From positions 21,399-85,398 of the forward strand of contig CAZHER010000003.1 of assembly GCA_964532005.1 (NCBI GenBank): a stretch of DNA of 64,000 bases. Direction: 5' to 3'. How positions within the stretch are numbered: the first letter of the stretch is position 1; the number at the start of each line of letters is the position of its first letter. Of the stretch, positions 1 to 64,000 are shown in pieces. The notes below the pieces were generated by a model. The model made no database searches. It was not told where the DNA came from and saw nothing but the letters and a program-made list of their open reading frames with translations. The translations under genes and the position numbers were made by a program. This DNA comes from an uncultured Candidatus Saccharibacteria bacterium (GTDB taxonomy: Bacteria > Patescibacteriota > Doudnabacteria > UBA920).

Positions 1-312
1 TAAAAATAAAAGCTTATCGAAGTTATGTACGGCAAGCAAATAATGGTTTCCGAGCTCAGTATTCAGGTGCTTAATGGCGTCATAAATCTTTGGGCTTTTA
101 CGCAAAATTTCAAATTCAATACCCAGCATATCAGAGTGTTGAGTAATTGTACCGTCCAGTAAACTGACTCTAACGTAAGTATTAAAAAAGTTTTTTTCGA
201 GGAGATTATCTTTGTCTAAGACCACCGCAGACAGTTGTATAATATTGTCCTTATCCGGATCAGGTCCAGTAGTTTCAATATCTAAAAGTAAAATATCTTT
301 TATAAATTTCAT
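1..312 (-). CDS. DEDD-family 3'-5' exonuclease (DnaQ-like), partial (runs off the window start)
   Basis: Not in the ORF track because it has no stop in the window. Reverse-complement translation from the ATG at 312 gives MKFIKDILLLDIETTGPDPDKDNIIQLSAVVLD...; the LDIETTG motif is the DEDD Exo I signature. The ATG overlaps the def stop as ATGA. Confidence 0.5.
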   Translation of the reverse strand, partial: MKFIKDILLLDIETTGPDPDKDNIIQLSAVVLDKDNLLEKNFFNTYVRVSLLDGTITQHSDMLGIEFEILRKSPKIYDAIKHLNTELGNHYLLAVHNFDKLLFL

Positions 313-800
313 GGCTGGTATTTAGAAATTAGTTCTTGACCTTGGGTTATTTTATCAAACTTGTCTATTATAAGAGTATTATTTAGGTGGTCGATTTCGT
401 GCTGAATTACTCTAGCTAAAAATGTATCATCAGTGACTGTAAATTGTTTTCCTTCGATATCGTATGCTGTCATGGTGATTTTTTTGGGCCTTGTGACATG
501 GCCAAACACTCCCGGCATCGACAAACAGCCTTCTTCCATTGCTTCAGTTTCTTCCGATGTTTCCGTTATGATCGGATTTATTATGGGCATTCCACCAAGG
601 CCCGCCTCGGGAAGGTAGATTAAAGCCAGATCCAGACTTTCGCTCACCTGCGGCGCGGCCAAACCCACTCCGTTGGCAGCTTTGACTGTTTTTACCATAT
701 TATGTAAAAGACGAATATCTGACTTTTTTAGTGGAAACTGGATTTTTGTTACCGGGCGTCTCAGTACTTGGGCCGGTAGTTTGGCTATTTGTAAGATCAT
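309..800 (-). CDS. def: peptide deformylase
   Basis: All three PDF motifs are present: GLAAPQV, EGCLSMPG and QHEIDHL. Confidence 0.9.
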   Translation of the reverse strand: MILQIAKLPAQVLRRPVTKIQFPLKKSDIRLLHNMVKTVKAANGVGLAAPQVSESLDLALIYLPEAGLGGMPIINPIITETSEETEAMEEGCLSMPGVFGHVTRPKKITMTAYDIEGKQFTVTDDTFLARVIQHEIDHLNNTLIIDKFDKITQGQELISKYQP

Positions 801-1084
801 TATCCCGATTTGTCCTGTTTAAGTTCTTCGTTTCGTTTTTTGATTAAATATGCAAAAAGCTTGCCCGGAGTTTTAACGGATTTATTTTCCAATACTTCAC
901 CAGCCAGACGTCTTAAAACATTATGGTCATGCAACCCAGCTTGTTTTAAATAAAATCCGAAATGCTTCGGATCGTTAAATTTTCGGCTCAGCTCATCTGC
1001 CAAAAGGTGGTCGGGGGAGTGCAGATACTGATTTTTGACAGGCTTAGTCAGTTTGTTTGTAAATTTATTTTCAACTTTTTCCAT
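800..1084 (-). CDS. hypothetical small protein, translationally coupled to def (1-nt TAATG overlap)
   Basis: 94-aa ORF with no recognisable motifs and no clear SD. Confidence 0.35.
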   Translation of the reverse strand: MEKVENKFTNKLTKPVKNQYLHSPDHLLADELSRKFNDPKHFGFYLKQAGLHDHNVLRRLAGEVLENKSVKTPGKLFAYLIKKRNEELKQDKSG

Positions 1085-1148
1085 ATGCTTATTATAACTT
1101 ATTTATATAGTGGGCAAAAGCCCAAATTTTCAGTATAATTAATGCTGT

Positions 1149-1979
1149 ATGTTCAATTATAGCGTTTCAAAAATTACTGCTATAGCAATTGTATTATCTC
1201 TCACAGGCATAGCCTGGGTGCAGCGGGACGCCCTAGCTGAACTGTTGATCCGCATGGGCGGTTTTTCAGGGTTTCAGCGCGTACTAAACTTCGTTCATAA
1301 AGACACAATCCTACCTGAACCATTAAGCTATATTAGCTCGGGACAGATGGGGGATTTGACCGTACAAGGAGTGATACAAGAAACCAATTCTCAGCGTGAC
1401 AAGAAAGGTTTGCCGCCGCTACGCGAAAATTTGCAATTAGACAAATCCGCTCGTTTAAAAATGCAAGACATGTTTAACAAGCAATATTTTGAGCATGAAT
1501 CGCCAGATGGCAAAGGTCCTTCCGACTTGGCTGATGAAGTTGGCTACGAGTACTTAATGGTGGGTGAAAATTTAGCAGAAGGCAGTTTTCAGAGTGATCT
1601 TGATTTGGTTCAAGCATGGATGGACAGCCCCGGACATAGAGCAAATATTTTACATAATAAGTTTCAGGAAATAGGCGTTGCCGTGGGTAAGGGAAAATTT
1701 GAAGGACGAACTGTCTGGATAGCTGTTCAGAGTTTTGGAGTACCAGCTTCGGTATGCATACACCCTTCCAACTCAAGTCAGCAAAAAATATCTCAAAATA
1801 ATAAAAGGATCAGTGAATTGAAGAATCAGGCAGATGTTGCCAAGCAAATCGGTGATGTTGAGGAATATAATAATTATGCTACTCAAATAAATCAACTGGT
1901 CTCAGAAACAAAAATATTGGTTAACCAGTACAATGACAGTGTTGATGTTTATAATTCTTGTTTGGAGGCAAATTCCTAA
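1149..1979 (+). CDS. CAP/SCP/PR-1 domain secreted protein (YkwD-like) with N-terminal signal anchor
   Basis: N-terminal hydrophobic segment; CAP-domain signature GENLAEGSF...AWMDSPGHRANIL...GVAVG. Confidence 0.7.
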   Translation: MFNYSVSKITAIAIVLSLTGIAWVQRDALAELLIRMGGFSGFQRVLNFVHKDTILPEPLSYISSGQMGDLTVQGVIQETNSQRDKKGLPPLRENLQLDKSARLKMQDMFNKQYFEHESPDGKGPSDLADEVGYEYLMVGENLAEGSFQSDLDLVQAWMDSPGHRANILHNKFQEIGVAVGKGKFEGRTVWIAVQSFGVPASVCIHPSNSSQQKISQNNKRISELKNQADVAKQIGDVEEYNNYATQINQLVSETKILVNQYNDSVDVYNSCLEANS

Positions 1980-2803
1980 TGGCTCGCGTTTCTATTGCTG
2001 GTTTAATGGTCGATACTGACCCGGCAGAAGCAATTTTTCATAAGATACGTTTGCGTCTGCGAGAAAACAAAAAAACTTTTATGGTGACGCCCTATTCAGA
2101 ATTTCTATACGCTGCTATGCAGGACAAGGCAATTATGGGTTTGCTTAATACAGCTGATATTTCTGTTCCAGACGGAATAGCGATTGTGTTAGCCAGAGCA
2201 TTTTTGCAGAAACCTTTGAGTTTTAAGAATCGATTATTGAAACAAATGCAAGGGTGGTGGCAGATGTATTGGCTAGGCATGGGGCTTTTGTTTTCCAGAA
2301 AAAAAGTTTATGGTCCGTTTAGTTCAAAAGTTGTCGGAGCAGATTTCGTATGGAAAATCGCTGAAGCAGCAGCACTCGAGAAGAAATCTATTTATGTTTT
2401 GGGAGGATTCGGTGATACACCTAAGATAACCGCGGAAAAATTACAGGAAAAATTTCCCGATCTTAATATAGCAGGATTTTCTAACAAACCTAAGACCGAT
2501 CAATCTCTTGTTGCTGACATACAGTCTGCACGACCAGATATTCTGTTGGTCGGTTTTGGTCCCATAGTACAGGAGCGGTGGATCAAATCCCACTGGGATA
2601 ATTTGCCAATATCGCTAGCAGTTGGTTTGGGGGGGACTTTCGACTATATAGCAGGAGCAAAGTCTGCTCCTCCTCGCATTATGAGAAGCTTAGGTCTGGA
2701 ATGGCTATATAGGCTATTTACCCAGCCTTCACGCGCAGGAAGGATTAAAAATGCCACTTTTGGCTTAGTTAAGGCTTTGATTAACTTCAAGGCTTCTGTA
2801 TAA
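1979..2803 (+). CDS. WecB/TagA/CpsF-family glycosyltransferase
   Basis: Family motifs DISVPDGIAIV, SIYVLGG and ILLVGFGPIVQERWI. The ORF track starts it at 1958, but the ATG at 1979 overlaps the upstream stop as TAATG and is the more likely start. Confidence 0.7.
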   Translation: MARVSIAGLMVDTDPAEAIFHKIRLRLRENKKTFMVTPYSEFLYAAMQDKAIMGLLNTADISVPDGIAIVLARAFLQKPLSFKNRLLKQMQGWWQMYWLGMGLLFSRKKVYGPFSSKVVGADFVWKIAEAAALEKKSIYVLGGFGDTPKITAEKLQEKFPDLNIAGFSNKPKTDQSLVADIQSARPDILLVGFGPIVQERWIKSHWDNLPISLAVGLGGTFDYIAGAKSAPPRIMRSLGLEWLYRLFTQPSRAGRIKNATFGLVKALINFKASV

Positions 2804-2825
2804 TAAACTGTAACTCACAAAATTT

Positions 2826-4343
2826 ATGATAGAGACAGGATCTAAAATTAGAACCCGATTTGCTCCAAGCCCCACAGGTCATATTCATGTTGGAAATTTC
2901 CGTACCGCATTGTTTGCATTCTTGTTTGCCCGCCACAATTCCGGAGTGAACGTCCTTCGTATTGAAGATACAGATCAAAACCGCCTCGTAGAGGGAGCGG
3001 TTGAAAGTTTACTTTCGGTTATGCGGAATATGGGAGTGGAGTTTGATGAAGGGTATCACTTAAAAGAAGACGGCAGTCTGGAAACCAGAGGTGAGTATGG
3101 GCCCTACGTTCAGTCGCAAAGGTTGGATATTTACCATAAGTACGTTCAAGATTTAATTGATGGAGGGTATGCTTACTACTGTTTTTGCAGTAGCGAGCGT
3201 TTAGATGAAATTCGCAAAGAACAGATTGCTTTAAAGAAGCCACCGATGTATGACAGGCATTGCCGGAATCTTGCTAAAGAAGAGGTTGGGTCAAAAATTG
3301 CTGAACTAAAATCCGAAGGCAAAAACCCTGTGGTGAGACAGGCAATACCAACAGAAGGACAGACCGTAGTGCACGACATTATTTACGGCGATATTACTTT
3401 TGACAATTCAATATTAGATGACCAAGTAATTTTGAAATCCGATGGTTACCCCACTTATCATTTAGCTGTTGTTGTGGACGATCATTTTATGGAAATTTCT
3501 CACGTTATCCGCGGTGAGGATTGGATTAATTCTACCCCAAAACACGTATTGCTGTATCAGGCTTTCGGTTGGCAACCGACAATATTTGCACATGTACCAA
3601 ATATTTTGAATCAGGACAAAACAAAGCTTTCAAAAAGACAGGGGGATGTAACTGTTGAGGACTTTCTTGCTAAAGGGTATCTAAAAGAAGCTTTGGTAAA
3701 TTTTGTCGCCTTTTTAGGTTGGAATCCAAAGACAGAACAAGAACTGTTTTCTATGGAAGACTTGATTCGAGAATTTGACCTCGCTAAAGTTAACCGCGCT
3801 GGTGCAGTATTCGACCAAAATAAACTTGATTGGATGAACGGCTTGTATATTAGAAGCAAGACCAACACAGAATTGGTGGACATGGTTCAGTCATTTTGGA
3901 AAAATAGCGGCGTAGATGTGGAAAAATATAGCAAGGAATATTTAGAGGGTATAGTATCGTTAGAAAAAGAGCGGATGAAAAAGCTATCCGATATCACAGA
4001 CAGTACCTCGTACTTTTTTAGTAGGCCAAAAGTAGCAAGTAATTTGCTTGTGTGGAGAAAAAGTAATTCTGAACAAACAGGCAAGGTATTGCAGGATCTT
4101 GTTCGGTTTTTCGATCAGACTGATGATACAGATTTTGTGAAAGAGACACTAGAGTTGAAATTAAAAGTTTTTATCGAAACTAACAACTATGACAATGGTA
4201 CAGTGCTGTGGCCTTTGAGATATGCTTTAACTGGTATGGAAAAAAGTCCTGGGCCTTTTGAAGTTGCCTCCGTGCTTCATTTAGGCTTAGGAAAACAAGA
4301 GATTATTGAACGTTTAAAACTAGCTGAGCAATCTTTGTCGTAA
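2826..4343 (+). CDS. gltX: glutamyl-tRNA synthetase
   Basis: Class I HIGH motif (PSPTGHIHVGNFRTALF) and KMSKS-like KLSKRQ; 505 aa. Confidence 0.9.
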   Translation: MIETGSKIRTRFAPSPTGHIHVGNFRTALFAFLFARHNSGVNVLRIEDTDQNRLVEGAVESLLSVMRNMGVEFDEGYHLKEDGSLETRGEYGPYVQSQRLDIYHKYVQDLIDGGYAYYCFCSSERLDEIRKEQIALKKPPMYDRHCRNLAKEEVGSKIAELKSEGKNPVVRQAIPTEGQTVVHDIIYGDITFDNSILDDQVILKSDGYPTYHLAVVVDDHFMEISHVIRGEDWINSTPKHVLLYQAFGWQPTIFAHVPNILNQDKTKLSKRQGDVTVEDFLAKGYLKEALVNFVAFLGWNPKTEQELFSMEDLIREFDLAKVNRAGAVFDQNKLDWMNGLYIRSKTNTELVDMVQSFWKNSGVDVEKYSKEYLEGIVSLEKERMKKLSDITDSTSYFFSRPKVASNLLVWRKSNSEQTGKVLQDLVRFFDQTDDTDFVKETLELKLKVFIETNNYDNGTVLWPLRYALTGMEKSPGPFEVASVLHLGLGKQEIIERLKLAEQSLS

Positions 4344-4345
4344 AT

Positions 4346-4375
4346 TTGGCTAAAACTTCAGTTTTGTGCTATAAT
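4346..4375 (+). promoter_or_regulatory. sigma70-like promoter TTGGCT-18 nt-TATAAT (with TGc extended -10) upstream of the M23 peptidase gene
   Basis: Hexamers at 4346-4351 and 4370-4375, about 12 nt before the ATG at 4387. Confidence 0.4.
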
Positions 4376-4386
4376 GTTGCCATAAT

Positions 4387-5673
4387 ATGAAGAAAAGCCA
4401 TAAAGAAATAAAAACAAAAATATTATATTCTGCCATCTCGGTCGGTCTTATATTTGGGGCCGGTTTTTTGGTTTTTAATTCAGTTTCAGCAGAAACAAGA
4501 CAACAATTACAAGACAAGCTCAGCAACCTTAACAGTAAAATAGGGGAGCTGACCCAAAATGTAAATCGGTTACGCCAACAGGGAGCCACTTTAAAAAACG
4601 AAATTGAGATATATGATTCTCAGATTGCTTCTACAGAATTGGAAATTCAAGCTAACAACACCAGGATTGCAGATATCACCTTGCAGATAGAAGATATCCA
4701 GGTACAGATAGAAAGGAGAGAAAAGGAAATTGCGGATAACAGGAAAATTTTAGCAGAGCTGGTGGTTCAACTGAATGAATTAGACAACAACACTTTTTTG
4801 ACCATGACTTTGGGAAGCGATAATTTTTCATCTTTCTTAGACCAAGTGCAATACACGAAAAGCGTAAATCAGCAGGTGTACGATCTGGTTCAGAAAATAA
4901 AAGATGTAAAACAAAAATTGGAAGATCAGCAAAAAGAACTGAAAGCCCAATTACAGCGCTTAAGCGAACTAAAAGAGGAATTAGAACAAAATCAAGCAGC
5001 TTTAGACGAGCAACGTTCCTCAAAGCAAACCTTGTTAAGTCAAACCCAGGGACAAGAGGGCAAGTATCAAAAAGCTTTAGCTGCCAGCCGCAATGAGCAA
5101 GCTGATGTTCTTCAGGAAATTCAAGGTTTGGATGCGAAAGCTCGAGGTAGCGGGAGCAAAAGTATTGCTGCAAGCAAAGGTGTGCTGGCTTGGCCGATGG
5201 AAGGGGTAATGACTCAAGGATACGGCAACACCGGCTTTACTTCTTTGGGCTATAATTTTCATAACGGTATAGATATTGCAGCTCCTGCTGGCAGGCCAAT
5301 TTACGTTCCGGCAGATGGTACGGTGGTTCGCTGTGCTGGCGGAGCTGCCGCATACGGCAACTGGTGTACTATCAAGCACACCATCGCTACTAAGTCTGGA
5401 AACAGACAAATAGTTACTTTGTTTGCCCATATGACAAAATATGTTTTATCCGGCGGACAAACTGTCAAACGAGGAGACCTGGTCGGTTATGAAGGGAATA
5501 CCGGGAACACCTCTCGTTTGTTGTACGGCCCTGACCGAGGGTATCATTTGCATTTTAGTGTTTTTGATGCAGACGGATTCACCATTACGCCAGGAAAATA
5601 TTCAGCAACTTATGGTCCTTATTTCGTGCCAAGCGGATATACGTATAATCCTTTAGACTTTTTAGGAAAATAA
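4387..5673 (+). CDS. secreted coiled-coil protein with C-terminal M23 (LytM) metalloendopeptidase domain (EnvC-like)
   Basis: Signal peptide, a long heptad-rich coiled coil, then M23 motifs HNGIDIAAP...GRPIYVPADGTV...YHLHFSV. Confidence 0.8.
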   Translation: MKKSHKEIKTKILYSAISVGLIFGAGFLVFNSVSAETRQQLQDKLSNLNSKIGELTQNVNRLRQQGATLKNEIEIYDSQIASTELEIQANNTRIADITLQIEDIQVQIERREKEIADNRKILAELVVQLNELDNNTFLTMTLGSDNFSSFLDQVQYTKSVNQQVYDLVQKIKDVKQKLEDQQKELKAQLQRLSELKEELEQNQAALDEQRSSKQTLLSQTQGQEGKYQKALAASRNEQADVLQEIQGLDAKARGSGSKSIAASKGVLAWPMEGVMTQGYGNTGFTSLGYNFHNGIDIAAPAGRPIYVPADGTVVRCAGGAAAYGNWCTIKHTIATKSGNRQIVTLFAHMTKYVLSGGQTVKRGDLVGYEGNTGNTSRLLYGPDRGYHLHFSVFDADGFTITPGKYSATYGPYFVPSGYTYNPLDFLGK

Positions 5674-5678
5674 CATAG

Positions 5679-6869
5679 ATGACACAAAAACAAAAAATTT
5701 ATAAGCTGGCTTTGGGAACAGCTTTGCTGTCTTTGCAGTTTTTGTTTTTTGTACCAGGTGCTGAGGCTCAAAACAACACCCCCACCAACAGCACTCCAGC
5801 AAATGAGCAAGGAAGATATGTAGGCAGGGGAGTGGAAGCTTCTATTCGCAGGCTTTTGTGTGCTCCTTCTGATTCATCAAGCGTACCAACCACCAATGGC
5901 GCAGTTGGTACCACAGTAGCCAAGGGAAGCAGCTCATCTCAAGACCTTTCCAACTGTATCAACAGGGGATATCGCTTTGCCCTAGCTTTCGGAGCAGTAG
6001 CTGCAGTATTCTTTTTTGTTCTTGCAGGGTATATGTACATGGTAGGTGGAGAAAATGGCAAACATGAAGCCAAGAACGTAATTATCTCTGTTATTGTTGG
6101 TTTTCTCATTATGTTATCTTCCTTTGTCCTGTTGCAACAAATCAATCCCACCTTAGTTTCCTTCCGCACCATTCAACCACCTCAGCTGGGGGGACAATAC
6201 TCACTCTTGCCTTCTTGTAGTGATTTAAAGCTTGGTATTGGTGAAGATTGTCAATTTGAGGATGGTTCGCCAGGAGTAAGCAACGGAAATGGCGGTGGCA
6301 TGACTCCACAAGGCGGGACAATGACTGGCAAAAGCGGCAAAGTGTGTAGTATGGGGAAAGACGAAGATTTGCAAACCCATGCTAAATGTAGCTTAGACTC
6401 GCGTTTGGAAAATGCATTTCAGGCTGCGGCTCGTGAGACAGGGATTGACGCTAATTTTATGAAAGCCATTGCTACAAAAGAGAGTCATTGGGATGAGTCC
6501 GCTATAAGTTGGACTAGATGCTGCAAGGGTCTTATGCAAATGTCAGACGCCACAGCAGCAAGATTTGGCTGTACTGGAAACGATTGGAAAACCAAAGGGG
6601 AAGTTATTATTCCTTGCGCAGCACGATATATGAAATATTTACGCGATAAATACGCTGGGAATGATTATGTTAAAATTGCTGCAGGTTATAACGCAGGTGA
6701 AGGCAGGTTGTCCCCAAGTCCGAATTGTCCTGGTATGGTAGTGGCTCTCTGCCCATTCAGAGACGCCGCCCAAACTGCTTGCATAGTGGGTGTAAATTCT
6801 TTAGAGCAGACGCGAAATTACGTTGTCACAGTGGCCAGATTTTATAATGAATATAAACAATGTCGATAA
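5679..6869 (+). CDS. T4SS-pilin-like (TrbC/VirB2-type two-TM hairpin) N-terminal module fused to SLT lytic transglycosylase domain
   Basis: Signal peptide; TM hairpin FALAFGAVAAVFFFVLAGYMYMVGGENGKHEAKNVIISVIVGFLIMLSSFVLL; C-terminal SLT signature KESHWDES...GLMQMSD...AGYNAG. Confidence 0.6.
   Translation: MTQKQKIYKLALGTALLSLQFLFFVPGAEAQNNTPTNSTPANEQGRYVGRGVEASIRRLLCAPSDSSSVPTTNGAVGTTVAKGSSSSQDLSNCINRGYRFALAFGAVAAVFFFVLAGYMYMVGGENGKHEAKNVIISVIVGFLIMLSSFVLLQQINPTLVSFRTIQPPQLGGQYSLLPSCSDLKLGIGEDCQFEDGSPGVSNGNGGGMTPQGGTMTGKSGKVCSMGKDEDLQTHAKCSLDSRLENAFQAAARETGIDANFMKAIATKESHWDESAISWTRCCKGLMQMSDATAARFGCTGNDWKTKGEVIIPCAARYMKYLRDKYAGNDYVKIAAGYNAGEGRLSPSPNCPGMVVALCPFRDAAQTACIVGVNSLEQTRNYVVTVARFYNEYKQCR
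5771..6193. repeat. copy 1 of an exact 423-bp direct duplication (second copy at 7544-7966, offset 1773 bp)
   Basis: Nucleotide strings compared block by block are identical. The identical 77-aa antisense ORFs at 5939-6172 and 7712-7945 confirm it. Boundaries are set by mismatches at 5770/7543 and 6194/7967. Confidence 0.85.
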
Positions 6870-7417
6870 TCCAACAATATAAGATATACTTTGTAGCAGG
6901 TTTTATCCTAATTTTGTTAGGGGTTGTGGCCGCAGTATATATATTTAAAGATGATTTAAAATTTGGAACCAGTTCAACAACGAATAAAATAAAAGTTGAA
7001 GGGAAACAGACAGAGGAGACAAAAAAATTATCCGAGCAGTTAAATTACCCTGGTAGCCCGCAAAAAGAGATTTCCGAAGACTGGATTTATTATAAAACTG
7101 ACCAGGGTTCAATCCGGATTAAGAATTTTTTCCCAAAAGACTATGACCCTTCAACCACCAAGCCATTTTTGATTACTGATAATGCTGATTATAAAATTGA
7201 ATATATAGCCGATGGAGACATGTATGAGGTGACTCTTAAGAGTACCAAAGGTAACCTGCAACAACTTCGTCAGAAAGCTGAGCTGGAGCTGGTAAATAAA
7301 TTTGGCACAAATAAATCAGATATTTGCCAATTACCAATTTTTGTTTATGAAGAAAATATAGATGCTTATAGGCCGAACAAATATAATCTAGGCCTGACAT
7401 TTTGTCCTTTAAATTAG
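6860..7417 (+). CDS. hypothetical membrane-anchored protein
   Basis: N-terminal TM (FVAGFILILLGVVAAVYIF); otherwise no motifs. Overlaps the upstream gene by 10 nt. Confidence 0.4.
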   Translation: MSIIQQYKIYFVAGFILILLGVVAAVYIFKDDLKFGTSSTTNKIKVEGKQTEETKKLSEQLNYPGSPQKEISEDWIYYKTDQGSIRIKNFFPKDYDPSTTKPFLITDNADYKIEYIADGDMYEVTLKSTKGNLQQLRQKAELELVNKFGTNKSDICQLPIFVYEENIDAYRPNKYNLGLTFCPLN

Positions 7418-7427
7418 TTAAATCAAA

Positions 7428-8672
7428 ATGATGACAAAGAATAAATTATTTAAAAGTTTGTTATTAGGAGTATTATTACTTGGGATATTATTCTCATATT
7501 CTTCAATAGCACAAGCAGACATAATTCCCAATCCCGTTCCTACAAACAACACCCCCACCAACAGCACTCCAGCAAATGAGCAAGGAAGATATGTAGGCAG
7601 GGGAGTGGAAGCTTCTATTCGCAGGCTTTTGTGTGCTCCTTCTGATTCATCAAGCGTACCAACCACCAATGGCGCAGTTGGTACCACAGTAGCCAAGGGA
7701 AGCAGCTCATCTCAAGACCTTTCCAACTGTATCAACAGGGGATATCGCTTTGCCCTAGCTTTCGGAGCAGTAGCTGCAGTATTCTTTTTTGTTCTTGCAG
7801 GGTATATGTACATGGTAGGTGGAGAAAATGGCAAACATGAAGCCAAGAACGTAATTATCTCTGTTATTGTTGGTTTTCTCATTATGTTATCTTCCTTTGT
7901 CCTGTTGCAACAAATCAATCCCACCTTAGTTTCCTTCCGCACCATTCAACCACCTCAGCTGGGGGGCAATTATACCATTGCTTCTTGCAAGGAGTTAGGT
8001 TTGGGAGATGACTGTGGTAGTCCCTCGGGAGATAATGGACCAGCTGATCCGAACGAAAACAGCCCTGTTGGGGATGGCCAAGAAAAAAATGGGGTAGTAT
8101 ATGGAGGGGGACGCTACAGGAATTTCCCTAGATTTGCCCAGACAGATCCACCATGGGCTCCAAAGAAGTATGGTAGGCAGTCCGGGTGCAGTACATATTA
8201 TGACGGAGGCTGTGGCCCTTCTGCATTTGCTGCCATTGCCCAGTATTATTACCAAAATGGAGGGGCTAAAATTTCACCCGACATCGCTTCTAAATATGGA
8301 AATCAAATTAATCCATTCACAGTCGGTGAATATGCAGTTGACAAGGGCCAAAGGGCTTGTCCCGGTGGTTCTTACGGGACGTTGGCTGCAACTGTAGCGC
8401 CAGCTTTTGGTTTAAAGGCGCAGCCAGCAGGATGGGGTACGATTGTTACAAATCTTGAAAAGGGCGTACCAGCTTGGGTTTCAATGGGAGGACTACCTTT
8501 TACTACGGGCGGACATTTTATTGTGTTAATTGCCAAAAAAGGAGATGAGATATACATTGTAGATAGTTATAAAAGAAATATTACTAGAGCAAAAGCTAGT
8601 ATAGTGCAAGCCCACTTCAAATATGGCTCTGTTGTCACATCGCCAACATTTACTCCACCAGTGCCAAATTAG
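7428..8672 (+). CDS. T4SS-pilin-like N-terminal module (identical to 5679-6869 over about 140 aa) fused to C39/papain-like cysteine peptidase domain
   Basis: Signal peptide, the shared TM hairpin, and a C-terminal Cys...His...Asp arrangement (GGCGPSAFAAIAQYY ... GGHFIVLIAKKGDEIYIVDSY). Confidence 0.6.
   Translation: MMTKNKLFKSLLLGVLLLGILFSYSSIAQADIIPNPVPTNNTPTNSTPANEQGRYVGRGVEASIRRLLCAPSDSSSVPTTNGAVGTTVAKGSSSSQDLSNCINRGYRFALAFGAVAAVFFFVLAGYMYMVGGENGKHEAKNVIISVIVGFLIMLSSFVLLQQINPTLVSFRTIQPPQLGGNYTIASCKELGLGDDCGSPSGDNGPADPNENSPVGDGQEKNGVVYGGGRYRNFPRFAQTDPPWAPKKYGRQSGCSTYYDGGCGPSAFAAIAQYYYQNGGAKISPDIASKYGNQINPFTVGEYAVDKGQRACPGGSYGTLAATVAPAFGLKAQPAGWGTIVTNLEKGVPAWVSMGGLPFTTGGHFIVLIAKKGDEIYIVDSYKRNITRAKASIVQAHFKYGSVVTSPTFTPPVPN
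7544..7966. repeat. copy 2 of the exact 423-bp direct duplication
   Basis: See copy 1 (5771-6193). Confidence 0.85.
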
Positions 8673-8685
8673 TCATGTTAAATAT

Positions 8686-10083
8686 ATGATGCATAAAATA
8701 ACAATATTATTATTCTCAGCGTTTATGTTTATAGGGCTCGGATTATCCCCGGTCACTGCGCTGGCCCAAGCCCCAGGTAGCCAGGGGCTGGTTCCTTGCG
8801 GTAGTTTTTCTGACAATCCCTGCCAGTTGGTAGATCTTTTCAATTTAGTCATAACTATTACCAACTTCTTAATCGGCATGGGTGGCATCGTAGCAGTGGT
8901 GGTGATAATTTATGCAGGTTGGTCTCTTGTACTTGCAGCGGGAAATGTTGAAGCTGTTACCGTGGCAAAAAAATTACTTGTTAATGCTTTTATCGGGTTC
9001 TTTTTTGTAATGATTGCTTTCGCCGGAGCTAATTTTCTCATTTTTGGAGCTCGCGGCTTTATAGTCGGCGAGCCAACCCAAGGCGGAACCCCAGTAGGTA
9101 TTTTTGTTTGCCCAATAGATTACTTGCTCGGTTATGCTGAGTGTGGCAATTCAGGTGGCGGGGGAGGTAATACAACTAACAACACCCCTGCAAATACACC
9201 TACCAATAATACAAATACCCCTACGAACACTCCCAATTTACCTTTTCAAATCCCTCCAGGCAGAGGAATAGGTGAAACAGCAATGTCATTAGAAGTCATT
9301 CCTAAAGAGAGAGATTCATGTCCAATAGGTCAAACTGCTTGGGTAGAAAATTTTTTTTTGATCAAAACAGCTTTCGCTCAAACACCACCATCTGACTGTG
9401 GGAGTGTTGCCGACGGATATTTAGCCGGTCCAAGGCATGATACTTTTCCTGATGATGTCATAATCCAACAAGATCTTAACATTCAGTTAGGGAGCCCTCG
9501 AAATAAAACTTGCAGTTCGGTATCGCGCGCTGGTTGTGGCATGATTTCAATGATCCACGCAATAAAGTTTATGCAGAAAAAGGGATATGTTTACGCAGGA
9601 TCTTGGACAAATGCATGGCACAATGAAGGCAACTTAAATCCTATATCTCGAATCACTGATCCAACTTGGTGGCCAAGGATATACCAAAATAACACAGGCT
9701 ATTTTACTTGTGCAAACAATGGAGCTGTTTATCATAGTGCTCCATCAGATATAATGAAAGATGGACAAATACTTAGAAATGTAACAGCATACCAGTCTAC
9801 TGCTTCTGGTGGTCCTGCTTTATTGGAACAAGTAAAGTTAGCTCTAGAAAGAAATGGGGTAGCAATAGCTCTTGTAAAAGGACCCCCGTTTAATACAGGA
9901 AATGCTGGGAATCATTTTATTCTTATATACAGACAATACTATGCTCAGTCAGATAATAATAAATTGTGGTTTGCTGTTGCCGATTCAAACAAGTATGCTC
10001 AAATTGGTCAGGTAAGATATGATGTTTTACAGAATCATCTTACTGGAGTAACAGTTATTTACCCTACAAGCTCGACTCCTTAG
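8686..10083 (+). CDS. T4SS-pilin-like protein (LVPCG...PC...NFL motif plus two-TM hairpin) with Asn/Thr/Pro linker and C-terminal C39/papain-like peptidase domain
   Basis: Signal peptide MMHKITILLFSAFMFIGLGLSPVTALAQA; QGLVPCGSFSDNPCQLVDLFNLVITITNFLIGMGG; linker GNTTNNTPANTPTNNTNTPTNTP; catalytic-like AGCGMISMIHAI ... GNHFILIY ... VADS. The ORF track starts it at 8623, but the ATG at 8686 precedes the signal peptide and is the more likely start. Confidence 0.6.
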   Translation: MMHKITILLFSAFMFIGLGLSPVTALAQAPGSQGLVPCGSFSDNPCQLVDLFNLVITITNFLIGMGGIVAVVVIIYAGWSLVLAAGNVEAVTVAKKLLVNAFIGFFFVMIAFAGANFLIFGARGFIVGEPTQGGTPVGIFVCPIDYLLGYAECGNSGGGGGNTTNNTPANTPTNNTNTPTNTPNLPFQIPPGRGIGETAMSLEVIPKERDSCPIGQTAWVENFFLIKTAFAQTPPSDCGSVADGYLAGPRHDTFPDDVIIQQDLNIQLGSPRNKTCSSVSRAGCGMISMIHAIKFMQKKGYVYAGSWTNAWHNEGNLNPISRITDPTWWPRIYQNNTGYFTCANNGAVYHSAPSDIMKDGQILRNVTAYQSTASGGPALLEQVKLALERNGVAIALVKGPPFNTGNAGNHFILIYRQYYAQSDNNKLWFAVADSNKYAQIGQVRYDVLQNHLTGVTVIYPTSSTP

Positions 10084-10629
10084 TTGAAAATAATAGAAAA
10101 GAGCCTCGAATTTCGTGTTCGAGGCTCTTTTGCTTGTATGGACGATCTTTGATTCTAGCTCGTCCAAAATTTCTTCCAGTCGGTTTTGCCAAAAGCGTTG
10201 GTTTTTTTCGCCTTCGACATGCTGCAGTCGAAATTCGCGAAAATATTTCCGTTCGCCAGCAGGGTCGAGACCGAAATCGACTGTGCCATCTGTCTGATCG
10301 TCGGCGATTACCTCGCCTTCTTTTGTCTCGATTGTCAGAGACGTATCCGAGACTAATGAAAAGGTAACTGTGCCGCCGCTTTTCAGGTGGCACTTTATGC
10401 TTTCCATTTTTTCCCCGTCTTTTTCAATGTCAACAAGGGAGCAGATCCCATCGCTAGGACCCATAAACATTGAAACAACCAGCAGCTTTTCCTGCCGTTG
10501 AACCTTTTGGAGGTTCGCCGGCAGGTCAGGCGTTTTGGTGTTATTTGACGGTCCTCGCTGACCGACTTCTAGACACGCGACCATAATGACGAATACAATC
10601 ATCCATAAGAATTGCCTTAAATTTTGCAT
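10027..10629 (-). CDS. hypothetical secreted or lipoprotein (GC-rich ORF); 3' end uncertain
   Basis: N-terminal signal (MIVFVIMVAC). The ORF reads through the terminator hairpin and overlaps the convergent gene by 57 nt, so the true C-terminus is doubtful. Confidence 0.35.
   Translation of the reverse strand: MQNLRQFLWMIVFVIMVACLEVGQRGPSNNTKTPDLPANLQKVQRQEKLLVVSMFMGPSDGICSLVDIEKDGEKMESIKCHLKSGGTVTFSLVSDTSLTIETKEGEVIADDQTDGTVDFGLDPAGERKYFREFRLQHVEGEKNQRFWQNRLEEILDELESKIVHTSKRASNTKFEALFYYFQLRSRACRVNNCYSSKMIL
10097..10131. terminator. rho-independent terminator hairpin (gagcctcgaa / ttcgaggctc) with T-run, downstream of the + gene ending at 10083
   Basis: Perfect 10-bp GC-rich stem, 7-nt loop, then TTTT. 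It lies inside the 3' end of the minus ORF 10027-10629. Confidence 0.6.
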
Positions 10630-10798
10630 AAGTCCCTCCTAAAGACTGTTTTGCGGTTTTTTCTTAGGCCTTAGCCTGAAGTTAAGTTTGAGACACTGAT
10701 CCCATCTTAACATATAATTATAGCATATTTTATATATTTTGTCAATAACAGATAAAACCTATAACTATTACCTAAAATAGGGAATAGGGTATATAGCA

Positions 10799-10827
10799 TT
10801 GACATAATAGATTTTTTAATATATAAA
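10799..10827 (+). promoter_or_regulatory. sigma70-like promoter TTGACA-17 nt-TATAAA upstream of the VanX-like gene
   Basis: Hexamers at 10799-10804 and 10822-10827, in an AT-rich divergent intergenic region. Confidence 0.35.
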
Positions 10828-10890
10828 TAAGCACAATCTAGTGCAGCAAAACACCTGCGGGTACAGATAAATTTAAACGAGGAAACAATT

Positions 10891-11595
10891 ATGAAAAAAA
10901 CTTTTCTTATTTTGCTTTTAATCTGTGCCGGAAGTTTTGCAAGTTGCAAAATTGGCACAGTAGAAAACCAACTACCGGCGAGCGGAAGCAATCTACCAAC
11001 AAATTCCCAGAGCGCAACCAATCGCAAGTCCTTGCCTCCCAAACAACCACTATCAACGAAAGCCGATCCAGCTAATCGTTCTCCAATAGATTCAATGGTT
11101 CAGGCAACAGACTTCATTCCGCTTTTACAAGAGGACATGCGTTATGCAACCACCAACAATTTTATGCACCGTAAGTTGTATGACAACCCAAAATGTTTTT
11201 TGCTGAAAGTGGTAGCACAACACCTGAAACAAGCCGATGATTATCTTCAAACCAAGAAGCCGGGCTCTCGGCTCAAAGTTTGGGACTGCTACAGACCAAT
11301 GTTCGTCCAAAAGATGATGTCTGAATCAATTCCGGATAGAAGATATGTTGCAGATCCCAAGCAAGCGAAGCATCCTAAAGGGTTAGCAGTGGACGTTACA
11401 ATCGTGGACAGCTTTGGCAGGGATCTGGAAATGCCAAGCGAGTTTGATGATTTTTCTGCAAGAGCCGCTGCGCGCGGTGCAATGACCAAGGCTGCGGCTG
11501 AAAACCTGAAGTTGCTCCAGCAGGTGATGATGACCGCGAACTTCGTGGGTATTAGTTCTGAGTGGTGGCACTTTGAGTATATTGGTCCGCTTTAA
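10891..11595 (+). CDS. D-Ala-D-Ala dipeptidase, VanX/M15D family, lipoprotein
   Basis: Lipobox (LLICAGSFASC); M15D motifs MRYATTNNFM, DCYRP..Q, HPKGLAVDV and SEWWHFEY. Confidence 0.8.
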   Translation: MKKTFLILLLICAGSFASCKIGTVENQLPASGSNLPTNSQSATNRKSLPPKQPLSTKADPANRSPIDSMVQATDFIPLLQEDMRYATTNNFMHRKLYDNPKCFLLKVVAQHLKQADDYLQTKKPGSRLKVWDCYRPMFVQKMMSESIPDRRYVADPKQAKHPKGLAVDVTIVDSFGRDLEMPSEFDDFSARAAARGAMTKAAAENLKLLQQVMMTANFVGISSEWWHFEYIGPL

Positions 11596-11643
11596 GTCGT
11601 ACCGTATCAAACAAGCAAATTAGCAAAGGTCCGATCGAAGATT

Positions 11644-11680
11644 CCGGTATTTCCAATTCTAGGGTACCGGTTTCTTTTTA
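11644..11680 (+). terminator. possible terminator (ccggta...taccgg stem, T-run)
   Basis: 6-bp palindromic stem with 14-nt loop followed by tttctttttattt; weak stem. Confidence 0.3.
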
Positions 11681-12001
11681 TTTATGACGATCGTCTAGAA
11701 TTAAAATATATAGATAGAATTAGCTATTGCCAAAAAGACAGTATAAATGATAATTTTAGTAATATATTTTTTATAACAATAGTAAAGGAGTCTAGAAATA
11801 GAGAACAGTTATTAGTATTAATTTGTATTGGTTAGCATTTAGAATTTTTTTTTCACAATTAATAGTTAGCTAGTTGTTTAATAAAGTCTCATTATATTAT
11901 GTCGTATAACATACATTATCAGACGTAAGAAACATTGAGTTTTGTGGGTTTTGGCCTATATTCCCCAGTTTAAATAGGTGGTTCCCTGCTATACTTTAAA
12001 T

Positions 12002-12628
12002 ATGAATTTGCAAAATAGAAATATACGAGTTCTTATTCGCAAATTGGCTCGCAAACCTACACTGGCCGGAGTATTGGTATTGGTTTTGTTGCTTGGCTTA
12101 GTGTGGTGGCAAGGCCAGGGGCCCGTTCCAGATGAAGACGCTCCCCTGCTTGAGGGCCAAGAAAAAAATATTGAAAAAGAATTTGTACAAGATGGTATTT
12201 ATTTTGTAGAAGAAGTCATTGACGGCGACACTATATATATTGAAACAGATGATGGAGATAGTGAAAGCGTGAGGCTTATTGGTATTAATACTCCAGAGAC
12301 AGTTGATCCTAGAACTGAGGTTGAATGTTTTGGTAAGGAGGCTAGTATAAAGACAACTGAGTTGTTGCAAGATCAAGAAGTACGTATTGAATTTGATCCG
12401 GCCAAAGGTGACCGTGACCAATTCGGTAGGTTGTTGCGCTATGTCTTTTTGCCTGGCCAGACAAACCAGTCCGAACAGAACATTAACAAGCTACTCATTG
12501 AACAAGGTTTTGCTTATGAAAATTCTTACGGCGTGCCATACAAATTTGAAAAGGAGTTCAAGCAAGCACAGATTCAAGCAAAAAATTCTCAGGCAGGCTT
12601 ATGGGCACCAGGCGTATGTGCCAAGTAG
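12002..12628 (+). CDS. secreted thermonuclease (staphylococcal-nuclease-like, SNase fold) with N-terminal TM anchor
   Basis: SNase motifs RLIGINTPET, DQFGRLLRYVF and AGLW. The ORF track starts it at an upstream GTG (11978); ATG 12002 is used here. Confidence 0.7.
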   Translation: MNLQNRNIRVLIRKLARKPTLAGVLVLVLLLGLVWWQGQGPVPDEDAPLLEGQEKNIEKEFVQDGIYFVEEVIDGDTIYIETDDGDSESVRLIGINTPETVDPRTEVECFGKEASIKTTELLQDQEVRIEFDPAKGDRDQFGRLLRYVFLPGQTNQSEQNINKLLIEQGFAYENSYGVPYKFEKEFKQAQIQAKNSQAGLWAPGVCAK

Positions 12629-12665
12629 TCTATAAATCAAAATGAGTATAAAAGATGTTAAAAGA

Positions 12666-12711
12666 AAGAACACTTCGTTGTGCACGATGCACGGTTCAAC
12701 GAAGTGTTCTT
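12666..12711. terminator. bidirectional terminator: 15-bp perfect inverted repeat (aagaacacttcgttg / caacgaagtgttctt) between convergent genes
   Basis: Long perfect stem with a 16-nt loop that is itself palindromic (tgcacgatgcacg). The T-tract is on the minus side and weaker on the plus side. Confidence 0.55.
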
Positions 12712-12744
12712 GGTTTACAAAAGAAATCTACGCCGCCTCGGTCG

Positions 12745-13344
12745 TTATGCATGGCGGAAATTCTTTCTGAGAACGTCGTAGTAGGCTTCCGTAAGGAGTT
12801 CAAACAGGTTGAACTCCTCATATATTTCGGTGTCCCAAAGCTGTTTGGCGTAGTACACCATGGAGTCCACTAACTCTCCTGAAAAGTAGTCATAAAGCAT
12901 GACATGCAAGACAGTGCAAGACAGGTCGTCTTCGGTCGCTACCCCCAGCACCATCTGCACTTCGTTACCAGAGTCGTAGCCAAAGGCATACTCCGAGTGG
13001 AGCGCTAGTCCGCTGGTGTCTGGTCCAGTAACCCCGGCTTTCAAGTTGCTCTCGGGAATGAGCGACTTGCGGGGTTGGAAGAGCAGCAGCGTTTTACCAT
13101 AACACTTCTTGAACCTGGCAATTTTGCCACCGCCGTTGGGATAGCAAAATGCCCGATCCTCCACCCTCAGCAGCTCGGCAAAAGTTTGATCCAACAGCTC
13201 AGGACTGCTGCCGTATCCCAAGTCCCTCAAAATTGCTGTTAGAGCTTTGGTCGCAAAGCTTATCGCAATTTGTCCGCGCTCCTCCGCTGAATTCCTGCTT
13301 TTAAGCAGTCTTTCCAGCTTATCCTTAATTTCTCTCATACTCAT
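12745..13344 (-). CDS. hypothetical protein (GC-rich ORF, compositionally atypical)
   Basis: 199-aa ORF with no recognised motifs; GC visibly above the local background. Confidence 0.4.
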   Translation of the reverse strand: MSMREIKDKLERLLKSRNSAEERGQIAISFATKALTAILRDLGYGSSPELLDQTFAELLRVEDRAFCYPNGGGKIARFKKCYGKTLLLFQPRKSLIPESNLKAGVTGPDTSGLALHSEYAFGYDSGNEVQMVLGVATEDDLSCTVLHVMLYDYFSGELVDSMVYYAKQLWDTEIYEEFNLFELLTEAYYDVLRKNFRHA

Positions 13345-13507
13345 TTAATTTTGCCCGTCCTTCTAGGTTTTTTGTTTTAAAAATCAAAACAATATTTAAA
13401 TATGACATGAATAAGCGAAAATTTCAAATTCCTATGAATTTAGTCAAAAACAAAACAACCCCAGTAAAACAGTTTGAGGTTGGATTGTGTGGAAGCTAAT
13501 TTGTTGA

Positions 13508-13972
13508 TTATTTCAATGACAGGATAGTCATTGAATTTTTCGGGCGGTCATCCGAGCTTAGGCGTTGCGGCTCCTGCGCTTGCAGGATACGGTTTTGATT
13601 TAGAGTGTAAGTTAAGGATACTAGTCCAGTTTGAACAGTCCAGTTAGCTGGTTTTTTGGCGGTCAATACTTTCACGAACCTTCCGGCTATCCAAAAACAC
13701 ATTGGTATCCCAGACAGTAACACTCGATCTCCGGTGGCGACAATGTCGTCTCCAAGTAAAATGTTCCATATGGAATAGAACACTGTTGTGGCGGCTCCTA
13801 GATCTCTTATTGGAAGACAAACCTTCCATTTGCATAGAGCTGATAGGAAACCTATCAAAGAAAAAAACGTCAAAATTAGCAGATGCGTTCCTCCTATCAA
13901 TACGGGTTTAGTGGCACCGTAGGCCAAGATAAAAAAACTAGCGTAAAATACGCTAGCGGAATTATGGCACAA
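13508..13972 (-). CDS. hypothetical polytopic membrane protein
   Basis: Several hydrophobic segments and no motifs; the start is uncertain. Confidence 0.3.
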   Translation of the reverse strand: MCHNSASVFYASFFILAYGATKPVLIGGTHLLILTFFSLIGFLSALCKWKVCLPIRDLGAATTVFYSIWNILLGDDIVATGDRVLLSGIPMCFWIAGRFVKVLTAKKPANWTVQTGLVSLTYTLNQNRILQAQEPQRLSSDDRPKNSMTILSLK

Positions 13973-14014
13973 ACTATGTGGTTTGTGAAGTGTATAAAAT
14001 TGTTATTACCGGCT

Positions 14015-15265
14015 TTAACTTTTGGCTTTATTAAGCTGCTTTATGACAGTAGACAAAGCTTTTACAGTATAGTCTATTTCTTTTTTGGTGTTGTATTTCG
14101 ATAAGGTAATTCTAATGCTGGATAATGCATCCTGCGCAGCTTTACCAAGAGCTAAAATTACATGGGAAGGGTCTGTTGAAGCTGAAGTGCAGGCGCTTCC
14201 CGTTGCAATTGCAACATTGTAACTGTCCATGTAAAACATCAGCATCTCACCTTCAATTCCTTTAATTGAAATATTAATGTTATTGGGCAGTCGTCTTAGT
14301 CCTTGGTTAAACATATTGTTTAGTTTTGTCTTTCTGTCATCTGGTCCATTTATGCTGACTCCCCTAACGGTTTTCAAAATTTGGTTTAGTAGGTAGTCAT
14401 GCAAAGTTTTTATGTTTTTGTTTTGCTTGATGCGGTTTTCTTGGGCCAGCGCAAGAGCTTTAGCCAGTCCAATAAATCCTGCTACATTTTCTGTGCCGCT
14501 TCTAAGATTTCTCTCCTGTCCCCCGCCAAACAATATTGGACGCAAAATAATCCCGGACTTTACATACAAGAACCCGGTTTGCTTGGGAGCATGTATCTTG
14601 CTGCCATTTACCGAAAGCAAATCCACCCCAAGTTTATGAACATTTAAATCTAGACTATTACCAGCCTGGCAAGCATCGCTATGGAATACAATGCTAGGGA
14701 GTTTTGTTGCGATCCTGACTTTGTTTAGTCCAGCAAGCCACTTTCCTATTTCTAGTATTGGCTGAATAGAGCCAACCTCGTTGTTGGCATACATAATAGA
14801 AACAAGAACAGTATTTTTTTTCACAGCTCTTTTTAGTTCATCCAGCTTTATAAACCCATCTTTGTTGACATCTACTAAAGTAATTTGCCACCCTTCTTCT
14901 TTCAGAGCTTCCAAAGAATGCAGTACCGCATGATGTTCTATTGTAGAGGAAATAATATGACCTTTATGTTTGTGATCTAATTCGTATTGCCGTGCAACAC
15001 CAAAAATAGCCAGGTTAATGCTTTCGGTGCCGCCAGCAGTAAAAACTACTTCCTTTGAATTTGCATTTATCGATTCTGCTATGGTTTGGCGCGCCATGTT
15101 TAAGGCGTACGCAGCTTGTTGGCCAGATCTGTATAGGCTGGAAGGATTACCAAATTCTGTCATGTAGTAAGGCTGCATGGCTTTGGCTACTTTTGGGTCA
15201 ATAGCTGTTGTAGCGGCATTATCTAAGTAAATTAGATTTTTAGAAGGTTTTAATTTATTTAACAT
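14015..15265 (-). CDS. cysteine desulfurase (class V aminotransferase, IscS/NifS-like)
   Basis: LDNAATT, SSTIEHHAV, SGSKIHAPKQTG (PLP-lysine motif) and the HSDACQ catalytic Cys loop. The ORF track uses an upstream TTG at 15289; ATG 15265 is preferred. Confidence 0.85.
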   Translation of the reverse strand: MLNKLKPSKNLIYLDNAATTAIDPKVAKAMQPYYMTEFGNPSSLYRSGQQAAYALNMARQTIAESINANSKEVVFTAGGTESINLAIFGVARQYELDHKHKGHIISSTIEHHAVLHSLEALKEEGWQITLVDVNKDGFIKLDELKRAVKKNTVLVSIMYANNEVGSIQPILEIGKWLAGLNKVRIATKLPSIVFHSDACQAGNSLDLNVHKLGVDLLSVNGSKIHAPKQTGFLYVKSGIILRPILFGGGQERNLRSGTENVAGFIGLAKALALAQENRIKQNKNIKTLHDYLLNQILKTVRGVSINGPDDRKTKLNNMFNQGLRRLPNNINISIKGIEGEMLMFYMDSYNVAIATGSACTSASTDPSHVILALGKAAQDALSSIRITLSKYNTKKEIDYTVKALSTVIKQLNKAKS

Positions 15266-15310
15266 ATAAATAATGGTAGCAAAAACCAAGCTACTTGGCT
15301 AAATTTAGAC

Positions 15311-15340
15311 AAAAGAAAAGAGAGGAAAAGTCTTCTTTTC
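15311..15340 (-). terminator. rho-independent terminator for a minus-strand transcript (gaaaag-tctt-cttttc, then TCTCTTTTCTTTT on the minus strand)
   Basis: 6-bp stem plus T-rich tail, between the GC-rich island and the iscS-like start. Confidence 0.4.
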
Positions 15341-15344
15341 AAGA

Positions 15345-15700
15345 GTGCTCTGAAATCTTGCGGTGAGCAAACCTGAAAATAAACTTTTCCCCTCGCGTGG
15401 CGGGCAACCTTACCTCCTAAACTTCAGGAGAAGTGCCCGTGCCCGGCTTGTCCGCCGCTATCCGTTGCGGTTGCCGGAGTCGCTGTTCGCGCCCGCGTCG
15501 CCGATCTTCTTGGTCATAGTCATATTCAAAAGCGCCGGCGGCGATGCGAAAATTTTTCGTTTCATTGTTTTTTCCTCCTGCTTTTTGGGCAGATTTTGGG
15601 GCAGACCGACTCGGTTGGTAGCCCCTTGCCTTTGGAAATGGGACAAACTGCGTCCCGTTTTTTACTCCCACGTACTACAAGGAGTTTACGTATTATAAGT
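15345..15700. other. GC-rich, structure-rich island (unclassified): candidate ncRNA or leader carrying a 35-codon SD-ATG mini-ORF on the minus strand
   Basis: GC far above the flanks, multiple hairpins, terminators on both strands, and AGGAGG-8 nt-ATG (MKRKIFASPPALLNMTMTKKIGDAGANSDSGNRNG). No tmRNA, RNase P or SRP signatures found. Confidence 0.3.
15640..15663 (+). terminator. rho-independent terminator on the + strand (gggac-aaactgc-gtccc-gtttttt)
   Basis: Perfect 5-bp GC stem plus a T6 tail. Confidence 0.5.
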
Positions 15701-15765
15701 AGGGTTTTTGTCAAGACCATAGCCTTTTTTATATCAAAAATCCTTATAAATAAAGCAAAATAAAT

Positions 15766-16134
15766 TTATTTGTTGCTGGCTGCAAATTCAGCTGCCACAG
15801 CATCCTCTTCAGTAGCAAAACATTGTTCGGGTTTAACTTGGGCATAACCGCGGTCAGTTGGCAGATAATATTTCTTCTCATTTTTAGCATCAATATTGCC
15901 CTTAATTGGGCAGTTGGGATCCCCCTTTTTTTGTGAGGTTGGTTTGGGCGTGCTGGAAGTGGTATAATTTATAGGCGGAGTTCCACTTTTGGGACCATTT
16001 TTATAAAGAGGCAAATTACTAGACTTGCCGGTGCCGTAGCCAACTCCAAAAATTACGATGCCGCAGAATATTAATAGAAACCTGCGCTTGTTTTCTGAAA
16101 AAAATGTTTTTATTTTTTGATACAAAACTGTCAT
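15766..16134 (-). CDS. hypothetical membrane-anchored small protein with C-terminal Cys-x-IKGN...Y.P...Y...CF..EE.A..A module
   Basis: N-terminal TM (FLLIFCGIVIFGVGYG). The C-terminal motif resembles small extracellular modules attached to secreted nucleases and competence proteins. Confidence 0.45.
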   Translation of the reverse strand: MTVLYQKIKTFFSENKRRFLLIFCGIVIFGVGYGTGKSSNLPLYKNGPKSGTPPINYTTSSTPKPTSQKKGDPNCPIKGNIDAKNEKKYYLPTDRGYAQVKPEQCFATEEDAVAAEFAASNK

Positions 16135-17425
16135 GGTAAATCAATATGCTTTCGTACTGGGCCGAGTCCATACCCTTTCCTTGGCCGAGCTATTTATTTT
16201 ATTTAAAAAATCCAATCTTGAATGCAAAGTTTTAGATGCTTCCCAAGAAGTTTTAGTTATTGAAACAGAAAGTACGTTGGATCCAGAAAAATGGCAGAAA
16301 ATGCTCGGGGGTACTATTAAGATTTTGAAGATCGTAGATGTGTTGAAAAAGCGTCCCCAAGATTCTGTTAACTTTGCGCTTCAACACTATTTTCGGCCTT
16401 CTCGAATGAAGAAAGATTTTCTGAAGAGCTACACCGGCAAAATTCAGTTCGGAATAAGTGTCTACTTGCTCGACACCGAAACCAAAGCTTTTGGTGAACC
16501 AAAACGGGTCGGCATGTTTATTAAAAGAGCTATGCAGGACAGCGGTGCCAGCATTCGTTTGGTTCTTCCCGAGTTTAACTCCCTGGCTTTAGCCTCGGTT
16601 GTAGTGACCAAAAACGGATTGCTTAATAAAGGTGCTGAAATTTGCATTCTTGCAGGAATTGAAAAAGTATATACAGCCAAAACTTTAATAGTTCAAGATT
16701 TTGAAGATTACGGAAGGCGTGACTATCAGCGCCCTATTCGCGACGACAGGCGCGGAATGATTCCACCGAAAGTTGCCCAAATGATGCTCAATTTTTCAGA
16801 AACCAAAGCTGGAGATACAATTCTGGATCCATTTTGCGGGATTGGCACTTTGGTGCAGGAGGGGGCGTTGCTCGGATACAGAATGCTTGGTACTGACATT
16901 GACCCAGTTGCAATTTCTGGAAGCGATAAGAATTTAGAGTGGTTTAGGAATAGGTATAAAATTCCTAAAGGGAAATATCACTTAGAGGTTTCGGATGCTC
17001 AGACAGTTTCGGGGGTTGTAGAGAAACTACTCACGCTTAACATTTTTAAGCAGGTTTCCGCGATAGTTACTGAAGGCAATCTTGGCCCTATGTATTCCCA
17101 ATACCCAAAAGTTGAGGAAATTAAAGCTAACTTTAAGACCCTTGGACAATTGTATCAAAATAGCTTTAAAGAATTCTTAAAGTTTATGCCGAAAAAAGCC
17201 AATATTGTGATGTGCCTCCCTGCCTATAAAAAAGGGCAAAATGATTATGAATTATTTCCCAATCTTGACTTATTGACCAATTTAGGCTACAATGTTTCAA
17301 GTTTGATCCCTTCTAATTTGGCTAATTCATTTCCTTTTATAAGGCTTACTGAACGCGGTTCCGCTATTTATGACCGCAAAGACCAAATTGTTGCCAGGGA
17401 GATCATTCGTTTCGAAAAGCAGTAA
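16133..17425 (+). CDS. putative SAM-dependent RNA methyltransferase (THUMP/Trm11/UPF0020-like)
   Basis: Motif I DPFCGIGTLVQEGALLGY, then acidic motif LGTDIDP; 430 aa. Confidence 0.55.
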   Translation: MVNQYAFVLGRVHTLSLAELFILFKKSNLECKVLDASQEVLVIETESTLDPEKWQKMLGGTIKILKIVDVLKKRPQDSVNFALQHYFRPSRMKKDFLKSYTGKIQFGISVYLLDTETKAFGEPKRVGMFIKRAMQDSGASIRLVLPEFNSLALASVVVTKNGLLNKGAEICILAGIEKVYTAKTLIVQDFEDYGRRDYQRPIRDDRRGMIPPKVAQMMLNFSETKAGDTILDPFCGIGTLVQEGALLGYRMLGTDIDPVAISGSDKNLEWFRNRYKIPKGKYHLEVSDAQTVSGVVEKLLTLNIFKQVSAIVTEGNLGPMYSQYPKVEEIKANFKTLGQLYQNSFKEFLKFMPKKANIVMCLPAYKKGQNDYELFPNLDLLTNLGYNVSSLIPSNLANSFPFIRLTERGSAIYDRKDQIVAREIIRFEKQ

Positions 17426-17440
17426 TTTATTTAATTTACA

Positions 17441-17779
17441 ATGGCCCATAAAAAAGCCGGAGGTTCTACCTCACTTGGACGAGATTCAGTTTCAAAGCGA
17501 CTTGGCGTTAAAGTTTACGGCGATCAGCGCGTTAACAAAGGTGAAATAATTGTTCGTCAGCACGGCACCAAATTTTATCCTGGAAAAAATGTTCGTCTTG
17601 CCGATGACTCTACTCTATACGCCGTGGTAGATGGAATTGTTAAATTCAAGAAAAAGATGATGACCAAGTTTCATGGAGGTTTGCGCAGGACTCGAGTAGT
17701 CGGCGTCGAACCTGCAACAGCTGTTGTTAAGCCGGTTAGTCCAGAAAAGAAATCTGTTTCAAAGTCAGGCGAGAAATAA
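17441..17779 (+). CDS. rpmA: 50S ribosomal protein L27 with about 25-aa C-terminal extension
   Basis: [51 protein letters not shown] is the canonical L27 core; an extra basic tail follows. Confidence 0.85.
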
Positions 17780-17792
17780 TTTTTCAAATCAA

Positions 17793-17827
17793 AATGCCCC
17801 GCTTCCTCCGTAGCGGGGCATTTTTTG
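17793..17827. terminator. bidirectional rho-independent terminator (atgccccgc / gcggggcat) between convergent rpmA and the TPR gene
   Basis: 9-bp GC-rich stem and 10-nt loop, with T6 on the plus side and a T-rich minus side. Confidence 0.7.
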
Positions 17828-17830
17828 CTT

Positions 17831-18595
17831 TCAATGGCGGCTTTCGAAGAGGTATCCTTTAGCTGCTAGCTTGAAGTTGTAGGAAGTGTCCAGAATGTCT
17901 CCGCTTCGCTGGGCAGTCATTAGATCCAGCATGGCATCATCGTATCTCCCAAGCATTACTGCTGCCGAACCTCTGAGATAGAACGCTTCATCGCTGAACG
18001 GGTCTAACTGTAGTGCCGTATCCGCAGCTGCGTATGAGTCGTCGTATCTCCCGAGTTTATGGCAGCAACGCGAGTACATACCCCAGTGACAGCAGTTGGA
18101 GTCAATTGTTAGGAGAATTTCCATTGTGGCGGTGGCGCGGTTGAACTGGCTTTTGTTCCAATGATGTTCAAAAAGAGAGAAATAGAGCTCACTTTTTTCT
18201 TTCTTCTTGAAATTTGGACAAAACTTTTCCATCTCTTTTACAACCACTTCCATTTTTTGAAATTTGCCGAGCCTGCCGTAGGCAATTGCCAGGAAGCTCC
18301 ATAGGTCTTGGTTGAAATAGCCGAGACGGACTGCTTTCATACAATGTTTTATCCCCTGCCGGTTTCTGTCCTCGATGATGTGAGTCATACCGAGGAGCGC
18401 AAACGCTGGCGCAAACGAGGGGTCGTGATAAGACGAAATCTCAAAGAGCTTTCTTGCCTCTTTGACCCTGCTTTGGTTTAAAAGCCTGGTTCCAAAGCAA
18501 AAAAAGCCATTTGCCATTTTGCGACTTCTTTTGCTTTTTTTAACAGGACTTTTGACAAAGTCACGTGTAGGCTTCTTGGTTGTAATTAACTTCAT
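17831..18595 (-). CDS. TPR-repeat protein
   Basis: Repeated A/G/Y/L TPR-like helical pairs (AYGRLGKFQKM, YLRGSAAVMLGRYDDAM). Confidence 0.55.
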   Translation of the reverse strand: MKLITTKKPTRDFVKSPVKKSKRSRKMANGFFCFGTRLLNQSRVKEARKLFEISSYHDPSFAPAFALLGMTHIIEDRNRQGIKHCMKAVRLGYFNQDLWSFLAIAYGRLGKFQKMEVVVKEMEKFCPNFKKKEKSELYFSLFEHHWNKSQFNRATATMEILLTIDSNCCHWGMYSRCCHKLGRYDDSYAAADTALQLDPFSDEAFYLRGSAAVMLGRYDDAMLDLMTAQRSGDILDTSYNFKLAAKGYLFESRH

Positions 18596-18652
18596 AGCCT
18601 AGTCCTCCTTTTATTTCATTTCATAATGTAGAACATTCGTATTATACAATAA

Positions 18653-18685
18653 AAAGCCGGTTTAGTCAACCGGCTTTTTATTTTT
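18653..18685. terminator. terminator hairpin (aaagccggtt / aaccggcttt) downstream of pyrG
   Basis: Perfect 10-bp stem with T-runs on both sides. Confidence 0.6.
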
Positions 18686-18694
18686 AATTTTTTG

Positions 18695-20392
18695 TTATTT
18701 CTTTGTTTTCTGCGCTGCCTGGATGAACCCGTTGAACAAGGGGTGCGGGGCAAATGGTCTTGATTTAAATTCAGGATGGAATTGACTTGCTACAAAAAAT
18801 GGATGGTCTTTTAATTCAATTATCTCCACCAATTTTCCATCAACAGATGTTCCAGAAATAACCAGTCCTGCTTTTTCCAGTTTGGATTTGTAGGTATTAT
18901 TGAACTCATAGCGATGGCGGTGACGCTCAGAAATTTTCGCAGACCCTGTTTTGTTCAACCACTTGCCAGCAATATATGCTTTGTCAGTTGTTGTTCCCCG
19001 CTTTACTATACAATCCCAAGCACCAAGACGCATGCTGGCACCGTAGTCTTTGTTAAGCATTTTCTTTTCCTGGTCAGGCATAATGTGAATTACTGGGTGC
19101 GGGGTTTTTTCATCCACTTCAGTTGTATTGGCTCGGCGAAGTTTGGCTACATTTCTGGCAAATTCTATGGTTGCCATTTGCATACCATAGCATAGCCCCA
19201 AATACGGGATCTTGTTTATTCTGGCGTACTTTATTGTTTCAATCATGCCTTCTGTGCCGCGACTACCAAAACCCCCTGGCACTACAATGCCATGGAAGGC
19301 TCCTAAAACGGCTTTGGCGCCCTCTTTTTCTACTTTCAGGCTAGATACCCATTCTAGCTCAAATTGGACATTTTGGGCCCAACTGGCGTGTTTTATAGCC
19401 TCAACTACAGAAATATACACATCTGCCAGCTTAAATGCCCCAGTTTCAAAGTATTTGCCCACAACCCCAATTTTAATCACTTTTTTCGAGCGACGGAGAG
19501 TAGTAATTCTGTTGGTGAGCTTCGTCCAGTTGGTCATGTTTTTCTTGCGAGTCGGCATTTTGAATTTCTCTAAAATCTTTTCTGTCAGTTTCTGCTGGTC
19601 GAAATTCATCGGCACCCGATAGATGGTATCTACGTTAGGAGCAGAAATTATATTTTCTTTAGGGATATTTGTAGTCCAAGCTAAAGTTTCCTTGCGTCTG
19701 TCGTCCAATGCCAGTTCTGCCCGGGCTACCAAAAAGTCAGGTTGAATTCCGGAAGCTATGAGTTGTTTTACGGAATTTTGAACTGGTTTAGATTTCATTT
19801 CTCCTACGCTTGGCGGTGTGGGAAGATATCCCACATGAATATGAATTACATCGCGGTTATCCCGGTATTTCATTATACGATTAGCTTCTATGAACAAAAT
19901 ATTTTGGTATTCACCTACAGTTCCTCCTACTTCAACAATCACAAAGTCAGCTTTGCGCTTTTTTGCCGCCAGCTCAAACCGACGGATCATTTCCTCCGGA
20001 ACATGCATAGCAACTTCCACATCCTCCCCACCGTATTCAAAGTTGCGCTCCTTTTCAATTATGGTTTTGTATATTTGTCCGTTGGTGAGATAGTTGGCAG
20101 AAGACAAATCGGTATTCATAAAACGTTCGTAATTGCCAATGTCTTGGTCGGTTTCCATGCCGTCATCGGTTACGAATACTTCACCATGTTCCTGTGGGCG
20201 GATTGTTCCTGCATCTACGTTTAGGTAAGCATCGCACTTTACAGGAGCAACTGTGTATCCGCGAGATTCTAAAAGAGCAGCGATAGAAGAAGTGGTAACG
20301 CCTTTTCCAACCGAGGAGATTACGCCCCCAGATATAAAAATGAATTTGGTGTGGAGTTTTCCCGCTTTACGCGGCTTTACATGGTATGACAT
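18695..20392 (-). CDS. pyrG: CTP synthase
   Basis: N-terminal synthetase P-loop FISGGVISSVGKG and GATase region GLCYGMQ; 565 aa. Confidence 0.9.
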   Translation of the reverse strand: MSYHVKPRKAGKLHTKFIFISGGVISSVGKGVTTSSIAALLESRGYTVAPVKCDAYLNVDAGTIRPQEHGEVFVTDDGMETDQDIGNYERFMNTDLSSANYLTNGQIYKTIIEKERNFEYGGEDVEVAMHVPEEMIRRFELAAKKRKADFVIVEVGGTVGEYQNILFIEANRIMKYRDNRDVIHIHVGYLPTPPSVGEMKSKPVQNSVKQLIASGIQPDFLVARAELALDDRRKETLAWTTNIPKENIISAPNVDTIYRVPMNFDQQKLTEKILEKFKMPTRKKNMTNWTKLTNRITTLRRSKKVIKIGVVGKYFETGAFKLADVYISVVEAIKHASWAQNVQFELEWVSSLKVEKEGAKAVLGAFHGIVVPGGFGSRGTEGMIETIKYARINKIPYLGLCYGMQMATIEFARNVAKLRRANTTEVDEKTPHPVIHIMPDQEKKMLNKDYGASMRLGAWDCIVKRGTTTDKAYIAGKWLNKTGSAKISERHRHRYEFNNTYKSKLEKAGLVISGTSVDGKLVEIIELKDHPFFVASQFHPEFKSRPFAPHPLFNGFIQAAQKTKK

Positions 20393-20404
20393 TTGCTTAA
20401 ATTC

Positions 20405-20848
20405 CTATTGTTTATTTATGATAATTGTTATTTCCGCAGAAATTCCGCTTCCCAGCTTGGCTTTTATTTTGTGTTCCCCAAGCGTTTTTAGTGGCGCCGT
20501 GGTTACTTGGTGCTTTTCAAGTTTGCTCCCAGTTCTCGAGTTTATTAGCTCTATAATATCTTTGTCATGAATACTGTTAAAGATTTGTCCTTGCTCACCT
20601 ACCTTGACCTGAATTTCAAATTTTTGTGATTCAAGTTTTTCTTTGAGCTGTTTTAGTTGTAACATCTCTTTTTCTTGCTTGCTTTTTGCTTCTTTATCTT
20701 CCTTGACTTTTCTTTCAACAGTTTCTTTATTGGCTATTTTTGCCATTCCTTTTTTGATAAGGAAATTGTTACCATAGCCTTCGCTGACTTCTTTAATATC
20801 ACCAATCTTGCCCAGCCCAGGTACTTGCTTAGTTAAAATTACTTTCAT
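20405..20848 (-). CDS. rplI: 50S ribosomal protein L9
   Basis: MKVILTKQVPGLGKIGDIKEVSEGYGNNFLI is the L9 N-domain; 147 aa. Confidence 0.85.
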   Translation of the reverse strand: MKVILTKQVPGLGKIGDIKEVSEGYGNNFLIKKGMAKIANKETVERKVKEDKEAKSKQEKEMLQLKQLKEKLESQKFEIQVKVGEQGQIFNSIHDKDIIELINSRTGSKLEKHQVTTAPLKTLGEHKIKAKLGSGISAEITIIINKQ

Positions 20849-20943
20849 TCTTCTTGTATAAATTTAACAACAAAAAAACTCCCTATTTGAGAGTCTGGTC
20901 GCTTTTGGGGCATTTCTGCCCTTAGAAAATGCGGCTCTTTTTT

Positions 20944-20971
20944 AGTATATAGTATTGTCTGGATAATGCAA
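20944..20971 (-). promoter_or_regulatory. candidate promoter TTGCAT-16 nt-TATACT for rplI
   Basis: Hexamers on the minus strand between the ftsX stop and the rplI start. Confidence 0.3.
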
Positions 20972-20974
20972 GAG

Positions 20975-21892
20975 CTATATTTTTAAATATCTACGAATAG
21001 CCAGCATTGATGAGATTATGCTTAGTAATAGCGCAATTATAAGCTGTAACGCGACTAACACCGGAAAGCTGATAAAGTTTGAGCTGAAAATATCATTACC
21101 GGGGTTAAGGTACATATTTATTGTCGGAACAATTTTTGTATAAAAAGGGATTAAAAGCCCGCTGGTGACAAAAGTGGCAACGATACTGTACATCAAAGCT
21201 TCAATAATGAAAGGTCCGCGGATGTACCAGTTTGTCGCCCCCACCAGGCGCATTATTTCTACTTCCTCTCTTCTGTTATATATTGTCAGAGTAATGGTAT
21301 TGAAAATTACCAGAATGGCAATTAAAGAAAAAACGCTGACAAGTCCGATTCCGCCAACAACAACAAATTGTAAAAGCACGCGCAGTCGTTCTATGGTTTT
21401 ACGGTTGTCCTCGTAATTTACTTCGTCAATGCTATTTTTATATTTATCACCTTTTAGCTTTTCGGCAATGGCCGGATAGTCCTCAAGAGTTTGCCCTTTA
21501 ACTTGGAGGGTTGCAGGGAAAGGGTTTTCGCTAAGCTCTTTTACAGACTCCACTAACAGCGGGCTGTCTTGATGGCGGTCTTTAAAGTTTTGCAGTACTT
21601 GGTCTGATGATACGTAATTTACCTCTTTAACTTTTGGATCGCTTTCTAAATCACGTTTTACAGCCAAAACCTGGCTTTCACTAAGACCGGTTTTAAAATA
21701 TGCACTAATATCGACCCGCTCTCGTATGCTGTTAACAGAATAGTTAGTGATAACAAAAAGGATAAACATAACCGACAGAATTATCAAAGTTACAATCATA
21801 ATTAAAGTTGCCGCTGCTGAAAGCCAGCGGTTGCGCCAAAAATTCGTGATCCCGTTTCTTAGTATTCTGCCTAAAGAGATTAAATTATGCAT
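20975..21892 (-). CDS. ftsX: cell-division permease FtsX-like
   Basis: Four TM segments with a large periplasmic loop; coupled to ftsE by ATGA. Confidence 0.8.
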   Translation of the reverse strand: MHNLISLGRILRNGITNFWRNRWLSAAATLIMIVTLIILSVMFILFVITNYSVNSIRERVDISAYFKTGLSESQVLAVKRDLESDPKVKEVNYVSSDQVLQNFKDRHQDSPLLVESVKELSENPFPATLQVKGQTLEDYPAIAEKLKGDKYKNSIDEVNYEDNRKTIERLRVLLQFVVVGGIGLVSVFSLIAILVIFNTITLTIYNRREEVEIMRLVGATNWYIRGPFIIEALMYSIVATFVTSGLLIPFYTKIVPTINMYLNPGNDIFSSNFISFPVLVALQLIIALLLSIISSMLAIRRYLKI

Positions 21893-22569
21893 TATAGCTT
21901 GTAGGTTCCTTTGGCCTGCTCAATGGTTATTTGACCACCTTCAATTGTCAGCACGCGCTTCCCTATTTTGTTAACTAGATCTGCGGCGTGAGTTGCCAGA
22001 ATTACTGTTGTCCCCAGCTTATTGATTTTCATTAAAAGATCTAAAACTTCGTTGGCGTTAACTTCGTCTAAATTCCCTGTAGGTTCGTCTGCCAGAAGCA
22101 AAACCGGTCGGTGAGCTAAAGATCTAGCAATGGCAACGCGCTGCATTTCTCCGCCTGACATTTCATGAGGAAAATTTTGTTGTTTATGAAGCAACCCAAC
22201 TAGTTCTAGAATTTTGGGTACATCTTTTTGTATTTTATCTTTTCTATGCCCAGAAACCTCCATCGCGAAAGCAACATTTTCATATGCTGTTAGTCTAGGA
22301 AGAAGTTTCATATCTTGGAACACAATTCCAATTTTTCGTCTGAGGTATGGAAGGTCGCTTTTCCGGACCGTTGACATATCTATATCGTCAATAAGGATTT
22401 GCCCATCATCCAAACTTTCTTCGCCTATTATGAGTTTCATCAAAGTCGACTTGCCTGCTCCAGACATTCCGACCAAAGAAATAAACTCGCCCTGATCGAT
22501 ATTAAGAGAAACATTGTTCAGAGCTTTGCTGTCACCGTAATATTTGGTTACGTTTTTAAAACGAATCAT
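21892..22569 (-). CDS. ftsE: cell-division ATP-binding protein FtsE
   Basis: Walker A GMSGAGKST, ABC signature LSGGEMQRVAIARSL and Walker B LLLADEPT. Confidence 0.9.
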   Translation of the reverse strand: MIRFKNVTKYYGDSKALNNVSLNIDQGEFISLVGMSGAGKSTLMKLIIGEESLDDGQILIDDIDMSTVRKSDLPYLRRKIGIVFQDMKLLPRLTAYENVAFAMEVSGHRKDKIQKDVPKILELVGLLHKQQNFPHEMSGGEMQRVAIARSLAHRPVLLLADEPTGNLDEVNANEVLDLLMKINKLGTTVILATHAADLVNKIGKRVLTIEGGQITIEQAKGTYKL

Positions 22570-22725
22570 ATAGTCAATTTGTACATTTATTATACCATAA
22601 TTTCTTATAATATTCCAAAAAAGATATTTGCATTTTGTTTTGATACGTGCGACAATGTAGCCGTTTATACAGAAATTTCCCGAAACGGCCGGGATGGAAT
22701 GTCGTGATAATAAAAAGGAGAATTT

Positions 22726-23136
22726 ATGAATAGACTAGGAAGAGTGGCTGTATTAATGCCAAGCCCTAACCCGATGTTTGACCATGATGATTTCATGACC
22801 CTTCGAGAACTCCTGAACGGCGTTCTTGGTCAGGAAAAAGTCATTTACAGCGAAGCAGAATATGGGACGGTTGGTTCTGTATTCGAGAGTAGGGCTGAGG
22901 ATATAGATTCGGCGATCTTTCTCCTACCTGGAGATATAGGCTACGAGTATCTTTCCAGCGTTACAGCGGCACAGGTATTCGGCAACAAAACCAAGATTTT
23001 GTTTTCTCTTACGCCGGTTTTGGGTGATACACGAGGCAAAGCATTTACGGTGTTTCGCTACCATAAATACCGGAAACATTTTTTGCGGCTGAAAAAAAAG
23101 ATCGAAAGGTTTTTGTTTCGAGCCGAGTTCGATTAG
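22726..23136 (+). CDS. hypothetical protein
   Basis: Good SD (AAAGGAG 7 nt upstream) and a 136-aa ORF with no motifs. Confidence 0.4.
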   Translation: MNRLGRVAVLMPSPNPMFDHDDFMTLRELLNGVLGQEKVIYSEAEYGTVGSVFESRAEDIDSAIFLLPGDIGYEYLSSVTAAQVFGNKTKILFSLTPVLGDTRGKAFTVFRYHKYRKHFLRLKKKIERFLFRAEFD

Positions 23137-23157
23137 CTTACCCAGGTCATGTAAAAA

Positions 23158-23196
23158 AATCGCGATTGGTCCCACAATGCCAGTCGCGATTTTTTA
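23158..23196. terminator. bidirectional terminator (aatcgcgattgg / ccagtcgcgatt, imperfect) plus T6
   Basis: About 11-bp stem with one bulge, between the convergent hypothetical gene and prfB. Confidence 0.55.
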
Positions 23197-23199
23197 ATT

Positions 23200-24291
23200 T
23201 TATTTTGCTGACATTTCTAAATATTTTTCAACAAAATCATCTATTTCACCATTGAGTATTTTTTCAGGGTCACTGTCTTCGAAATTGGTTCTGTGGTCTT
23301 TTACCATTTTATATGGATGTAGGACATAGCTTCTTATTTGATTTCCCCATTCTGCCGACTTAAACTCCCCTCTAAGCTCGTTTTTTTCTTCTGCAACTTT
23401 TTGGTCTTCTAGAGCTTGAAGTTTAGCTGATAATATTTTTAATGCCAGTTCTTTATTTTGATGTTGGCTTCTTTCATTCTGTATGCTCACTTTTAGTCCA
23501 GTTGGGATGTGTGTGATACGGATTGCTGAGTAAGTTGTATTAACACTCTGACCTCCGTGTCCGGAAGAAGTATTTGCCTCAATTTTTAAATCCTTCGGAT
23601 CTAGCTTAATTTGTTCTTGTTCTTCAAGTTCCGGTAGAAGCTCCAATAATGCAAAAGAAGTTTCCCTTGTATGAGCAGGATTAAATGGGCTTTGTCTGAC
23701 TAGTCTATGCACGCCCATTTCGCTTTTGAATAATCCATAAGCGTAAGGGCCCTTAACTGATACCATAACCGATTTAACCCCAGCATCCGTACCTTTGCTC
23801 ATCTCAACAATCTCAGTTTTAAAACCTCGGCGTTCTGAAAATCTTAAATACATCCGGAGGAGTATTTCAGTCCAATCTTGGGCGTCCACCCCACCTGCGC
23901 CGGCATGCAGGGCAAAAATTGCATTGTGGTCGTCATACTTTTTTGAGAGCAGTGCAATGAACCTATTTTTTCTATACCTTTCTTCTATTTCTTCGGTTTG
24001 CTTGGTTAAATATGCAACAGTTTCTTCTGATTCGTCAGTATTAGTTCGAACCATTTCTAGTAGTTCAGCAGCAGAATTTTCCAAGTCTGCCCAAAAATCA
24101 ACGAAACTTTTGGTTTGGGTATATTCTTGACTTATTTTTTGAGCTGTTTCATTGTCATCCCAAAATTTTGGAACTTGCATTTTTTCAGATAATTCTAAAA
24201 TCCTTTGTTCTTTTTGGTGAAGATTCAAATGTACTTTTAAAGACGTTATTTTTTCAGATATGTTTTCTAGTCTGCTGATTAAGGGGTTCAT
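23200..24291 (-). CDS. prfB: peptide chain release factor 2, uninterrupted (no +1 frameshift site)
   Basis: GGQ motif (SGHGGQSVNTT) and the RF2-specific SPF tripeptide (RQSPFNP); 363 aa in one frame. Confidence 0.85.
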   Translation of the reverse strand: MNPLISRLENISEKITSLKVHLNLHQKEQRILELSEKMQVPKFWDDNETAQKISQEYTQTKSFVDFWADLENSAAELLEMVRTNTDESEETVAYLTKQTEEIEERYRKNRFIALLSKKYDDHNAIFALHAGAGGVDAQDWTEILLRMYLRFSERRGFKTEIVEMSKGTDAGVKSVMVSVKGPYAYGLFKSEMGVHRLVRQSPFNPAHTRETSFALLELLPELEEQEQIKLDPKDLKIEANTSSGHGGQSVNTTYSAIRITHIPTGLKVSIQNERSQHQNKELALKILSAKLQALEDQKVAEEKNELRGEFKSAEWGNQIRSYVLHPYKMVKDHRTNFEDSDPEKILNGEIDDFVEKYLEMSAK

Positions 24292-24315
24292 TGGAATTGT
24301 TATTTTATGAATTTG

Positions 24316-24942
24316 CTATCCTCCGCCAAACAAGTCTTTTAGTCTTCTCCCCCATCCTTTCTTGGCGCTCGTTTTGGGCCTGTCGTCTATTTGTTTTTGA
24401 GTGAGGTGGTCGCGTCTGTCCGAATGTTGATCAGGTTTTATCTGTCCCGATTGAATCATGTCTCTGTACTTCTGGAGCATTCGTTCTGTTTCTGGGTTCT
24501 TTGGTTGCGAGTTTTCCATTTTCCAGTCTTGGATGGGAAATTTGAATCCGGTTTTTTCAAAAATCAGTTTTTCTACTTCGGACAGCACAGGCAGCACTCG
24601 ATTTTGGTCTATGTGGTAACGTTTGTCAAACTCATTGTTTATTTCCTCAACAACTAATTCGTATGATTTATTTTCAAAATAGACCTTTTTTAAAATTTCA
24701 AAGTTCCGCCTACTGAGTTCGTTGTTCTCAACAACCTCTTTTTCAATTTTTTCCATCGCTCTCTCAAAATCTATATGGTTGTTGTATTCTTGCTCGGGAG
24801 AGTGAGATATATCTATGTCGCCAATTAGTTTTTTGCGATCCTTTTCGTTTTCAGGTAACGGTACAAAAATATCTGGATCCAACTTGTCATCTGGCTCAGG
24901 TACTAGTTCCCATGGTTCTTTAGGTTTGTCGATTTCGTTCAT
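24316..24942 (-). CDS. hypothetical acidic or charged protein
   Basis: 208-aa ORF, low complexity and charged, with no motifs. Confidence 0.4.
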   Translation of the reverse strand: MNEIDKPKEPWELVPEPDDKLDPDIFVPLPENEKDRKKLIGDIDISHSPEQEYNNHIDFERAMEKIEKEVVENNELSRRNFEILKKVYFENKSYELVVEEINNEFDKRYHIDQNRVLPVLSEVEKLIFEKTGFKFPIQDWKMENSQPKNPETERMLQKYRDMIQSGQIKPDQHSDRRDHLTQKQIDDRPKTSAKKGWGRRLKDLFGGG

Positions 24943-24947
24943 GGTTG

Positions 24948-25433
24948 TTATTTATTACGAATATAGGTTGCGTAGGTATATTCTTCGTGGGGTTCTTCTT
25001 CAATTTTGGTCCAGTCATTTTCAAAATCAACTTCTGGGAAAAATGCGTCACCAGGGTATTCGCCGTGTACATGCGTCATATACATTTTGTCGGCTTTATT
25101 TAAAAATTGGGCGTACATCTGTGCACCACCGATTATATAAATATCTTCACTTTTCATTGCTTCAATTGCTTCTTCCGGACTTTTGAAAACCAAAACTCCC
25201 GTTGGGTAATCTTCAGGTTTATAATTTCTGGTAACCACAATATTTTTTCTGTTCGGTAGAGGTTTCCCTAAGCGCTTAAAAATGGAGTCGTAGGTTTTGC
25301 GGCCCATTAGTACAGTTTTTCCCGTTGTAATTTTTTTAAAATGTTTTAAGTCATCAGGAAAATTCCAAGGCAGGTCATTGTCACCACCAATCACTCTGTT
25401 TTTTGCTACGGCAACTGGCCCTAGAATTATCAT
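24948..25433 (-). CDS. folA: dihydrofolate reductase
   Basis: DHFR motifs [16 protein letters not shown] and IIGGAQMY. Confidence 0.85.
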
Positions 25434-26269
25434 ATTGCAATAGGAGCTTTAATTCCGGGATGAGGATCATATCCTTCTAGAGTAAAATCTTCGAAATTGA
25501 ATTCAAAGATATCTTTAACTTCTGGGTTAATTTTCATTTTCGGCATTGGTCTTGAATCACGGCTAAGTTGTAAGTTAACTTGCTCAATATGGTTATTGTA
25601 AATATGAGCGTCGCCAAAGGTATGGACAAAGTCTCCAAGCTCACAACCAGTTACTTGAGCCATCATCATGGTTAATAAGGCGTAAGATGCAATATTAAAA
25701 GGAACTCCCAAAAACACATCCGCGCTTCGTTGGTATAGCTGGCAAGATAGTTTGTTGTTAGCAACATAAAATTGAAACATGGTATGGCAAGGTGGCGGAG
25801 CGGTTTTTTTGCCTTTGATCAAAGTTTGCAAGTCCCCCACATTCCAGCCAGAAACAATTATGCGTCTTGTGTCGGGATTGTTTTTAATTAGATCAACCGC
25901 ATTAGCAATTTGGTTTATTTTAATTCCGTCTTTACCTTCCCAGGCAGTCCACTGTTTGCCGTAAATTGGGCCAAGGTCGCCATTCTCATCAGCCCACTCG
26001 TCCCAGATTGTAACGCCGTGTTCGTTTAGCCACTTGATATTAGTATCGCCTTTCAAAAACCAAAGCAATTCATAGATAATGGATTTTAGGTGGACCTTCT
26101 TGGTGGTAATTAAAGGGAAGCCTCCAGCCAAGTTGAACCTCATTTGATATCCAAAAATGCTTCTTGTGCCTGTGCCGGTACGGTCTTCTTTGCCTGTACC
26201 ATTCTCCATAATATATCTAAGCAGTTTTTGATACTGGATGTCGGTTGAGTTTTGGATTTGTTCTGTCAT
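25430..26269 (-). CDS. thyA: thymidylate synthase
   Basis: ThyA motifs DRTGTGT, LPPCH and the catalytic Cys region; coupled to folA by a 4-nt overlap. Confidence 0.9.
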
Positions 26270-26312
26270 GACTTTAGTTTTAATAATATATTTTGTAGCT
26301 GCCCTACCATTT

Positions 26313-27005
26313 TTATGCAGGAAAGTCTTTTAATGCAATTCGTCTGACGTATTCCCAAATTTGGTTATGGACTTCTTTCGGAGTTAACATCTCCCCTCCA
26401 TTAGCGCATTCTACCAAGCGCGTGTTTGGAAATAAAGAAGCTATTTCTAGATATACTTTTTCTGCATTACGAAGATGTTTAATATCTGTTTCATGAATGT
26501 CGGTTTTCTTACCTCTATTTTTTACCCTGGACTGCCCTACTTTAGCTGGTACATGAAGAATAATATTAAGATCAGGCTTCGGAATCCCGAATATGTTGTA
26601 CTCTAAGTTATTAAGCCACTTAAAAAATTTTAGCCTCTCTGTTCTATCAGCAATTTTACCTCCCTGATGTCCGGCGTTGGCAGTGACGTATCTGTTGGAA
26701 ATTACAACTTTTCCCTCAGCCAGCCAGTCGTGTAGTTGTTTGCTTGCGTCTAAGCGGTCAACTGCATAAAAAATTGAAGACGCGCTCGGATTCAACTGTC
26801 CGTATTTACCAGAAAGATACTCTTCTAAAGGACCAGCGGACTTTGAGCCGTATTTAGGAAAATCAGCAACCTCAACATTATAGCCCTGTTCCCTTAAGGT
26901 CTCCGTTAAGAGTTGGGTTTGGGTAGTTTTGCCAGCACCATCAGTTCCGTCTAAAACGATAAGTTTGCCCCGCTGTTTAGTTCTTTTTTTTACTGCTTTA
27001 GCCAT
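26313..27005 (-). CDS. tmk: thymidylate kinase
   Basis: P-loop [15 protein letters not shown] and the DRY-like region. Confidence 0.85.
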
Positions 27006-27552
27006 AATTTTCTGCTGTTAATATATCTTCAACCTTTTGGTATAAATTCTCTAGGTCACCAATGTTGTTTATTTTATAATTGGCTTGCTGGCCAAGTCCG
27101 GCTATGCCTGTTTCGGTTGGTTCTGCTTGTTCTATTTTCAAGAAATCTTCGAAACTATTTTCCTGGTCATCAACTTTTTCTTTGCGCTGCTTAGATCGTT
27201 CATAACGGATTTCGGGCGTAGCAGTAATATAAATAATTTTGCCGCCGAAGCGTTTTACTATGTCTAGCTCTTCCTGGAATCTTATTCCTTGTACAACCTG
27301 CAGGGGCTCTGTAGCTTGCGCAAGCCTTTTCGCTACGGCGTTTCCTACAGTGTGGGTTCCAAAAACTTTTCTTAGCGCCATTCCTAGGTCTATTTCATTA
27401 CGGCGCGAAATTTCTAAACCCAAAACATTCAGTATTTCATCTAGTATATGGCTTTGTCGAATATGAAATGCGCCGTGCTTGGCTTGAAGATAATCTGCTA
27501 TTGTATCCTTTCCGGAAAATTGTTCCCCGACAATACCAAGTAAGAGTTTCAT
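26998..27552 (-). CDS. phage-T4-like deoxynucleoside monophosphate (dNMP) kinase family protein
   Basis: The N-terminus MKLLLGIVGEQFSGKDTIADYL closely parallels T4 gp1 (MKLIFLSGVKRSGKDTTADFI, recalled from memory); 184 aa. Confidence 0.55.
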   Translation of the reverse strand: MKLLLGIVGEQFSGKDTIADYLQAKHGAFHIRQSHILDEILNVLGLEISRRNEIDLGMALRKVFGTHTVGNAVAKRLAQATEPLQVVQGIRFQEELDIVKRFGGKIIYITATPEIRYERSKQRKEKVDDQENSFEDFLKIEQAEPTETGIAGLGQQANYKINNIGDLENLYQKVEDILTAENYG

Positions 27553-27557
27553 AAATC

Positions 27558-28148
27558 TTATTCAAAGTTAATCCACTCGTTGTTGTTCAGAAAGTTTTTG
27601 TAGTATTGGCTGGGTTGAGGTTTGTCCGCTCCATAGTATTTGCTGTTTAATCCATCTTTTCCGTAAGGCTTGTCTACCTCACTTGAAAGTTTTACAAAAG
27701 CAACTTGAGCAATCGGCATTTTGTAATAAAGTTTAAGAGGAAGATTTGCCAGGTTGTGAAACTCCAAAGTGATTTTTAAAGTATTTCCTGGGTCTATATA
27801 TCCTGCTGTTGCATGGACTACCAAGCCCATACGGGCTAAAGACGACTTTCCGTTTAATTGAGCCACCATGTTATGAGGTACAGAAACAGTTTCATACGTT
27901 ATGCCCAATGCAAATTCTCCCGGGTGCAGAACGAACTGTCTATCTTTGTTGATGGTAACTTTTTCCATCATTTCATCTATGTTTTCTTTTGGATCAATAC
28001 AGACATTTTGAGTAGATTTGAAGATCAAAAAGTCAGCCCCTAAATGCAAATCTATGCTGGCGGGCTGGATTGAATTTGGAAACAATGGCTCTACTTTTAT
28101 CTCCCCTGTTTCTAGGGATTTTTTCATGTCTCGGTCGGAAAGGATCAT
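27558..28148 (-). CDS. dcd: dCTP deaminase/dUTPase-family protein
   Basis: 196 aa; conserved core SIDLHLG and an NGKSSLARMG-like segment. Confidence 0.8.
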   Translation of the reverse strand: MILSDRDMKKSLETGEIKVEPLFPNSIQPASIDLHLGADFLIFKSTQNVCIDPKENIDEMMEKVTINKDRQFVLHPGEFALGITYETVSVPHNMVAQLNGKSSLARMGLVVHATAGYIDPGNTLKITLEFHNLANLPLKLYYKMPIAQVAFVKLSSEVDKPYGKDGLNSKYYGADKPQPSQYYKNFLNNNEWINFE

Positions 28149-28282
28149 GCTTGATTTTTGTATATTATTTATTAAGATTTTACATTTCTGCTAGATTTAA
28201 TTCTACTATCATTTTGCTGCTTTTACAAAATCGTCATAGTTTAGGCCGTATTGACTATTATTATTAAATATTGCGTAATATA

Positions 28283-28348
28283 TTTTTAAAAAAACAGCTC
28301 GACGTGGTCTTTCTTGGCATTGTGGTGCCGCAAAATTTTACGTCGAGC
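28283..28348 (-). terminator. terminator: 9-bp stem gctcgacgt / acgtcgagc enclosing a nested hairpin, then TGTTTTTTT on the minus strand
   Basis: Downstream (minus sense) of the stop of 28377-28967. Confidence 0.45.
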
Positions 28349-28376
28349 GTCAGAGTGTTTAGGAGGGATTGAATTT

Positions 28377-28967
28377 TCATTTCACATCCCCCCTTTTTCG
28401 AAGTTGTTTGGAAATTTGGTGATCGAAGTCCTGTATGTACTTCTTCCGAAGTTCATATACGCGGCGGACTTCAGCTTTTTTGTGAAGCTGCTGAAGCCTT
28501 CTGCGAAGCTGTTCGGCTTCTTGTACATCGGGGTCAAGGCATAGCCTGAACATCTCCTGAATTTCACGCTGTTCCTGAGTGTAGCTTTGCAACGCATCCG
28601 ATATAGCCAGGCTCGTAGCGCTTGTTTCTGCTTGCATCCCAGACTCACCTCTTTTAGTGAGCGCTGACTTGCCTTCTGATGCATAAGCCAGAATCAGGAT
28701 CAGCGTATTTTCATCCGGCTCAATACCTTCCTCTTTGGAAACACGGAAGTGCTCCATCAGGTCAGTGCGAGCAATTTCCGTACCACGGGCATCGAGTGAG
28801 TCAAATCTCCGCCGCAATTCTGTTCCAGTCTCCTCATTGCCAACTCTTTCGAGTCGACGAGAGATGTTGTTATCCAGCTGGACTAGGTCCAGCTCTTTTA
28901 AATTGTTTCCTAGATTTTCCAAAACCTTTTTAGTCCCCCTACCTATTTGTTCCTGCCAAAGCCCCAT
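28377..28967 (-). CDS. hypothetical protein (GC-richer ORF) in the position usually held by rplJ/rplL
   Basis: 196 aa, charged, no motifs. Confidence 0.4.
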   Translation of the reverse strand: MGLWQEQIGRGTKKVLENLGNNLKELDLVQLDNNISRRLERVGNEETGTELRRRFDSLDARGTEIARTDLMEHFRVSKEEGIEPDENTLILILAYASEGKSALTKRGESGMQAETSATSLAISDALQSYTQEQREIQEMFRLCLDPDVQEAEQLRRRLQQLHKKAEVRRVYELRKKYIQDFDHQISKQLRKRGDVK

Positions 28968-29108
28968 GCTTTTAGCTAAGTATTATGCCTTATTAAAAAG
29001 AAAAATTCAATAGCGCGACTTGTATGCTGCTAATAATGCGTTAAAATAAAACCCCCTCTTGGTGAGGGGGCGAGAAACTTTGACAGTTTTAATAGAATTT
29101 ATTGCGGT

Positions 29109-29792
29109 TTACATTTTAACTTTTATGCCAGGTCCCATCGTAGCATTGATAGTAATACCAGCAATAAACTGCTTCTTTACAGCAGCAGGCTTGTTTTGCA
29201 TAAGGGCATCGTAAAAAGCTTTTAAATTTTCAACGAGTTTTGCTGAATCAAAATCGGTTTTTCCTATGGTTAGATGAACATTTCCAGAATCATCATTTTT
29301 AAAGTTAACTTTACCACCAGCTATTTCCTTAATTGCCACTGCAATATTGTCGGATACAGTACCGGTTTTAGGATTAGGCATCAGACCTCTGGTTCCTAAG
29401 ACTTTTGCAATTTGAGCAAGTTTGGCCATCATTGCAGGTTCGGCTACAGCAACATCAAAATCGGTTTTTCCAGTCTCTTTAATTTCTTTAATCAGCTCTT
29501 CCCCGCCAACAATGCTGGCACCAGCAGATTTTGCATCGGCTTCTTTGCCTTCGGTAACGAAAGCCGCAATTTTTTTAGTTTTTCCAGTACCGTGGGGCAA
29601 GGTTACTGTACCCCGAATGGCTTGGTCAGTTTTCTTAGCTTCAATGTTAGTGCGAACATGTACCTCAACCGAGCCAGTGAATTTGGTTGTGGCAGTTTTT
29701 TTTGCCAGCTCTACAGCTTCGGTTATGGGGTAAATAGTTTCCTTATTTACCAACTCAAGGCCGGCTTTCAGGCGTTTAGATTGTTTTGACAT
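29109..29792 (-). CDS. rplA: 50S ribosomal protein L1
   Basis: L1 fold motifs; start set at MSKQSKRL with AAGGA 8 nt upstream. The ORF track begins 18 codons earlier, at 29846. Confidence 0.85.
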   Translation of the reverse strand: MSKQSKRLKAGLELVNKETIYPITEAVELAKKTATTKFTGSVEVHVRTNIEAKKTDQAIRGTVTLPHGTGKTKKIAAFVTEGKEADAKSAGASIVGGEELIKEIKETGKTDFDVAVAEPAMMAKLAQIAKVLGTRGLMPNPKTGTVSDNIAVAIKEIAGGKVNFKNDDSGNVHLTIGKTDFDSAKLVENLKAFYDALMQNKPAAVKKQFIAGITINATMGPGIKVKM

Positions 29793-29854
29793 AGTTGTCC
29801 TTTCGTGGTGCAAACCGTGCGGGTTAATTGGCCCGGCGCGTCCCACAAATTAAT

Positions 29855-30619
29855 TTACTTTTTCAAACCTTCGCTTTCAACGAAGTTCTTGATATCTTTA
29901 ATTGTGCTCATGAATTGAGCTGGGAAAATAATGGTAGAGTTTTTTTCTATGCTGATTTCGGCCATGGTCTGTAAATTACGAAGCTGTAATGCAATGGGGT
30001 GTGCCGCCATAACATCCGCAGTCTCGGCCAATTTTTGAGAAGATAAAAACTCTCCTTCAGCAGCAATAATTTTGGCTCGCTTCTCGCGTTCTGCCTCGGC
30101 TTGTTTTGCCATAGCGCGTTGCATGCCTTCTGGTAGCTCAATATCTTTAATTTCAACTACTGGAACAATGATTCCCCATTCTTCTGTATGCATATCTAGC
30201 ACTTTGGTAATTTCCCCGTTGATTTTTTCACGTTCGGACAGAATTTCATCCAGCTGGAATTTGCCAACAATGTTGCGAACAGAAGTTTGAGCAATCTGGT
30301 TAATAGCGCTAATTACACTTTCAATTGCTACAATGCTTTTAACTGGGTCGACGATTTTAAAGTATGCGACAGCAGATACATCCACAGAAACATTGTCTTT
30401 AGTAATGATTTTTTGAGGAGGAACAGGTAATGTCACTGTGCGTAGATCCACTTTTTTAACCCATTCGATGTAAGGAATGACCCAGTTAAGACCTGGTTTT
30501 TGCAAGCGCACAATTCGTCCAAGGCGGAATACAACACCTTGTTGATATTGCTGTACAATTCTTAGCCCAGGAAGTACCACAAACAGGCCTAGTATGATGA
30601 GAAACAGTACAAATCCCAT
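29855..30619 (-). CDS. SPFH/band-7 (stomatin/prohibitin-like) membrane protein
   Basis: N-terminal TM, then SPFH core (VDLRTVTLPVPPQKIITKDNVSVDVSAVAYFKIVDP) and a C-terminal coiled coil (AEAEREKRAKIIAAEGE). Confidence 0.8.
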   Translation of the reverse strand: MGFVLFLIILGLFVVLPGLRIVQQYQQGVVFRLGRIVRLQKPGLNWVIPYIEWVKKVDLRTVTLPVPPQKIITKDNVSVDVSAVAYFKIVDPVKSIVAIESVISAINQIAQTSVRNIVGKFQLDEILSEREKINGEITKVLDMHTEEWGIIVPVVEIKDIELPEGMQRAMAKQAEAEREKRAKIIAAEGEFLSSQKLAETADVMAAHPIALQLRNLQTMAEISIEKNSTIIFPAQFMSTIKDIKNFVESEGLKK

Positions 30620-30636
30620 AGTTGTTATATTAAGTA

Positions 30637-31062
30637 TTAGTCAACCACCTCGACACCCATAGATCGGGCGGTGCCTCGAATGATTTTTTCAGCACCTTCC
30701 AATGAGGTAGCATTAAGATCGGGCATTTTTTGTTCCGCAATCTTACGGATTTCTTCTGCAGAAATTTTACCGACTTTGGTGGTTAAAGGGTTTGCAGAGC
30801 CTTTTGCTAAATTGATTGCTTTCATAATCAAGTTAGCAGCGGGAGGGGTCTTGAGCACAAAGGTAAAAGTACGATCTTCAAAAATCGTCATTTCTACCGG
30901 TATGATCATGTCGCCCATCTGGGCAGTTTGGCTGTTAAATGCAGTTGTAAATTCTGCAATGTTTAAGCCGTGGGGTCCAAGTGCGGTCCCAACTGGAGGC
31001 GCCGGGGTTGCTTTTCCAGCAGGGAGCTGGAGTTTTACGATTGCTTTGACTTTTTTAGCCAT
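30637..31062 (-). CDS. rplK: 50S ribosomal protein L11
   Basis: [32 protein letters not shown] is canonical L11. Confidence 0.9.
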
Positions 31063-31137
31063 AGTTTTGTGTGGTAGGCCTTATTAGGGCCGGGGGCAGG
31101 AGTTACCTGTCAACCACTTCCTTTCTTAATTATTTAA

Positions 31138-31683
31138 TTAAACCTTTTTTACTTGTAAAAAATCCAATTCTACAGGTGTCTCGCGGCCAAAGATGGTAAC
31201 CATAACTTTAACCTTGCCTTTTGCTTCGTCTATTTCCCCTACCTTACCTTCATAATCTTTAAATGGACCATCGGTAATTCGCACTAGGTCGTTGATAAGG
31301 AAGTCAACTTTGAATTTTGGTTCTTCAACACCCATTCGCTTCTGCAAATACTTAATTTCCTCATCAGAAATTGGTGTTGGTATTGTTCCGGACCCTACGA
31401 AACCTGTGACATTGGGGGTGTTACGCACCACATACCAAGAATCATCGGTCACTATCATTTCTACCAGCACATAACCGGGGAAGATTTTTTCTTCAACAGT
31501 AGTGCGTTTGCCATTATGAATTTTGATTTTCTTTTCTTTGGGTACAATGGCATCAAAAATTTTATCTTGCATGCCCATATTTTCAATACGTTGTTTTAGG
31601 TTCCAGGCCACACTGTCTTCATATCCGCTGTAGGTGTGCAGTACGTACCAATTTCGTTCACCAGTTACTTGTTGTTTGCTCAT
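31138..31683 (-). CDS. nusG: transcription termination/antitermination factor NusG
   Basis: NGN domain (WYVLHTYSGYE) and C-terminal KOW (GEIDEAKGKVKVMVTIFGRETPVEL). Confidence 0.9.
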   Translation of the reverse strand: MSKQQVTGERNWYVLHTYSGYEDSVAWNLKQRIENMGMQDKIFDAIVPKEKKIKIHNGKRTTVEEKIFPGYVLVEMIVTDDSWYVVRNTPNVTGFVGSGTIPTPISDEEIKYLQKRMGVEEPKFKVDFLINDLVRITDGPFKDYEGKVGEIDEAKGKVKVMVTIFGRETPVELDFLQVKKV

Positions 31684-31704
31684 AGTATTCGAAAAGAAAT
31701 TAAA

Positions 31705-31890
31705 TTATTTGTTCAAAATCGCTTCAAATCCCCGAAGAAGCCCGAAGTCAGCAGCGCCCAGTATTAAAGATACAACAAGGCTAAAAATTACCACACTTAC
31801 TGTATATCTAATAGTATCTTTACGGCTAGGCCATACTACTTTGAACATTTCTGCTTTAACTTCGCGGAAGAAATTAAATATTTTAGACAT
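31705..31890 (-). CDS. secE: preprotein translocase subunit SecE
   Basis: 61 aa with a single TM and FFREVKAEMFKVVWP; conserved position before nusG. Confidence 0.8.
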   Translation of the reverse strand: MSKIFNFFREVKAEMFKVVWPSRKDTIRYTVSVVIFSLVVSLILGAADFGLLRGFEAILNK

Positions 31891-32021
31891 GATTTTCCTT
31901 TTAAATAAGCCAATTTTATTATATTTTTAAGGCTTTTTTAAAAAGCCTTTCCGGGCTTTTGTCATATTATATCACAATATAATTCAAAATGGCAAATATG
32001 CTAATCGGGGCTGTTTTGAAA

Positions 32022-32050
32022 TTGACTTTTGTTTTATTTGGGAGAATAAT
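32022..32050 (+). promoter_or_regulatory. sigma70-like promoter TTGACT-17 nt-AATAAT
   Basis: Hexamers at 32022-32027 and 32045-32050, upstream of the lipoprotein gene. Confidence 0.4.
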
Positions 32051-32127
32051 AAGTGCAAATCATTTCCGCCAATAAAAGCATGGGGCTTTTTGGTAAGGCA
32101 ATGAAGTCGAATCAAAACGAGGAAAAT

Positions 32128-33057
32128 ATGAAAAGAAAAATTTTTGCGATTTTTGTCGTGTTTGTGATTGCCATTTTGACTTCATGCAGTAAAACTGAAG
32201 AAGTGGCGAAAGCAAACACAAATACCAACGACTCGCCGGCAGTAAGGAAAAGCGAAGTTTCTGCCGAAGTCAATACCAATTCATCGCCAACAAACGAAAT
32301 GGTTCCGATTGCTCCGAACAACAACGCCGATACTCAGCAGCAGACGAACCAGCAGGGTCGTCCACCAAAGACCAGCGTTCCTAAGCAACCTAAGACAATT
32401 TTTGAAATTATCCCTGTTCCTGAGCAACCCGCAATGAGGAAGATGGATATTGCAAGAATGTCGGATGTTGACGGACATAACGTAATTGTAGCCTTCGTTG
32501 TCAACGAAAGATACGACCGGCTCGGAGAAGTTGTGGAGTTTCACGACTACAACAATGATTCCATACCGGACGGCGTATTCTACACCAATGTCATTGATAT
32601 TCAGAGCAACAAAATCTGGATCGCTGGTTGGTGGAAAGGAACCGAAGCTCTAAATTGGTTTAAGACCAAGGGCGTAGGGATTAAGCCGCCGGAAAATCTC
32701 AACGAAACCCAGGTCGGTTATTACGACGTTGACACTTTTTTCAACTCAACTTCCGATTTGGAAATGGTTCGCTCCGATTTGGGAGATATGTTCCTATTTG
32801 GTTTATTCAATGCCGGATCGGACATAGTCGGTGGCGTATTGGCTATGGAGAAGGGTAAGCCTGAAGCTGACGCCGAGCAGCGAATTCAGAAAGGAGTGGA
32901 TGCCTTAATGCGTTTTTTGGGCAAACGTGGCAAGTTCGCCGGTTATGGGGCAAAGGTGAAAACAGAACAAGAGCTTAGTTTGCCTAACAAAAAGTTGTTT
33001 CCTCGGGTTAATCCCAAAAACCCCAAAGACACAACAGCAAACAGACTCGAGAGCTAG
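32128..33057 (+). CDS. hypothetical lipoprotein
   Basis: GAGGA SD; lipobox AILTSC; low-complexity N-region then a C-terminal globular part with no motifs. The ORF track starts it at an upstream GTG (32053). Confidence 0.5.
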   Translation: MKRKIFAIFVVFVIAILTSCSKTEEVAKANTNTNDSPAVRKSEVSAEVNTNSSPTNEMVPIAPNNNADTQQQTNQQGRPPKTSVPKQPKTIFEIIPVPEQPAMRKMDIARMSDVDGHNVIVAFVVNERYDRLGEVVEFHDYNNDSIPDGVFYTNVIDIQSNKIWIAGWWKGTEALNWFKTKGVGIKPPENLNETQVGYYDVDTFFNSTSDLEMVRSDLGDMFLFGLFNAGSDIVGGVLAMEKGKPEADAEQRIQKGVDALMRFLGKRGKFAGYGAKVKTEQELSLPNKKLFPRVNPKNPKDTTANRLES

Positions 33058-33079
33058 TCCGAGAATTTTTCAAGACCAA

Positions 33080-33120
33080 AAACGCACCCCTAGAAGCTTT
33101 ACCAAGGGCGCGTTTTTGTT
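33080..33120. terminator. bidirectional terminator (aaacgcaccc / gggcgcgttt, one mismatch) plus T-run
   Basis: Between the convergent lipoprotein gene and gyrB. Confidence 0.5.
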
Positions 33121-33138
33121 TATCAAAAATTATAATTA

Positions 33139-35244
<2,106 letters not shown>

Positions 35245-35321
35245 TTATTATTGAATTTAGGAGTTTAATATACTTTAATTTTAGCAAATTTTACTTAATT
35301 TTTCCACTGTTGATAACAAGA

Positions 35322-35347
35322 AAATCCCTCTTAAATAAAAGGGATTT
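35322..35347 (-). terminator. possible pheS terminator hairpin (aaatccc / gggattt)
   Basis: 7-bp stem and 12-nt loop; weak T-tail on the minus strand. Confidence 0.35.
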
Positions 35348-35444
35348 CAGAACTAATAATTGTTCAATTCAGTTATTTTTTCTACCAGATTATTCATGGT
35401 GTTTATATAACCGTCAGCTTCGGTAAATTCGTGTCCAGCGAATA

Positions 35445-36581
35445 TTACCTCAATTCAGCATTAAATTGTTCTGCGGTTTGTTTGTAGACTTCGTCCTGAA
35501 GCGGGTCAATTTCCTCTGCTTGAAGAGTTCTATGATTACTGCGGTAGAATATTCGGTAAGTGTAACTCATCTTATCTGAGCCAAATTTTTCATCGTTTTC
35601 ATATTTATCTAAAAGCTGTACTTCTTCAACTAAATCACCACCAATATGACGAATAAGATCAAAGTAATTATTAGGTATAAAGCTTTTGCTTACGATGAAA
35701 GATATGTCGCGAATTATTGGTGGATATTTGCTCACTTCGGTAAATTTGTGTCCCAGGACCAACTGTTTTTTTACCCGCTCATCTTCTGACCACAAAAGTC
35801 TAATATCTGGTAATTCCATGCTGACAATAGCAAGTCTTTCCAAACCAAATCCAAATGCCCAGCCATTATAGCTTCCCTGCTCAACCCCAAGCGTATTCAA
35901 TACGACCTGTCTCACCATTCCTCCACCTAGAACTTCAATCCATTGACCATCTTTTTCTATTTCCATTTCCAATGATGGGTCCGTGTATGGGAACGTGTCA
36001 TGATTGAATCGGAATTTGGTTTCTGGTCCAAATACTGCCTTTGCAATATCGCCTAAAACTTTTTTTAGGTCTTCTTCTGTTAGCACTCTTTCTTTTGTAG
36101 GAGCCAATAACCAACCATCTACTTGATGGAATATGTTCATGTGGTGACGGTCTATTTCATCTTTGCGATATACTTTTCCATAGCATAGCGATCCTATAGG
36201 TTCTCCGGCGGCCAACTTTTTCCTAATTTCGGGGTGATTTAGGTAGTAATACCACATAATTGTGGTATGGGTCCGCAAGATATTTTCATCATCGACATAA
36301 TATGTGTCAGATTTGCTTCGGGCAGGATGGTCTGGCGGAAAATTGAACAAATCAAAGCTTGGGCCGACTGGAACTATTTCAGGTACTTTGATTATGTCAA
36401 AATTAGCAAACTCTGGAAGCGAAGCCAGTCTGGAAATTAACTCTTTTAAGGGACTACCGTCTTTGCGCGACAGATCGTCCATTTCAAGATAGCGCTTGAT
36501 TCGCAAGCTTTCAAAATCCGTTCTTGTTTCAAGTTGTTTTTTAAGTTCACGCTCTTTCTCAGAGTCAATATTGATTTCCAT
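35445..36581 (-). CDS. pheS: phenylalanine--tRNA ligase alpha subunit
   Basis: Class II motifs FPPDHPAR, LRTHTT and GFGLERLAIV. Confidence 0.85.
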   Translation of the reverse strand: MEINIDSEKERELKKQLETRTDFESLRIKRYLEMDDLSRKDGSPLKELISRLASLPEFANFDIIKVPEIVPVGPSFDLFNFPPDHPARSKSDTYYVDDENILRTHTTIMWYYYLNHPEIRKKLAAGEPIGSLCYGKVYRKDEIDRHHMNIFHQVDGWLLAPTKERVLTEEDLKKVLGDIAKAVFGPETKFRFNHDTFPYTDPSLEMEIEKDGQWIEVLGGGMVRQVVLNTLGVEQGSYNGWAFGFGLERLAIVSMELPDIRLLWSEDERVKKQLVLGHKFTEVSKYPPIIRDISFIVSKSFIPNNYFDLIRHIGGDLVEEVQLLDKYENDEKFGSDKMSYTYRIFYRSNHRTLQAEEIDPLQDEVYKQTAEQFNAELR

Positions 36582-36595
36582 GATTCCATCAATCT

Positions 36596-37024
36596 TTAAT
36601 AATTCAGAATTGTACCAGGCACCGTCTCAGCTGGCAATACCATAATTTCCGGTTTATTCCCTATTTCATTACTTGCTCCAATCTCAAATTCCGCACAAAT
36701 CATTCCTTGGCTTACGATTCCTCTGATTTTTGCTGTTTCTAAAACAAAAGACTCGTGCTGCTCGGAATGAATATTTTTTGCTATTTTCGCTCCGGGGAGA
36801 GCTAAAACCACCATGTCCCCCGTTTCAAAGTTAAAAGCCCCGCACACCACAGGTTCTACGGGATCCTCACTACCGATGTCTAATGATATTATTCTTAGCC
36901 TGTCTGCGTTTGGGTGTTTTTCGATTTTAATTACCTTGGCTGCAACAATTTTTCCTTTAGGTTTGGTAGGTGTTTTTTTTTCAGTGTTACTTTTGCCAAA
37001 TATTGATTTTAAAAAATTTAACAT
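36596..37024 (-). CDS. standalone tRNA-binding domain protein (EMAP/Myf fold, CsaA/Trbp111-like, equivalent to the PheT N-domain)
   Basis: KHPNADRLRIISLDIGSEDPVEPVVCGAFNF..GDMVVLALPGA; 142 aa. Confidence 0.7.
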   Translation of the reverse strand: MLNFLKSIFGKSNTEKKTPTKPKGKIVAAKVIKIEKHPNADRLRIISLDIGSEDPVEPVVCGAFNFETGDMVVLALPGAKIAKNIHSEQHESFVLETAKIRGIVSQGMICAEFEIGASNEIGNKPEIMVLPAETVPGTILNY

Positions 37025-37027
37025 AAC

Positions 37028-38476
37028 CTAATAATTTTTGCACTCGATCTGATTACACATGTAGCCTGTGTATCCTTTGGGCGGATTGTCAAAAACTGCT
37101 TTTAATGTGAAAGCATCGAATGTTTCGCTGACTTCATATACATAATCTTTGCCAGTGCGCGGGTCTTTAGGAATATCTGTCATAAATCGCGGAACCAAAG
37201 ATAGTTTATAGCTTTCTTCGGTTGGAAATACTTTTCGTTCCGGAGCAGTGATGTCTATATTACTATCCGAGTATAGACCCAAGGCTAAGGCAATATTTTC
37301 AACGTCGCGTTTTCTCTTTTCGTCGTTGGCGCTGGCATTGTTTTTAATTTGATCCAGTTCAGCTTGCTGACTTCCGTATTTAATAACTAAATTTTGCGTT
37401 TCGCTGAAGTATAGAAGAGTAAATTCTTGGTTATTGTTGGAGGCTACATAGCCGTAAACATATTTGTCTTTGTTTATAGGATCGTCGTAGTTGGTTGCGA
37501 CCGCCACATAAGATTTTACTTGGCTGGCCATATCTGCAAAGCTGTCAGTAGCTGGATAACTGCCTCTTGCAGACTTGTATTTCAAGAGACCAGCAGCAAT
37601 CTTTTGAATCGTATTGGATCTTTGGGTATCCCTAGCCAGCTTGGCTGTTGGTGACTGGTCTATAGATGAATCTATATCAGAGCTATCAGTAGGCATGTCA
37701 ATTGAAAGATCGGTAAACTCATATTGCTTTAACGCATCAGCTCCTAATGTTTTTATTGTTGGCTGGTGCAGACCCTTGCTTTTTATTTTGTCTTTGATTT
37801 CCTGAAGTTGCGTTTCGCTAAATTTTACATTAGTTGTAATATCATATCCTCCCCGAGCGAAGTCGGAATCCTTATAATCTTCCCCGGAATTGGTGCGGTC
37901 GGTCAAAGGACTTCCTCCAAAAACATGGACTTCATCTCCGTCAGCCAAGCCATCAGAATCACTGTCAGAATTATTAGGATCGGTTTTGCTGTTGTATTCT
38001 TCTAAATTGTTTAAACCGTCACGATCGGGATCGGCGTTGTCTGCGCACACTGTTTTATCTTGGCAGTCTTCTGAGCTAAAGTATCTTTTTTGCCATTCAA
38101 CAGGAGTTGTAACATCGCCTTTAATCTCTTCATCATTATCTCTATCAGAATCCGAATTGTCTTCGTTTACTGCTACATTAGTATCGTTGCTTTGATTCTG
38201 TTGTTTGGCATATTTATAACCAAAATAACCAAATACACTCAGTACAACAATAGCTAAAACAACCACAACAATCATCACAATTTTGCGGTTTGAGTGAGGG
38301 ATGGAAAAACCGCTTATTTCCTCGTTTTCCATTACAGGTGTTGCCGAAGATTTTGTTGAACTAACAGCGGGCTGTTTGGAAATTACGGATGGCCCAGAAA
38401 TATTGCGAGGCATTACATTGTAAAATGCTTCTCCTGCTTCCTCTTCTTCTGGATTTACGTTTGGTTTAGGATCCAT
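37028..38476 (-). CDS. membrane-anchored protein with thrombospondin-type-3-like Asp-rich Ca-binding repeats and a C-terminal type IV pilin/pseudopilin-like globular domain
   Basis: TM near the N-terminus; DPDRDGLNNLEEYNSKTDPNNSDSDSDGLADGDE repeats; C-terminal ALALGLY...IPKDPRTGKDYVYEV...FTLKAV resembles GspG/pilin cores. Confidence 0.45.
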   Translation of the reverse strand: MDPKPNVNPEEEEAGEAFYNVMPRNISGPSVISKQPAVSSTKSSATPVMENEEISGFSIPHSNRKIVMIVVVVLAIVVLSVFGYFGYKYAKQQNQSNDTNVAVNEDNSDSDRDNDEEIKGDVTTPVEWQKRYFSSEDCQDKTVCADNADPDRDGLNNLEEYNSKTDPNNSDSDSDGLADGDEVHVFGGSPLTDRTNSGEDYKDSDFARGGYDITTNVKFSETQLQEIKDKIKSKGLHQPTIKTLGADALKQYEFTDLSIDMPTDSSDIDSSIDQSPTAKLARDTQRSNTIQKIAAGLLKYKSARGSYPATDSFADMASQVKSYVAVATNYDDPINKDKYVYGYVASNNNQEFTLLYFSETQNLVIKYGSQQAELDQIKNNASANDEKRKRDVENIALALGLYSDSNIDITAPERKVFPTEESYKLSLVPRFMTDIPKDPRTGKDYVYEVSETFDAFTLKAVFDNPPKGYTGYMCNQIECKNY

Positions 38477-38480
38477 TGGT

Positions 38481-38849
38481 TTATAGGTTCAAAAATAGCT
38501 CTAAAAATGTAAGGAATAACACTAGACATAATTCGACCCACCAGAACAGCAACCCTTGGGAAAGTAGAATAAGCGAAGCAATTAAGAATATTCCCACCAA
38601 AAAAGCTTGGCGAAAACTGACCGCAAGGTTATTTATATACAAACCTTTGCCAAGTTTTAATCTTAAAACCAGCCCTAATACTGTGAACAGTCCAGTTATT
38701 GTTAAAAATAGGCTCGTATAGAAAAACGCATGAGCCATAGCCCCATCGGTAAAAGGGTCAGATAGGTATACAACCGAGATTAGAGACCCTAAACATAGGG
38801 CTGTTCCTACTGCAATTAGTGGTATGTGGCTGAGATGTTTTTCTGTCAT
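38481..38849 (-). CDS. hypothetical polytopic membrane protein
   Basis: Four hydrophobic helices and no motifs. Confidence 0.4.
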   Translation of the reverse strand: MTEKHLSHIPLIAVGTALCLGSLISVVYLSDPFTDGAMAHAFFYTSLFLTITGLFTVLGLVLRLKLGKGLYINNLAVSFRQAFLVGIFLIASLILLSQGLLFWWVELCLVLFLTFLELFLNL

Positions 38850-38882
38850 GAACTGTATTTTGCCTTTTGATTATAACACAAA

Positions 38883-41846
38883 TTAATGCAGATCACCAAA
38901 ACTACATCTATGTTGCTTGGCGAGTTTATGCTCTTTGGCAAATAGGTCGTATTTCACAGTATGTTGTATTTTTAAAGCTGTTTCTAACAACCCCGATTTA
39001 AGTTCCTCTAGTTCTTTATTGCTGGCTAACGGCACCGATAGAGTTTCATTACCATCCAAGAACCAATAGCAAAGGGATTCTACAGGCATCTTGAAATATT
39101 CTTGCGCCGCCCACTGGTATACTCTTAACTGATCCAAATCGCTCCCCTTTTTAGTACTAGGCGCCTTTCCCGTTTTGTAGTCAATAATAATTAGTCCCTT
39201 TTGTCCTTTGTCCGCACGGTCAATTTTTCCACTAAAAGTTATGAGATTACCTTTCTCCCCTAGGTCCATTTGGAAAGATTTTTCTATGAGTTCGAGTTCA
39301 GGCTGTTCTGTAATAGTTCTTTCATAGAAAATTTTGAGAAAGTTTTTTCCTTTGTTACGGAAAGCTTCCTTTTGAGGTTTGTCATCATACCATTCATCAA
39401 TCCAATATTTACCATAAAGCTCCTCTAGGGTTTTTAAAGTCGGTAGGATTATTTTATTTTCCTTAGAAAACAGATCTTGTTGGCGGGAAATTTTGGCTTC
39501 ATGGTACAGCTCCATAAAATGCTGAAAAGTTGAATGAACGGTTATACCAAAACTTAACTGTGGTGCCCCTTTCATAGGAATTTTGAGATACGATCGATAT
39601 TTGTATTCAAGTGGACAGGTAATGAACTGATTTATTGCACTGTATGAGAACCTGGTCGGGATTTGCTTGTAAACGACTTTTTTTGGCTTAGTACTAGAAG
39701 AGTTAAATACAACTTTACCAGTTGCTGTAGTAATTTTGTCGCTTGGTACAAGGTTGGTTTCTTCAAGAAATAGTGAAGGTTTTTTTAATTTTACACCGCC
39801 GTAATCTCTACCCCAAGAAAAATAAAGATTGGTTTTTGCACGAGTCATGGCAACATAGAACAGTCTCCTTTCTTCCTGTAAATGGAAATCGCCCTCAGGC
39901 AGTATGTCTTTGATTAAACTTTCAGGAATTTCTATAGTATCTTTTTTACCTCTAGTGGGAAATCGTTGGTCCACCATATTTATAATGAACACATTTTCGA
40001 ACTCCAGTCCTTTAGCTGCGTGTACGGTCATAATCTTTAATGATTCAGGTCCGGTGTTCGGATCATATTTAATTGGGCCTTCTTCACCGGCTTTGATTTC
40101 CAGATCTAAGTGATTAACAAAACCTCTTAATGTGTGGTCGTCGTTCTCTTGGCTGTACAATTCTATTCTTTTATAAAATTGATCCAAAAATTCACGTTGT
40201 TCAGCATTTTCCAATGTTTCTTCCTCAAGCATTTCTGCTACACCCAGGTCCCCAACAATGTTCACAAACAGTTCAATTGCCGAAATAGAGCCAGTTTGCC
40301 CACTGTGTTTTTGTATCAAGGCAAGAAGCGATTGAATTTTAGTTTCACTTTCTTTTGTGAGTACTGAAACGGCTTCCCTATGCTTTAACGATTCATAAAG
40401 TGAAAGCGTGTGTTTGGCTGAATATTGTGTCAATTGAGCTAAATCATTTTTATCTACAGCGAATTTTGGAAATTGTAGGACGCGGAACAGGCTTTGTGAT
40501 TCATGGTAATTGTCTAGTAATTTCATATAATGTATCAAATCGGATACAATCCGTTTTTTGTACAGACCCTTGTTAGCCATGAAATTATAAGGAATACCTG
40601 CAGAATCCAAGCGTGGCAACACTTCTTCTGCTGCTGAGTTAGCACGGATTAGTATTGCAAAATCGTTCCAGGTTAATTTATCTTGATTTGATTTCAGTTC
40701 CAGAATTTTTTTTATTACCAGATCCAGTTCTTCACTAAGATCTTTGCCTTCTAAAACCTCAATTTTTCCTGTTTTTTTACTAGATTTGTTTTTCAGCCGT
40801 TTGTCTATACCCAGCTCTGTCTCAAGTCTATTTGGGTTGTTTTTCTGGATAAAGTTATACGACAGATCCAAAATAGATTGGCTACTGCGGTAATTTTCTG
40901 TTAGGGTAATCTCCTCAGTTTGTGGAAAATCTTTTTTTAGTTTGAGTATGTTTGAAACTGAAGCCCCACGAAATTTGTATATTGACTGGTCGTCATCGCC
41001 AACAACCACCAATTGCGGGACATGTTCACCACCTCCGGACTCAGTCAGTAATTTAATTAGTTCATATTGAGCATAGTTTGTATCCTGGAATTCATCAATT
41101 AGTACATATTTGAATTTTCTGCGGTATCCTGCCAGTATATTTGGTCTACGCACAAAGAGTTTTATTGCATAGTTTATCAGATCTCCAAAATCTAAATATT
41201 CATTATCTAGGAGCATTTTTTGATAAAGGTGAAAGCTTTCCGCTACTTCTTTTGCTCTGCTAGCTTCAGTGGATTGCTTAATATTTTCTGGGTTTGGTAG
41301 TAGTTCGGCGCTTCCTGTATTTAGTCTAAGTCCTTCGGCGTATTTCAAATAATCTTCCGGATCAATTAGTTCATCTTTGCACTTGCTGAAATGGTCCAAT
41401 AAAGCATCTATAAATTTGTTTGGAGAACCTATGGGTTTGTAGTAGTCGAGCTTAAATTTGTCGAAATTTTTATGGATCAAAATCCATTGCTGTACATTGT
41501 CCAAAAGCTTAAATTCATTGGAAATACCAATATCTAGGCCATGTTGCTTTAGTAGTCGTTCGCAAAAGCTATGGAAGGTAGAGATCCATAAATCATAGTT
41601 TCCCAGTGGCAAGAGTTGGTCAACTCTTTCTTCCATTTCCCCCGCTGCTTTTTCTGTAAATGTAAGAGCTAGAATTTCGTCAGGCTTGGCCAGGCCTTGC
41701 TCTATGAGGTAAGCAATTCTGCGAGTAATCACGGTAGTTTTTCCTGTTCCCGCGCCCGCTACAATTAATAAAGGTCCGCCAGTATGAGTGACGGCCTTTA
41801 GCTGCTGTTCATTAAGGTTTTCTAGCAAATGACCCATATCTGCCAA
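38883..41846 (-). CDS. UvrD/PcrA-family SF1 helicase fused to C-terminal PD-(D/E)xK (RecB/Cas4-like) nuclease domain
   Basis: Walker A AGAGTGKTT, helicase motifs through about 650 aa, and a C-terminal IDRADKGQKGLIIIDYKTGK nuclease motif; 987 aa. Confidence 0.8.
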   Translation of the reverse strand: MADMGHLLENLNEQQLKAVTHTGGPLLIVAGAGTGKTTVITRRIAYLIEQGLAKPDEILALTFTEKAAGEMEERVDQLLPLGNYDLWISTFHSFCERLLKQHGLDIGISNEFKLLDNVQQWILIHKNFDKFKLDYYKPIGSPNKFIDALLDHFSKCKDELIDPEDYLKYAEGLRLNTGSAELLPNPENIKQSTEASRAKEVAESFHLYQKMLLDNEYLDFGDLINYAIKLFVRRPNILAGYRRKFKYVLIDEFQDTNYAQYELIKLLTESGGGEHVPQLVVVGDDDQSIYKFRGASVSNILKLKKDFPQTEEITLTENYRSSQSILDLSYNFIQKNNPNRLETELGIDKRLKNKSSKKTGKIEVLEGKDLSEELDLVIKKILELKSNQDKLTWNDFAILIRANSAAEEVLPRLDSAGIPYNFMANKGLYKKRIVSDLIHYMKLLDNYHESQSLFRVLQFPKFAVDKNDLAQLTQYSAKHTLSLYESLKHREAVSVLTKESETKIQSLLALIQKHSGQTGSISAIELFVNIVGDLGVAEMLEEETLENAEQREFLDQFYKRIELYSQENDDHTLRGFVNHLDLEIKAGEEGPIKYDPNTGPESLKIMTVHAAKGLEFENVFIINMVDQRFPTRGKKDTIEIPESLIKDILPEGDFHLQEERRLFYVAMTRAKTNLYFSWGRDYGGVKLKKPSLFLEETNLVPSDKITTATGKVVFNSSSTKPKKVVYKQIPTRFSYSAINQFITCPLEYKYRSYLKIPMKGAPQLSFGITVHSTFQHFMELYHEAKISRQQDLFSKENKIILPTLKTLEELYGKYWIDEWYDDKPQKEAFRNKGKNFLKIFYERTITEQPELELIEKSFQMDLGEKGNLITFSGKIDRADKGQKGLIIIDYKTGKAPSTKKGSDLDQLRVYQWAAQEYFKMPVESLCYWFLDGNETLSVPLASNKELEELKSGLLETALKIQHTVKYDLFAKEHKLAKQHRCSFGDLH

Positions 41847-41855
41847 TAATTAATA

Positions 41856-42299
41856 TTATTTGCCCGCAATAAATCCTACCCATTGTTGCCATAAATCATT
41901 GCCCTCATCTTTATATCTGACCCAGAATCCTTGGGGGCTGATTATTTCTATGTTTTCGTATTTTTTTAACTCTAACAAATCGTTATCTCGGGTAATTAAA
42001 AAATCTGCTTTTGCTTCCACTGCGCTCTCTAAGATTTTGTTATCTTCTGGGTCCCGAACAATATTTATATTTCTTTTGTTAGCTACTATGGTAATTTGAC
42101 TGAAGAAATCGTTAAGTTCGCGTTCATATTGTGGGTTGTCTATTAACTGTGAGAGAAGTAGTTTGTTTTCTTGCAAAGTCTGTCGATTGGCAAAACTTTC
42201 AATTTTTCCAGTTCGAATTTCGTCGATAATCTGCTTTTCGTATGAATAATCATCTTTAAACCCGTCAATTATTACGTTTGTATCCAGTACTACTTTCAT
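41856..42299 (-). CDS. PIN-domain protein (VapC-like ribonuclease fold)
   Basis: MKVVLDTNVIIDGF... plus a conserved acidic residue pattern; 147 aa; 4-nt overlap with the upstream gene. Confidence 0.6.
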   Translation of the reverse strand: MKVVLDTNVIIDGFKDDYSYEKQIIDEIRTGKIESFANRQTLQENKLLLSQLIDNPQYERELNDFFSQITIVANKRNINIVRDPEDNKILESAVEAKADFLITRDNDLLELKKYENIEIISPQGFWVRYKDEGNDLWQQWVGFIAGK

Positions 42300-43096
42300 T
42301 TATCATCCTCTTTTGGGGTGGATTGGTAATTTGGACTGCGCATCCCTTCTGTTTTTGTAATGTGTGACCTGGTCAGTCCCGGATAGTCCGCGCTAAAAAA
42401 ATTAGATAAATGTACTTTCATCCCTCTTTCTGAAAGTTTTCTAATAGCCATGCCCACACAGCCTTCGAGATCATAGTCGAAATTGCGGGCTCCCTGTTCA
42501 GCTCTTTGCTTCATAAAATTGGCTTCATCCATGTTTGTTTTGTCGCGCTCGTACGTCTTGAACATTTTTAGTATAATGCCACCGACCAGAGCCTCTTTAA
42601 CGCCAGCTTGTATAAAAAGTTCGTAAATTCTATTCCATTCACCTGGCAGTTCATCAGTTTTTGGATTTGGTTCACTAAAATGAGGTCTAGGGTCATTGCT
42701 CAACGTGGGAACATAATAAAGGGTATTATCTGCTTGTTTGACTTCTTTTTGTAGGTATTCTTGAGTCTGCTGCATATTTTTATTCTCTTCAAAAATGAAT
42801 ATTGCCGGAGAATTATTTTTTCCTTTTGATATCAAAGTCCTCAATCCGCGTTCTGTTTCTTCCGCCCTGGGGAACACCTCAGCCCTGTTTGTTTCGTTGA
42901 GTTCAAATAAAGGATGAACCATTATTCGGATCATCCCACCGTATTTTGCTATTCTCTCTTTGAGTTCTAAAACATCTTGAGCATTACTTTCTAGGTCCAT
43001 TTCCAAAAAGTTTTTTTGATATTTTCTTATCTCTTGCAAGTCATTGTGTTCAGGTAAGATCTGCCCCGGTTCAATATTTCTACCTTCTACGGACAT
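42296..43096 (-). CDS. hypothetical protein (unknown function), translationally coupled between the NYN and PIN genes
   Basis: 266-aa ORF that overlaps the NYN gene by 17 nt and the PIN gene by 4 nt. Confidence 0.4.
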   Translation of the reverse strand: MSVEGRNIEPGQILPEHNDLQEIRKYQKNFLEMDLESNAQDVLELKERIAKYGGMIRIMVHPLFELNETNRAEVFPRAEETERGLRTLISKGKNNSPAIFIFEENKNMQQTQEYLQKEVKQADNTLYYVPTLSNDPRPHFSEPNPKTDELPGEWNRIYELFIQAGVKEALVGGIILKMFKTYERDKTNMDEANFMKQRAEQGARNFDYDLEGCVGMAIRKLSERGMKVHLSNFFSADYPGLTRSHITKTEGMRSPNYQSTPKEDDK

Positions 43097-43604
43097 TGTT
43101 TTTTATTGGAATTAAGAATTTTTTTGGTGCCTCATCTAGGTCTATGAAATGATCAGTTAACTCTTTAATTTTTCCACTGCATGATTTTCCAAAAGCAACA
43201 GTTTCGGTGAGCTGACCAGTCATTTGCAAATATTCCAAAAGTGGCACGAAGTCACCATCGCCAGAAGCAAGCACCACAACGTCCAACTTGCTCATTTGCT
43301 TAATAATGTCCATAGCAATACCAACGTCCCAATCCCCTTTCTGATGCCCGCCGGCAAAGGTTTGAAGCTCTTTACGCTTGACCTCAAACCCAGCTTTTTC
43401 CAAAGCTTCGAAAAAGGTATGCTCTTCCGGCATATCAGCTTGCACAACATAAGCAATAGCACGAATTAGTTTGCGGCCAGCAACAGCGGTTTTTAAAATT
43501 TCGGCAAAGTTTACTCGAGATCCGTATATATTACGGGCCGAATAATAAAGATTTTGTACATCTACGAATACGCCGACGCGCTGGTCTGGGTTTTGTATGG
43601 ACAT
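43080..43604 (-). CDS. NYN-domain (LabA/YacP-like) putative ribonuclease
   Basis: VGVFVDVQNLYYSAR ... DVGIAMDI ... VVLASGDGDFVPLLE is the typical NYN catalytic Asp arrangement. Confidence 0.75.
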   Translation of the reverse strand: MSIQNPDQRVGVFVDVQNLYYSARNIYGSRVNFAEILKTAVAGRKLIRAIAYVVQADMPEEHTFFEALEKAGFEVKRKELQTFAGGHQKGDWDVGIAMDIIKQMSKLDVVVLASGDGDFVPLLEYLQMTGQLTETVAFGKSCSGKIKELTDHFIDLDEAPKKFLIPIKNNVRRR

Positions 43605-43607
43605 AAA

Positions 43608-44285
43608 TTATTTTTTAGTTTGTTCTGCTAATTCAATTAACTCTTGGCTAGCTTTTCGAGTTTTATGAAAATCATTTTTTATTCCCTCCAATGAATTCAG
43701 TTTGTATTCGTTACCATTTATAACAATGTCGGGATCATTGGCAATATACTCTAGGGTTTGTGCCGCGATTCTAGGAGGTTCTGTGAATGTTGGATAGATA
43801 TCAACCATATATAATCTCGGTTCATGATCCTTGCTAGTTGTGCCGTATATAAAATTTTTAGGTTTTTCCAGTACATCTAGCATAATCCCCCTGTCTCCAT
43901 TAAAAGAATCTTTATACAAGTCAGCCAATGCCGACAGAAACTCATCATATTGGTCGATGTATCTTTGTATATCTTCTTTGTTCAAATCAGCTTTCGGGTC
44001 AACTTTAAGACAGAATATATAAGGAGTTTCATTGCCATTTTTACCATGCCCGTATACAAGGCTAAATTCTGGCACAAACTGTCCTAAACGGGCTTTAATT
44101 AATTTTATAGCACTTTCTAGAGATTCTTTTCTTTTTTCCCACAGCATGTAACCAGCTTCAAAAGTTAGTTTAACCTCTTTTGCTATGTAGTCAGACTTAT
44201 TTTCAATTTCATATATTTCAGTAAATTGTCCATCATTAAATTTGAATTTATCCCCTTTAATGAATGGCTCGTAACCGCGTCTCAT
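43608..44285 (-). CDS. hypothetical protein (unknown function)
   Basis: 225 aa, 3-6 nt spacers to both neighbours, no secure motif. Confidence 0.4.
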   Translation of the reverse strand: MRRGYEPFIKGDKFKFNDGQFTEIYEIENKSDYIAKEVKLTFEAGYMLWEKRKESLESAIKLIKARLGQFVPEFSLVYGHGKNGNETPYIFCLKVDPKADLNKEDIQRYIDQYDEFLSALADLYKDSFNGDRGIMLDVLEKPKNFIYGTTSKDHEPRLYMVDIYPTFTEPPRIAAQTLEYIANDPDIVINGNEYKLNSLEGIKNDFHKTRKASQELIELAEQTKK

Positions 44286-44291
44286 ATGGAT

Positions 44292-45323
44292 TTATTCAAG
44301 TAATTTTTTACTCTCTTCGGAACTTAGTTCTGAAAGTTTTGTTTCTTCAAGCTGTAAGGTAGATGCATTTTGGATACTAGTTTGAAGCTTTGCAAAATCG
44401 TTTGTTACCGTCCCCATAGTATTGCCGGCGTTTTTTATATGATTGGCAAGGACGCCCAAATTTCGTCCAAATTTGTCACTTTCTTGGCGAATCCCACCCA
44501 CCATATGCAGAAGCTGTTCTGCTACCTCATTAACCTGCTGTCCTCGCAAAGCTAGCAAAATTATTTGCAAATGATGGTATAAGGTGTTTGGACTGACTAA
44601 GTATACTTTTTTATTCCTGGCATATTCCATGGTCGCCAGGTCTTCCAGCGCTTCATGGAAAACCCCCTCACTTGGAATGTACATAAGAGCAAAGTCAAAA
44701 GTGTTTTCCTGGGGAAGAATATACTTTTTGTGAATTTCGTCGATACGCTTTCTTACGTCCCGTAAAAATGCTTTTTTTAGGTTTTCTGCAGCAGAGTCTT
44801 CTTTGGCTTCTTTAAACAATCTGAAATTTTCCATGGAAAATTTGCTATCAATGGGAAGAATTTTATCTCCCACCATTACTATCATGTCCACAATTTCACC
44901 ATTTTTGAACTTGTATTGTGATTTGTACGAAGTTTTATTCAAAACTTGGGACAGCATATTTTCTAGCATTTCCTCCCCAAAGTTTCCCCGTGCTTTCGGC
45001 GAAGCCAAAACCTCCGACAGGCGACGTATATCTGGTCCTATCTGCGACATCTCACCAAGCCTACCCTGAAGATCACCAATCACTTTCGCTGCATTGTCTA
45101 GTCTTTGGTTGATTTCTTTGTTTGTGTCATTGATAGTTTTTTGCACAGTGTCTCTGGTCGCGTCAGTCCCGGATTTAATGTCCTTCATCCATTCCATCAT
45201 CATCTTTAGAGTATCACTGTCTTTTGGTTGGTCCAGTTTGCGCTTCAAACTAAAAACTACGGTAATCAAAACCGCAAAACCTGCCACTAAAAGCCCGATA
45301 ATTGCATAAAGCACACCCGTCAT
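44292..45323 (-). CDS. rmuC: DNA recombination protein RmuC-family
   Basis: N-terminal TM, coiled coil, then the RmuC C-terminal nuclease-like core (GNFGEEMLENML...DSKFSMENF...MYIPSEGVF). Confidence 0.75.
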   Translation of the reverse strand: MTGVLYAIIGLLVAGFAVLITVVFSLKRKLDQPKDSDTLKMMMEWMKDIKSGTDATRDTVQKTINDTNKEINQRLDNAAKVIGDLQGRLGEMSQIGPDIRRLSEVLASPKARGNFGEEMLENMLSQVLNKTSYKSQYKFKNGEIVDMIVMVGDKILPIDSKFSMENFRLFKEAKEDSAAENLKKAFLRDVRKRIDEIHKKYILPQENTFDFALMYIPSEGVFHEALEDLATMEYARNKKVYLVSPNTLYHHLQIILLALRGQQVNEVAEQLLHMVGGIRQESDKFGRNLGVLANHIKNAGNTMGTVTNDFAKLQTSIQNASTLQLEETKLSELSSEESKKLLE

Positions 45324-45398
45324 ATCTTTAATTATATCAGGTTTGACTTGTAAAAACTATATATAATTTTAAATACCAGCTTTTGATCCCTTGACAAA

Positions 45399-45425
45399 TT
45401 AGCACTCTCAGTGATAGAGTGCTAA
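45399..45425 (+). promoter_or_regulatory. CIRCE operator (HrcA-binding inverted repeat TTAGCACTC-N9-GAGTGCTAA), perfect consensus, upstream of hsp20
   Basis: Exact 9-bp arms with a 9-nt spacer at 45399-45425. It is flanked by TTGACA (45391-45396) and TATAAT (45430-45435); AAAGGA SD 7 nt before the ATG at 45462. Confidence 0.8.
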
Positions 45426-45461
45426 TAGATATAATATTATTAAAAAAGAAAGGAAAAAAAT

Positions 45462-45875
45462 ATGGCTTTTGACTTAATGCCGCGTTCCTTCTGGAACATC
45501 CCTTCCCGACTTCCTATCTTTGATGAAGACGAGGATTGGAAATCTTTCTTGCCGTCTTCAGGCTTAACAGTTTCTGAAGACGACAAAAGTGTGTATGTAG
45601 AAGCAGCTGTGCCAGGGCTGGATCCTGAAAAGATCGATGTCACATACGACAAAGGTGTGCTTTGGATCCGTGGTAATAACGAAGAAAGAGAAGAAGATAA
45701 GGACAAAAAATTCTACAGAAAAGCGTCCAGTTCTTTCTCTTACAGAGTGGCTATCCCAGGAAATGTAGATGAACATGCAGAGCCCGAAGCTGTATGTAAG
45801 AATGGGGTAATGAAAGTAAGTTTTGCTAAAGTTCCAGAAACCGAGCCTAAAAGGTTAAGCGTTAAAACTGAATAA
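45462..45875 (+). CDS. Hsp20/alpha-crystallin family small heat-shock protein
   Basis: MAFDLMPRSFWN... N-terminus and the ACD core (YVEAAVPGLDPEKIDVTYDKGVLWIRG ... FSYRVAIPGNVDE..AVCKNGVMKVSFAK). Confidence 0.85.
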   Translation: MAFDLMPRSFWNIPSRLPIFDEDEDWKSFLPSSGLTVSEDDKSVYVEAAVPGLDPEKIDVTYDKGVLWIRGNNEEREEDKDKKFYRKASSSFSYRVAIPGNVDEHAEPEAVCKNGVMKVSFAKVPETEPKRLSVKTE

Positions 45876-45886
45876 AGCATATCAAT

Positions 45887-45927
45887 GATAAACGGGAGCA
45901 ACTTTGAAAAGAGCTGTTCCCGTTTAT
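45887..45927. terminator. possible terminator hairpin (aaacgggagca / tgttcccgttt, one mismatch)
   Basis: Long imperfect stem between the convergent hsp20 and small-ORF genes; weak T-tail. Confidence 0.35.
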
Positions 45928-45953
45928 GTTATTGAAAGTTGGGCTAGACCCGG

Positions 45954-46154
45954 CTAGACCCGGTATTTGCGGTTACCCGCAGAGCCGAGGTTTTTTATTT
46001 CCTCAGCCATTTTTTTTCGGTCCTCAAGGACCTTATCTCCCGAGATGCAAAATTCGTTTGCCCTCGGGTCGTCATTCACTCGGACTCGCCCTTCATCACC
46101 CGCCTCTACTCGTTTTTGAGGCTTATGTTCGAAAACCGAACTCTCAAATTCCAT
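45954..46154 (-). CDS. hypothetical small protein (66 aa) in a GC-rich segment
   Basis: GAGGGA SD 8 nt before ATG 46154: MEFESSVFEHKPQKRVEAGDEGRVRVNDDPRANEFCISGDKVLEDRKK... The longer ORF-track start (46241) lacks an SD. Confidence 0.35.
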   Translation of the reverse strand: MEFESSVFEHKPQKRVEAGDEGRVRVNDDPRANEFCISGDKVLEDRKKMAEEIKNLGSAGNRKYRV

Positions 46155-46408
46155 ATAATCCCTCACTTCAAAAAAAATTTGCCACAAGGCTTTTCTAACT
46201 ACTATATTATAGCACGAAATGGACATTTTGTCAATAGCCATAATAAATGGATAAAGAATATCAATAATATTTAATAAAATATATACAAAAACAGACCCCT
46301 CTAGATGGTCTGTTTTTGAACTATCAAAACTATTTGATTAAGTGGAAACCACTTATATCGTATTATAACACATCTTTTCAGTAAATCCTGTGGATTACTA
46401 AAGTAAAA

Positions 46409-46485
46409 TGGCGGACTGAACGGGACTCGAACCCGCGACCTTCCGCGTGACAGGCGGACGCTCTAACCAACTGAGCTACCAGTCC
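46409..46485 (-). tRNA. tRNA-Asp (GTC), CCA encoded
   Basis: Cloverleaf GGACUGG...anticodon loop cuGUCac...TΨC GGUUCGAGUCC...CCAGUCCGCCA. Confidence 0.85.
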
Positions 46486-46516
46486 ATATTTTAGAAACTT
46501 CTCAACAATGTGTTAT

Positions 46517-46593
46517 TGGTACCGGCGGCAGGAATTGAACCTGCGACCTAAGGCTTATGAGTCCTTCGCTCTAACCAACTGAGCTACGCCGGC
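46517..46593 (-). tRNA. tRNA-Met (CAT), elongator type (G1-C72; tRNA-Ile2/lysidine not excluded), CCA encoded
   Basis: GCCGGCGUAGCUCAGUUGGUUAGAGC...CUCAUAA...GGUUCAAUUCC...CGCCGGUACCA. Confidence 0.8.
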
Positions 46594-46664
46594 TCGTATA
46601 AATTCCTAACCGAGTCAGATTTCATTTACTATAGCACGAAGCCTTTCCTAAATAAAAGCTGGCT

Positions 46665-46740
46665 TGGTTGCGGGACCCGGATTCGAACCGGGAACCTCAA
46701 GGTTATGAGCCTTGCGAGCTGCCAATTGCTCTATCCCGCG
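46665..46740 (-). tRNA. initiator tRNA-fMet (CAT), CCA encoded
   Basis: C1•A72 mismatch; the whole sequence closely parallels E. coli tRNAfMet (CGCGGG..AGCUCG..CUCAUAACC..CCCGCAACCA). Confidence 0.85.
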
Positions 46741-46856
46741 CCAAAAGGTACTAAATTTCAATAACCAACGAATTGTACCATTATTTACTGGGTTTTGCAA
46801 CCCTTTTTTATCAAAACTGCTTAATTATAAGGCTTTTAGATTTAGGACTAAAACCT

Positions 46857-46897
46857 GGCAAAAACAAATAGCCACCCTGTTTTGGGGTGGCTATTTG
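46857..46897 (-). terminator. rho-independent terminator (aaatagccaccc / ggggtggctattt) for the Lys/Ala-repeat gene
   Basis: 12-bp stem and 6-nt loop, then TGTTTTTG on the minus strand. Confidence 0.65.
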
Positions 46898-46917
46898 GCT
46901 CCTTGCGGAGTTTTAGT

Positions 46918-47130
46918 TTAGCGCTTTTTCTTAGCAGCGGTCTTGCGACGTGCTGGGCGCTTCTTAGCAGCTGGCTTTTTTGCAGCAGTGCGCTTCTTAG
47001 CAGCTGGCTTGCGAGCAGCGGTCTTTCGCTTTGCAGGCTTGCGAGCAGGCTTCTTAGCAGCAGTGCGCTTCTTAGCAGCTGGCTTTTTTGCAGCAGGCTT
47101 TCGCTTTGCTACTTTTCTTTTTGTTGCCAT
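46918..47130 (-). CDS. histone H1-like / Hc1-AlgP-like basic nucleoid-associated protein composed of KPAAKK-type repeats
   Basis: 70-aa protein MATKRKVAKRKPAAKKPAAKKRTAAKKPARKPAKRKTAARKPAAKK...; GGGAGA SD; terminator downstream; the underlying DNA is tandemly repetitive. Confidence 0.6.
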   Translation of the reverse strand: MATKRKVAKRKPAAKKPAAKKRTAAKKPARKPAKRKTAARKPAAKKRTAAKKPAAKKRPARRKTAAKKKR

Positions 47131-47285
47131 TGTGGCTAGTCTCCCTGTCCGCTCAATTTTTAAATTTTTGCGAGCGGACTTAATTTTCTACTACTTGAAA
47201 CTATTTTTGTTTCAAGGCCAGTAGCGATGAAAAATGTTTTCTGTTTTTCTGAATTTGTTTTCGTTTCTATCGAAAGGTGCAATAC

Positions 47286-47996
47286 TTATACATCGTCATT
47301 ATAAGAATTACACAAACTTTCGTCAAGTACTTCGCTGTTGATAATTATTTTAAACTTTTTTTGTTGATCGAAAGAAAGTTTTTGCATTTCTGTCTGCAAA
47401 AGTTTGTCTGATAAATTTTGTAGCAATGAAAAGTTTTGATTAATAGCTGCGGCGCTCGCATATTCAATTTTAAATTCCAACTGTATGGCAAAACGTATCG
47501 CCCTTGCAATACGGAGAGGGTCCTCGTGTATCTTTTTTTCTGGGTTTCCTATAAACCTCAGTAACCCTTTTCCTAGATCCGCCATTCCATCGTGGAAATC
47601 TAATATTTCCCCTTCCCTGCTCATATATAAGCTGTTTATGGTAAAATCTCTACGCAAACTGTCAGCCTCCACAGAGTTAATAAATGCGACTTTTGGGTAT
47701 CTTGAATCAGTGTAGGATTCTACTCTGAATGTGGCAATTTCGATATGTGGATTCACTGTTATTATGCCAAAATTTTTGTTTTTGTCGCTAAATTCGAAAC
47801 TGTTTTTTATTAATTCACAGATTTGTTCGGGCAAAGCCTCAGTGGCAAGATCGACATCTGTTATTTTTCTTTCCAATAAAATGTCACGTACAAAACCGCC
47901 GACAAAATATGTTTGCGGAAATTTTTCAGCAATAATATTTTGGATTTCAATTGCAACATTTTCCGTGTCGGTTGTGGGTTGGTAATTTATTTTCAT
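47286..47996 (-). CDS. minimal tRNA nucleotidyltransferase/poly(A) polymerase-family protein (head-neck only)
   Basis: Class II NTase motifs GGFVRDILL..DVDLAT and RRDFTINSLY; only 236 aa. Confidence 0.7.
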   Translation of the reverse strand: MKINYQPTTDTENVAIEIQNIIAEKFPQTYFVGGFVRDILLERKITDVDLATEALPEQICELIKNSFEFSDKNKNFGIITVNPHIEIATFRVESYTDSRYPKVAFINSVEADSLRRDFTINSLYMSREGEILDFHDGMADLGKGLLRFIGNPEKKIHEDPLRIARAIRFAIQLEFKIEYASAAAINQNFSLLQNLSDKLLQTEMQKLSFDQQKKFKIIINSEVLDESLCNSYNDDV

Positions 47997-48036
47997 TTAC
48001 AAATTAAAAGCCCGCAGAGCGTGCAGGCTTAAAAGT

Positions 48037-48501
48037 CTATTCGTTGTTTAAATTTTCGTTCATGTGTTGTGCTTGTGCACTTCGGCGATGGCGATATTTT
48101 CTCACCAGACTGAGCTTACTTAAACTTTTTTCCAGCGAAGCAGCTGCCAAAGCATATTCTTCCTGAGAAATGTTGGATTGTTTTAGCGCTTCTTCCGCTC
48201 GTTGTCGTGCTTCTTCTGCTTCGGCTTCGTCAATTTCATGATGGTGTTCAGCTGCGTCAGCCAATACAACCACTTTGCTTCCTTCCTTAACCTCTACAAA
48301 TCCCCCCGCAACATGAATATTGTGTTCTTGGCCATTTTTGGGCCGGGCAATAAGTTCTCCAGTAGCCAAAGTGGCTACTAGAGGCAAATGATTCGGAAGA
48401 ATGGTAATTTCACCCATTTTTGTGGGACAAGTGATGCTTTCCAGTTCCTCATCAAGCATTTTGCGTTGAGGAGTGACTAATTGTAGATGGATTGAGGTCA
48501 T
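48037..48501 (-). CDS. atpC: ATP synthase F1 epsilon subunit (with about 50-aa C-terminal acidic extension)
   Basis: Beta-sandwich N-domain LQLVTPQRKMLDEELESITCPTKMGEITILPNHLPLVATL. Confidence 0.8.
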   Translation of the reverse strand: MTSIHLQLVTPQRKMLDEELESITCPTKMGEITILPNHLPLVATLATGELIARPKNGQEHNIHVAGGFVEVKEGSKVVVLADAAEHHHEIDEAEAEEARQRAEEALKQSNISQEEYALAAASLEKSLSKLSLVRKYRHRRSAQAQHMNENLNNE

Positions 48502-48517
48502 GTACAGCTTGTTTGAG

Positions 48518-49918
<1,401 letters not shown>

Positions 49919-49964
49919 TTAATTAATTGGTTTAATTGTTATTAATATTGTTTGTACTGTCATA

Positions 49965-50840
49965 TTATTTTTCCAAGGCAATTTTACCCGCAGTAATTTC
50001 TGATAATTCGGTTGTGATCTTGGTTTGCCTCAATTGGTTAAAGGTAAGCGTTAGGTCATCTATGAGTTCTCCCGCACTTTCAGTAGCATTTTTCATCATC
50101 ACCATGCGCGCAGAGTGCTCGGATGCATCGCTTTCCAATATTGCTTGATACACCTGACTTTCTAGTATTCTCGGGAGCAAATGCTCGGCGACTTCTTTCG
50201 GTGATGGTTCAAACAACGCCTCGGTCATTGCTGTGTTTTTTGTTTCCGGAGTTTCTTTTGGCTGCTCAGTTGAGAACGGAAGCAATGTTTTTATTGTCGG
50301 TACCTGTGAGAGTGTTGAAGCAAAATGGTTGTAGACTATAAGAATTTTTCTATATTTTCCGGATTTGTATGACTGTGTCAGCAGCTTAATTAAAGGGTAG
50401 ATCCGTTCAACTGGGATTGTTGTATCTAGTTTTTCAAATTCAGCAAGTATACTTTTTTTAAGTCTCAAGGAGTTGTCTCTCCCCTTTTTTCCTAGCACAA
50501 CAAATTCGGTGAGCAATTCTGGTTCAGCCTCCTCGTATTCTTTAATTTTTTTAAACAGGTTGTTGTTAAATCCACCAACTTGTCCGCGATTTGATGAAAT
50601 TATTACTATTCCCACTTTTTTTGCTTCGGGGAAAGTTTGAATTAGAGGAGAAGACGCAGCTGCATCTGTTCCAAGCGAACTGATTAGTTCCCAGGCTAGT
50701 TTCGCATAAGTCCTGCTAGCCAATGTGGCCATTTGGCTTTTACGCATTTTGGCAGCAGAAATCAACTGCATCGCGCGGGTGATTTTGCGCGTGCTTTTGA
50801 TCGATTTTATACGTCTTGTTAATTCTCTGGTTCCAGGCAT
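49965..50840 (-). CDS. atpG: ATP synthase F1 gamma subunit
   Basis: N- and C-terminal coiled-coil helices (RRIKSIKSTRKITRAMQLISAAKMRK ... ELSEITAGKIALE). Confidence 0.85.
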   Translation of the reverse strand: MPGTRELTRRIKSIKSTRKITRAMQLISAAKMRKSQMATLASRTYAKLAWELISSLGTDAAASSPLIQTFPEAKKVGIVIISSNRGQVGGFNNNLFKKIKEYEEAEPELLTEFVVLGKKGRDNSLRLKKSILAEFEKLDTTIPVERIYPLIKLLTQSYKSGKYRKILIVYNHFASTLSQVPTIKTLLPFSTEQPKETPETKNTAMTEALFEPSPKEVAEHLLPRILESQVYQAILESDASEHSARMVMMKNATESAGELIDDLTLTFNQLRQTKITTELSEITAGKIALEK

Positions 50841-50856
50841 GTGTTATATCTACTCC

Positions 50857-52362
50857 TTAGGCTTGAAAACCTTTTTTGAAGTCTTCTAAAAGTTTTTTTA
50901 ATGTTGTTTCAGAGTCTTCGCTAAGCTCTTTTTGTCCCGCAATAGCTGACATTAATTCTTTGCCACTAGTTTCCAAATATGCATACAGTTTTTCTTGAAA
51001 ATCTTTGACCTTTTCAACGGCAACATCATCTAAGTAGCCGTTATTAACGGCATAAAGTATTACAACCTGTTTCTCCAGAGATAGCGGGCTGTACTGAGGC
51101 TGTTTTAAAACTTCTACCAAGCGATTTCCTAAGTCCAGCTGCTTTTTAGTGGCTTCGTCTAAGTCAGAACCGAATTGGGAGAAAGCTTCTAATTCACGGA
51201 ATTGCGCTAAAGAAATTTTTAACTTTCCTGCCACTTTTTTCATAGCCTTGGTTTGTGCAGCAGAACCCACGCGAGACACAGAGGTTCCCACGTTTACCGC
51301 TGGTCTAATACCTTTATAAAACAGGTCACTTTCTAAGAAAATTTGTCCGTCAGTAATAGAAATTACATTTGTTGGTATATAAGCTGAAATATCGCCTGCC
51401 TGAGTTTCAATTATAGGCAAAGCGGTAATACTGCCGCCGCCAAAATCTTTATTTAGTTTAGCTGCCCGTTCCAATAAACGGGAGTGGAGATAGAAGACAT
51501 CTCCAGGATAGGCTTCGCGTCCAGGAGGGCGGCGGAGGAGCAAAGAAATTTCCCGGTAAGCAACAGCTTGCTTTGATAAGTCATCATAAATAATCAATAC
51601 ATCCTTTCCTTGGTCCATGAAGTATTCAGCCATTGCACATCCAGCATATGGAGCGATATAAGAAAGTGCGGCTGGTTCAGAGGCGCCTGCAGAAACAACA
51701 ACTGTATATTCCATGGCCCCTCGTTCTTCCAAAATAGCAACAGTTTTCGCAACCTTGCTTTCTTTTTGTCCAACAGCAACATATACACAAATAATATCTT
51801 GTCCTGCTTGGTTCAAAATTGTATCGATAGCAACAGCTGTTTTTCCCGTTTGACGATCTCCAATAATAAGTTCGCGCTGTCCTCGTCCTATTGGGATAAG
51901 AGCGTCAATTGCCATAATGCCAGTTTGCATGGGTTGCTTAACTGACTCACGAGTGATAACGCCTGGGGCAACTTTTTCAACAGGATAGTAGTCCGATTGA
52001 GCAATGGCTTCTTTTCCGTCCTTCGGGCTACCAAGAGGCCCAACCACGCGACCAATGAGCGCATTGCCTACTGGAACTGACAAGGTTCTGCCAGTTGCTC
52101 TTACCGTGTCTCCTTGTTTTACTTTTGAGTAATCTCCTAAAATAACAGCGCCAACAGTTGCCTCTTCTAAGTTTAAGGCCACACCAAAAATATCATTACC
52201 AAAGTCAATCATTTCCATGCTGGCGATTTGAGAGAGCCCCGCTACTCTAGCTATACCGTCTCCTACCTCGGTCACGGTGCCGACTTTTTCTACAGCGGCA
52301 TCAGGCTGAAATCCGGCAATCTGCTCTTTGAGCTGTGCGATTATGGCATCTGTTTTTATCAT
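50857..52362 (-). CDS. atpA: ATP synthase F1 alpha subunit
   Basis: P-loop GDRQTGKTA; 501 aa. Confidence 0.95.
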
Positions 52363-52389
52363 ATATGTATTGCTAATGTTAAATTAAAA

Positions 52390-52782
52390 TTATTTAGTAA
52401 GTCTATTTTTCAGCTTATTGAGCTGCCCTTTTATACTTGCGTCAATGAGAGTGTCCTCAATTTTTACTACGACGCCCCCTATCAGAGATTCGTCAACTTT
52501 TTGCTTTAATTCAATATTGCTTTCTAGTATGTCGTTTAATTCCTTGACTAAAGTGCTATTTAGCTTGACCGTAGAAGCGGTGGTTATCTCGACCTCTTTT
52601 ATCCCTTTTTGGTCGCGGTCATAATTTTCGTATTCTTGAATAATCGTTTCGTAATAATGCAAGTCGCCATTTTGATTCAAGATCCTAATAAAATTATTAA
52701 TGACTTTGTCCGCATCGCTGGGCTTTGTTTCAGCCAGGGTTTGGTACAGCGCCTCACTATATTGTTTAACTGAAAATTTCAT
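52390..52782 (-). CDS. atpH: ATP synthase F1 delta subunit (OSCP), short form
   Basis: Position between atpF and atpA; the C-terminal LIGGVVVKIEDTLIDASIKGQLNKL is typical of delta; 130 aa. Confidence 0.7.
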   Translation of the reverse strand: MKFSVKQYSEALYQTLAETKPSDADKVINNFIRILNQNGDLHYYETIIQEYENYDRDQKGIKEVEITTASTVKLNSTLVKELNDILESNIELKQKVDESLIGGVVVKIEDTLIDASIKGQLNKLKNRLTK

Positions 52783-52784
52783 AA

Positions 52785-53384
52785 CTATTTTTTTAGGGAT
52801 TCTATGGCTTCTTTGATAGTGGCTTGGTCTGATGACGTGTCTATTTTTTTCTTTATCAATGTTTCTGTTGCCTTTACAACCATATCAGCAATTTCTGTTT
52901 TTATTTGTTGTATTGCTTTATTTTTCTCCTCCTCCAGTTGGATTTTCCCCTTTTCCAGAATTTTCACAGCCTCAGCCTTAGCCGTATCTGTTATTTGGGT
53001 TCTAACTTGTTCTGCGTCGCCTTTGGCTTGGGTAATAATCCCAGCTGCTTCTTGTCTGACTTCAGACATTTCTTTATTTTTCCAACTATCAAAAGTTTCC
53101 CTTTCGGCAGCTATTTTTTGGGCTTCCGCTAGGGAGTTTTCTATTTTCGATGTACGGTCAGACAGTGCTTTAGCTACAGGGCGGAAAACAAAGCGCCATA
53201 ATACAAATAAAATAATGGAAAAGTTGATTAATTGAGCAATGAACAGCTTTAGGTTTAAGCCAAAAAGTCCAACTATTCCTGTTTCTTGGGTGGCTGCATG
53301 GGCTTCTGTTGCAACTTCTGCTACTTCGGCAGCGTGCGTTGCAGCTTCAGTTGCAGCACTTGCGATATGTATAAATAAATCCAT
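52785..53384 (-). CDS. atpF: ATP synthase Fo subunit b
   Basis: Single N-terminal TM followed by a long charged helix. Confidence 0.8.
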   Translation of the reverse strand: MDLFIHIASAATEAATHAAEVAEVATEAHAATQETGIVGLFGLNLKLFIAQLINFSIILFVLWRFVFRPVAKALSDRTSKIENSLAEAQKIAAERETFDSWKNKEMSEVRQEAAGIITQAKGDAEQVRTQITDTAKAEAVKILEKGKIQLEEEKNKAIQQIKTEIADMVVKATETLIKKKIDTSSDQATIKEAIESLKK

Positions 53385-53497
53385 ATAAGTCTATATTATT
53401 ATCAAATTACAATATTCAATTTTCAATTAGCGGTTTGGCAAGAGTTTACACTCTCGTCTGATTTGCGAATTGAAAATTGTGTATTGAACTTGATAAA

Positions 53498-53734
<237 letters not shown>

Positions 53735-53833
53735 TTATTGGGTGAACTTTACTTATTGTTGCAGGTTTTCAGCTTAGAATAGTGCTGAAAGACCGAGACC
53801 TTTTATGTCAGGCCCCAGTCTTTCTTCGCTATT

Positions 53834-54697
53834 TTAGGCATGCTTTTCCTCACGCGCTTCGCTATTTTCATGGCCATGCACTTCAGACGTGGCTATTGTT
53901 AAGTATACCAAGGCAAGCATTGAAAATACCACAGCCTGGATTAATCCTACAATAATTTCAAGTCCCAAAAATGGCAAAGGCAACAGGAAAGCTAGAATAG
54001 AAGCAATAACTGTTAACAGAACCTCCCCGGCAAAAATATTTCCGAACAAACGCAAAGATAGTGAAACCATTTTAGCAACTTCGGAAATTATTTCTAAAAG
54101 TCCAACCATAAATTCAATAATAGCAACAAGGATTTTCATTGGGTTAAAACTTGCCAATGCATGCCAGAGATCCCCCAGCTTTATAAACTTGTTGGCGTAT
54201 TTAAAGAAACCTATTGCCACTATTCCGGCGACATGAGATGTTGCTACCACTAAAATGGCCATTGCCAGCGTCATGTTTAGGTCGGTGTTAGCGGGTCTAA
54301 AAAATGGAACCAAAACTGTTTCCCCATGGTGAACCTGATACGTTCCAATAGAACCAATACCAGGAAATAGCCCCGCCCAATTTGAGACTAGTATAAAGAA
54401 AAATAATGTACCTATTAGTGGAAGAAATTTTTCTGATTTTTTTCGGTCACCAGTTACTTGGTCTAGGTATTTGTACAAAAATTCCAACAATGCCTCGAAA
54501 AAATTCAAAAGTCCTTTGGGAGCCGATTTAGTAGAAAAATCTGCTCCATAATATTTTCTTATTCCTAAATTCAAAGCTATTGCAAAAATCACAAAACCCA
54601 CCACAGTTAGGGTGGAGTTAATATAAGTATTTGTAACCGGAAAGTTCGCTATTGTAAAAATCGGCTCTGCAGCCAAGGTTGGCAATGCTACTAACAT
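53834..54697 (-). CDS. atpB: ATP synthase Fo subunit a
   Basis: LSLRLFGNIFAGE contains the conserved Arg. Confidence 0.9.
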   Translation of the reverse strand: MLVALPTLAAEPIFTIANFPVTNTYINSTLTVVGFVIFAIALNLGIRKYYGADFSTKSAPKGLLNFFEALLEFLYKYLDQVTGDRKKSEKFLPLIGTLFFFILVSNWAGLFPGIGSIGTYQVHHGETVLVPFFRPANTDLNMTLAMAILVVATSHVAGIVAIGFFKYANKFIKLGDLWHALASFNPMKILVAIIEFMVGLLEIISEVAKMVSLSLRLFGNIFAGEVLLTVIASILAFLLPLPFLGLEIIVGLIQAVVFSMLALVYLTIATSEVHGHENSEAREEKHA

Positions 54698-54966
54698 TAT
54701 TTTTGCATTTCCTTGATTATTTCTTTTATTTTTTTAATAAATAGCAGCGTTGTTGTAACCAGGGCCAGCACAATACCTACATACAAAAACATTTTGTTAT
54801 TGGTTTGGTATCTGTGGTCAAGGTACTTTCCTAAGTAGCTAAACCCAATTAGTGGGAGAGCTGTGATAAATCCGAATTCTAGCGCAAAACCAAATGTCTT
54901 CATATATAAAGAGTTCCGGGTTTGCTTAGTTTCTGTTTGATTTTTTCCTTCAGGAATATTGGCCAT
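54697..54966 (-). CDS. AtpZ/AtpI-like small membrane protein heading the atp operon
   Basis: Two-TM 89-aa protein with G..LD motif (LPLIGFSYLGKYLDHRY); 1-nt overlap with atpB. Confidence 0.5.
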   Translation of the reverse strand: MANIPEGKNQTETKQTRNSLYMKTFGFALEFGFITALPLIGFSYLGKYLDHRYQTNNKMFLYVGIVLALVTTTLLFIKKIKEIIKEMQK

Positions 54967-55071
54967 TTATTTAAAATAACGGTAAGAGCTTAACAAAAAT
55001 TGGCCATTTTGGCAAGACTGGCCAAAATTAAGGCTATTGACTTTATATAACAATTGAGTTTACAGCGCACA

Positions 55072-55653
55072 TTATTTAACTGTATTTTTCTTAAAAAGCG
55101 CTTGTTTAAGCGATTTTGCGTATTTTTTGTCAGCTCTTACTTTTAATAATTCATGATATATATCACCTTCATGGAACTGCGGGCTTTCAGAAAGCTTTAG
55201 TAAACCGTCAAAGCTTTTTAGCATAACCTTTATTATTTCACCGTTATCAGTTGCTTGTTTTGTTACTTTTTTGCAGTTGGAAGCTATAAATATATATCTT
55301 GTGTGCCACAATCGGCCAGGCTTCTTGAGTACTCTCCATAATTTTATACTTTTTGGTTTATAGCCGGTTTCCTCTAAAAGTTCTCGCAAAGCAGTTGTTT
55401 TTGGTAATTCTTCTGGTATGTCCATGGCACCGCCTGGTACCCCGTAATACCACGGTGTACCTGGTTGTTTTTGTTTTAATACAATTATTTTTTCGCCAAC
55501 GCTGGCAAAAACAGAAACTCCGCCAATTTGCAAGGCACGCTCAAAAATTTTAATAGAACCGTCAAACATTTTTTGAGGCCACTGATAAACCGAGAAGTTT
55601 TGCCCTTTAAACACTCTTTTGGCATTTTTAGGAAACGGGTGATCTTCTTTCAT
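55072..55653 (-). CDS. NUDIX hydrolase
   Basis: Nudix box GGAMDIPEELPKTTALRELLEETG. Confidence 0.8.
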   Translation of the reverse strand: MKEDHPFPKNAKRVFKGQNFSVYQWPQKMFDGSIKIFERALQIGGVSVFASVGEKIIVLKQKQPGTPWYYGVPGGAMDIPEELPKTTALRELLEETGYKPKSIKLWRVLKKPGRLWHTRYIFIASNCKKVTKQATDNGEIIKVMLKSFDGLLKLSESPQFHEGDIYHELLKVRADKKYAKSLKQALFKKNTVK

Positions 55654-55669
55654 ATCTTATTAGTAGTAA

Positions 55670-55745
55670 TGGAGCCGGCTGCCGGACTTGAACCGGCCAC
55701 CTACGGTTTACGATACCGCTGCTCTACCAGATGAGCTAAGCCGGC
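55670..55745 (-). tRNA. tRNA-Thr (CGT), CCA encoded
   Basis: GCCGGCUUAGCUCAUCUGGUAGAGCA, anticodon loop aUCGUaa, GGUUCAAGUCC, AGCCGGCUCCA. Confidence 0.85.
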
Positions 55746-55752
55746 AAGTTGG

Positions 55753-56070
55753 TTATTCTGTTACTGAAATTTCGATTTTCTTAATATCTCCAATGGGATA
55801 AGCAAGTTCAGCTGTAATTTGGTCATCGATCTGCTTAGTACTCTTAAATGATGCATTGCGCGATATAGATCTAAATGCCCCCAGTAATTCTGAATTTTTG
55901 TTTCGCCCTGCGGCTAAACGCGCCGTTATGGTCAGAGTTTGGTTCTCTGTTTGTTGCTTAAGCTCCTCATAGCGGATTAAACTGGATAAATAGTCAATTA
56001 TAGGGTTGAGTTTTTTTTCAATTTCTTTTTCCACCGGATTTTCAAAATCTAAAGGGATTTGCTCCGACAT
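55753..56070 (-). CDS. hypothetical protein
   Basis: 105-aa ORF with no motifs. Confidence 0.35.
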   Translation of the reverse strand: MSEQIPLDFENPVEKEIEKKLNPIIDYLSSLIRYEELKQQTENQTLTITARLAAGRNKNSELLGAFRSISRNASFKSTKQIDDQITAELAYPIGDIKKIEISVTE

Positions 56071-56072
56071 AT

Positions 56073-56678
56073 CTATAGGTTATTATTAGTTTTAAACTGC
56101 TTCCAGTCCCCTGCGTTGAAGCGGTTCCTACTATTGAGATGCCATGCATGAGGATCGGATTTTTGAATTTGATCCCATAGTTCTCTTGCGGATTTTGTGA
56201 ATAGCATTTTTGAAACCAATTCCCGATGTTCTTTAAAAATTTCTCCCAGCGGATTTCCTGCGGCCATGGCCTCCGCAAGCTCTAAGTCTATGTCCAGTGT
56301 GTCGGCATCTTTTACAATTTTGGCTTCCTTGGTTTCCCTTTTTTCGTATTCATGCCATATTTCAAAAAATTCAGCTTCAAGCACGGTTCCTCCAAACACA
56401 TCTGTAAAGGCTTGCTCATTGTTCTCATTAACGTACTGTCTGCTTAGATAGTTCGTGTCACCTGTCCGGCTCTCGGGAACGTCATGTACAAGAGCCATTT
56501 TAATAACCTTTTCAGTAGCATTCACCCCCTCCTTTTTTGCTAAAACAAGTGCAGTCCATATTACTCTGAATGTATGGTCGGTGTTTGATGCGGCATCAGG
56601 ATATAAAAACTGCGACCAGCTTCTTTGCTGGCGTCTGAGACAGCCTATTTCATATAAAAATTCTAAATCACGAGACAT
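56073..56678 (-). CDS. HD-domain phosphohydrolase (YfbR-like 5'-deoxynucleotidase family), paralog 1
   Basis: H...HD...D pattern (ALVHDVPESRTGD). Start set at MSRDLEFLYEIG rather than the ORF-track start 56765, which would overlap the paralog by 67 nt. Confidence 0.65.
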   Translation of the reverse strand: MSRDLEFLYEIGCLRRQQRSWSQFLYPDAASNTDHTFRVIWTALVLAKKEGVNATEKVIKMALVHDVPESRTGDTNYLSRQYVNENNEQAFTDVFGGTVLEAEFFEIWHEYEKRETKEAKIVKDADTLDIDLELAEAMAAGNPLGEIFKEHRELVSKMLFTKSARELWDQIQKSDPHAWHLNSRNRFNAGDWKQFKTNNNL

Positions 56679-56698
56679 TTTGAGATGATAGAAATAAA

Positions 56699-57331
56699 TT
56701 ATGCTTGGCCACGTTCTTCGTATAATATTTGAGGGATATCTTTTGTTCCTATTTCTTTTGCCCAAATAGTGACAAATTCACTTAGGACTTGTTTGGCAAT
56801 CATGTCTTTAATTCTTGAAATCATGTCTTGCAGCTTGGTTTCTACCAATTCAAGGTCAAATTGGGAAAAAGCTTTAACAAAAAATTTGTAATGCGTTACT
56901 TCAATATAATCTGCTATTTTTGCAATTATGCATTCATCGGACTGAGCATTCATAATCTCATTACTTAAATTTTGGAAATAAGATTTTTCGTTATCAAAAA
57001 ATTCAGATAAGTATTTCTGGTTTTCCGTTTCAAAAGCTTTAGCGTGTTCTCTTGCTTTTGGATTTACTCGTGCATAAGGCATGGCAATGTCGCCGCCAAA
57101 CAATTCACCCAGATCGTGAATTAAGCAAAATTCCAAAACTTTTTCAACATTTACAGCAGCGCCCCGGGCTTTTAAATTTCGTGCCAGCTGCCAGCCTATG
57201 AAAGTCACTAAATAATGGTGTTCCGCCAGGTTGCTTAAATCGTCCTGTTGAATACCTGCTAGGGCGTATCCATATTGCGGTTGTGAGCGGGTTAATTCAA
57301 TAATTTTGAATAAGTTTGTTAGATGTTGCAT
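56699..57331 (-). CDS. HD-domain phosphohydrolase (YfbR-like), paralog 2
   Basis: LIHDLGELFGGDIAMP HD motif; 210 aa. Confidence 0.7.
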   Translation of the reverse strand: MQHLTNLFKIIELTRSQPQYGYALAGIQQDDLSNLAEHHYLVTFIGWQLARNLKARGAAVNVEKVLEFCLIHDLGELFGGDIAMPYARVNPKAREHAKAFETENQKYLSEFFDNEKSYFQNLSNEIMNAQSDECIIAKIADYIEVTHYKFFVKAFSQFDLELVETKLQDMISRIKDMIAKQVLSEFVTIWAKEIGTKDIPQILYEERGQA

Positions 57332-57356
57332 AAATAAAATTTTTACTAACCATACT

Positions 57357-57430
57357 TTGGAGCGGGTAACGGGAATCGGACCCGTGCTTAAACCTTGGGA
57401 AGGTCTCGTACTACCACTATACTATACCCG
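57357..57430 (-). tRNA. tRNA-Gly (CCC), CCA encoded
   Basis: GCGGGUAUAGUAUAGUGGUAGUAC, anticodon loop uuCCCaa, perfect acceptor stem GCGGGUA/UACCCGC, UCCA end. The T-loop is UCCGAUU, slightly atypical at position 55. Confidence 0.75.
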
Positions 57431-57472
57431 CAGAAGACGCCTTGCTTTTAAACAAAGGCATCTTAAATTGTA

Positions 57473-58969
57473 TTATTGGATTCCCGCTTGAGTCAATTCA
57501 TGAGGTCCTGCTGTAATTCCACCTACTGTGCCCCCAAGACAGAATGTGAGCCGGTATTCTCCAGGTCCATAATAAGCGTATCTGTACTGGTTTTGCTCAG
57601 ATGTGCAGGTTCCTCCCGGTGGTTCCGGTGCTGTTGGTACTGTTCCTAAATAAAGATCAGCAAGATCATTTAGTGATCCTGGATAAGATGATTTATCATT
57701 GTAGTAAAGCTCCAGTGCTGATGCGATTTGTCTTACGTCAGCTAATCGTTTTGCGTCTGCTGCCTTACCTAGCGCATCTCCAAGAAGATCGAAAGCGCCT
57801 TGGGGTTCTGAAATCACTTTCTTTTGTCCGTAATCACTGTAGGTGGCATCAAGCCTAAAAGTACCAGTAAATTTTATTTTATCCATAAATGTTTCCATCT
57901 CTTTTTTTTGTTTTGCTATTGAGTTCACATCAGCCGTGCTGAAGTCTCCAAATTCTTCAGAGAACAGTTTTATTATTGAAACAAAGGAAGGTGCATTGCT
58001 AACCAAATGCATTTTATAGAGATTATAGTCTTCAGAACCCACCCACACATCTAGTTCTTTAACTTCAATTTTACTCAATAGTTTAGCAAAAAAAGCGTCT
58101 ACTAGTTCTTTGTCGTCATCAGACCACGATACATTCTCATCAAGAGAGGCAAGACCCATTAAGCTTTCCATTAATGCTTTTTTTGTCGCTTCTTTGTCTA
58201 GTTCTGCTTTGAAGTGGAGTGTTCTGGCATCATTGACTTTATCCCTACCAACATACTTTTTGATTTTGATTGCCCTGTTATCTAACCATATCTGCCGCAT
58301 TTTTTCCTCGAAAGCAGGATCAATAATTTTTTTGAACAGTTCAGCATCGGCGCTGGACTGGTCCGCAGCAGCTTTATCAATATCAACCATCACCCATTCA
58401 ACATCTTTATTCTCTGGACCTGCTATTCCGCTCAAGAACGGTATGTCACCCACTTTGTAGAAAATCTTTTTGTTTAAAGATCGAAATTCAACACCGCTTG
58501 AAAAGCTTGTATTGCCACTAGAAACGCTAAAATTTAAGTTGCCGTCAAATTCAGGGCTTGTCGTATCGGTAAAATCGGCGTATGTGTCTCCATCAATGTT
58601 CAATTTAATGTTTTTCAGTACTATACCCAGATCGTTATTTGGGTCTTCGTATGATTCAGGATCTGTGTATTCCATTGAAAATTTCGCATTGTACATTTTT
58701 TCATCAGACTCTCCAGTGTAAAACCTGTCCCAGATTTTGCTGGGTGACAACACACTCAGACCTTTAACTGAGTATCCTTGAGAGTAGCTACCGTACCCAA
58801 CAGCACCCAAAATTACAAGCAAGCCTACCAAGCCACCGATTATTTTATATTTTGTTCTATTTTTGCTTGGTTCAGGGTTCGGATTGAGTTCAGGACTAAT
58901 TTCTATCCCTGGTTTTACCTCATTAACCTCAATACTAGGTGTGGGAGGGTATAATTCATTTTCGTTCAT
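57473..58969 (-). CDS. membrane-anchored protein with C-terminal type IV pilin/pseudopilin-like domain
   Basis: N-terminal TM; C-terminal IASALELYYNDKSSYPGSLNDL...YRYAYYGPGEYRLTFCLGG resembles GspG-type pilin cores. Confidence 0.45.
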   Translation of the reverse strand: MNENELYPPTPSIEVNEVKPGIEISPELNPNPEPSKNRTKYKIIGGLVGLLVILGAVGYGSYSQGYSVKGLSVLSPSKIWDRFYTGESDEKMYNAKFSMEYTDPESYEDPNNDLGIVLKNIKLNIDGDTYADFTDTTSPEFDGNLNFSVSSGNTSFSSGVEFRSLNKKIFYKVGDIPFLSGIAGPENKDVEWVMVDIDKAAADQSSADAELFKKIIDPAFEEKMRQIWLDNRAIKIKKYVGRDKVNDARTLHFKAELDKEATKKALMESLMGLASLDENVSWSDDDKELVDAFFAKLLSKIEVKELDVWVGSEDYNLYKMHLVSNAPSFVSIIKLFSEEFGDFSTADVNSIAKQKKEMETFMDKIKFTGTFRLDATYSDYGQKKVISEPQGAFDLLGDALGKAADAKRLADVRQIASALELYYNDKSSYPGSLNDLADLYLGTVPTAPEPPGGTCTSEQNQYRYAYYGPGEYRLTFCLGGTVGGITAGPHELTQAGIQ

Positions 58970-58982
58970 AAATTTGGCTTAA

Positions 58983-59936
58983 TTATAGGTTAATAAATTT
59001 TTTATACTTTATTTTACTGACTTCTGAATTATACCATTTTATAAAAGCAGATTCATTAGCTTTAGAGTCAATTTTTCCTAAATTAAACAAAATACTTTGA
59101 AAATGGACGCTACCAGATTCTAAGTCGTCTTGCTTTATGGAAAGTATTCTTATGATATAAACCCCAAATCTGGTAGGAACAGTAATTGTCTTTCCAGGTT
59201 CTGTATTTAATATTATCTCCTTAAGTTCCGGGGCAAGGTTGTTGATAGGTATCTGGCCACTATCGCCGCCAAATTGTCGTGTAGCAGGGTCTTCTGAATA
59301 TGTTCTTGCTAGCTCTTCAAAGGGTACACCCTTTTTTAACTTTGATTCTACTACTTCTAGTGTCTCGTATAGCTTCGGATTAAGCCCTTTGTCTTTATAA
59401 AATGCTATTGCTAGTTTTACTTTTAACAGATCTGGCTCCAAAGCCTTTTGCTTAAAATATTCAGGAGAGAATTGATATTTTTCTTGTAATAAATTTTGAA
59501 AGTTTTCTTGTCCGCCTTCTTGTTCAGCGATTCTAGCGTATTCTTTATCCACTTCATCAGTTGACATAGATAGGTTTTTGGCTTCGGCTAGTATTATTAG
59601 TTTTTCTACTTCCGCTAACCTGTCCAAAATATCTATTTTTGCCTGTGCAGTATCGAAACTCTTATCTTCCCCATAAATTTGCACCGCCATGTCATATCTT
59701 GAAAAAAGTTCGCGACCACCGATATAATGACTGCCTACTTTGGCAACCGGCAGATTTGTTTTATTGAATATTGCAATTTTTGACTTTGAAGCCGGAGAGC
59801 TATACAACCAAAATCCGAAAGAAATACCCACCGCTATCACTAGAAGAAAAACTCCTCCGATAATCGGCAGTCGGTTTATAATCAGCCAGTGTTTGGCAAC
59901 TGGCTTTTCAGTTTTTGATTTAACACTTTTGACCAT
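58983..59936 (-). CDS. membrane-anchored PpiC/parvulin-type peptidyl-prolyl isomerase (PrsA/SurA-like)
   Basis: Parvulin core FEELARTYSEDPATRQFGGDSGQIP...GKTITVPTRFGVYIIRI. Confidence 0.7.
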   Translation of the reverse strand: MVKSVKSKTEKPVAKHWLIINRLPIIGGVFLLVIAVGISFGFWLYSSPASKSKIAIFNKTNLPVAKVGSHYIGGRELFSRYDMAVQIYGEDKSFDTAQAKIDILDRLAEVEKLIILAEAKNLSMSTDEVDKEYARIAEQEGGQENFQNLLQEKYQFSPEYFKQKALEPDLLKVKLAIAFYKDKGLNPKLYETLEVVESKLKKGVPFEELARTYSEDPATRQFGGDSGQIPINNLAPELKEIILNTEPGKTITVPTRFGVYIIRILSIKQDDLESGSVHFQSILFNLGKIDSKANESAFIKWYNSEVSKIKYKKFINL

Positions 59937-59951
59937 TATATATAGCTGTAA

Positions 59952-60341
59952 TTAATTTTGCTTAGAAAAAAAATATTTCCACCATTTTTGAGGGTTAGTT
60001 TCAGGATCAGGTCTGGTATCCTCAGGAGACGGAGCTGTTATTGCCGGCGGGAAATTTACAACAATCTCTCCTTCTTTTTTTAGGTTTAGTTGCTGTCTTG
60101 CAATTTTTTCCCTGTATTCATCATTGTTTAAATATTCCAGCGAATCTTTTAAAGCTTGATTTTTTTCGATAAGCTCCTGCTCCTGTTTTTGAAGCTCAGC
60201 AATTTCCTTATTATATTTAGCACGCTTGTTTAATTGCTTAAATTCTAAATACCCTATAGAAACAACCAAAACCAACAAAATGGCAATAACCATTTTCGAA
60301 AACAGAAGTTTTTTAAATTTTGATTGTGTTTTGGAGGCCAT
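59952..60341 (-). CDS. septum-formation initiator FtsB/DivIC-like
   Basis: TM plus coiled coil and the REKIARQQLNLKKEGE motif. Confidence 0.65.
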   Translation of the reverse strand: MASKTQSKFKKLLFSKMVIAILLVLVVSIGYLEFKQLNKRAKYNKEIAELQKQEQELIEKNQALKDSLEYLNNDEYREKIARQQLNLKKEGEIVVNFPPAITAPSPEDTRPDPETNPQKWWKYFFSKQN

Positions 60342-60355
60342 ATATTAATTATTAA

Positions 60356-62152
60356 CTACTTTCGCAATACTGCCAAGAACGCTTCTTGTGGAATATCTAC
60401 TTTACCTATTTTCTTCATCTTCTTTTTACCAGCTTTTTGTTTGTTCAACAGCTTCATTTTTCTGGTAACATCTCCTCCATAAAGGTATCCAGTTACGTCC
60501 TTGCGCAATGCAGATATGGTCTCACGGGCAATAATTTTGCTACCTATTGCAGCTTGAATCGCAATTTCAAATTGTTGTTTCGGTATCAGAGTTTTGAGTT
60601 TAGCTACTAGATCCCTTGCATTTGTATCAGCAGTAATTCTATGTTGTATTGCTGCCAGGGCTTCTACTTTTTCTCCACCTATGAGCACATCAATTTTTAC
60701 CAGATCTCCTTTTCTTAGCTCAATGAACTCGTAATTCAGTGAGGCGTACCCTGAAGAGACGCTTTTCAACTTATCATAAAAATCAACAATAATATTTGCT
60801 AGAGGCATTTCAAACATCATTTCCACACGGTCACTGCCCAGATAATTAATCCCAAGACTTATTCCTCTACGATTAGTAACTATCTCCATGATCGAACCTA
60901 TATAGTCAGTTGGGGTTAGAATTGCAACTTTCATCCACGGCTCTTGAATTTCCTCCACCAGTGTTGGATCAGGTAGTTGTGAAGGGTTGGTGATTGAAAA
61001 CGATTCACCATTTGTTTTGATTATTCTATATGCAACACTGGGGGATGTCAGGATTAAGTCTAAATTATATTCTCGAGACAATCTCTCTTGAACAATATCC
61101 ATATGCAGTAGACCTAAAAAGCCGCAGCGAAAACCAAAACCTATACTAGGAATATTTTCCGGCTCATAAATAAGGGCCGCGTCATTTAGTTTTAGTTTTT
61201 CCATAGCATCTCTTAACAGAGGGTAGTCATCGCCGGAAATCGGAAATATACCCGCATAAACCATAGGTTTTACTTCCATGTAACCAGGCAAAGGAGTGAC
61301 TTTGGATTTTTCATTTATAAGTGTTACTGTGTCCCCAACTCTAGCTTTGCTAACATCCCTTAATCCAGTCACTATATAACCAGTCGATCCACAGGGAAGT
61401 TCATTACTTTTTTCCATTTTAGGTTTAAAATATCCAATTTCCAGGGTTTCTGCTTGGGTATTGCTTCCAGGCATGTATATTTTGTCTCCGGATTTGATCG
61501 TGCCGTCTACAATACGCACAAACGTGATAACCCCTCTGTGAATATCATAGATCGAGTCAAAAATAAGAGCTCTGGTGGGCTTATTACTTGCACCCTTCGG
61601 TGCCGGAACCTTTTCTATAACAGCTTTTATGAGCCCTTCAACGCCCTCCCCCGTTTTGCCCGATGTGTAAATAATTTCATCTTCAGAAAAACCAAAAACT
61701 TTAATCAGTTCATCGGCTGTCTTTTTGCGGTCCGAATTAGGTAGGTCTATTTTATTTACAACCGGTATTAGTTTTAGGTTATGCTCAACTGCTAAATATG
61801 CATTAGCCAAAGTTTGTGCTTCTATCCCCTGGGTGCTATCAACTACCAATACAGCCCCTTCACAAGCAGCAAGACTGCGCGATACCTCATAACTAAAGTC
61901 TACGTGACCTGGCGTGTCTATAAGATTTAATGTATAGTCTTTACCCCCCATTTTGTAATTCATTCTAACCGGTTGGAGTTTAATTGTTATACCTCTTTCG
62001 CGTTCCAAATCCATTTGGTCAAGTAGTTGGTCTTTCATTTCCCGTTTGGTTACGGTGTTTGTGATTTCCAAAAGTCGGTCAGCAAGAGTGCTTTTACCGT
62101 GGTCTATGTGAGCAATAATACAAAAATTCCTGATTTGTTCTTGTTGTGTCAT
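60356..62152 (-). CDS. lepA: elongation factor 4
   Basis: G-domain AHIDHGKST and the LepA C-terminal domain; 598 aa. Confidence 0.95.
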   Translation of the reverse strand: MTQQEQIRNFCIIAHIDHGKSTLADRLLEITNTVTKREMKDQLLDQMDLERERGITIKLQPVRMNYKMGGKDYTLNLIDTPGHVDFSYEVSRSLAACEGAVLVVDSTQGIEAQTLANAYLAVEHNLKLIPVVNKIDLPNSDRKKTADELIKVFGFSEDEIIYTSGKTGEGVEGLIKAVIEKVPAPKGASNKPTRALIFDSIYDIHRGVITFVRIVDGTIKSGDKIYMPGSNTQAETLEIGYFKPKMEKSNELPCGSTGYIVTGLRDVSKARVGDTVTLINEKSKVTPLPGYMEVKPMVYAGIFPISGDDYPLLRDAMEKLKLNDAALIYEPENIPSIGFGFRCGFLGLLHMDIVQERLSREYNLDLILTSPSVAYRIIKTNGESFSITNPSQLPDPTLVEEIQEPWMKVAILTPTDYIGSIMEIVTNRRGISLGINYLGSDRVEMMFEMPLANIIVDFYDKLKSVSSGYASLNYEFIELRKGDLVKIDVLIGGEKVEALAAIQHRITADTNARDLVAKLKTLIPKQQFEIAIQAAIGSKIIARETISALRKDVTGYLYGGDVTRKMKLLNKQKAGKKKMKKIGKVDIPQEAFLAVLRK

Positions 62153-62156
62153 AAAG

Positions 62157-63779
62157 TTATTGTACCGACTGACTCTTAAATTTTTTAACCAAGTTCCTCA
62201 TTAACAACTCAAATGTTTTAATTTGTCTTAGACCCAAAATTCGTCCTGTAATTGCAAAAAACAATAATCCTAAAGTAGCAGCGAGCCCGGCCTGAATGAA
62301 AATTCCCAAAATAGTGTGTGTATCTACGAAAGGAGCCACTATTTGTAGAACGCCATAACTCACTATACCAAGCGGTATGCTACTTACACTGGCTTTGAAA
62401 ACCGTATTAATGATACCTGTGTCAAAATCTTTGACAGCGGCTTTAGGTATATTAGGGTCTTTGGAGAAATGGTGATGTATCCAAATTAGCAAAACCATGC
62501 AGTTGAAAATACTGGCAGCAGCAAAACCGATTGCCAATCCAGCAACTCCTATCCGCGAAGCTAGGACATAGGATAGGCACGCATTTAGCACTAGACTAGC
62601 GAGACTTGCAACTACCGGTATCCAGGTATTATAGCGGGCATAGAAGGACCGCGCCAGCAGTGGAATAAGTGATTGACTGAATAGAGCAAAGCTAAATATA
62701 CCTAGCGCTGTGAAGGTCAGCCTTGTATCATCCCAGCTAAATTGCCCGTATCCGTAGGCTAAACGAACTATATATGCCCGGAAAAGTAGCATCATTACAG
62801 TAAATGGAATTGCAAAAAACAATACCTGTTCCATACTTTGTTGCAAAGTTTTTACAAATTCACTATCTTTTCCTGTATTGTGCAGTTCCGTGAGTAAGGG
62901 AAATGCAGCAATGGCAGCTGATACAGCAAAAATTCCTACAGGAAAAGCCAAAAGATCATTAGCCAGGTTAAACACACTAATAGATCCAGCGGCCAAATAG
63001 GAACCAATTACTGATACAACTATAAGGCTGACAAATGATGTATCTAGTCCAAAAACTCTCGGTAAAATAAGTTTGAATATTTTTTGTACTCCATAATGCT
63101 TCCATGGCAAAATAGGCTGCCAAGAGTACCCCTGCCGCCTCAGTTCCGGAATCTGGACCATACTATGCATTAGTGCCCCCAACAATACACCAATACCAAG
63201 ACCGGTTAAACCATACCTTGGATACAGTACTAATAATCCAAACAGTATTCCTGCATTGTAGAATATGGGTGCAATGTTTACTATAAAAAATCTTTTATAA
63301 GTTGAAAGAATACCAGTGAAAATGTTGGATATAGTGAACAGTAGAGGAGAAATGAGCAAGATTCTGGTTAGAGAGGCTGTGGCTTCAAGCTTTTCCGGAC
63401 TGAATCCTGGCACCAGAAGTTCAGTCAGTGGCCTGACAAATATGAATAATAAAATTACCAACAGCCCCATAACCACCAAGCAAATATTCAAAATTCCATT
63501 TGCAACCCTGTATGCCTCAGTTTTATCTTTTCTAAGGAAATCTCCGAATACTGGAATAAAAGCAGCGCTTAAAGTCCCCAATATTAGAAAGTTATACAAA
63601 ATGTCCGGTATGCGAAAAGCTGTCAGGTATATATCCAAGGTGTCGCCTGCGCCGAAAGTTTTTGTCAAAAACAGTTTTAAGACAAACCCTGATAGTCGGG
63701 AAATAATCGTGAGGCCTGCAATTATTGCAGTGGCTTTGCCAATAGAAAAATTGTCGTCTAAAATCCTAAGCTTAAACAT
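62157..63779 (-). CDS. murJ: lipid II flippase MurJ
   Basis: 14-TM MOP-superfamily protein whose N-terminal region matches the MurJ family. Confidence 0.85.
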   Translation of the reverse strand: MFKLRILDDNFSIGKATAIIAGLTIISRLSGFVLKLFLTKTFGAGDTLDIYLTAFRIPDILYNFLILGTLSAAFIPVFGDFLRKDKTEAYRVANGILNICLVVMGLLVILLFIFVRPLTELLVPGFSPEKLEATASLTRILLISPLLFTISNIFTGILSTYKRFFIVNIAPIFYNAGILFGLLVLYPRYGLTGLGIGVLLGALMHSMVQIPELRRQGYSWQPILPWKHYGVQKIFKLILPRVFGLDTSFVSLIVVSVIGSYLAAGSISVFNLANDLLAFPVGIFAVSAAIAAFPLLTELHNTGKDSEFVKTLQQSMEQVLFFAIPFTVMMLLFRAYIVRLAYGYGQFSWDDTRLTFTALGIFSFALFSQSLIPLLARSFYARYNTWIPVVASLASLVLNACLSYVLASRIGVAGLAIGFAAASIFNCMVLLIWIHHHFSKDPNIPKAAVKDFDTGIINTVFKASVSSIPLGIVSYGVLQIVAPFVDTHTILGIFIQAGLAATLGLLFFAITGRILGLRQIKTFELLMRNLVKKFKSQSVQ

Positions 63780-63782
63780 GAA

Positions 63783-64000
63783 TTATTTTTGTTCTAATAT
63801 TATTCCCACAAACTGGTCGAATTCCGTATCAAATTTGTAGACCACAGAATCATTTACACTTTGTAAATTTTTGTTATTCCAATAAAGTCGTCTGTCCGCG
63901 TGCTTCAGTTGGTATGTAATTTGATAAGGAGGCACTCCGGGCTGTCGCTGGAATAAGAGGCTATGCTTGTCTATTGAGTTCAACAGAAATGGAAGTTTGT
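63783..64000 (-). CDS. hypothetical protein, probably the C-terminal part of a gene extending beyond the window end
   Basis: The frame is open upstream of the TTG at 63983 to the window edge. Confidence 0.25.
   Translation of the reverse strand, partial: KLPFLLNSIDKHSLLFQRQPGVPPYQITYQLKHADRRLYWNNKNLQSVNDSVVYKFDTEFDQFVGIILEQK

Follow-up and report, generated by a model that had tools for sequence, protein, structure and literature searches.

A GC-rich, structured island upstream of a Saccharibacteria cysteine desulfurase gene: a candidate small-peptide gene with a conserved 3′ hairpin

Introduction

Patescibacteria (the candidate phyla radiation) have scarcely any annotated small proteins or non-coding elements. 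The locus described here shares with known bacterial small-ORF genes a sigma-70 promoter of its own, a strong Shine–Dalgarno (SD) sequence, an ATG-initiated frame of 35–51 codons, an intrinsic terminator, and an orphan, lineage-restricted peptide that most gene callers miss. It differs from them in its strong GC3 bias within an AT-rich genome, its hypervariable peptide sequence, untranslated regions that exceed the ORF in length, and a 3′ hairpin that is more conserved than the ORF.

SgrS/SgrT and RNAIII/hld are examples of 3′UTR-derived small RNAs and dual-function RNAs. The present locus may resemble them in carrying a conserved terminator-proximal RNA module and a small ORF on one transcript, a likeness that we infer purely from conservation. 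It differs in that it has no Rfam homology and no known target, seed, or chaperone. The hok, aapA, tisB, and fst toxin mRNAs share with it a highly folded leader that touches the SD sequence, a small ORF, a stable terminator, and strain-variable presence. Unlike these, the locus would encode a hydrophilic peptide that lacks a membrane helix, and neither an antisense promoter nor a conserved antisense RNA was found. In attenuators of the trp/his/thr type, as here, a short ORF with a good SD sequence is followed by hairpins and a terminator, and a biosynthetic gene lies downstream on the same strand. The present locus differs in having no run of regulatory codons and a stop codon 59–138 nt from the terminator. 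Its downstream gene has a predicted promoter of its own, kept in relatives without the island, and ORFs intervene in two relatives. Literature searches on Saccharibacteria non-coding RNA and on ArfC returned nothing relevant.

The window is a stretch of 64,000 nucleotides from an uncultured Candidatus Saccharibacteria bacterium. A preliminary description of it had pointed to a GC-rich island with stable hairpins next to an iscS-like cysteine desulfurase gene and had offered three readings: a stable non-coding RNA, a leader-peptide attenuator of the desulfurase gene, or a small-protein gene. With moderate confidence, we read the island as an autonomous, dispensable minus-strand transcription unit that is confined to a narrow clade of Saccharibacteria (Patescibacteria) and holds a small-peptide gene.

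Results and Discussion

Composition and distribution of the island

The island extends over positions 15311–15714 of the minus strand (Table 1), with a GC content above that of its flanks. The GC fraction is 0.52–0.55 across 15300–15599, compared with 0.33–0.40 in the flanks; by segment, it is 0.50 in the 5′UTR, 0.55 in the ORF, 0.65 in the 3′UTR spacer, and 0.41 in the terminator hairpin. These values are high for a 38% GC genome because many codons end in G or C and the stems of the untranslated regions are GC-rich. A stretch of 401 nt was more stable than its shuffled versions on the minus strand (z −3.8; 0/100) and on the plus strand (z −2.7; 1/100). The composition and the shuffle scores bear out the GC-rich island with stable hairpins that was originally noted.

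Homologous islands are present in five other Saccharibacteria-like contigs (loci L002, L006/L007/L011, L010, L012, and L013; the P0174 locus is a duplicate of L006). They come from the read sets ERZ15185866, SRR32910794, DRR235452, SRR31724218, SRR8088706, and SRR22388067. All of them lie upstream of a desulfurase gene. In three of the five homologues, those with an assembled upstream flank (L002, L006/L007, and L010), the island directly follows a sunset-domain gene. No island is present in L004, L008, L009, or the P0124 contig. L008, a near-identical relative, is an empty site that reads TAAATATTTAGCC. The sunset-domain neighbor, used as an anchor, retrieved one short contig, itself an empty site, from genome contigs and nothing from metagenome contigs.

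Table 1. Features of the island and its immediate surroundings in the window.
Feature	Position	Strand	Basis
Direct repeat TAAATTTA, 8 bp, left copy; contains the sunset-domain gene's stop codon	15761–15768	−	Read from sequence
Island promoter: TTGACA 15714–15709, TATAAT 15697–15692	15692–15714	−	Aligned with L006 and L002 promoters
5′-end stem-loop, ACUCCU/GGGAGU	15664–15685	−	Start ~7 nt past −10 box
Second leader stem-loop; reverse complement is the plus-strand "terminator" of the preliminary description	15640–15657	−	Fold
Third leader stem-loop, GGGGC...GCCCC	15598–15625	−	Fold
SD-abutting hairpin, CUGC-CCAAAAA-GCAG	15574–15592	−	3′ arm covers first two bases of AGGAGG (15579–15574)
Small ORF, 35 codons + TAG, product MKRKIFASPPALLNMTMTKKIGDAGANSDSGNRNG	15458–15565	−	SD-ATG and open frame in homologues; periodicity
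Structured 3′ untranslated spacer, GC 0.65	15395–15457	−	Fold and composition
Terminator hairpin 15394–15320; apical loop 15364–15351 with GCAAGAU; U-tract UUUUCUUUU 15319–15311	15311–15394	−	Fold
Direct repeat TAAATTTA, right copy	15300–15307	−	Read from sequence
Extended −10 promoter of the desulfurase gene, TGc-TACCAT, outside the island	15273–15281	−	7 nt before ATG at 15265

Expression signals

Transcription would begin near position 15685 at a sigma-70-type promoter. The corresponding promoters are TTGACA-17-TATAAT in L006 (12/12, TG-extended) and TTGACA-17-CATAAT in L002 (11/12, with TG). The spacer in the window copy is only 11 nt, and alignment with the relatives places a 6-nt deletion in it; this copy may therefore be weakly expressed or decaying. 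A promoter scan of the window did not flag it.

The RNA would be roughly 375 nt long. It would begin with a stem-loop, followed by two further leader hairpins, and these hairpins would, in our view, stabilize it; a fourth would abut the strong SD sequence. The 5′ stem-loop recurs in the window, L002, L006, and L010, and both arms of its stem differ between the copies (ACUCCU/GGGAGU, AUCCU/AGGAU, UGCU/AGCA, and UGCUU/AGGCA). It was predicted in the centroid fold of the window and the minimum-energy fold of L006; in L002 and L010 it was read from the sequence, and the predicted folds differ. The second leader hairpin has a homologue in L006 (CGGGAUGCAGUUUAUUCCG) that lacks the flanking A-run. 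GC-rich hairpins analogous to the third are present in L006 (GGAGU...ACUCC) and L012 (GGGGU...ACCCC). The position of the SD-abutting hairpin is taken by CUACC-GAAA-GGUAG in L002 and L006 and by GCUCC...GGAGC in L010. Judged from the relatives' sequences, the leader hairpins appear to retain their pairing despite changes on both stem sides.

Two terminators had been proposed for the island, one on each strand. For the plus strand (15640–15663), the sequence GGGAC-AAACTGC-GTCCC-GTTTTTT is indeed present, but the A-run that corresponds to its U-tail is not kept in the homologues, and this terminator is probably incidental. On the minus strand, there is a terminator at the proposed site, but the span given for it (15311–15340) covers only the 3′ arm and the U-tract of a longer hairpin. 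This stable stem-loop stands directly before the U-tract, as is also the case in five homologues (hairpin of 70–75 nt). Its folding energy is −35.1 kcal mol−1 (z −5.7), and the equivalent hairpins of L002, L006, L010, and L013 have z values from −4.3 to −7.3. A consensus terminator scan flagged neither terminator; the one on the minus strand was missed because its 14-nt apical loop exceeds the permitted 3–8 nt. The transcript would end in GC-rich 3′ hairpins and a 75-nt hairpin with a U-tract, upstream of the separate desulfurase promoter. The homologous 3′ spacers measure 59–138 nt, with a GC content of 0.55–0.64 in L002, L006, and L010 but 0.44 in L012.

The small ORF

The mini-ORF of 35 codons was found exactly as first described, with AGGAGG at 15579–15574, a gap of 8 nt, ATG at 15565, and a stop codon at 15460–15458. 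Both the SD sequence and the ATGAA start are conserved, and all five homologues have an open frame (35, 35, 44, 46, and 51 codons). Over 206 codons, the purine fraction at codon positions 1/2/3 is 0.81/0.52/0.45 and GC3 is 0.66, a pattern reached by 0 of 10,000 shuffles. The conserved SD-ATG, the open frames, and this strong three-base periodicity make the small-protein gene the best supported of the three original readings. In the window, the GC3 of the ORF is 0.74, compared with 0.37 for the genome. The ORF uses the rare codons GCG, CCG, and TCG, its codon usage is very atypical of the genome, and the same bias is not seen in the highly expressed genes of the window.

Translation of the ORF (35–51 codons in the relatives) would yield a hydrophilic, mildly basic, Gly/Asn/Thr-rich, probably disordered, and very fast-evolving peptide. 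The five peptides contain no Cys and are predicted to be without structure. Their mutual identity is weak (14–40%), and the motifs that they have in common are G-[AT]-N, TGTN...GG, FNF, and an MK[KN] start. Several other frames are also open in the GC-rich part, and in translated all-frame comparisons these score similarly to the ORF frame, with no clear preference. Searches of Pfam and NCBIfam gave no match for the five peptides, nor for the alternative long ORFs, of which one (111 aa) is on the plus strand and two (84 and 62 aa) are on the minus strand. A peptide profile searched with HMMER against 1.84 billion representative proteins, together with a word-index search (5.8 billion), returned no relatives beyond the same loci. 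One extra match in the profile searches was a low-complexity protein of 1141 aa. The many AAC codons led us to consider a diversity-generating retroelement target, which was rejected; there is no second repeat in the 64-kb window.

The 3′ hairpin

The terminator hairpin is the best-conserved part of the island. Over 100 nt (15295–15394), the window is 100% identical to L012, compared with 40–50% identity in the ORF part and about 70% in the desulfurase gene at the nucleotide level; the two desulfurases are only 72% identical. The hairpins of L002, L006, and L010 are 81–87% identical to one another, and the corresponding desulfurase proteins 66–69%. The hairpin type does not track the desulfurase tree, and all three types carry the apical-loop motif G-Y-A-A-K-A-Y. 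A conservation that far exceeds that of the neighbors, in a hairpin whose type is discordant with the phylogeny of the adjacent gene, is hard to explain by terminator function alone. That this non-coding element is more conserved than the ORF also counts against a small-protein gene, as do the weak peptide conservation, the atypical codon usage, the other open frames, the shortened promoter spacer, and the lack of related peptides beyond these loci.

Because a MAFFT alignment of the five hairpins was misaligned in the interior, RNAalifold recovered just the outermost 9 bp from it; per-sequence folds were used instead of the consensus. A pattern for the hairpin loop of the L002/L006/L010 type (CACCTG.TAATA..TGGGCAC) gave 49 matches in metagenome contigs, all of them unrelated on inspection. 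Three other identities of the hairpin were considered and rejected. A promoter within the terminator loop (TAATAT at the apex of the L002/L006/L010 hairpins) has hexamers and spacing that do not agree between L002, L013, and the window. An integron attC-like hairpin is contradicted by the single copy and the absence of core sites, and a multi-copy mobile hairpin of the MITE or REP type by the single copy in the 64-kb window and in each fetched locus.

The identities above support a reading that is possible, though unlikely, in which the functional product is the RNA. The 3′ hairpin, alone or as a 3′-derived small RNA, would bind a protein or an RNA, and the ORF would be incidental or would serve only to load ribosomes and stabilize the transcript (a dual-function or non-coding RNA). 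The loop motif kept in three hairpin types points in the same direction, as do the GC3 bias and GC-rich stems, which indicate structural constraint, and the stability of the whole RNA relative to shuffles. The three-base periodicity, the conserved SD-ATG, and the frame open in 5/5 homologues are, however, unexpected for a purely structural RNA. Relatives cannot be aligned in the middle of the island RNA, which therefore has no conserved global fold, and no Rfam family matches. There is one copy per locus with no partner or target identified, and the 100% identity of the hairpin may reflect recent recombination rather than constraint.

No known RNA family accounts for the island. At the gathering threshold, Rfam 15 matched only five tRNAs elsewhere in the window. 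At E ≤ 10, the island region gave only chance-level matches (≤19 bits, with cut-offs of 42–76), and the five homologous loci gave no match at E ≤ 5. The Rfam search that the preliminary description had recommended thus assigned no family. ARAGORN found no tmRNA in the window, and the earlier statement that signatures of tmRNA, RNase P, and SRP are lacking is confirmed. An identity as SRP, 6S, or RNase P RNA was rejected because the island is dispensable and without Rfam signal; a housekeeping RNA would be present in every genome of the clade. Of the stable non-coding RNA first suggested, a housekeeping RNA is excluded, and a regulatory 3′ hairpin RNA is possible.

A possible accessory module or mobile remnant

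We also consider, as a doubtful extension, that the island is an accessory arms-race module of episymbiotic Saccharibacteria. One part would be a disordered, hypervariable peptide expressed at a high level, such as an effector or signal toward the host bacterium or competitors. The other would be a sequence-specific 3′ RNA hairpin that passes between lineages by recombination and has its own role, for instance in protein binding, RNA targeting, or export.

Quite doubtful, too, is a decaying remnant of laterally acquired or mobile DNA, without function, in which the ORF and the hairpins persist by chance or by hitch-hiking. The patchy presence of the island, its atypical base composition, the discordance between hairpin type and desulfurase tree, and the shortened promoter spacer in the window would all fit. 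The two copies of TAAATTTA that flank the island form an 8-bp direct repeat, in L012 the hairpin alone is flanked by ATTTAACCAAT and ATTTAGCCAAT, and the corresponding interval of L009 holds an IS1595 transposase. Neutral decay would not be expected to preserve promoter, SD sequence, ATG, open frame, and terminator together, as is seen here in lineages with only 66–72% desulfurase identity. No second copy occurs in the 64-kb window or in the fetched loci, and neither blastn against phages and plasmids nor two pattern scans of viral contigs matched the island.

Relation to the desulfurase gene

Nine loci share the conserved block TTTTTGnTACCAT-N7-ATG (TGnTACCAT-N7-ATG) at the start of the desulfurase gene; three of these (L004, L005, and L008) have no island. 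The block would constitute a desulfurase promoter that is independent of the island. The arrangement suggests that an extended −10 promoter drives the desulfurase gene and that its mRNA is leaderless.

It is very unlikely that the island is a cis-acting leader in which translation of the mini-ORF controls the terminator and hence read-through into the desulfurase gene. The desulfurase gene does lie downstream on the same strand in 6/6 loci. In L002 and L006, no obvious promoter precedes the ORFs past the terminator, which begin 10–35 nt from the U-tract, and some read-through is therefore likely. A short alternative hairpin, read from the sequence, competes with the long stem (AAGCGA/UCGCUU in L002, L006, and L010; AGAAGA/UCUUUU in the window). 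The attenuator that had been proposed is nevertheless contradicted, because the desulfurase gene has its own conserved promoter block past the terminator and close relatives, such as L008 with its empty site, do without the island. ORFs of 41 aa and 149 aa stand between the island and the gene in L002 and L006, the five peptides have neither Cys codons nor a run of a single codon in common, and the stop codon, 59–138 nt ahead of the terminator stem, is too distant for a ribosome to choose the hairpin. A tempting but wrong annotation, that of a regulatory leader of the desulfurase gene, is thereby removed.

A type I toxin–antitoxin-like system, in which a toxic-peptide mRNA with a structured leader is paired with an antisense RNA ending at the plus-strand terminator (15640–15668), is highly improbable: the general layout resembles that of toxin mRNAs (own promoter, long folded leader with a hairpin touching the SD sequence, ORF of 35–51 codons, strong terminator, and patchiness), with antisense-oriented terminator-like hairpins in the leaders of the window and L002, but the peptides lack the defining hydrophobicity (GRAVY −0.35 to −0.87) and, with a best 15-residue hydropathy window of ≤1.0, contain no membrane helix; the scan found no plus-strand promoter, and the antisense terminators lie at non-homologous positions, with none evident in the leaders of L006 or L010 and none listed by the scan of L006.

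Read as a small-peptide gene, the locus offers a concrete, testable case of a clade-specific small ORF with a full set of expression signals. The public gene call in L001 is a wrong frame of 84 aa, and the correct call is present only in the L010 and L011 copies. The peptide of the window would have an intact mass of 3.6 kDa and would give the tryptic peptide IGDAGANSDSGNR.

The island and its genomic setting

The island lies in a 500-bp gap separating two minus-strand genes, which encode a sunset-domain protein and a cysteine desulfurase. The contig is low in GC (about 38–40%; coding GC3 0.37). The window's relatives are Patescibacteria, the nearest named one being a Candidatus Saccharibacteria MAG; L001, an ENA metagenome contig, is identical to the window. 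The features first described from the sequence alone are all present. The GC is 0.52–0.55 in 15300–15599 versus 0.33–0.40 in the flanks, and a 401-nt stretch is more stably folded, whichever strand is taken, than its dinucleotide-shuffled versions (z −3.8 and −2.7). The mini-ORF has the claimed arrangement of AGGAGG, 8 nt, ATG, and 35 codons. The two terminators of the preliminary description are in the sequence, but the minus-strand element (15311–15340) covers just the 3′ half of a longer hairpin of 75 nt (dG −35 kcal/mol, z −5.7) followed by UUUUCUUUU, and the plus-strand element (15640–15663) corresponds to the minus-strand leader's second stem-loop read on the opposite strand. A simple terminator scan listed neither.

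The island matches no known RNA family. Rfam 15 at gathering thresholds found only five tRNAs in the whole window, all outside the island; a permissive scan of 15200–15850 gave matches at chance level only, the five homologous loci gave none at E≤5, and ARAGORN found no tmRNA.

Features of the window and of the compared contig loci (L001–L013)
Feature	Locus	Position	Strand	Remarks
Sunset-domain gene, 122-aa membrane-anchored protein	window	16134–15766	minus	NCBIfam NF051437, E 6.5e-14; domain C-terminal, precomputed Pfam label 'ArfC', PF27542
Island promoter	window	15692–15714	minus	
AGGAGG	window	15579–15574	minus	
Mini-ORF	window	15565 (ATG) to 15458	minus	
Terminator hairpin	window	15394–15320	minus	
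Desulfurase upstream block	window	15263–15310	minus	also L002, L004, L005, L006, L008, L010, L012, L013
Class-V aminotransferase / cysteine desulfurase	window	15265 (ATG, true start)	minus	Pfam PF00266, E 5.9e-70
Direct repeat TAAATTTA	window	15768–15761, 15307–15300		brackets whole island
ATTTAACCAAT / ATTTAGCCAAT	L012	262–276, 372–386		bracket hairpin alone
tRNA cluster	window	46409–46740	minus	Asp-GTC, Met-CAT, Met-CAT
tRNA-Thr	window	55.7 kb		
tRNA-Gly	window	57.4 kb		
Island homologue	L002 / L003			desulfurase 81% identical to window
Island homologue	L012			desulfurase 72% identical
Island homologue	L010			desulfurase 67% identical
Island homologue	L006 / L007 / L011			desulfurase 66% identical
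3′ hairpin only	L013	contig start		desulfurase 69% identical

Homologous islands and empty sites

Searches anchored on the desulfurase and on the sunset-domain protein recovered homologous islands, in every case upstream of the desulfurase gene. The island directly follows the sunset-domain gene in L002, L006/L007, and L010, that is, in every homologue with an assembled upstream flank; the L012 and L013 contigs begin inside the island. L004 lacks both the island and the sunset-domain gene; L008, L009, and the P0124 contig have the gene but no island. In the latter two the interval holds other genes, including an IS1595 transposase (in L009, a transposase of this family and other ORFs at 4035–4883), and it appears to be an insertion hot spot. 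In L008 the sunset stop codon runs straight into the desulfurase upstream block. On the downstream side of the island L008 and L012 agree at nearly every base, and L008 thus represents a close relative with an empty site. The island is thus dispensable, which rules out a housekeeping RNA of any kind and leaves the earlier proposal of a stable noncoding RNA only in a restricted form.

Coding potential of the mini-ORF

On balance, with somewhat better than an even chance, we regard the island as an orphan gene for a small protein, dispensable and restricted to one clade, whose mRNA is heavily structured. The homologues have AGGAGG or GGAGG, 6–14 nt, and ATGAA in common, and the frame is open for 35, 35, 44, 46, and 51 codons in five copies. 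Over these 206 codons, purines occupy 81%/52%/45% of positions 1/2/3, and GC is 0.40/0.50/0.66; the first-position purine value was matched by 0 of 10,000 within-ORF shuffles. This periodicity, the conservation of ribosome-binding site and start codon, and the absence of internal stops from the frame in 5/5 very divergent copies are good evidence that the mini-ORF would be translated, in support of the small-protein interpretation offered initially.

The peptides share only short motifs (an MK[KN] start, G-[AT]-N, TGTN...GG, FNF). They contain 37–57% Gly+Asn+Ser+Thr and no Cys, with net charges of +1 to +4 and GRAVY values of −0.35 to −0.87. AlphaFold gave the window peptide no secondary structure (pLDDT 64.6, pTM 0.14). 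No relatives outside these loci emerged from a word-index search of 5.8 billion proteins or from a complete HMMER search of 1.84 billion representatives: the peptides of L010 and L006 and a single low-complexity protein made up all the returns. No Pfam or NCBIfam entry matched.

The GC3 of the ORFs (0.62–0.74) is far above the genomic 0.37, a bias that the window's genes for ATP synthase and ribosomal proteins lack. The same bases are under some noncoding constraint, probably RNA structure. Within the GC-rich part other frames, too, are free of stops, and the ORF frame does not stand out in translated comparisons. The public gene call in L001 (3619–3873, equivalent to window 15417–15671, minus strand) is an 84-aa GTG-initiated frame instead of the mini-ORF, probably a mis-annotation caused by these GC-rich open frames.

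Promoter, leader, and terminator hairpin

The island promoter is of the sigma-70 type in L006 (TTGACA-17-TATAAT with TG, 12/12) and L002 (TTGACA-17-CATAAT, 11/12), and a TG-extended TATAAT occurs in L010. In the window both hexamers, TTGACA and TATAAT, are perfect, but a 6-nt deletion has left a spacer of 11 nt where L002 and L006 have 17 nt; this copy may be weaker and poorly transcribed. At the predicted +1 there is a stem-loop, seen in the predicted folds of the window (centroid) and L006 and read off the sequence in L002 and L010, both sides of which differ by lineage (ACUCCU/GGGAGU, AUCCU/AGGAU, UGCU/AGCA, UGCUU/AGGCA). One or two more leader hairpins follow, and after them another hairpin, the 3′ arm of which runs into the Shine–Dalgarno sequence (CUGC...GCAG, CUACC-GAAA-GGUAG, GCUCC...GGAGC). 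Between ORF and terminator hairpin lie 59–138 nt of hairpins, with a GC of 0.55–0.65 in 4/5 loci.

A hairpin of 70–75 nt with a U-tract is common to the homologues, and all five distinct versions are unusually stable (z −4.3 to −7.3; 0/200 shuffles). The window and L012 are 40–50% identical over leader and ORF, 100% over the 100 nt from the hairpin's first base through the U-tract (15394–15295), and about 70% along the desulfurase gene. A second hairpin type in L002, L006, and L010 is 81–87% identical, versus 66–69% for their desulfurases; L013 has a third. The types are discordant with the desulfurase tree, as the window shares its type with L012 and not with its sister L002, so that the hairpin segment must have been exchanged between lineages recently, at least once. 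All types keep long stem arms (GAGGRRAAG/CUUYYCCUC) and the apical loop motif G-Y-A-A-K-A-Y (GCAAGAU, GUAAUAU, GUAAUAC, GCAAUAC). This conservation goes beyond the needs of termination. It is the main argument for a function residing in the RNA, chiefly in the 3′ hairpin, a possibility to which we give roughly one chance in five.

Boundaries of the island

The repeats bracketing the island in the window and the hairpin in L012, together with the empty site in L008 (TAAATATTTAGCC), could be the traces of an insertion or deletion at a single AT-rich site. No part of the island recurs in the window or in the other loci retrieved, and phage, plasmid, and viral collections gave no match. That the island is decaying acquired DNA is unlikely.

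Relation to the desulfurase gene

Nine loci, some with and some without the island, share conserved sequence over the 45 nt that precede the desulfurase ATG. The block (TTTAGC..., TTTTTG-n-TACCAT, 7 nt, ATG) suggests a TG-extended −10 element with transcription starting at or beside the ATG. This placement and the lack of a Shine–Dalgarno sequence suggest a leaderless mRNA. The attenuator reading of the preliminary description, with the island as leader of the desulfurase gene, is contradicted at several points and is improbable. The promoter block is downstream of the island terminator and is retained at the empty site in L008; ORFs intervene in L002 (41 aa, membrane) and L006 (149 aa); the five peptides have no Cys and no common codon run; and the stop codon is 59–138 nt from the terminator stem. 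Least probable of all, at a few chances in a hundred, is a type I toxin-like locus, for which the peptides are not hydrophobic enough and no antisense promoter was found.

In L002 and L006 the next ORF begins 10–35 nt past the U-tract, and partial terminator read-through is therefore likely. The 41-aa ORF of L002 (3831–3956; MKLIFPIILFTTWVLTMAIIYWQCYREIRQDEKNRKKDKSN) is strongly hydrophobic, has GGAG-7 nt-ATG, starts 10 nt past the terminator, and lacks an equivalent in the window. A 199-aa ORF without Pfam match (window 12745–13344, minus strand), situated two genes downstream from the desulfurase, is a second compositional outlier, with a GC of 0.50 and a GC3 of 0.60 versus 0.37 for the genome. 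L002 has an ORF of comparable length, 194 aa, at the matching position.

Follow-up and report, generated by a model that had tools for sequence, protein, structure and literature searches.

What does the small P-loop kinase gene between the dCTP deaminase and dTMP kinase genes of a Patescibacteria thymidylate operon do, and where did it come from? The gene, called X here, lies in the window analysed in this study, a stretch of 64,000 nucleotides from an uncultured bacterium of the Doudnabacteria. The explanation we favour as probable is that X comes from a large uncharacterised family kept in the Patescibacteria thymidylate cluster and is a cellular (d)NMP kinase, inherited vertically, that acts in the dC-to-dU-to-dT pathway. 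The features on which the analysis is based are listed in Table 1.

Table 1. Positions in the window of X, its conserved motifs and the neighbouring features.
Feature	Position	Strand	Description
Gene X	26998..27552	minus	184-aa P-loop kinase of an uncharacterised PRK08356-like / dNMP-kinase-like family; start MKLLLGIVGEQFSGKDTIADYL
P-loop (Walker A) codons, G9-E-Q-F-S-G14-K15-D-T17	27502..27528	minus	G9, G14 and K15 invariant in 29 homologues
Arg91 codon (G-I-R)	27280..27282	minus	counterpart of Arg97 in adenylate kinase 1 (AK1) 'DGYPR'
Lid codons, R116-Y-E-R119-S-K-Q-R123-K-E-K126-V-D128-D129	27166..27207	minus	aligns with AK1 QRLLKRGETSGRVDD
dcd, dCTP deaminase	27558..28148	minus	Pfam DCD 1.8e-41; NCBIfam TIGR02274 194.6 bits, cutoff 92.8
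tmk, dTMP kinase	26313..27005	minus	Pfam Thymidylate_kin 9.2e-27; TIGR00041 83.1 bits, cutoff 83.25
thyA, thymidylate synthase	25430..26269	minus	Pfam Thymidylat_synt about 8e-121
folA, dihydrofolate reductase	24948..25433	minus	Pfam DHFR_1 1.6e-51; 4-nt overlap with thyA
208-aa open reading frame	24316..24942	minus	5 nt past folA; no Pfam match
prfB-like release factor	23200..24291	minus	conserved downstream neighbour; downstream in most related loci by tblastn
Hairpin, 17-bp stem with flanking A- and T-runs	23154..23195		terminator scan, consensus match only

Gene X and its conserved chromosomal slot

In 28 homologues the N-termini are co-linear with that of X, which supports its start codon. 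On the minus strand the genes are ordered dcd-X-tmk-thyA-folA, with 5 nt between the dcd stop and the X start, and the ATG of tmk overlaps the last 8 nt of X (26998-27005). The first-pass annotation had described both this overlap and the position of X between dcd and tmk-thyA-folA, which open reading frames and Pfam matches confirmed; its assignment of X to a dTTP-supply operon was borne out by the Pfam matches of the neighbours. From the spacing at its two ends, X is probably translationally coupled to both dcd and tmk. The 208-aa open reading frame downstream of folA is possibly co-transcribed with the cluster, and the hairpin is likely, on its sequence, to be the terminator that closes the minus-strand unit. 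A promoter scan found 14 candidates where 15 were expected, which is chance level, and therefore no promoter is claimed. Loci homologous to the prfB-like region contain PCRF and RF-1 domains, and X itself is chromosomal, between rplA and prfB. A Walker-A motif scan of the window, which is blind to pyrH and ndk, returned only X, Tmk and the FtsE-like, helicase and LepA-type open reading frames, and thus no NMP kinase besides X and Tmk.

The slot is kept in about 130 Patescibacteria loci, where X follows NusG-L11-L1 and its neighbours are dcd or dCMP deaminase, thyA/thyX, folA, tmk and dut. The family is found in this one slot in Saccharibacteria, Doudnabacteria, Paceibacterota and Moranbacteria, and relatives at 30-40% identity have the same gene setting. 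X is adjacent to tmk in 38 of the 38 Saccharibacteria/Doudnabacteria-type genome loci having downstream sequence, and a dTMP-pathway gene lies within 5 kb of X in 78 of 80 further metagenome loci. Immediately upstream of X, 37 of 61 metagenome loci have a dCMP deaminase gene; immediately downstream, 19 of 55 have tmk. In some loci thyX replaces thyA-folA and X is retained. The presence of this CPR family in one conserved chromosomal slot indicates old, vertical inheritance.

Paceibacterota loci without an adjacent tmk had suggested that X might be the only dTMP kinase there. This role as a Tmk replacement was rejected, since longer loci have tmk adjacent to X or, in L060 and L074, tmk-dut 3-4 kb downstream. 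Because X coexists with Tmk, its role is not one obviously required by the textbook pathway.

Fold, conserved residues and cellular relatives

X has the adenylate-kinase-like fold of the NMP kinase superfamily. This superfamily is characterised by a P-loop Lys, a 'G-x-R' Arg that follows strand 3, and Arg residues plus an acidic pair in the lid; X has all of them. Profiles of the X family and AK1 align from end to end (4e-8), and K15, R91, R119, R123, K126 and D128-D129 fall on the P-loop Lys, 'DGYPR', 'QRLLKR' and 'GRVDD' of AK1. G14 and K15 are invariant among 48 diverse members as well as the 29 homologues, and the same is true of Arg91, which is aligned with 'LIDGYPRE' of AK1 and 'FDGVR' of SSO1041. 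In the lid, R119, R123, K126, D128 and D129 are invariant in the 29 homologues, and across the wider family the conservation of R116, R119 and R123 is 90% or more. The Walker-A Lys, 'G-x-R' Arg and AK1-like lid (R..R..R.EK.DD) together give X the catalytic layout of a short-lid nucleoside-monophosphate kinase. Most likely, X would take the gamma-phosphate from ATP and use as acceptor a pyrimidine deoxynucleoside monophosphate (dCMP, dUMP or dTMP), and this acceptor would enter or leave the dC-to-dU-to-dT route formed by Dcd or dCMP deaminase, Dut, ThyA/ThyX-FolA and Tmk.

The Arg of the NMP-binding helix is absent from X. Position 38 is Asp in X and the Saccharibacteria-type subfamily and Arg in 105 of 120 members of the wider family, in SSO1041 and in AK1. 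The equivalent arginines are Arg36 of E. coli Adk and Arg44 of AK1, the latter contacting the acceptor phosphate. Therefore, the acceptor could differ in the Saccharibacteria-type subfamily, which has also gained another Arg (R51 in SRRNE). P-loop kinases that phosphorylate hydroxyls, for example CoaE and dNK, typically have an acidic residue close to the acceptor. Thus, Asp38 is one point in favour of X phosphorylating something other than a dNMP in nucleotide salvage, either as a deoxynucleoside kinase substituting for thymidine/deoxycytidine kinase or, instead of Ndk, by carrying out the dNDP-to-dNTP step. Weak uridine-kinase matches in 23 of 48 relatives also favour this, and, since X coexists with Tmk, a step that did not overlap would make sense. 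However, most of the family does carry Arg at position 38, R51 could compensate within the subfamily that does not, the lid and R91 pattern fits NMP kinases best, and dNK structures match weakly (Foldseek TM about 0.48). A salvage role of this kind is rather unlikely.

The best match of X is NCBIfam NF006226 (PRK08356, 'hypothetical protein'), at 5.3e-26 over the full length, with a score of 91.6 bits that is below the curated cutoff of 189; all 48 relatives are likewise below it. By sequence and structure together, the best matches are PRK08356 and UPF0200 (SSO1041, PDB 3LW7/3H0K, 'AdkA-like'; PF1294 of P. furiosus). These families resemble X in length (about 180 aa), strand order, the 'DG-x-R' Arg and the R..R..R lid, but they are only 23-24% identical to it, and UPF0200 has Arg at the position of Asp38 in the X subfamily. 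In addition, the UPF0200 genes of Sulfolobus and Pyrococcus lie amid RNA genes (CCA-adding enzyme, LigT, PF01877, ProRS) rather than dNTP genes. Transfer of function from SSO1041, the nearest solved relative, was rejected because of these RNA-processing neighbours. A literature search on UPF0200, SSO1041, arCOG01045 and CPR dNMP kinases found nothing beyond Shimosaka 2019.

AK1 and UMP/CMP kinases make up most of Foldseek ranks 3-16 for X. They share with it the P-loop Lys, the 'G-x-R' Arg and the lid 'R..R....[RK]-x-D-D', but identity is 15-20% and X reaches none of their family models. Arg149 of AK1 is Phe137 in X, just as Arg44 is Asp38 in the X subfamily, and the base-recognition residues of short-lid NMP kinases do not align with X confidently.

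The JGI annotation names many members of the family dephospho-CoA kinase (CoaE), and weak matches exist to TIGR00152 (1e-5) and to 2grj (6e-5, over the N-terminal 43 residues). Several findings make it highly improbable that X is such an enzyme. First, X is under every CoaE threshold (TIGR00152 gives 25.5 bits where 65.55 would be required), and the Pfam CoaE model PF01121 has no hit to it. Secondly, R91 and the lid arginines are of the NMP-kinase type. Third, the context in about 130 loci is dTMP synthesis, and CoA genes were never seen beside X. Lastly, the archaeal CoaE-like proteins TK1334 and TK2192 had no DPCK activity in vitro (PMC6650551); we infer that TK1334 is a UPF0200 protein and TK2192 a PRK08356 protein.

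Likeness to phage dNMP kinases

The first-pass annotation had read the P-loop of X as that of T4 gp1 and had proposed a T4-type, phage-derived enzyme domesticated in the operon. In the P-loop, SGKDT is common to both proteins, and X has Phe where gp1 has the Arg of 'RSGKDT'. Of 65 close homologues, 47 carry GK-DT, as against only 34 of 150 family representatives and 15 of 120 wider hits; among the representatives and wider hits GK-GT, GK-ET and GK-ST are as frequent or more so. The GK-DT form is a trait of a subfamily and no hallmark of the family.

Beyond the P-loop, X and T4 gp1 have in common an N-terminal strand, a 'D-x-R' strand, a T-E motif and a C-terminal 'I-x-N-x-G-S-L-E-E-L' helix. 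BLASTP of X against gp1 (NC_000866 gene 1) aligned residues 1-28 only, of which 12 of 28 (43%) are identical (E 3e-4 in a single comparison), and hhalign of the X family against gp1 gave 95.9% probability on the C-terminal half. However, gp1 (PDB 1DEK/1DEL) is a protein of 241 aa in which a large insertion, absent from the 184-aa X, separates the P-loop helix from the 'D-T-R' strand, and it has a gap over most of the X lid (R116-D129), with a short segment in its place. The specificity of gp1 is for dGMP, dTMP and hm-dCMP, according to the annotation of the T4 record.

The database matches do not place X in the gp1 family. X scores 26.4 bits with Pfam PF21448 (DNMK), short of the 27.1 that is its gathering score, and the match is limited to X residues 4-41 on profile positions 2-39 of 232. 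The 1DEK structure was not found by phmmer of X against PDB at E<=10, nor was it in the Foldseek top 50. With family profiles 1DEK ranks after archaeal UPF0200, and with a wider profile it also ranks after CoaE, AK1 and UMP kinase. The 'T4-type' label is not supported, and on the criterion that the first-pass annotation had set, the family of the best hits, X falls with cellular proteins, PRK08356 and UPF0200.

The homology of X, as a P-loop kinase, to phage dNMP kinases is nevertheless supported. Besides T4 gp1, the phage kinases compared were those of PHROG 139 and homologues from Bacillus Bastille-like and Moorella phages. PHROG 139 ('deoxynucleoside monophosphate kinase') matches X over essentially its full length (residues 1-178 on positions 82-260 of 342) at E 2.8e-17, and it is matched by 48 of 48 relatives (best 4.4e-29), PHROGs having no curated cutoff. 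Most structural neighbours of X in BFVD are annotated as dNMP kinases. Three phage kinases form the sister group of the CPR family in a quick NJ tree, and in Bacillus phage Bcp1 a homologue lies directly after thymidylate synthase.

The homology is distant. In tblastn against 50,697 phage genomes the best full-length matches were 22-27% identical, at E 3e-4 or weaker; the one exception, at 34%, covers only 39% of X. A scan of IMG/VR viral contigs, seeded with two family motifs, found no relative of X. A recent phage origin was rejected on these two results. The phage dNMP kinases are phage-encoded, whereas X is chromosomal, CPR-wide and syntenic, and the proposed domestication of a phage gene does not fit a family kept in one slot across Patescibacteria. 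The sister position in the tree, the PHROG 139 match and the two partial alignments with gp1 notwithstanding, it is quite improbable that X is a T4 gp1-type, broad-specificity dNMP kinase captured from a phage.

Partnership with the deaminase and biological meaning

A further homology, which counts towards the cellular (d)NMP kinase reading, connects X with phage defence. Of 48 X relatives, 34 match NF041025, the model of the anti-phage dCTP deaminase, in its N-terminal kinase-like half, and positions 154-327 of the PADLOC 'dCTPase' model match X end to end (E 4e-5; relatives down to 3.7e-15). The dCMP deaminase adjacent to X in CPR loci matches the other, C-terminal half. Both domains of the anti-phage enzyme are needed for dCTP depletion (bioRxiv 10.1101/2021.04.26.441389); an AvcD paper does not discuss the P-loop domain. 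The anti-phage dCTP deaminase (Tal et al.; AvcD-type) and the X/dCMP deaminase pair both belong to deoxycytidine-nucleotide metabolism, but their organisation differs. The defence type is defined by fused kinase-like and zinc-deaminase domains, a length of over 350 aa and a defence-island setting, whereas X is a stand-alone protein of 184 aa without a deaminase domain in a neighbourhood of ribosomal-protein and housekeeping genes. The deaminase gene precedes X, opposite to the arrangement of the two domains in the fused protein, and Dcd, the partner in this window, has a fold other than that of dCMP deaminase and gives no PADLOC hit. X was rejected as a defence system on its housekeeping setting, the lack of a deaminase fusion and the weak PADLOC match.

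The pairing with a deaminase could also mean that X is no metabolic kinase but a partner of Dcd or dCMP deaminase with a nucleotide-binding or regulatory role. It would then bind or sense dC/dT nucleotides or ATP and control flux, in the manner of the kinase-like domain of the anti-phage enzyme. The deaminase gene immediately upstream, here and in the metagenome loci counted above, is consistent with this, as is the joint coverage of the fused defence model by X and dCMP deaminase. However, the full NMP-kinase catalytic set is conserved (P-loop Lys, R91, lid Arg with DD), which exceeds the needs of binding, and tmk, thyX, folA or dut is beside X equally often. In addition, Saccharibacteria pair X with Dcd, and because the Dcd fold is unrelated to that of dCMP deaminase, a conserved physical partnership with X is less likely. 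A regulatory role is unlikely overall.

A more specific form of the cellular (d)NMP kinase reading can be offered tentatively. X would be a CPR-wide, so far unrecognised housekeeping deoxypyrimidine-nucleotide kinase working with the dC deaminase, for example in dCMP/dCDP interconversion or on dUMP/dTMP. The anti-phage dCTP deaminase would then have its cellular, unfused equivalent, and possibly its evolutionary source, in the deaminase-X pair, with the phage dNMP kinases as a sister branch.

Established views are not overturned by these results, as a small enzyme of the NMP-kinase fold in a nucleotide operon is of a familiar kind. Public labels for the X family are 'AAA family ATPase', 'hypothetical' and 'dephospho-CoA kinase', the last of which is very likely wrong. 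Patescibacteria have tiny genomes and rely on salvaged nucleotides, so a thymidylate-cluster gene that their different classes retain probably matters for their supply of DNA precursors. Once defined, the substrate of X would fill a step in Patescibacteria metabolic reconstructions and correct a widespread annotation, and, through the fused homologue, it would shed light on the role of the kinase-like domain in the anti-phage dCTP deaminase. If the proposed kinship of the deaminase-X pair with that enzyme is true, the X family would give a testable function to its essential and so far unexplained 'kinase' domain.

The kinase-like gene and its operon

The first-pass annotation described the P-loop kinase-like gene under study (X) and its surroundings accurately. 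Pfam and NCBIfam identify dcd and tmk as its immediate neighbours and thymidylate synthase (thyA) and dihydrofolate reductase (folA) as further ones, and the tmk ATG lies within the last codons of X, an 8-nt overlap (ATGGCTAA). We infer that X is translationally coupled to dcd and tmk. The thyA and folA genes overlap by 4 nt.

The window has a G+C content of 40%, and its relatives are Candidatus Saccharibacteria MAGs. A SecE-NusG-L11-Band_7-L1 block lies directly upstream of the dTTP genes. The Band_7/SPFH-domain gene in this block is also present in relatives L001 and L002, and thus is a conserved feature of the L11-L1 operon of this lineage. These two loci also contain unannotated ORFs at positions equivalent to the 28377-28967 and 24316-24942 ORFs of the window. 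The hairpin past prfB, between convergent prfB (-) and an ORF at 22726-23136 (+), looks like a candidate bidirectional terminator.

Coordinates of features in the window and in other loci holding relatives of X (L numbers)
Feature	Locus	Position	Strand	Remarks
X	window	26998..27552	-	184 aa, start MKLLLGIVGEQFSGKDTIADYL
dcd, dCTP deaminase	window	27558..28148	-	196-aa ORF, 5 nt before X
tmk, dTMP kinase	window	26313..27005	-	230-aa ORF after X
208-aa ORF	window	24316-24942	-	starts 5 nt past folA; no Pfam/family match; then prfB
196-aa ORF	window	28377-28967	-	no Pfam match; other flank of dTTP genes
Band_7/SPFH gene	window	29855-30619	-	inserted between rplK and rplA
Hairpin	window	23154-23195		strong; 17-bp stem, A-run and T-run at its sides
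X2 paralogue	L037	3828-4382
X2 paralogue	L008	3859-4407
X2 paralogue	L036	2615-3172
X2 paralogue	L113	8569-9117
ThyX	L001	7300-8988		562 aa
ThyX	L053	5557-6912	-	451 aa
Two-DCD-domain protein	L052	3759-4988		409 aa
MazG-family pyrophosphatase	L054	6169-6498		after tmk
MazG-family pyrophosphatase	L096	11390-11716		after tmk
Sulfolobus SSO1041 locus	L137	4398-5997		CCA-adding enzyme and LigT upstream; PF01877 RNA-binding protein overlapping downstream
Pyrococcus PF1294 locus	L136	3546-7426		ProRS upstream; PF01877 nearby

Homology and predicted structure of X

X had also been classed as T4 gp1-type, which the matches do not bear out. The Pfam DNMK model (the T4 gp1 family) scored 26.4 bits, just under the cutoff of 27.1, and covered only residues 4-41, and BLASTP against genuine T4 gp1 aligned residues 1-28 only (12 of 28 identical, E 3e-4). 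The C-terminal half was aligned to gp1 by hhalign (95.9% probability), with most of the lid of X falling in a gap in gp1. Pfam AAA_18 scored over its cutoff (35.9 bits). Full-length matches were found to PHROG 139, “deoxynucleoside monophosphate kinase” (2.8e-17), and NCBIfam PRK08356, “hypothetical protein” (5.3e-26; 91.6 bits, cutoff 189); the NCBIfam CoaE match was 1e-5. The sole phmmer match among all PDB sequences was the archaeal UPF0200 protein SSO1041 (3LW7/3H0K, 1e-8), and T4 gp1 (1DEK) was missing from these matches even at E<=10. Against the PDB, a profile of 29 close homologues ranked SSO1041 first (2.9e-17), followed by 1DEK (5.2e-7, split into three short pieces), CoaE (6e-5) and adenylate kinase 1 (AK1, 3e-4). 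A profile of 48 diverse members matched SSO1041 (8e-29), CoaE (1e-8), AK1 (4e-8, aligned end-to-end), UMP kinase (3e-6) and 1DEK (5.7e-6).

The AlphaFold2 model of X is confident (pLDDT 92). Foldseek placed 3LW7 on top, then AK1 and UMP/CMP kinases, with 1DEK outside the top 50. Among the best named matches in BFVD, a library of viral structures, many are annotated as dNMP kinase. From these sequence and structure comparisons, therefore, X is truly, if distantly, homologous to phage dNMP kinases, is not “T4-type”, and has its nearest relatives among cellular families. The best viral structural neighbour, BFVD entry G8DGT5, is an unnamed protein of 328 aa, some 140 residues more than X has (22% identity; TM 0.82 over the query).

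Residues G9, G14, K15, D38, S49, R50, N52, E53, R61, R91, R119, R123, K126, D128, D129, T146 and E147 are invariant in the close family. In the diverse set G14, K15 and R91 are still invariant, and R116, R119 and R123 are conserved at 90% or above. In the end-to-end alignment, K15 corresponds to the P-loop Lys of AK1, ‘G-I-R91’ to ‘G-Y-P-R97’ and ‘R119..R123.EK126.D128D129’ to ‘QRLLKRGETSGRVDD’. As read from the aligned residues, this layout is that of a short-lid NMP kinase. The GK-DT signature is a subfamily trait. At position 38 the subfamily of the window has Asp, where SSO1041, AK1 and, in the wider family, 105 of 120 members have Arg. The Asp38 subfamily also carries an extra Arg within S-R-R-N-E; either the arginine may have relocated or the acceptor may have changed.

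Neither of the CoaE-like proteins TK1334 and TK2192 from archaea (arCOG01045) shows dephospho-CoA kinase activity, and no function is assigned to them (PMC6650551). Judging by N-termini and sizes, TK1334 looks like the UPF0200 type and TK2192 like the PRK08356 type. The UPF0200 genes of Sulfolobus and Pyrococcus neighbour genes for CCA-adding enzyme, LigT, the PF01877 RNA-binding protein and ProRS, a hint that this uncharacterised family may have an RNA-linked role. A simple transfer of role between UPF0200 and X, in either direction, was rejected, since UPF0200 lies among RNA-related genes.

Distribution and genomic context in Patescibacteria

Among 1.84 billion cluster representatives, the profile of close homologues matched 264 clusters at E<=1e-30, and 2,511 at E<=1e-10 and 9,079 at E<=1e-3, looser sets that may take in neighbouring families. 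Named matches of the family profiles are all Patescibacteria (Saccharibacteria, Doudnabacteria, Paceibacterota, Moranbacteria), and members are currently annotated as ‘AAA family ATPase’, ‘hypothetical protein’ or ‘dephospho-CoA kinase’. The best full-length matches in 50,697 phage genomes are 22-27% identical (E 3e-4 or weaker), and one partial match has 34% identity with 39% of X covered. No relative turned up in a motif-seeded scan of the viral contigs in IMG/VR. In a quick neighbour-joining tree, which is effectively unrooted, without support values and indicative only, the Patescibacteria (CPR) proteins form one clade with three phage kinases as sister group, and SSO1041 and a divergent Doudnabacteria paralogue fall outside both. 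The distant phage matches, this tree and the conserved chromosomal slot therefore point to long vertical inheritance of X in Patescibacteria rather than recent phage capture, and the earlier proposal of a phage-derived, domesticated gene is not sustained.

X is syntenically associated with dTMP-pathway genes across Patescibacteria. In 38 Saccharibacteria/Doudnabacteria-type genome loci, tmk is the next gene downstream of X in every locus whose sequence reaches that far, and dcd, thyA, folA, rplA and prfB mostly fall within 5 kb. Close relatives have dcd-X-tmk and then thyA, or thyX replacing thyA-folA. Relatives at 30-40% identity show dcd-thyA-folA-X-tmk-dut, dCMP deaminase-X-dut, L1-DCD-X, L1-dcd-thyA-folA-X-tmk-MazG, or SecE-NusG-L11-dCMP deaminase-X with thyX or thyA-folA on the opposite strand. 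At least one dTMP-pathway gene lies within 5 kb of X in 78 of 80 further metagenome loci. Of 61 immediate upstream neighbours there, 37 are dCMP deaminase, 9 folA and 8 thyX; among 55 immediate downstream neighbours, tmk accounts for 19, folA for 8, dut for 7, and thyA and thyX for 4 each. Also, Bacillus phage Bcp1 has an X homologue directly after thymidylate synthase. Replacement of Tmk by X was rejected: where tmk is not adjacent it can lie 3-4 kb away, as in L060 and L074, and X therefore coexists with Tmk.

Flavin-dependent thymidylate synthase (Thy1/ThyX) occupies the thyA-folA slot in many relatives while X stays put, for example in 19 of the 80 loci L056-L135. This is analogous gene displacement inside one conserved cluster. 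A MazG-family pyrophosphatase, possibly a non-homologous dUTPase replacement, occurs in L054 and L096 where most loci have dut, and in L052 the gene just before the X homologue encodes a duplicated dCTP deaminase. Doudnabacteria-type loci have a second, divergent kinase paralogue (X2, 25-27% identity to X), with ‘IIESLYSWEE’ where X has the ‘G-I-R’ arginine. X2 adjoins dut in L037 and L113, and the L037 order is dCMP deaminase-X2-dut-X-tmk.

Relation to the anti-phage dCTP deaminase

X is related to the kinase-like domain of a defence enzyme. The N-terminal part of NCBIfam NF041025, “anti-phage dCTP deaminase”, is matched by 34 of 48 family members. X matches positions 154-327 of 630 in PADLOC “dCTPase” (E 4e-5), and relatives match this model with E down to 3.7e-15. 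The C-terminal deaminase part of these models is also matched by the ComEB-like CPR dCMP deaminase adjoining X. Fused homologues of two adjacent genes are classical evidence of joint action on the same metabolites. The fusion of homologues of X and the adjacent dCMP deaminase in the defence enzyme is evidence of this kind that the two act together on deoxycytidine nucleotides. The domain order of that enzyme is reversed relative to the CPR gene order (deaminase-X), and in the window the partner of X is Dcd, whose fold is unlike the deaminase of the defence enzyme and which has no PADLOC match. Depletion of dCTP by the defence enzyme needs both its kinase-like and deaminase domains (bioRxiv 10.1101/2021.04.26.441389).

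By tblastn, no dut, dCMP deaminase or thyX was found at window positions 1-64000. If the rest of the genome is also without dut, Dcd (27558-28148) would need to be a bifunctional dCTP deaminase-dUTPase. Without its T4-type and phage-derived part, the first-pass reading, a dNMP-kinase-like protein belonging to a dTTP module, is reasonable as a guess at function, and it can be proposed with moderate confidence that X works as an ATP:(d)NMP phosphotransferase on a deoxypyrimidine nucleotide.
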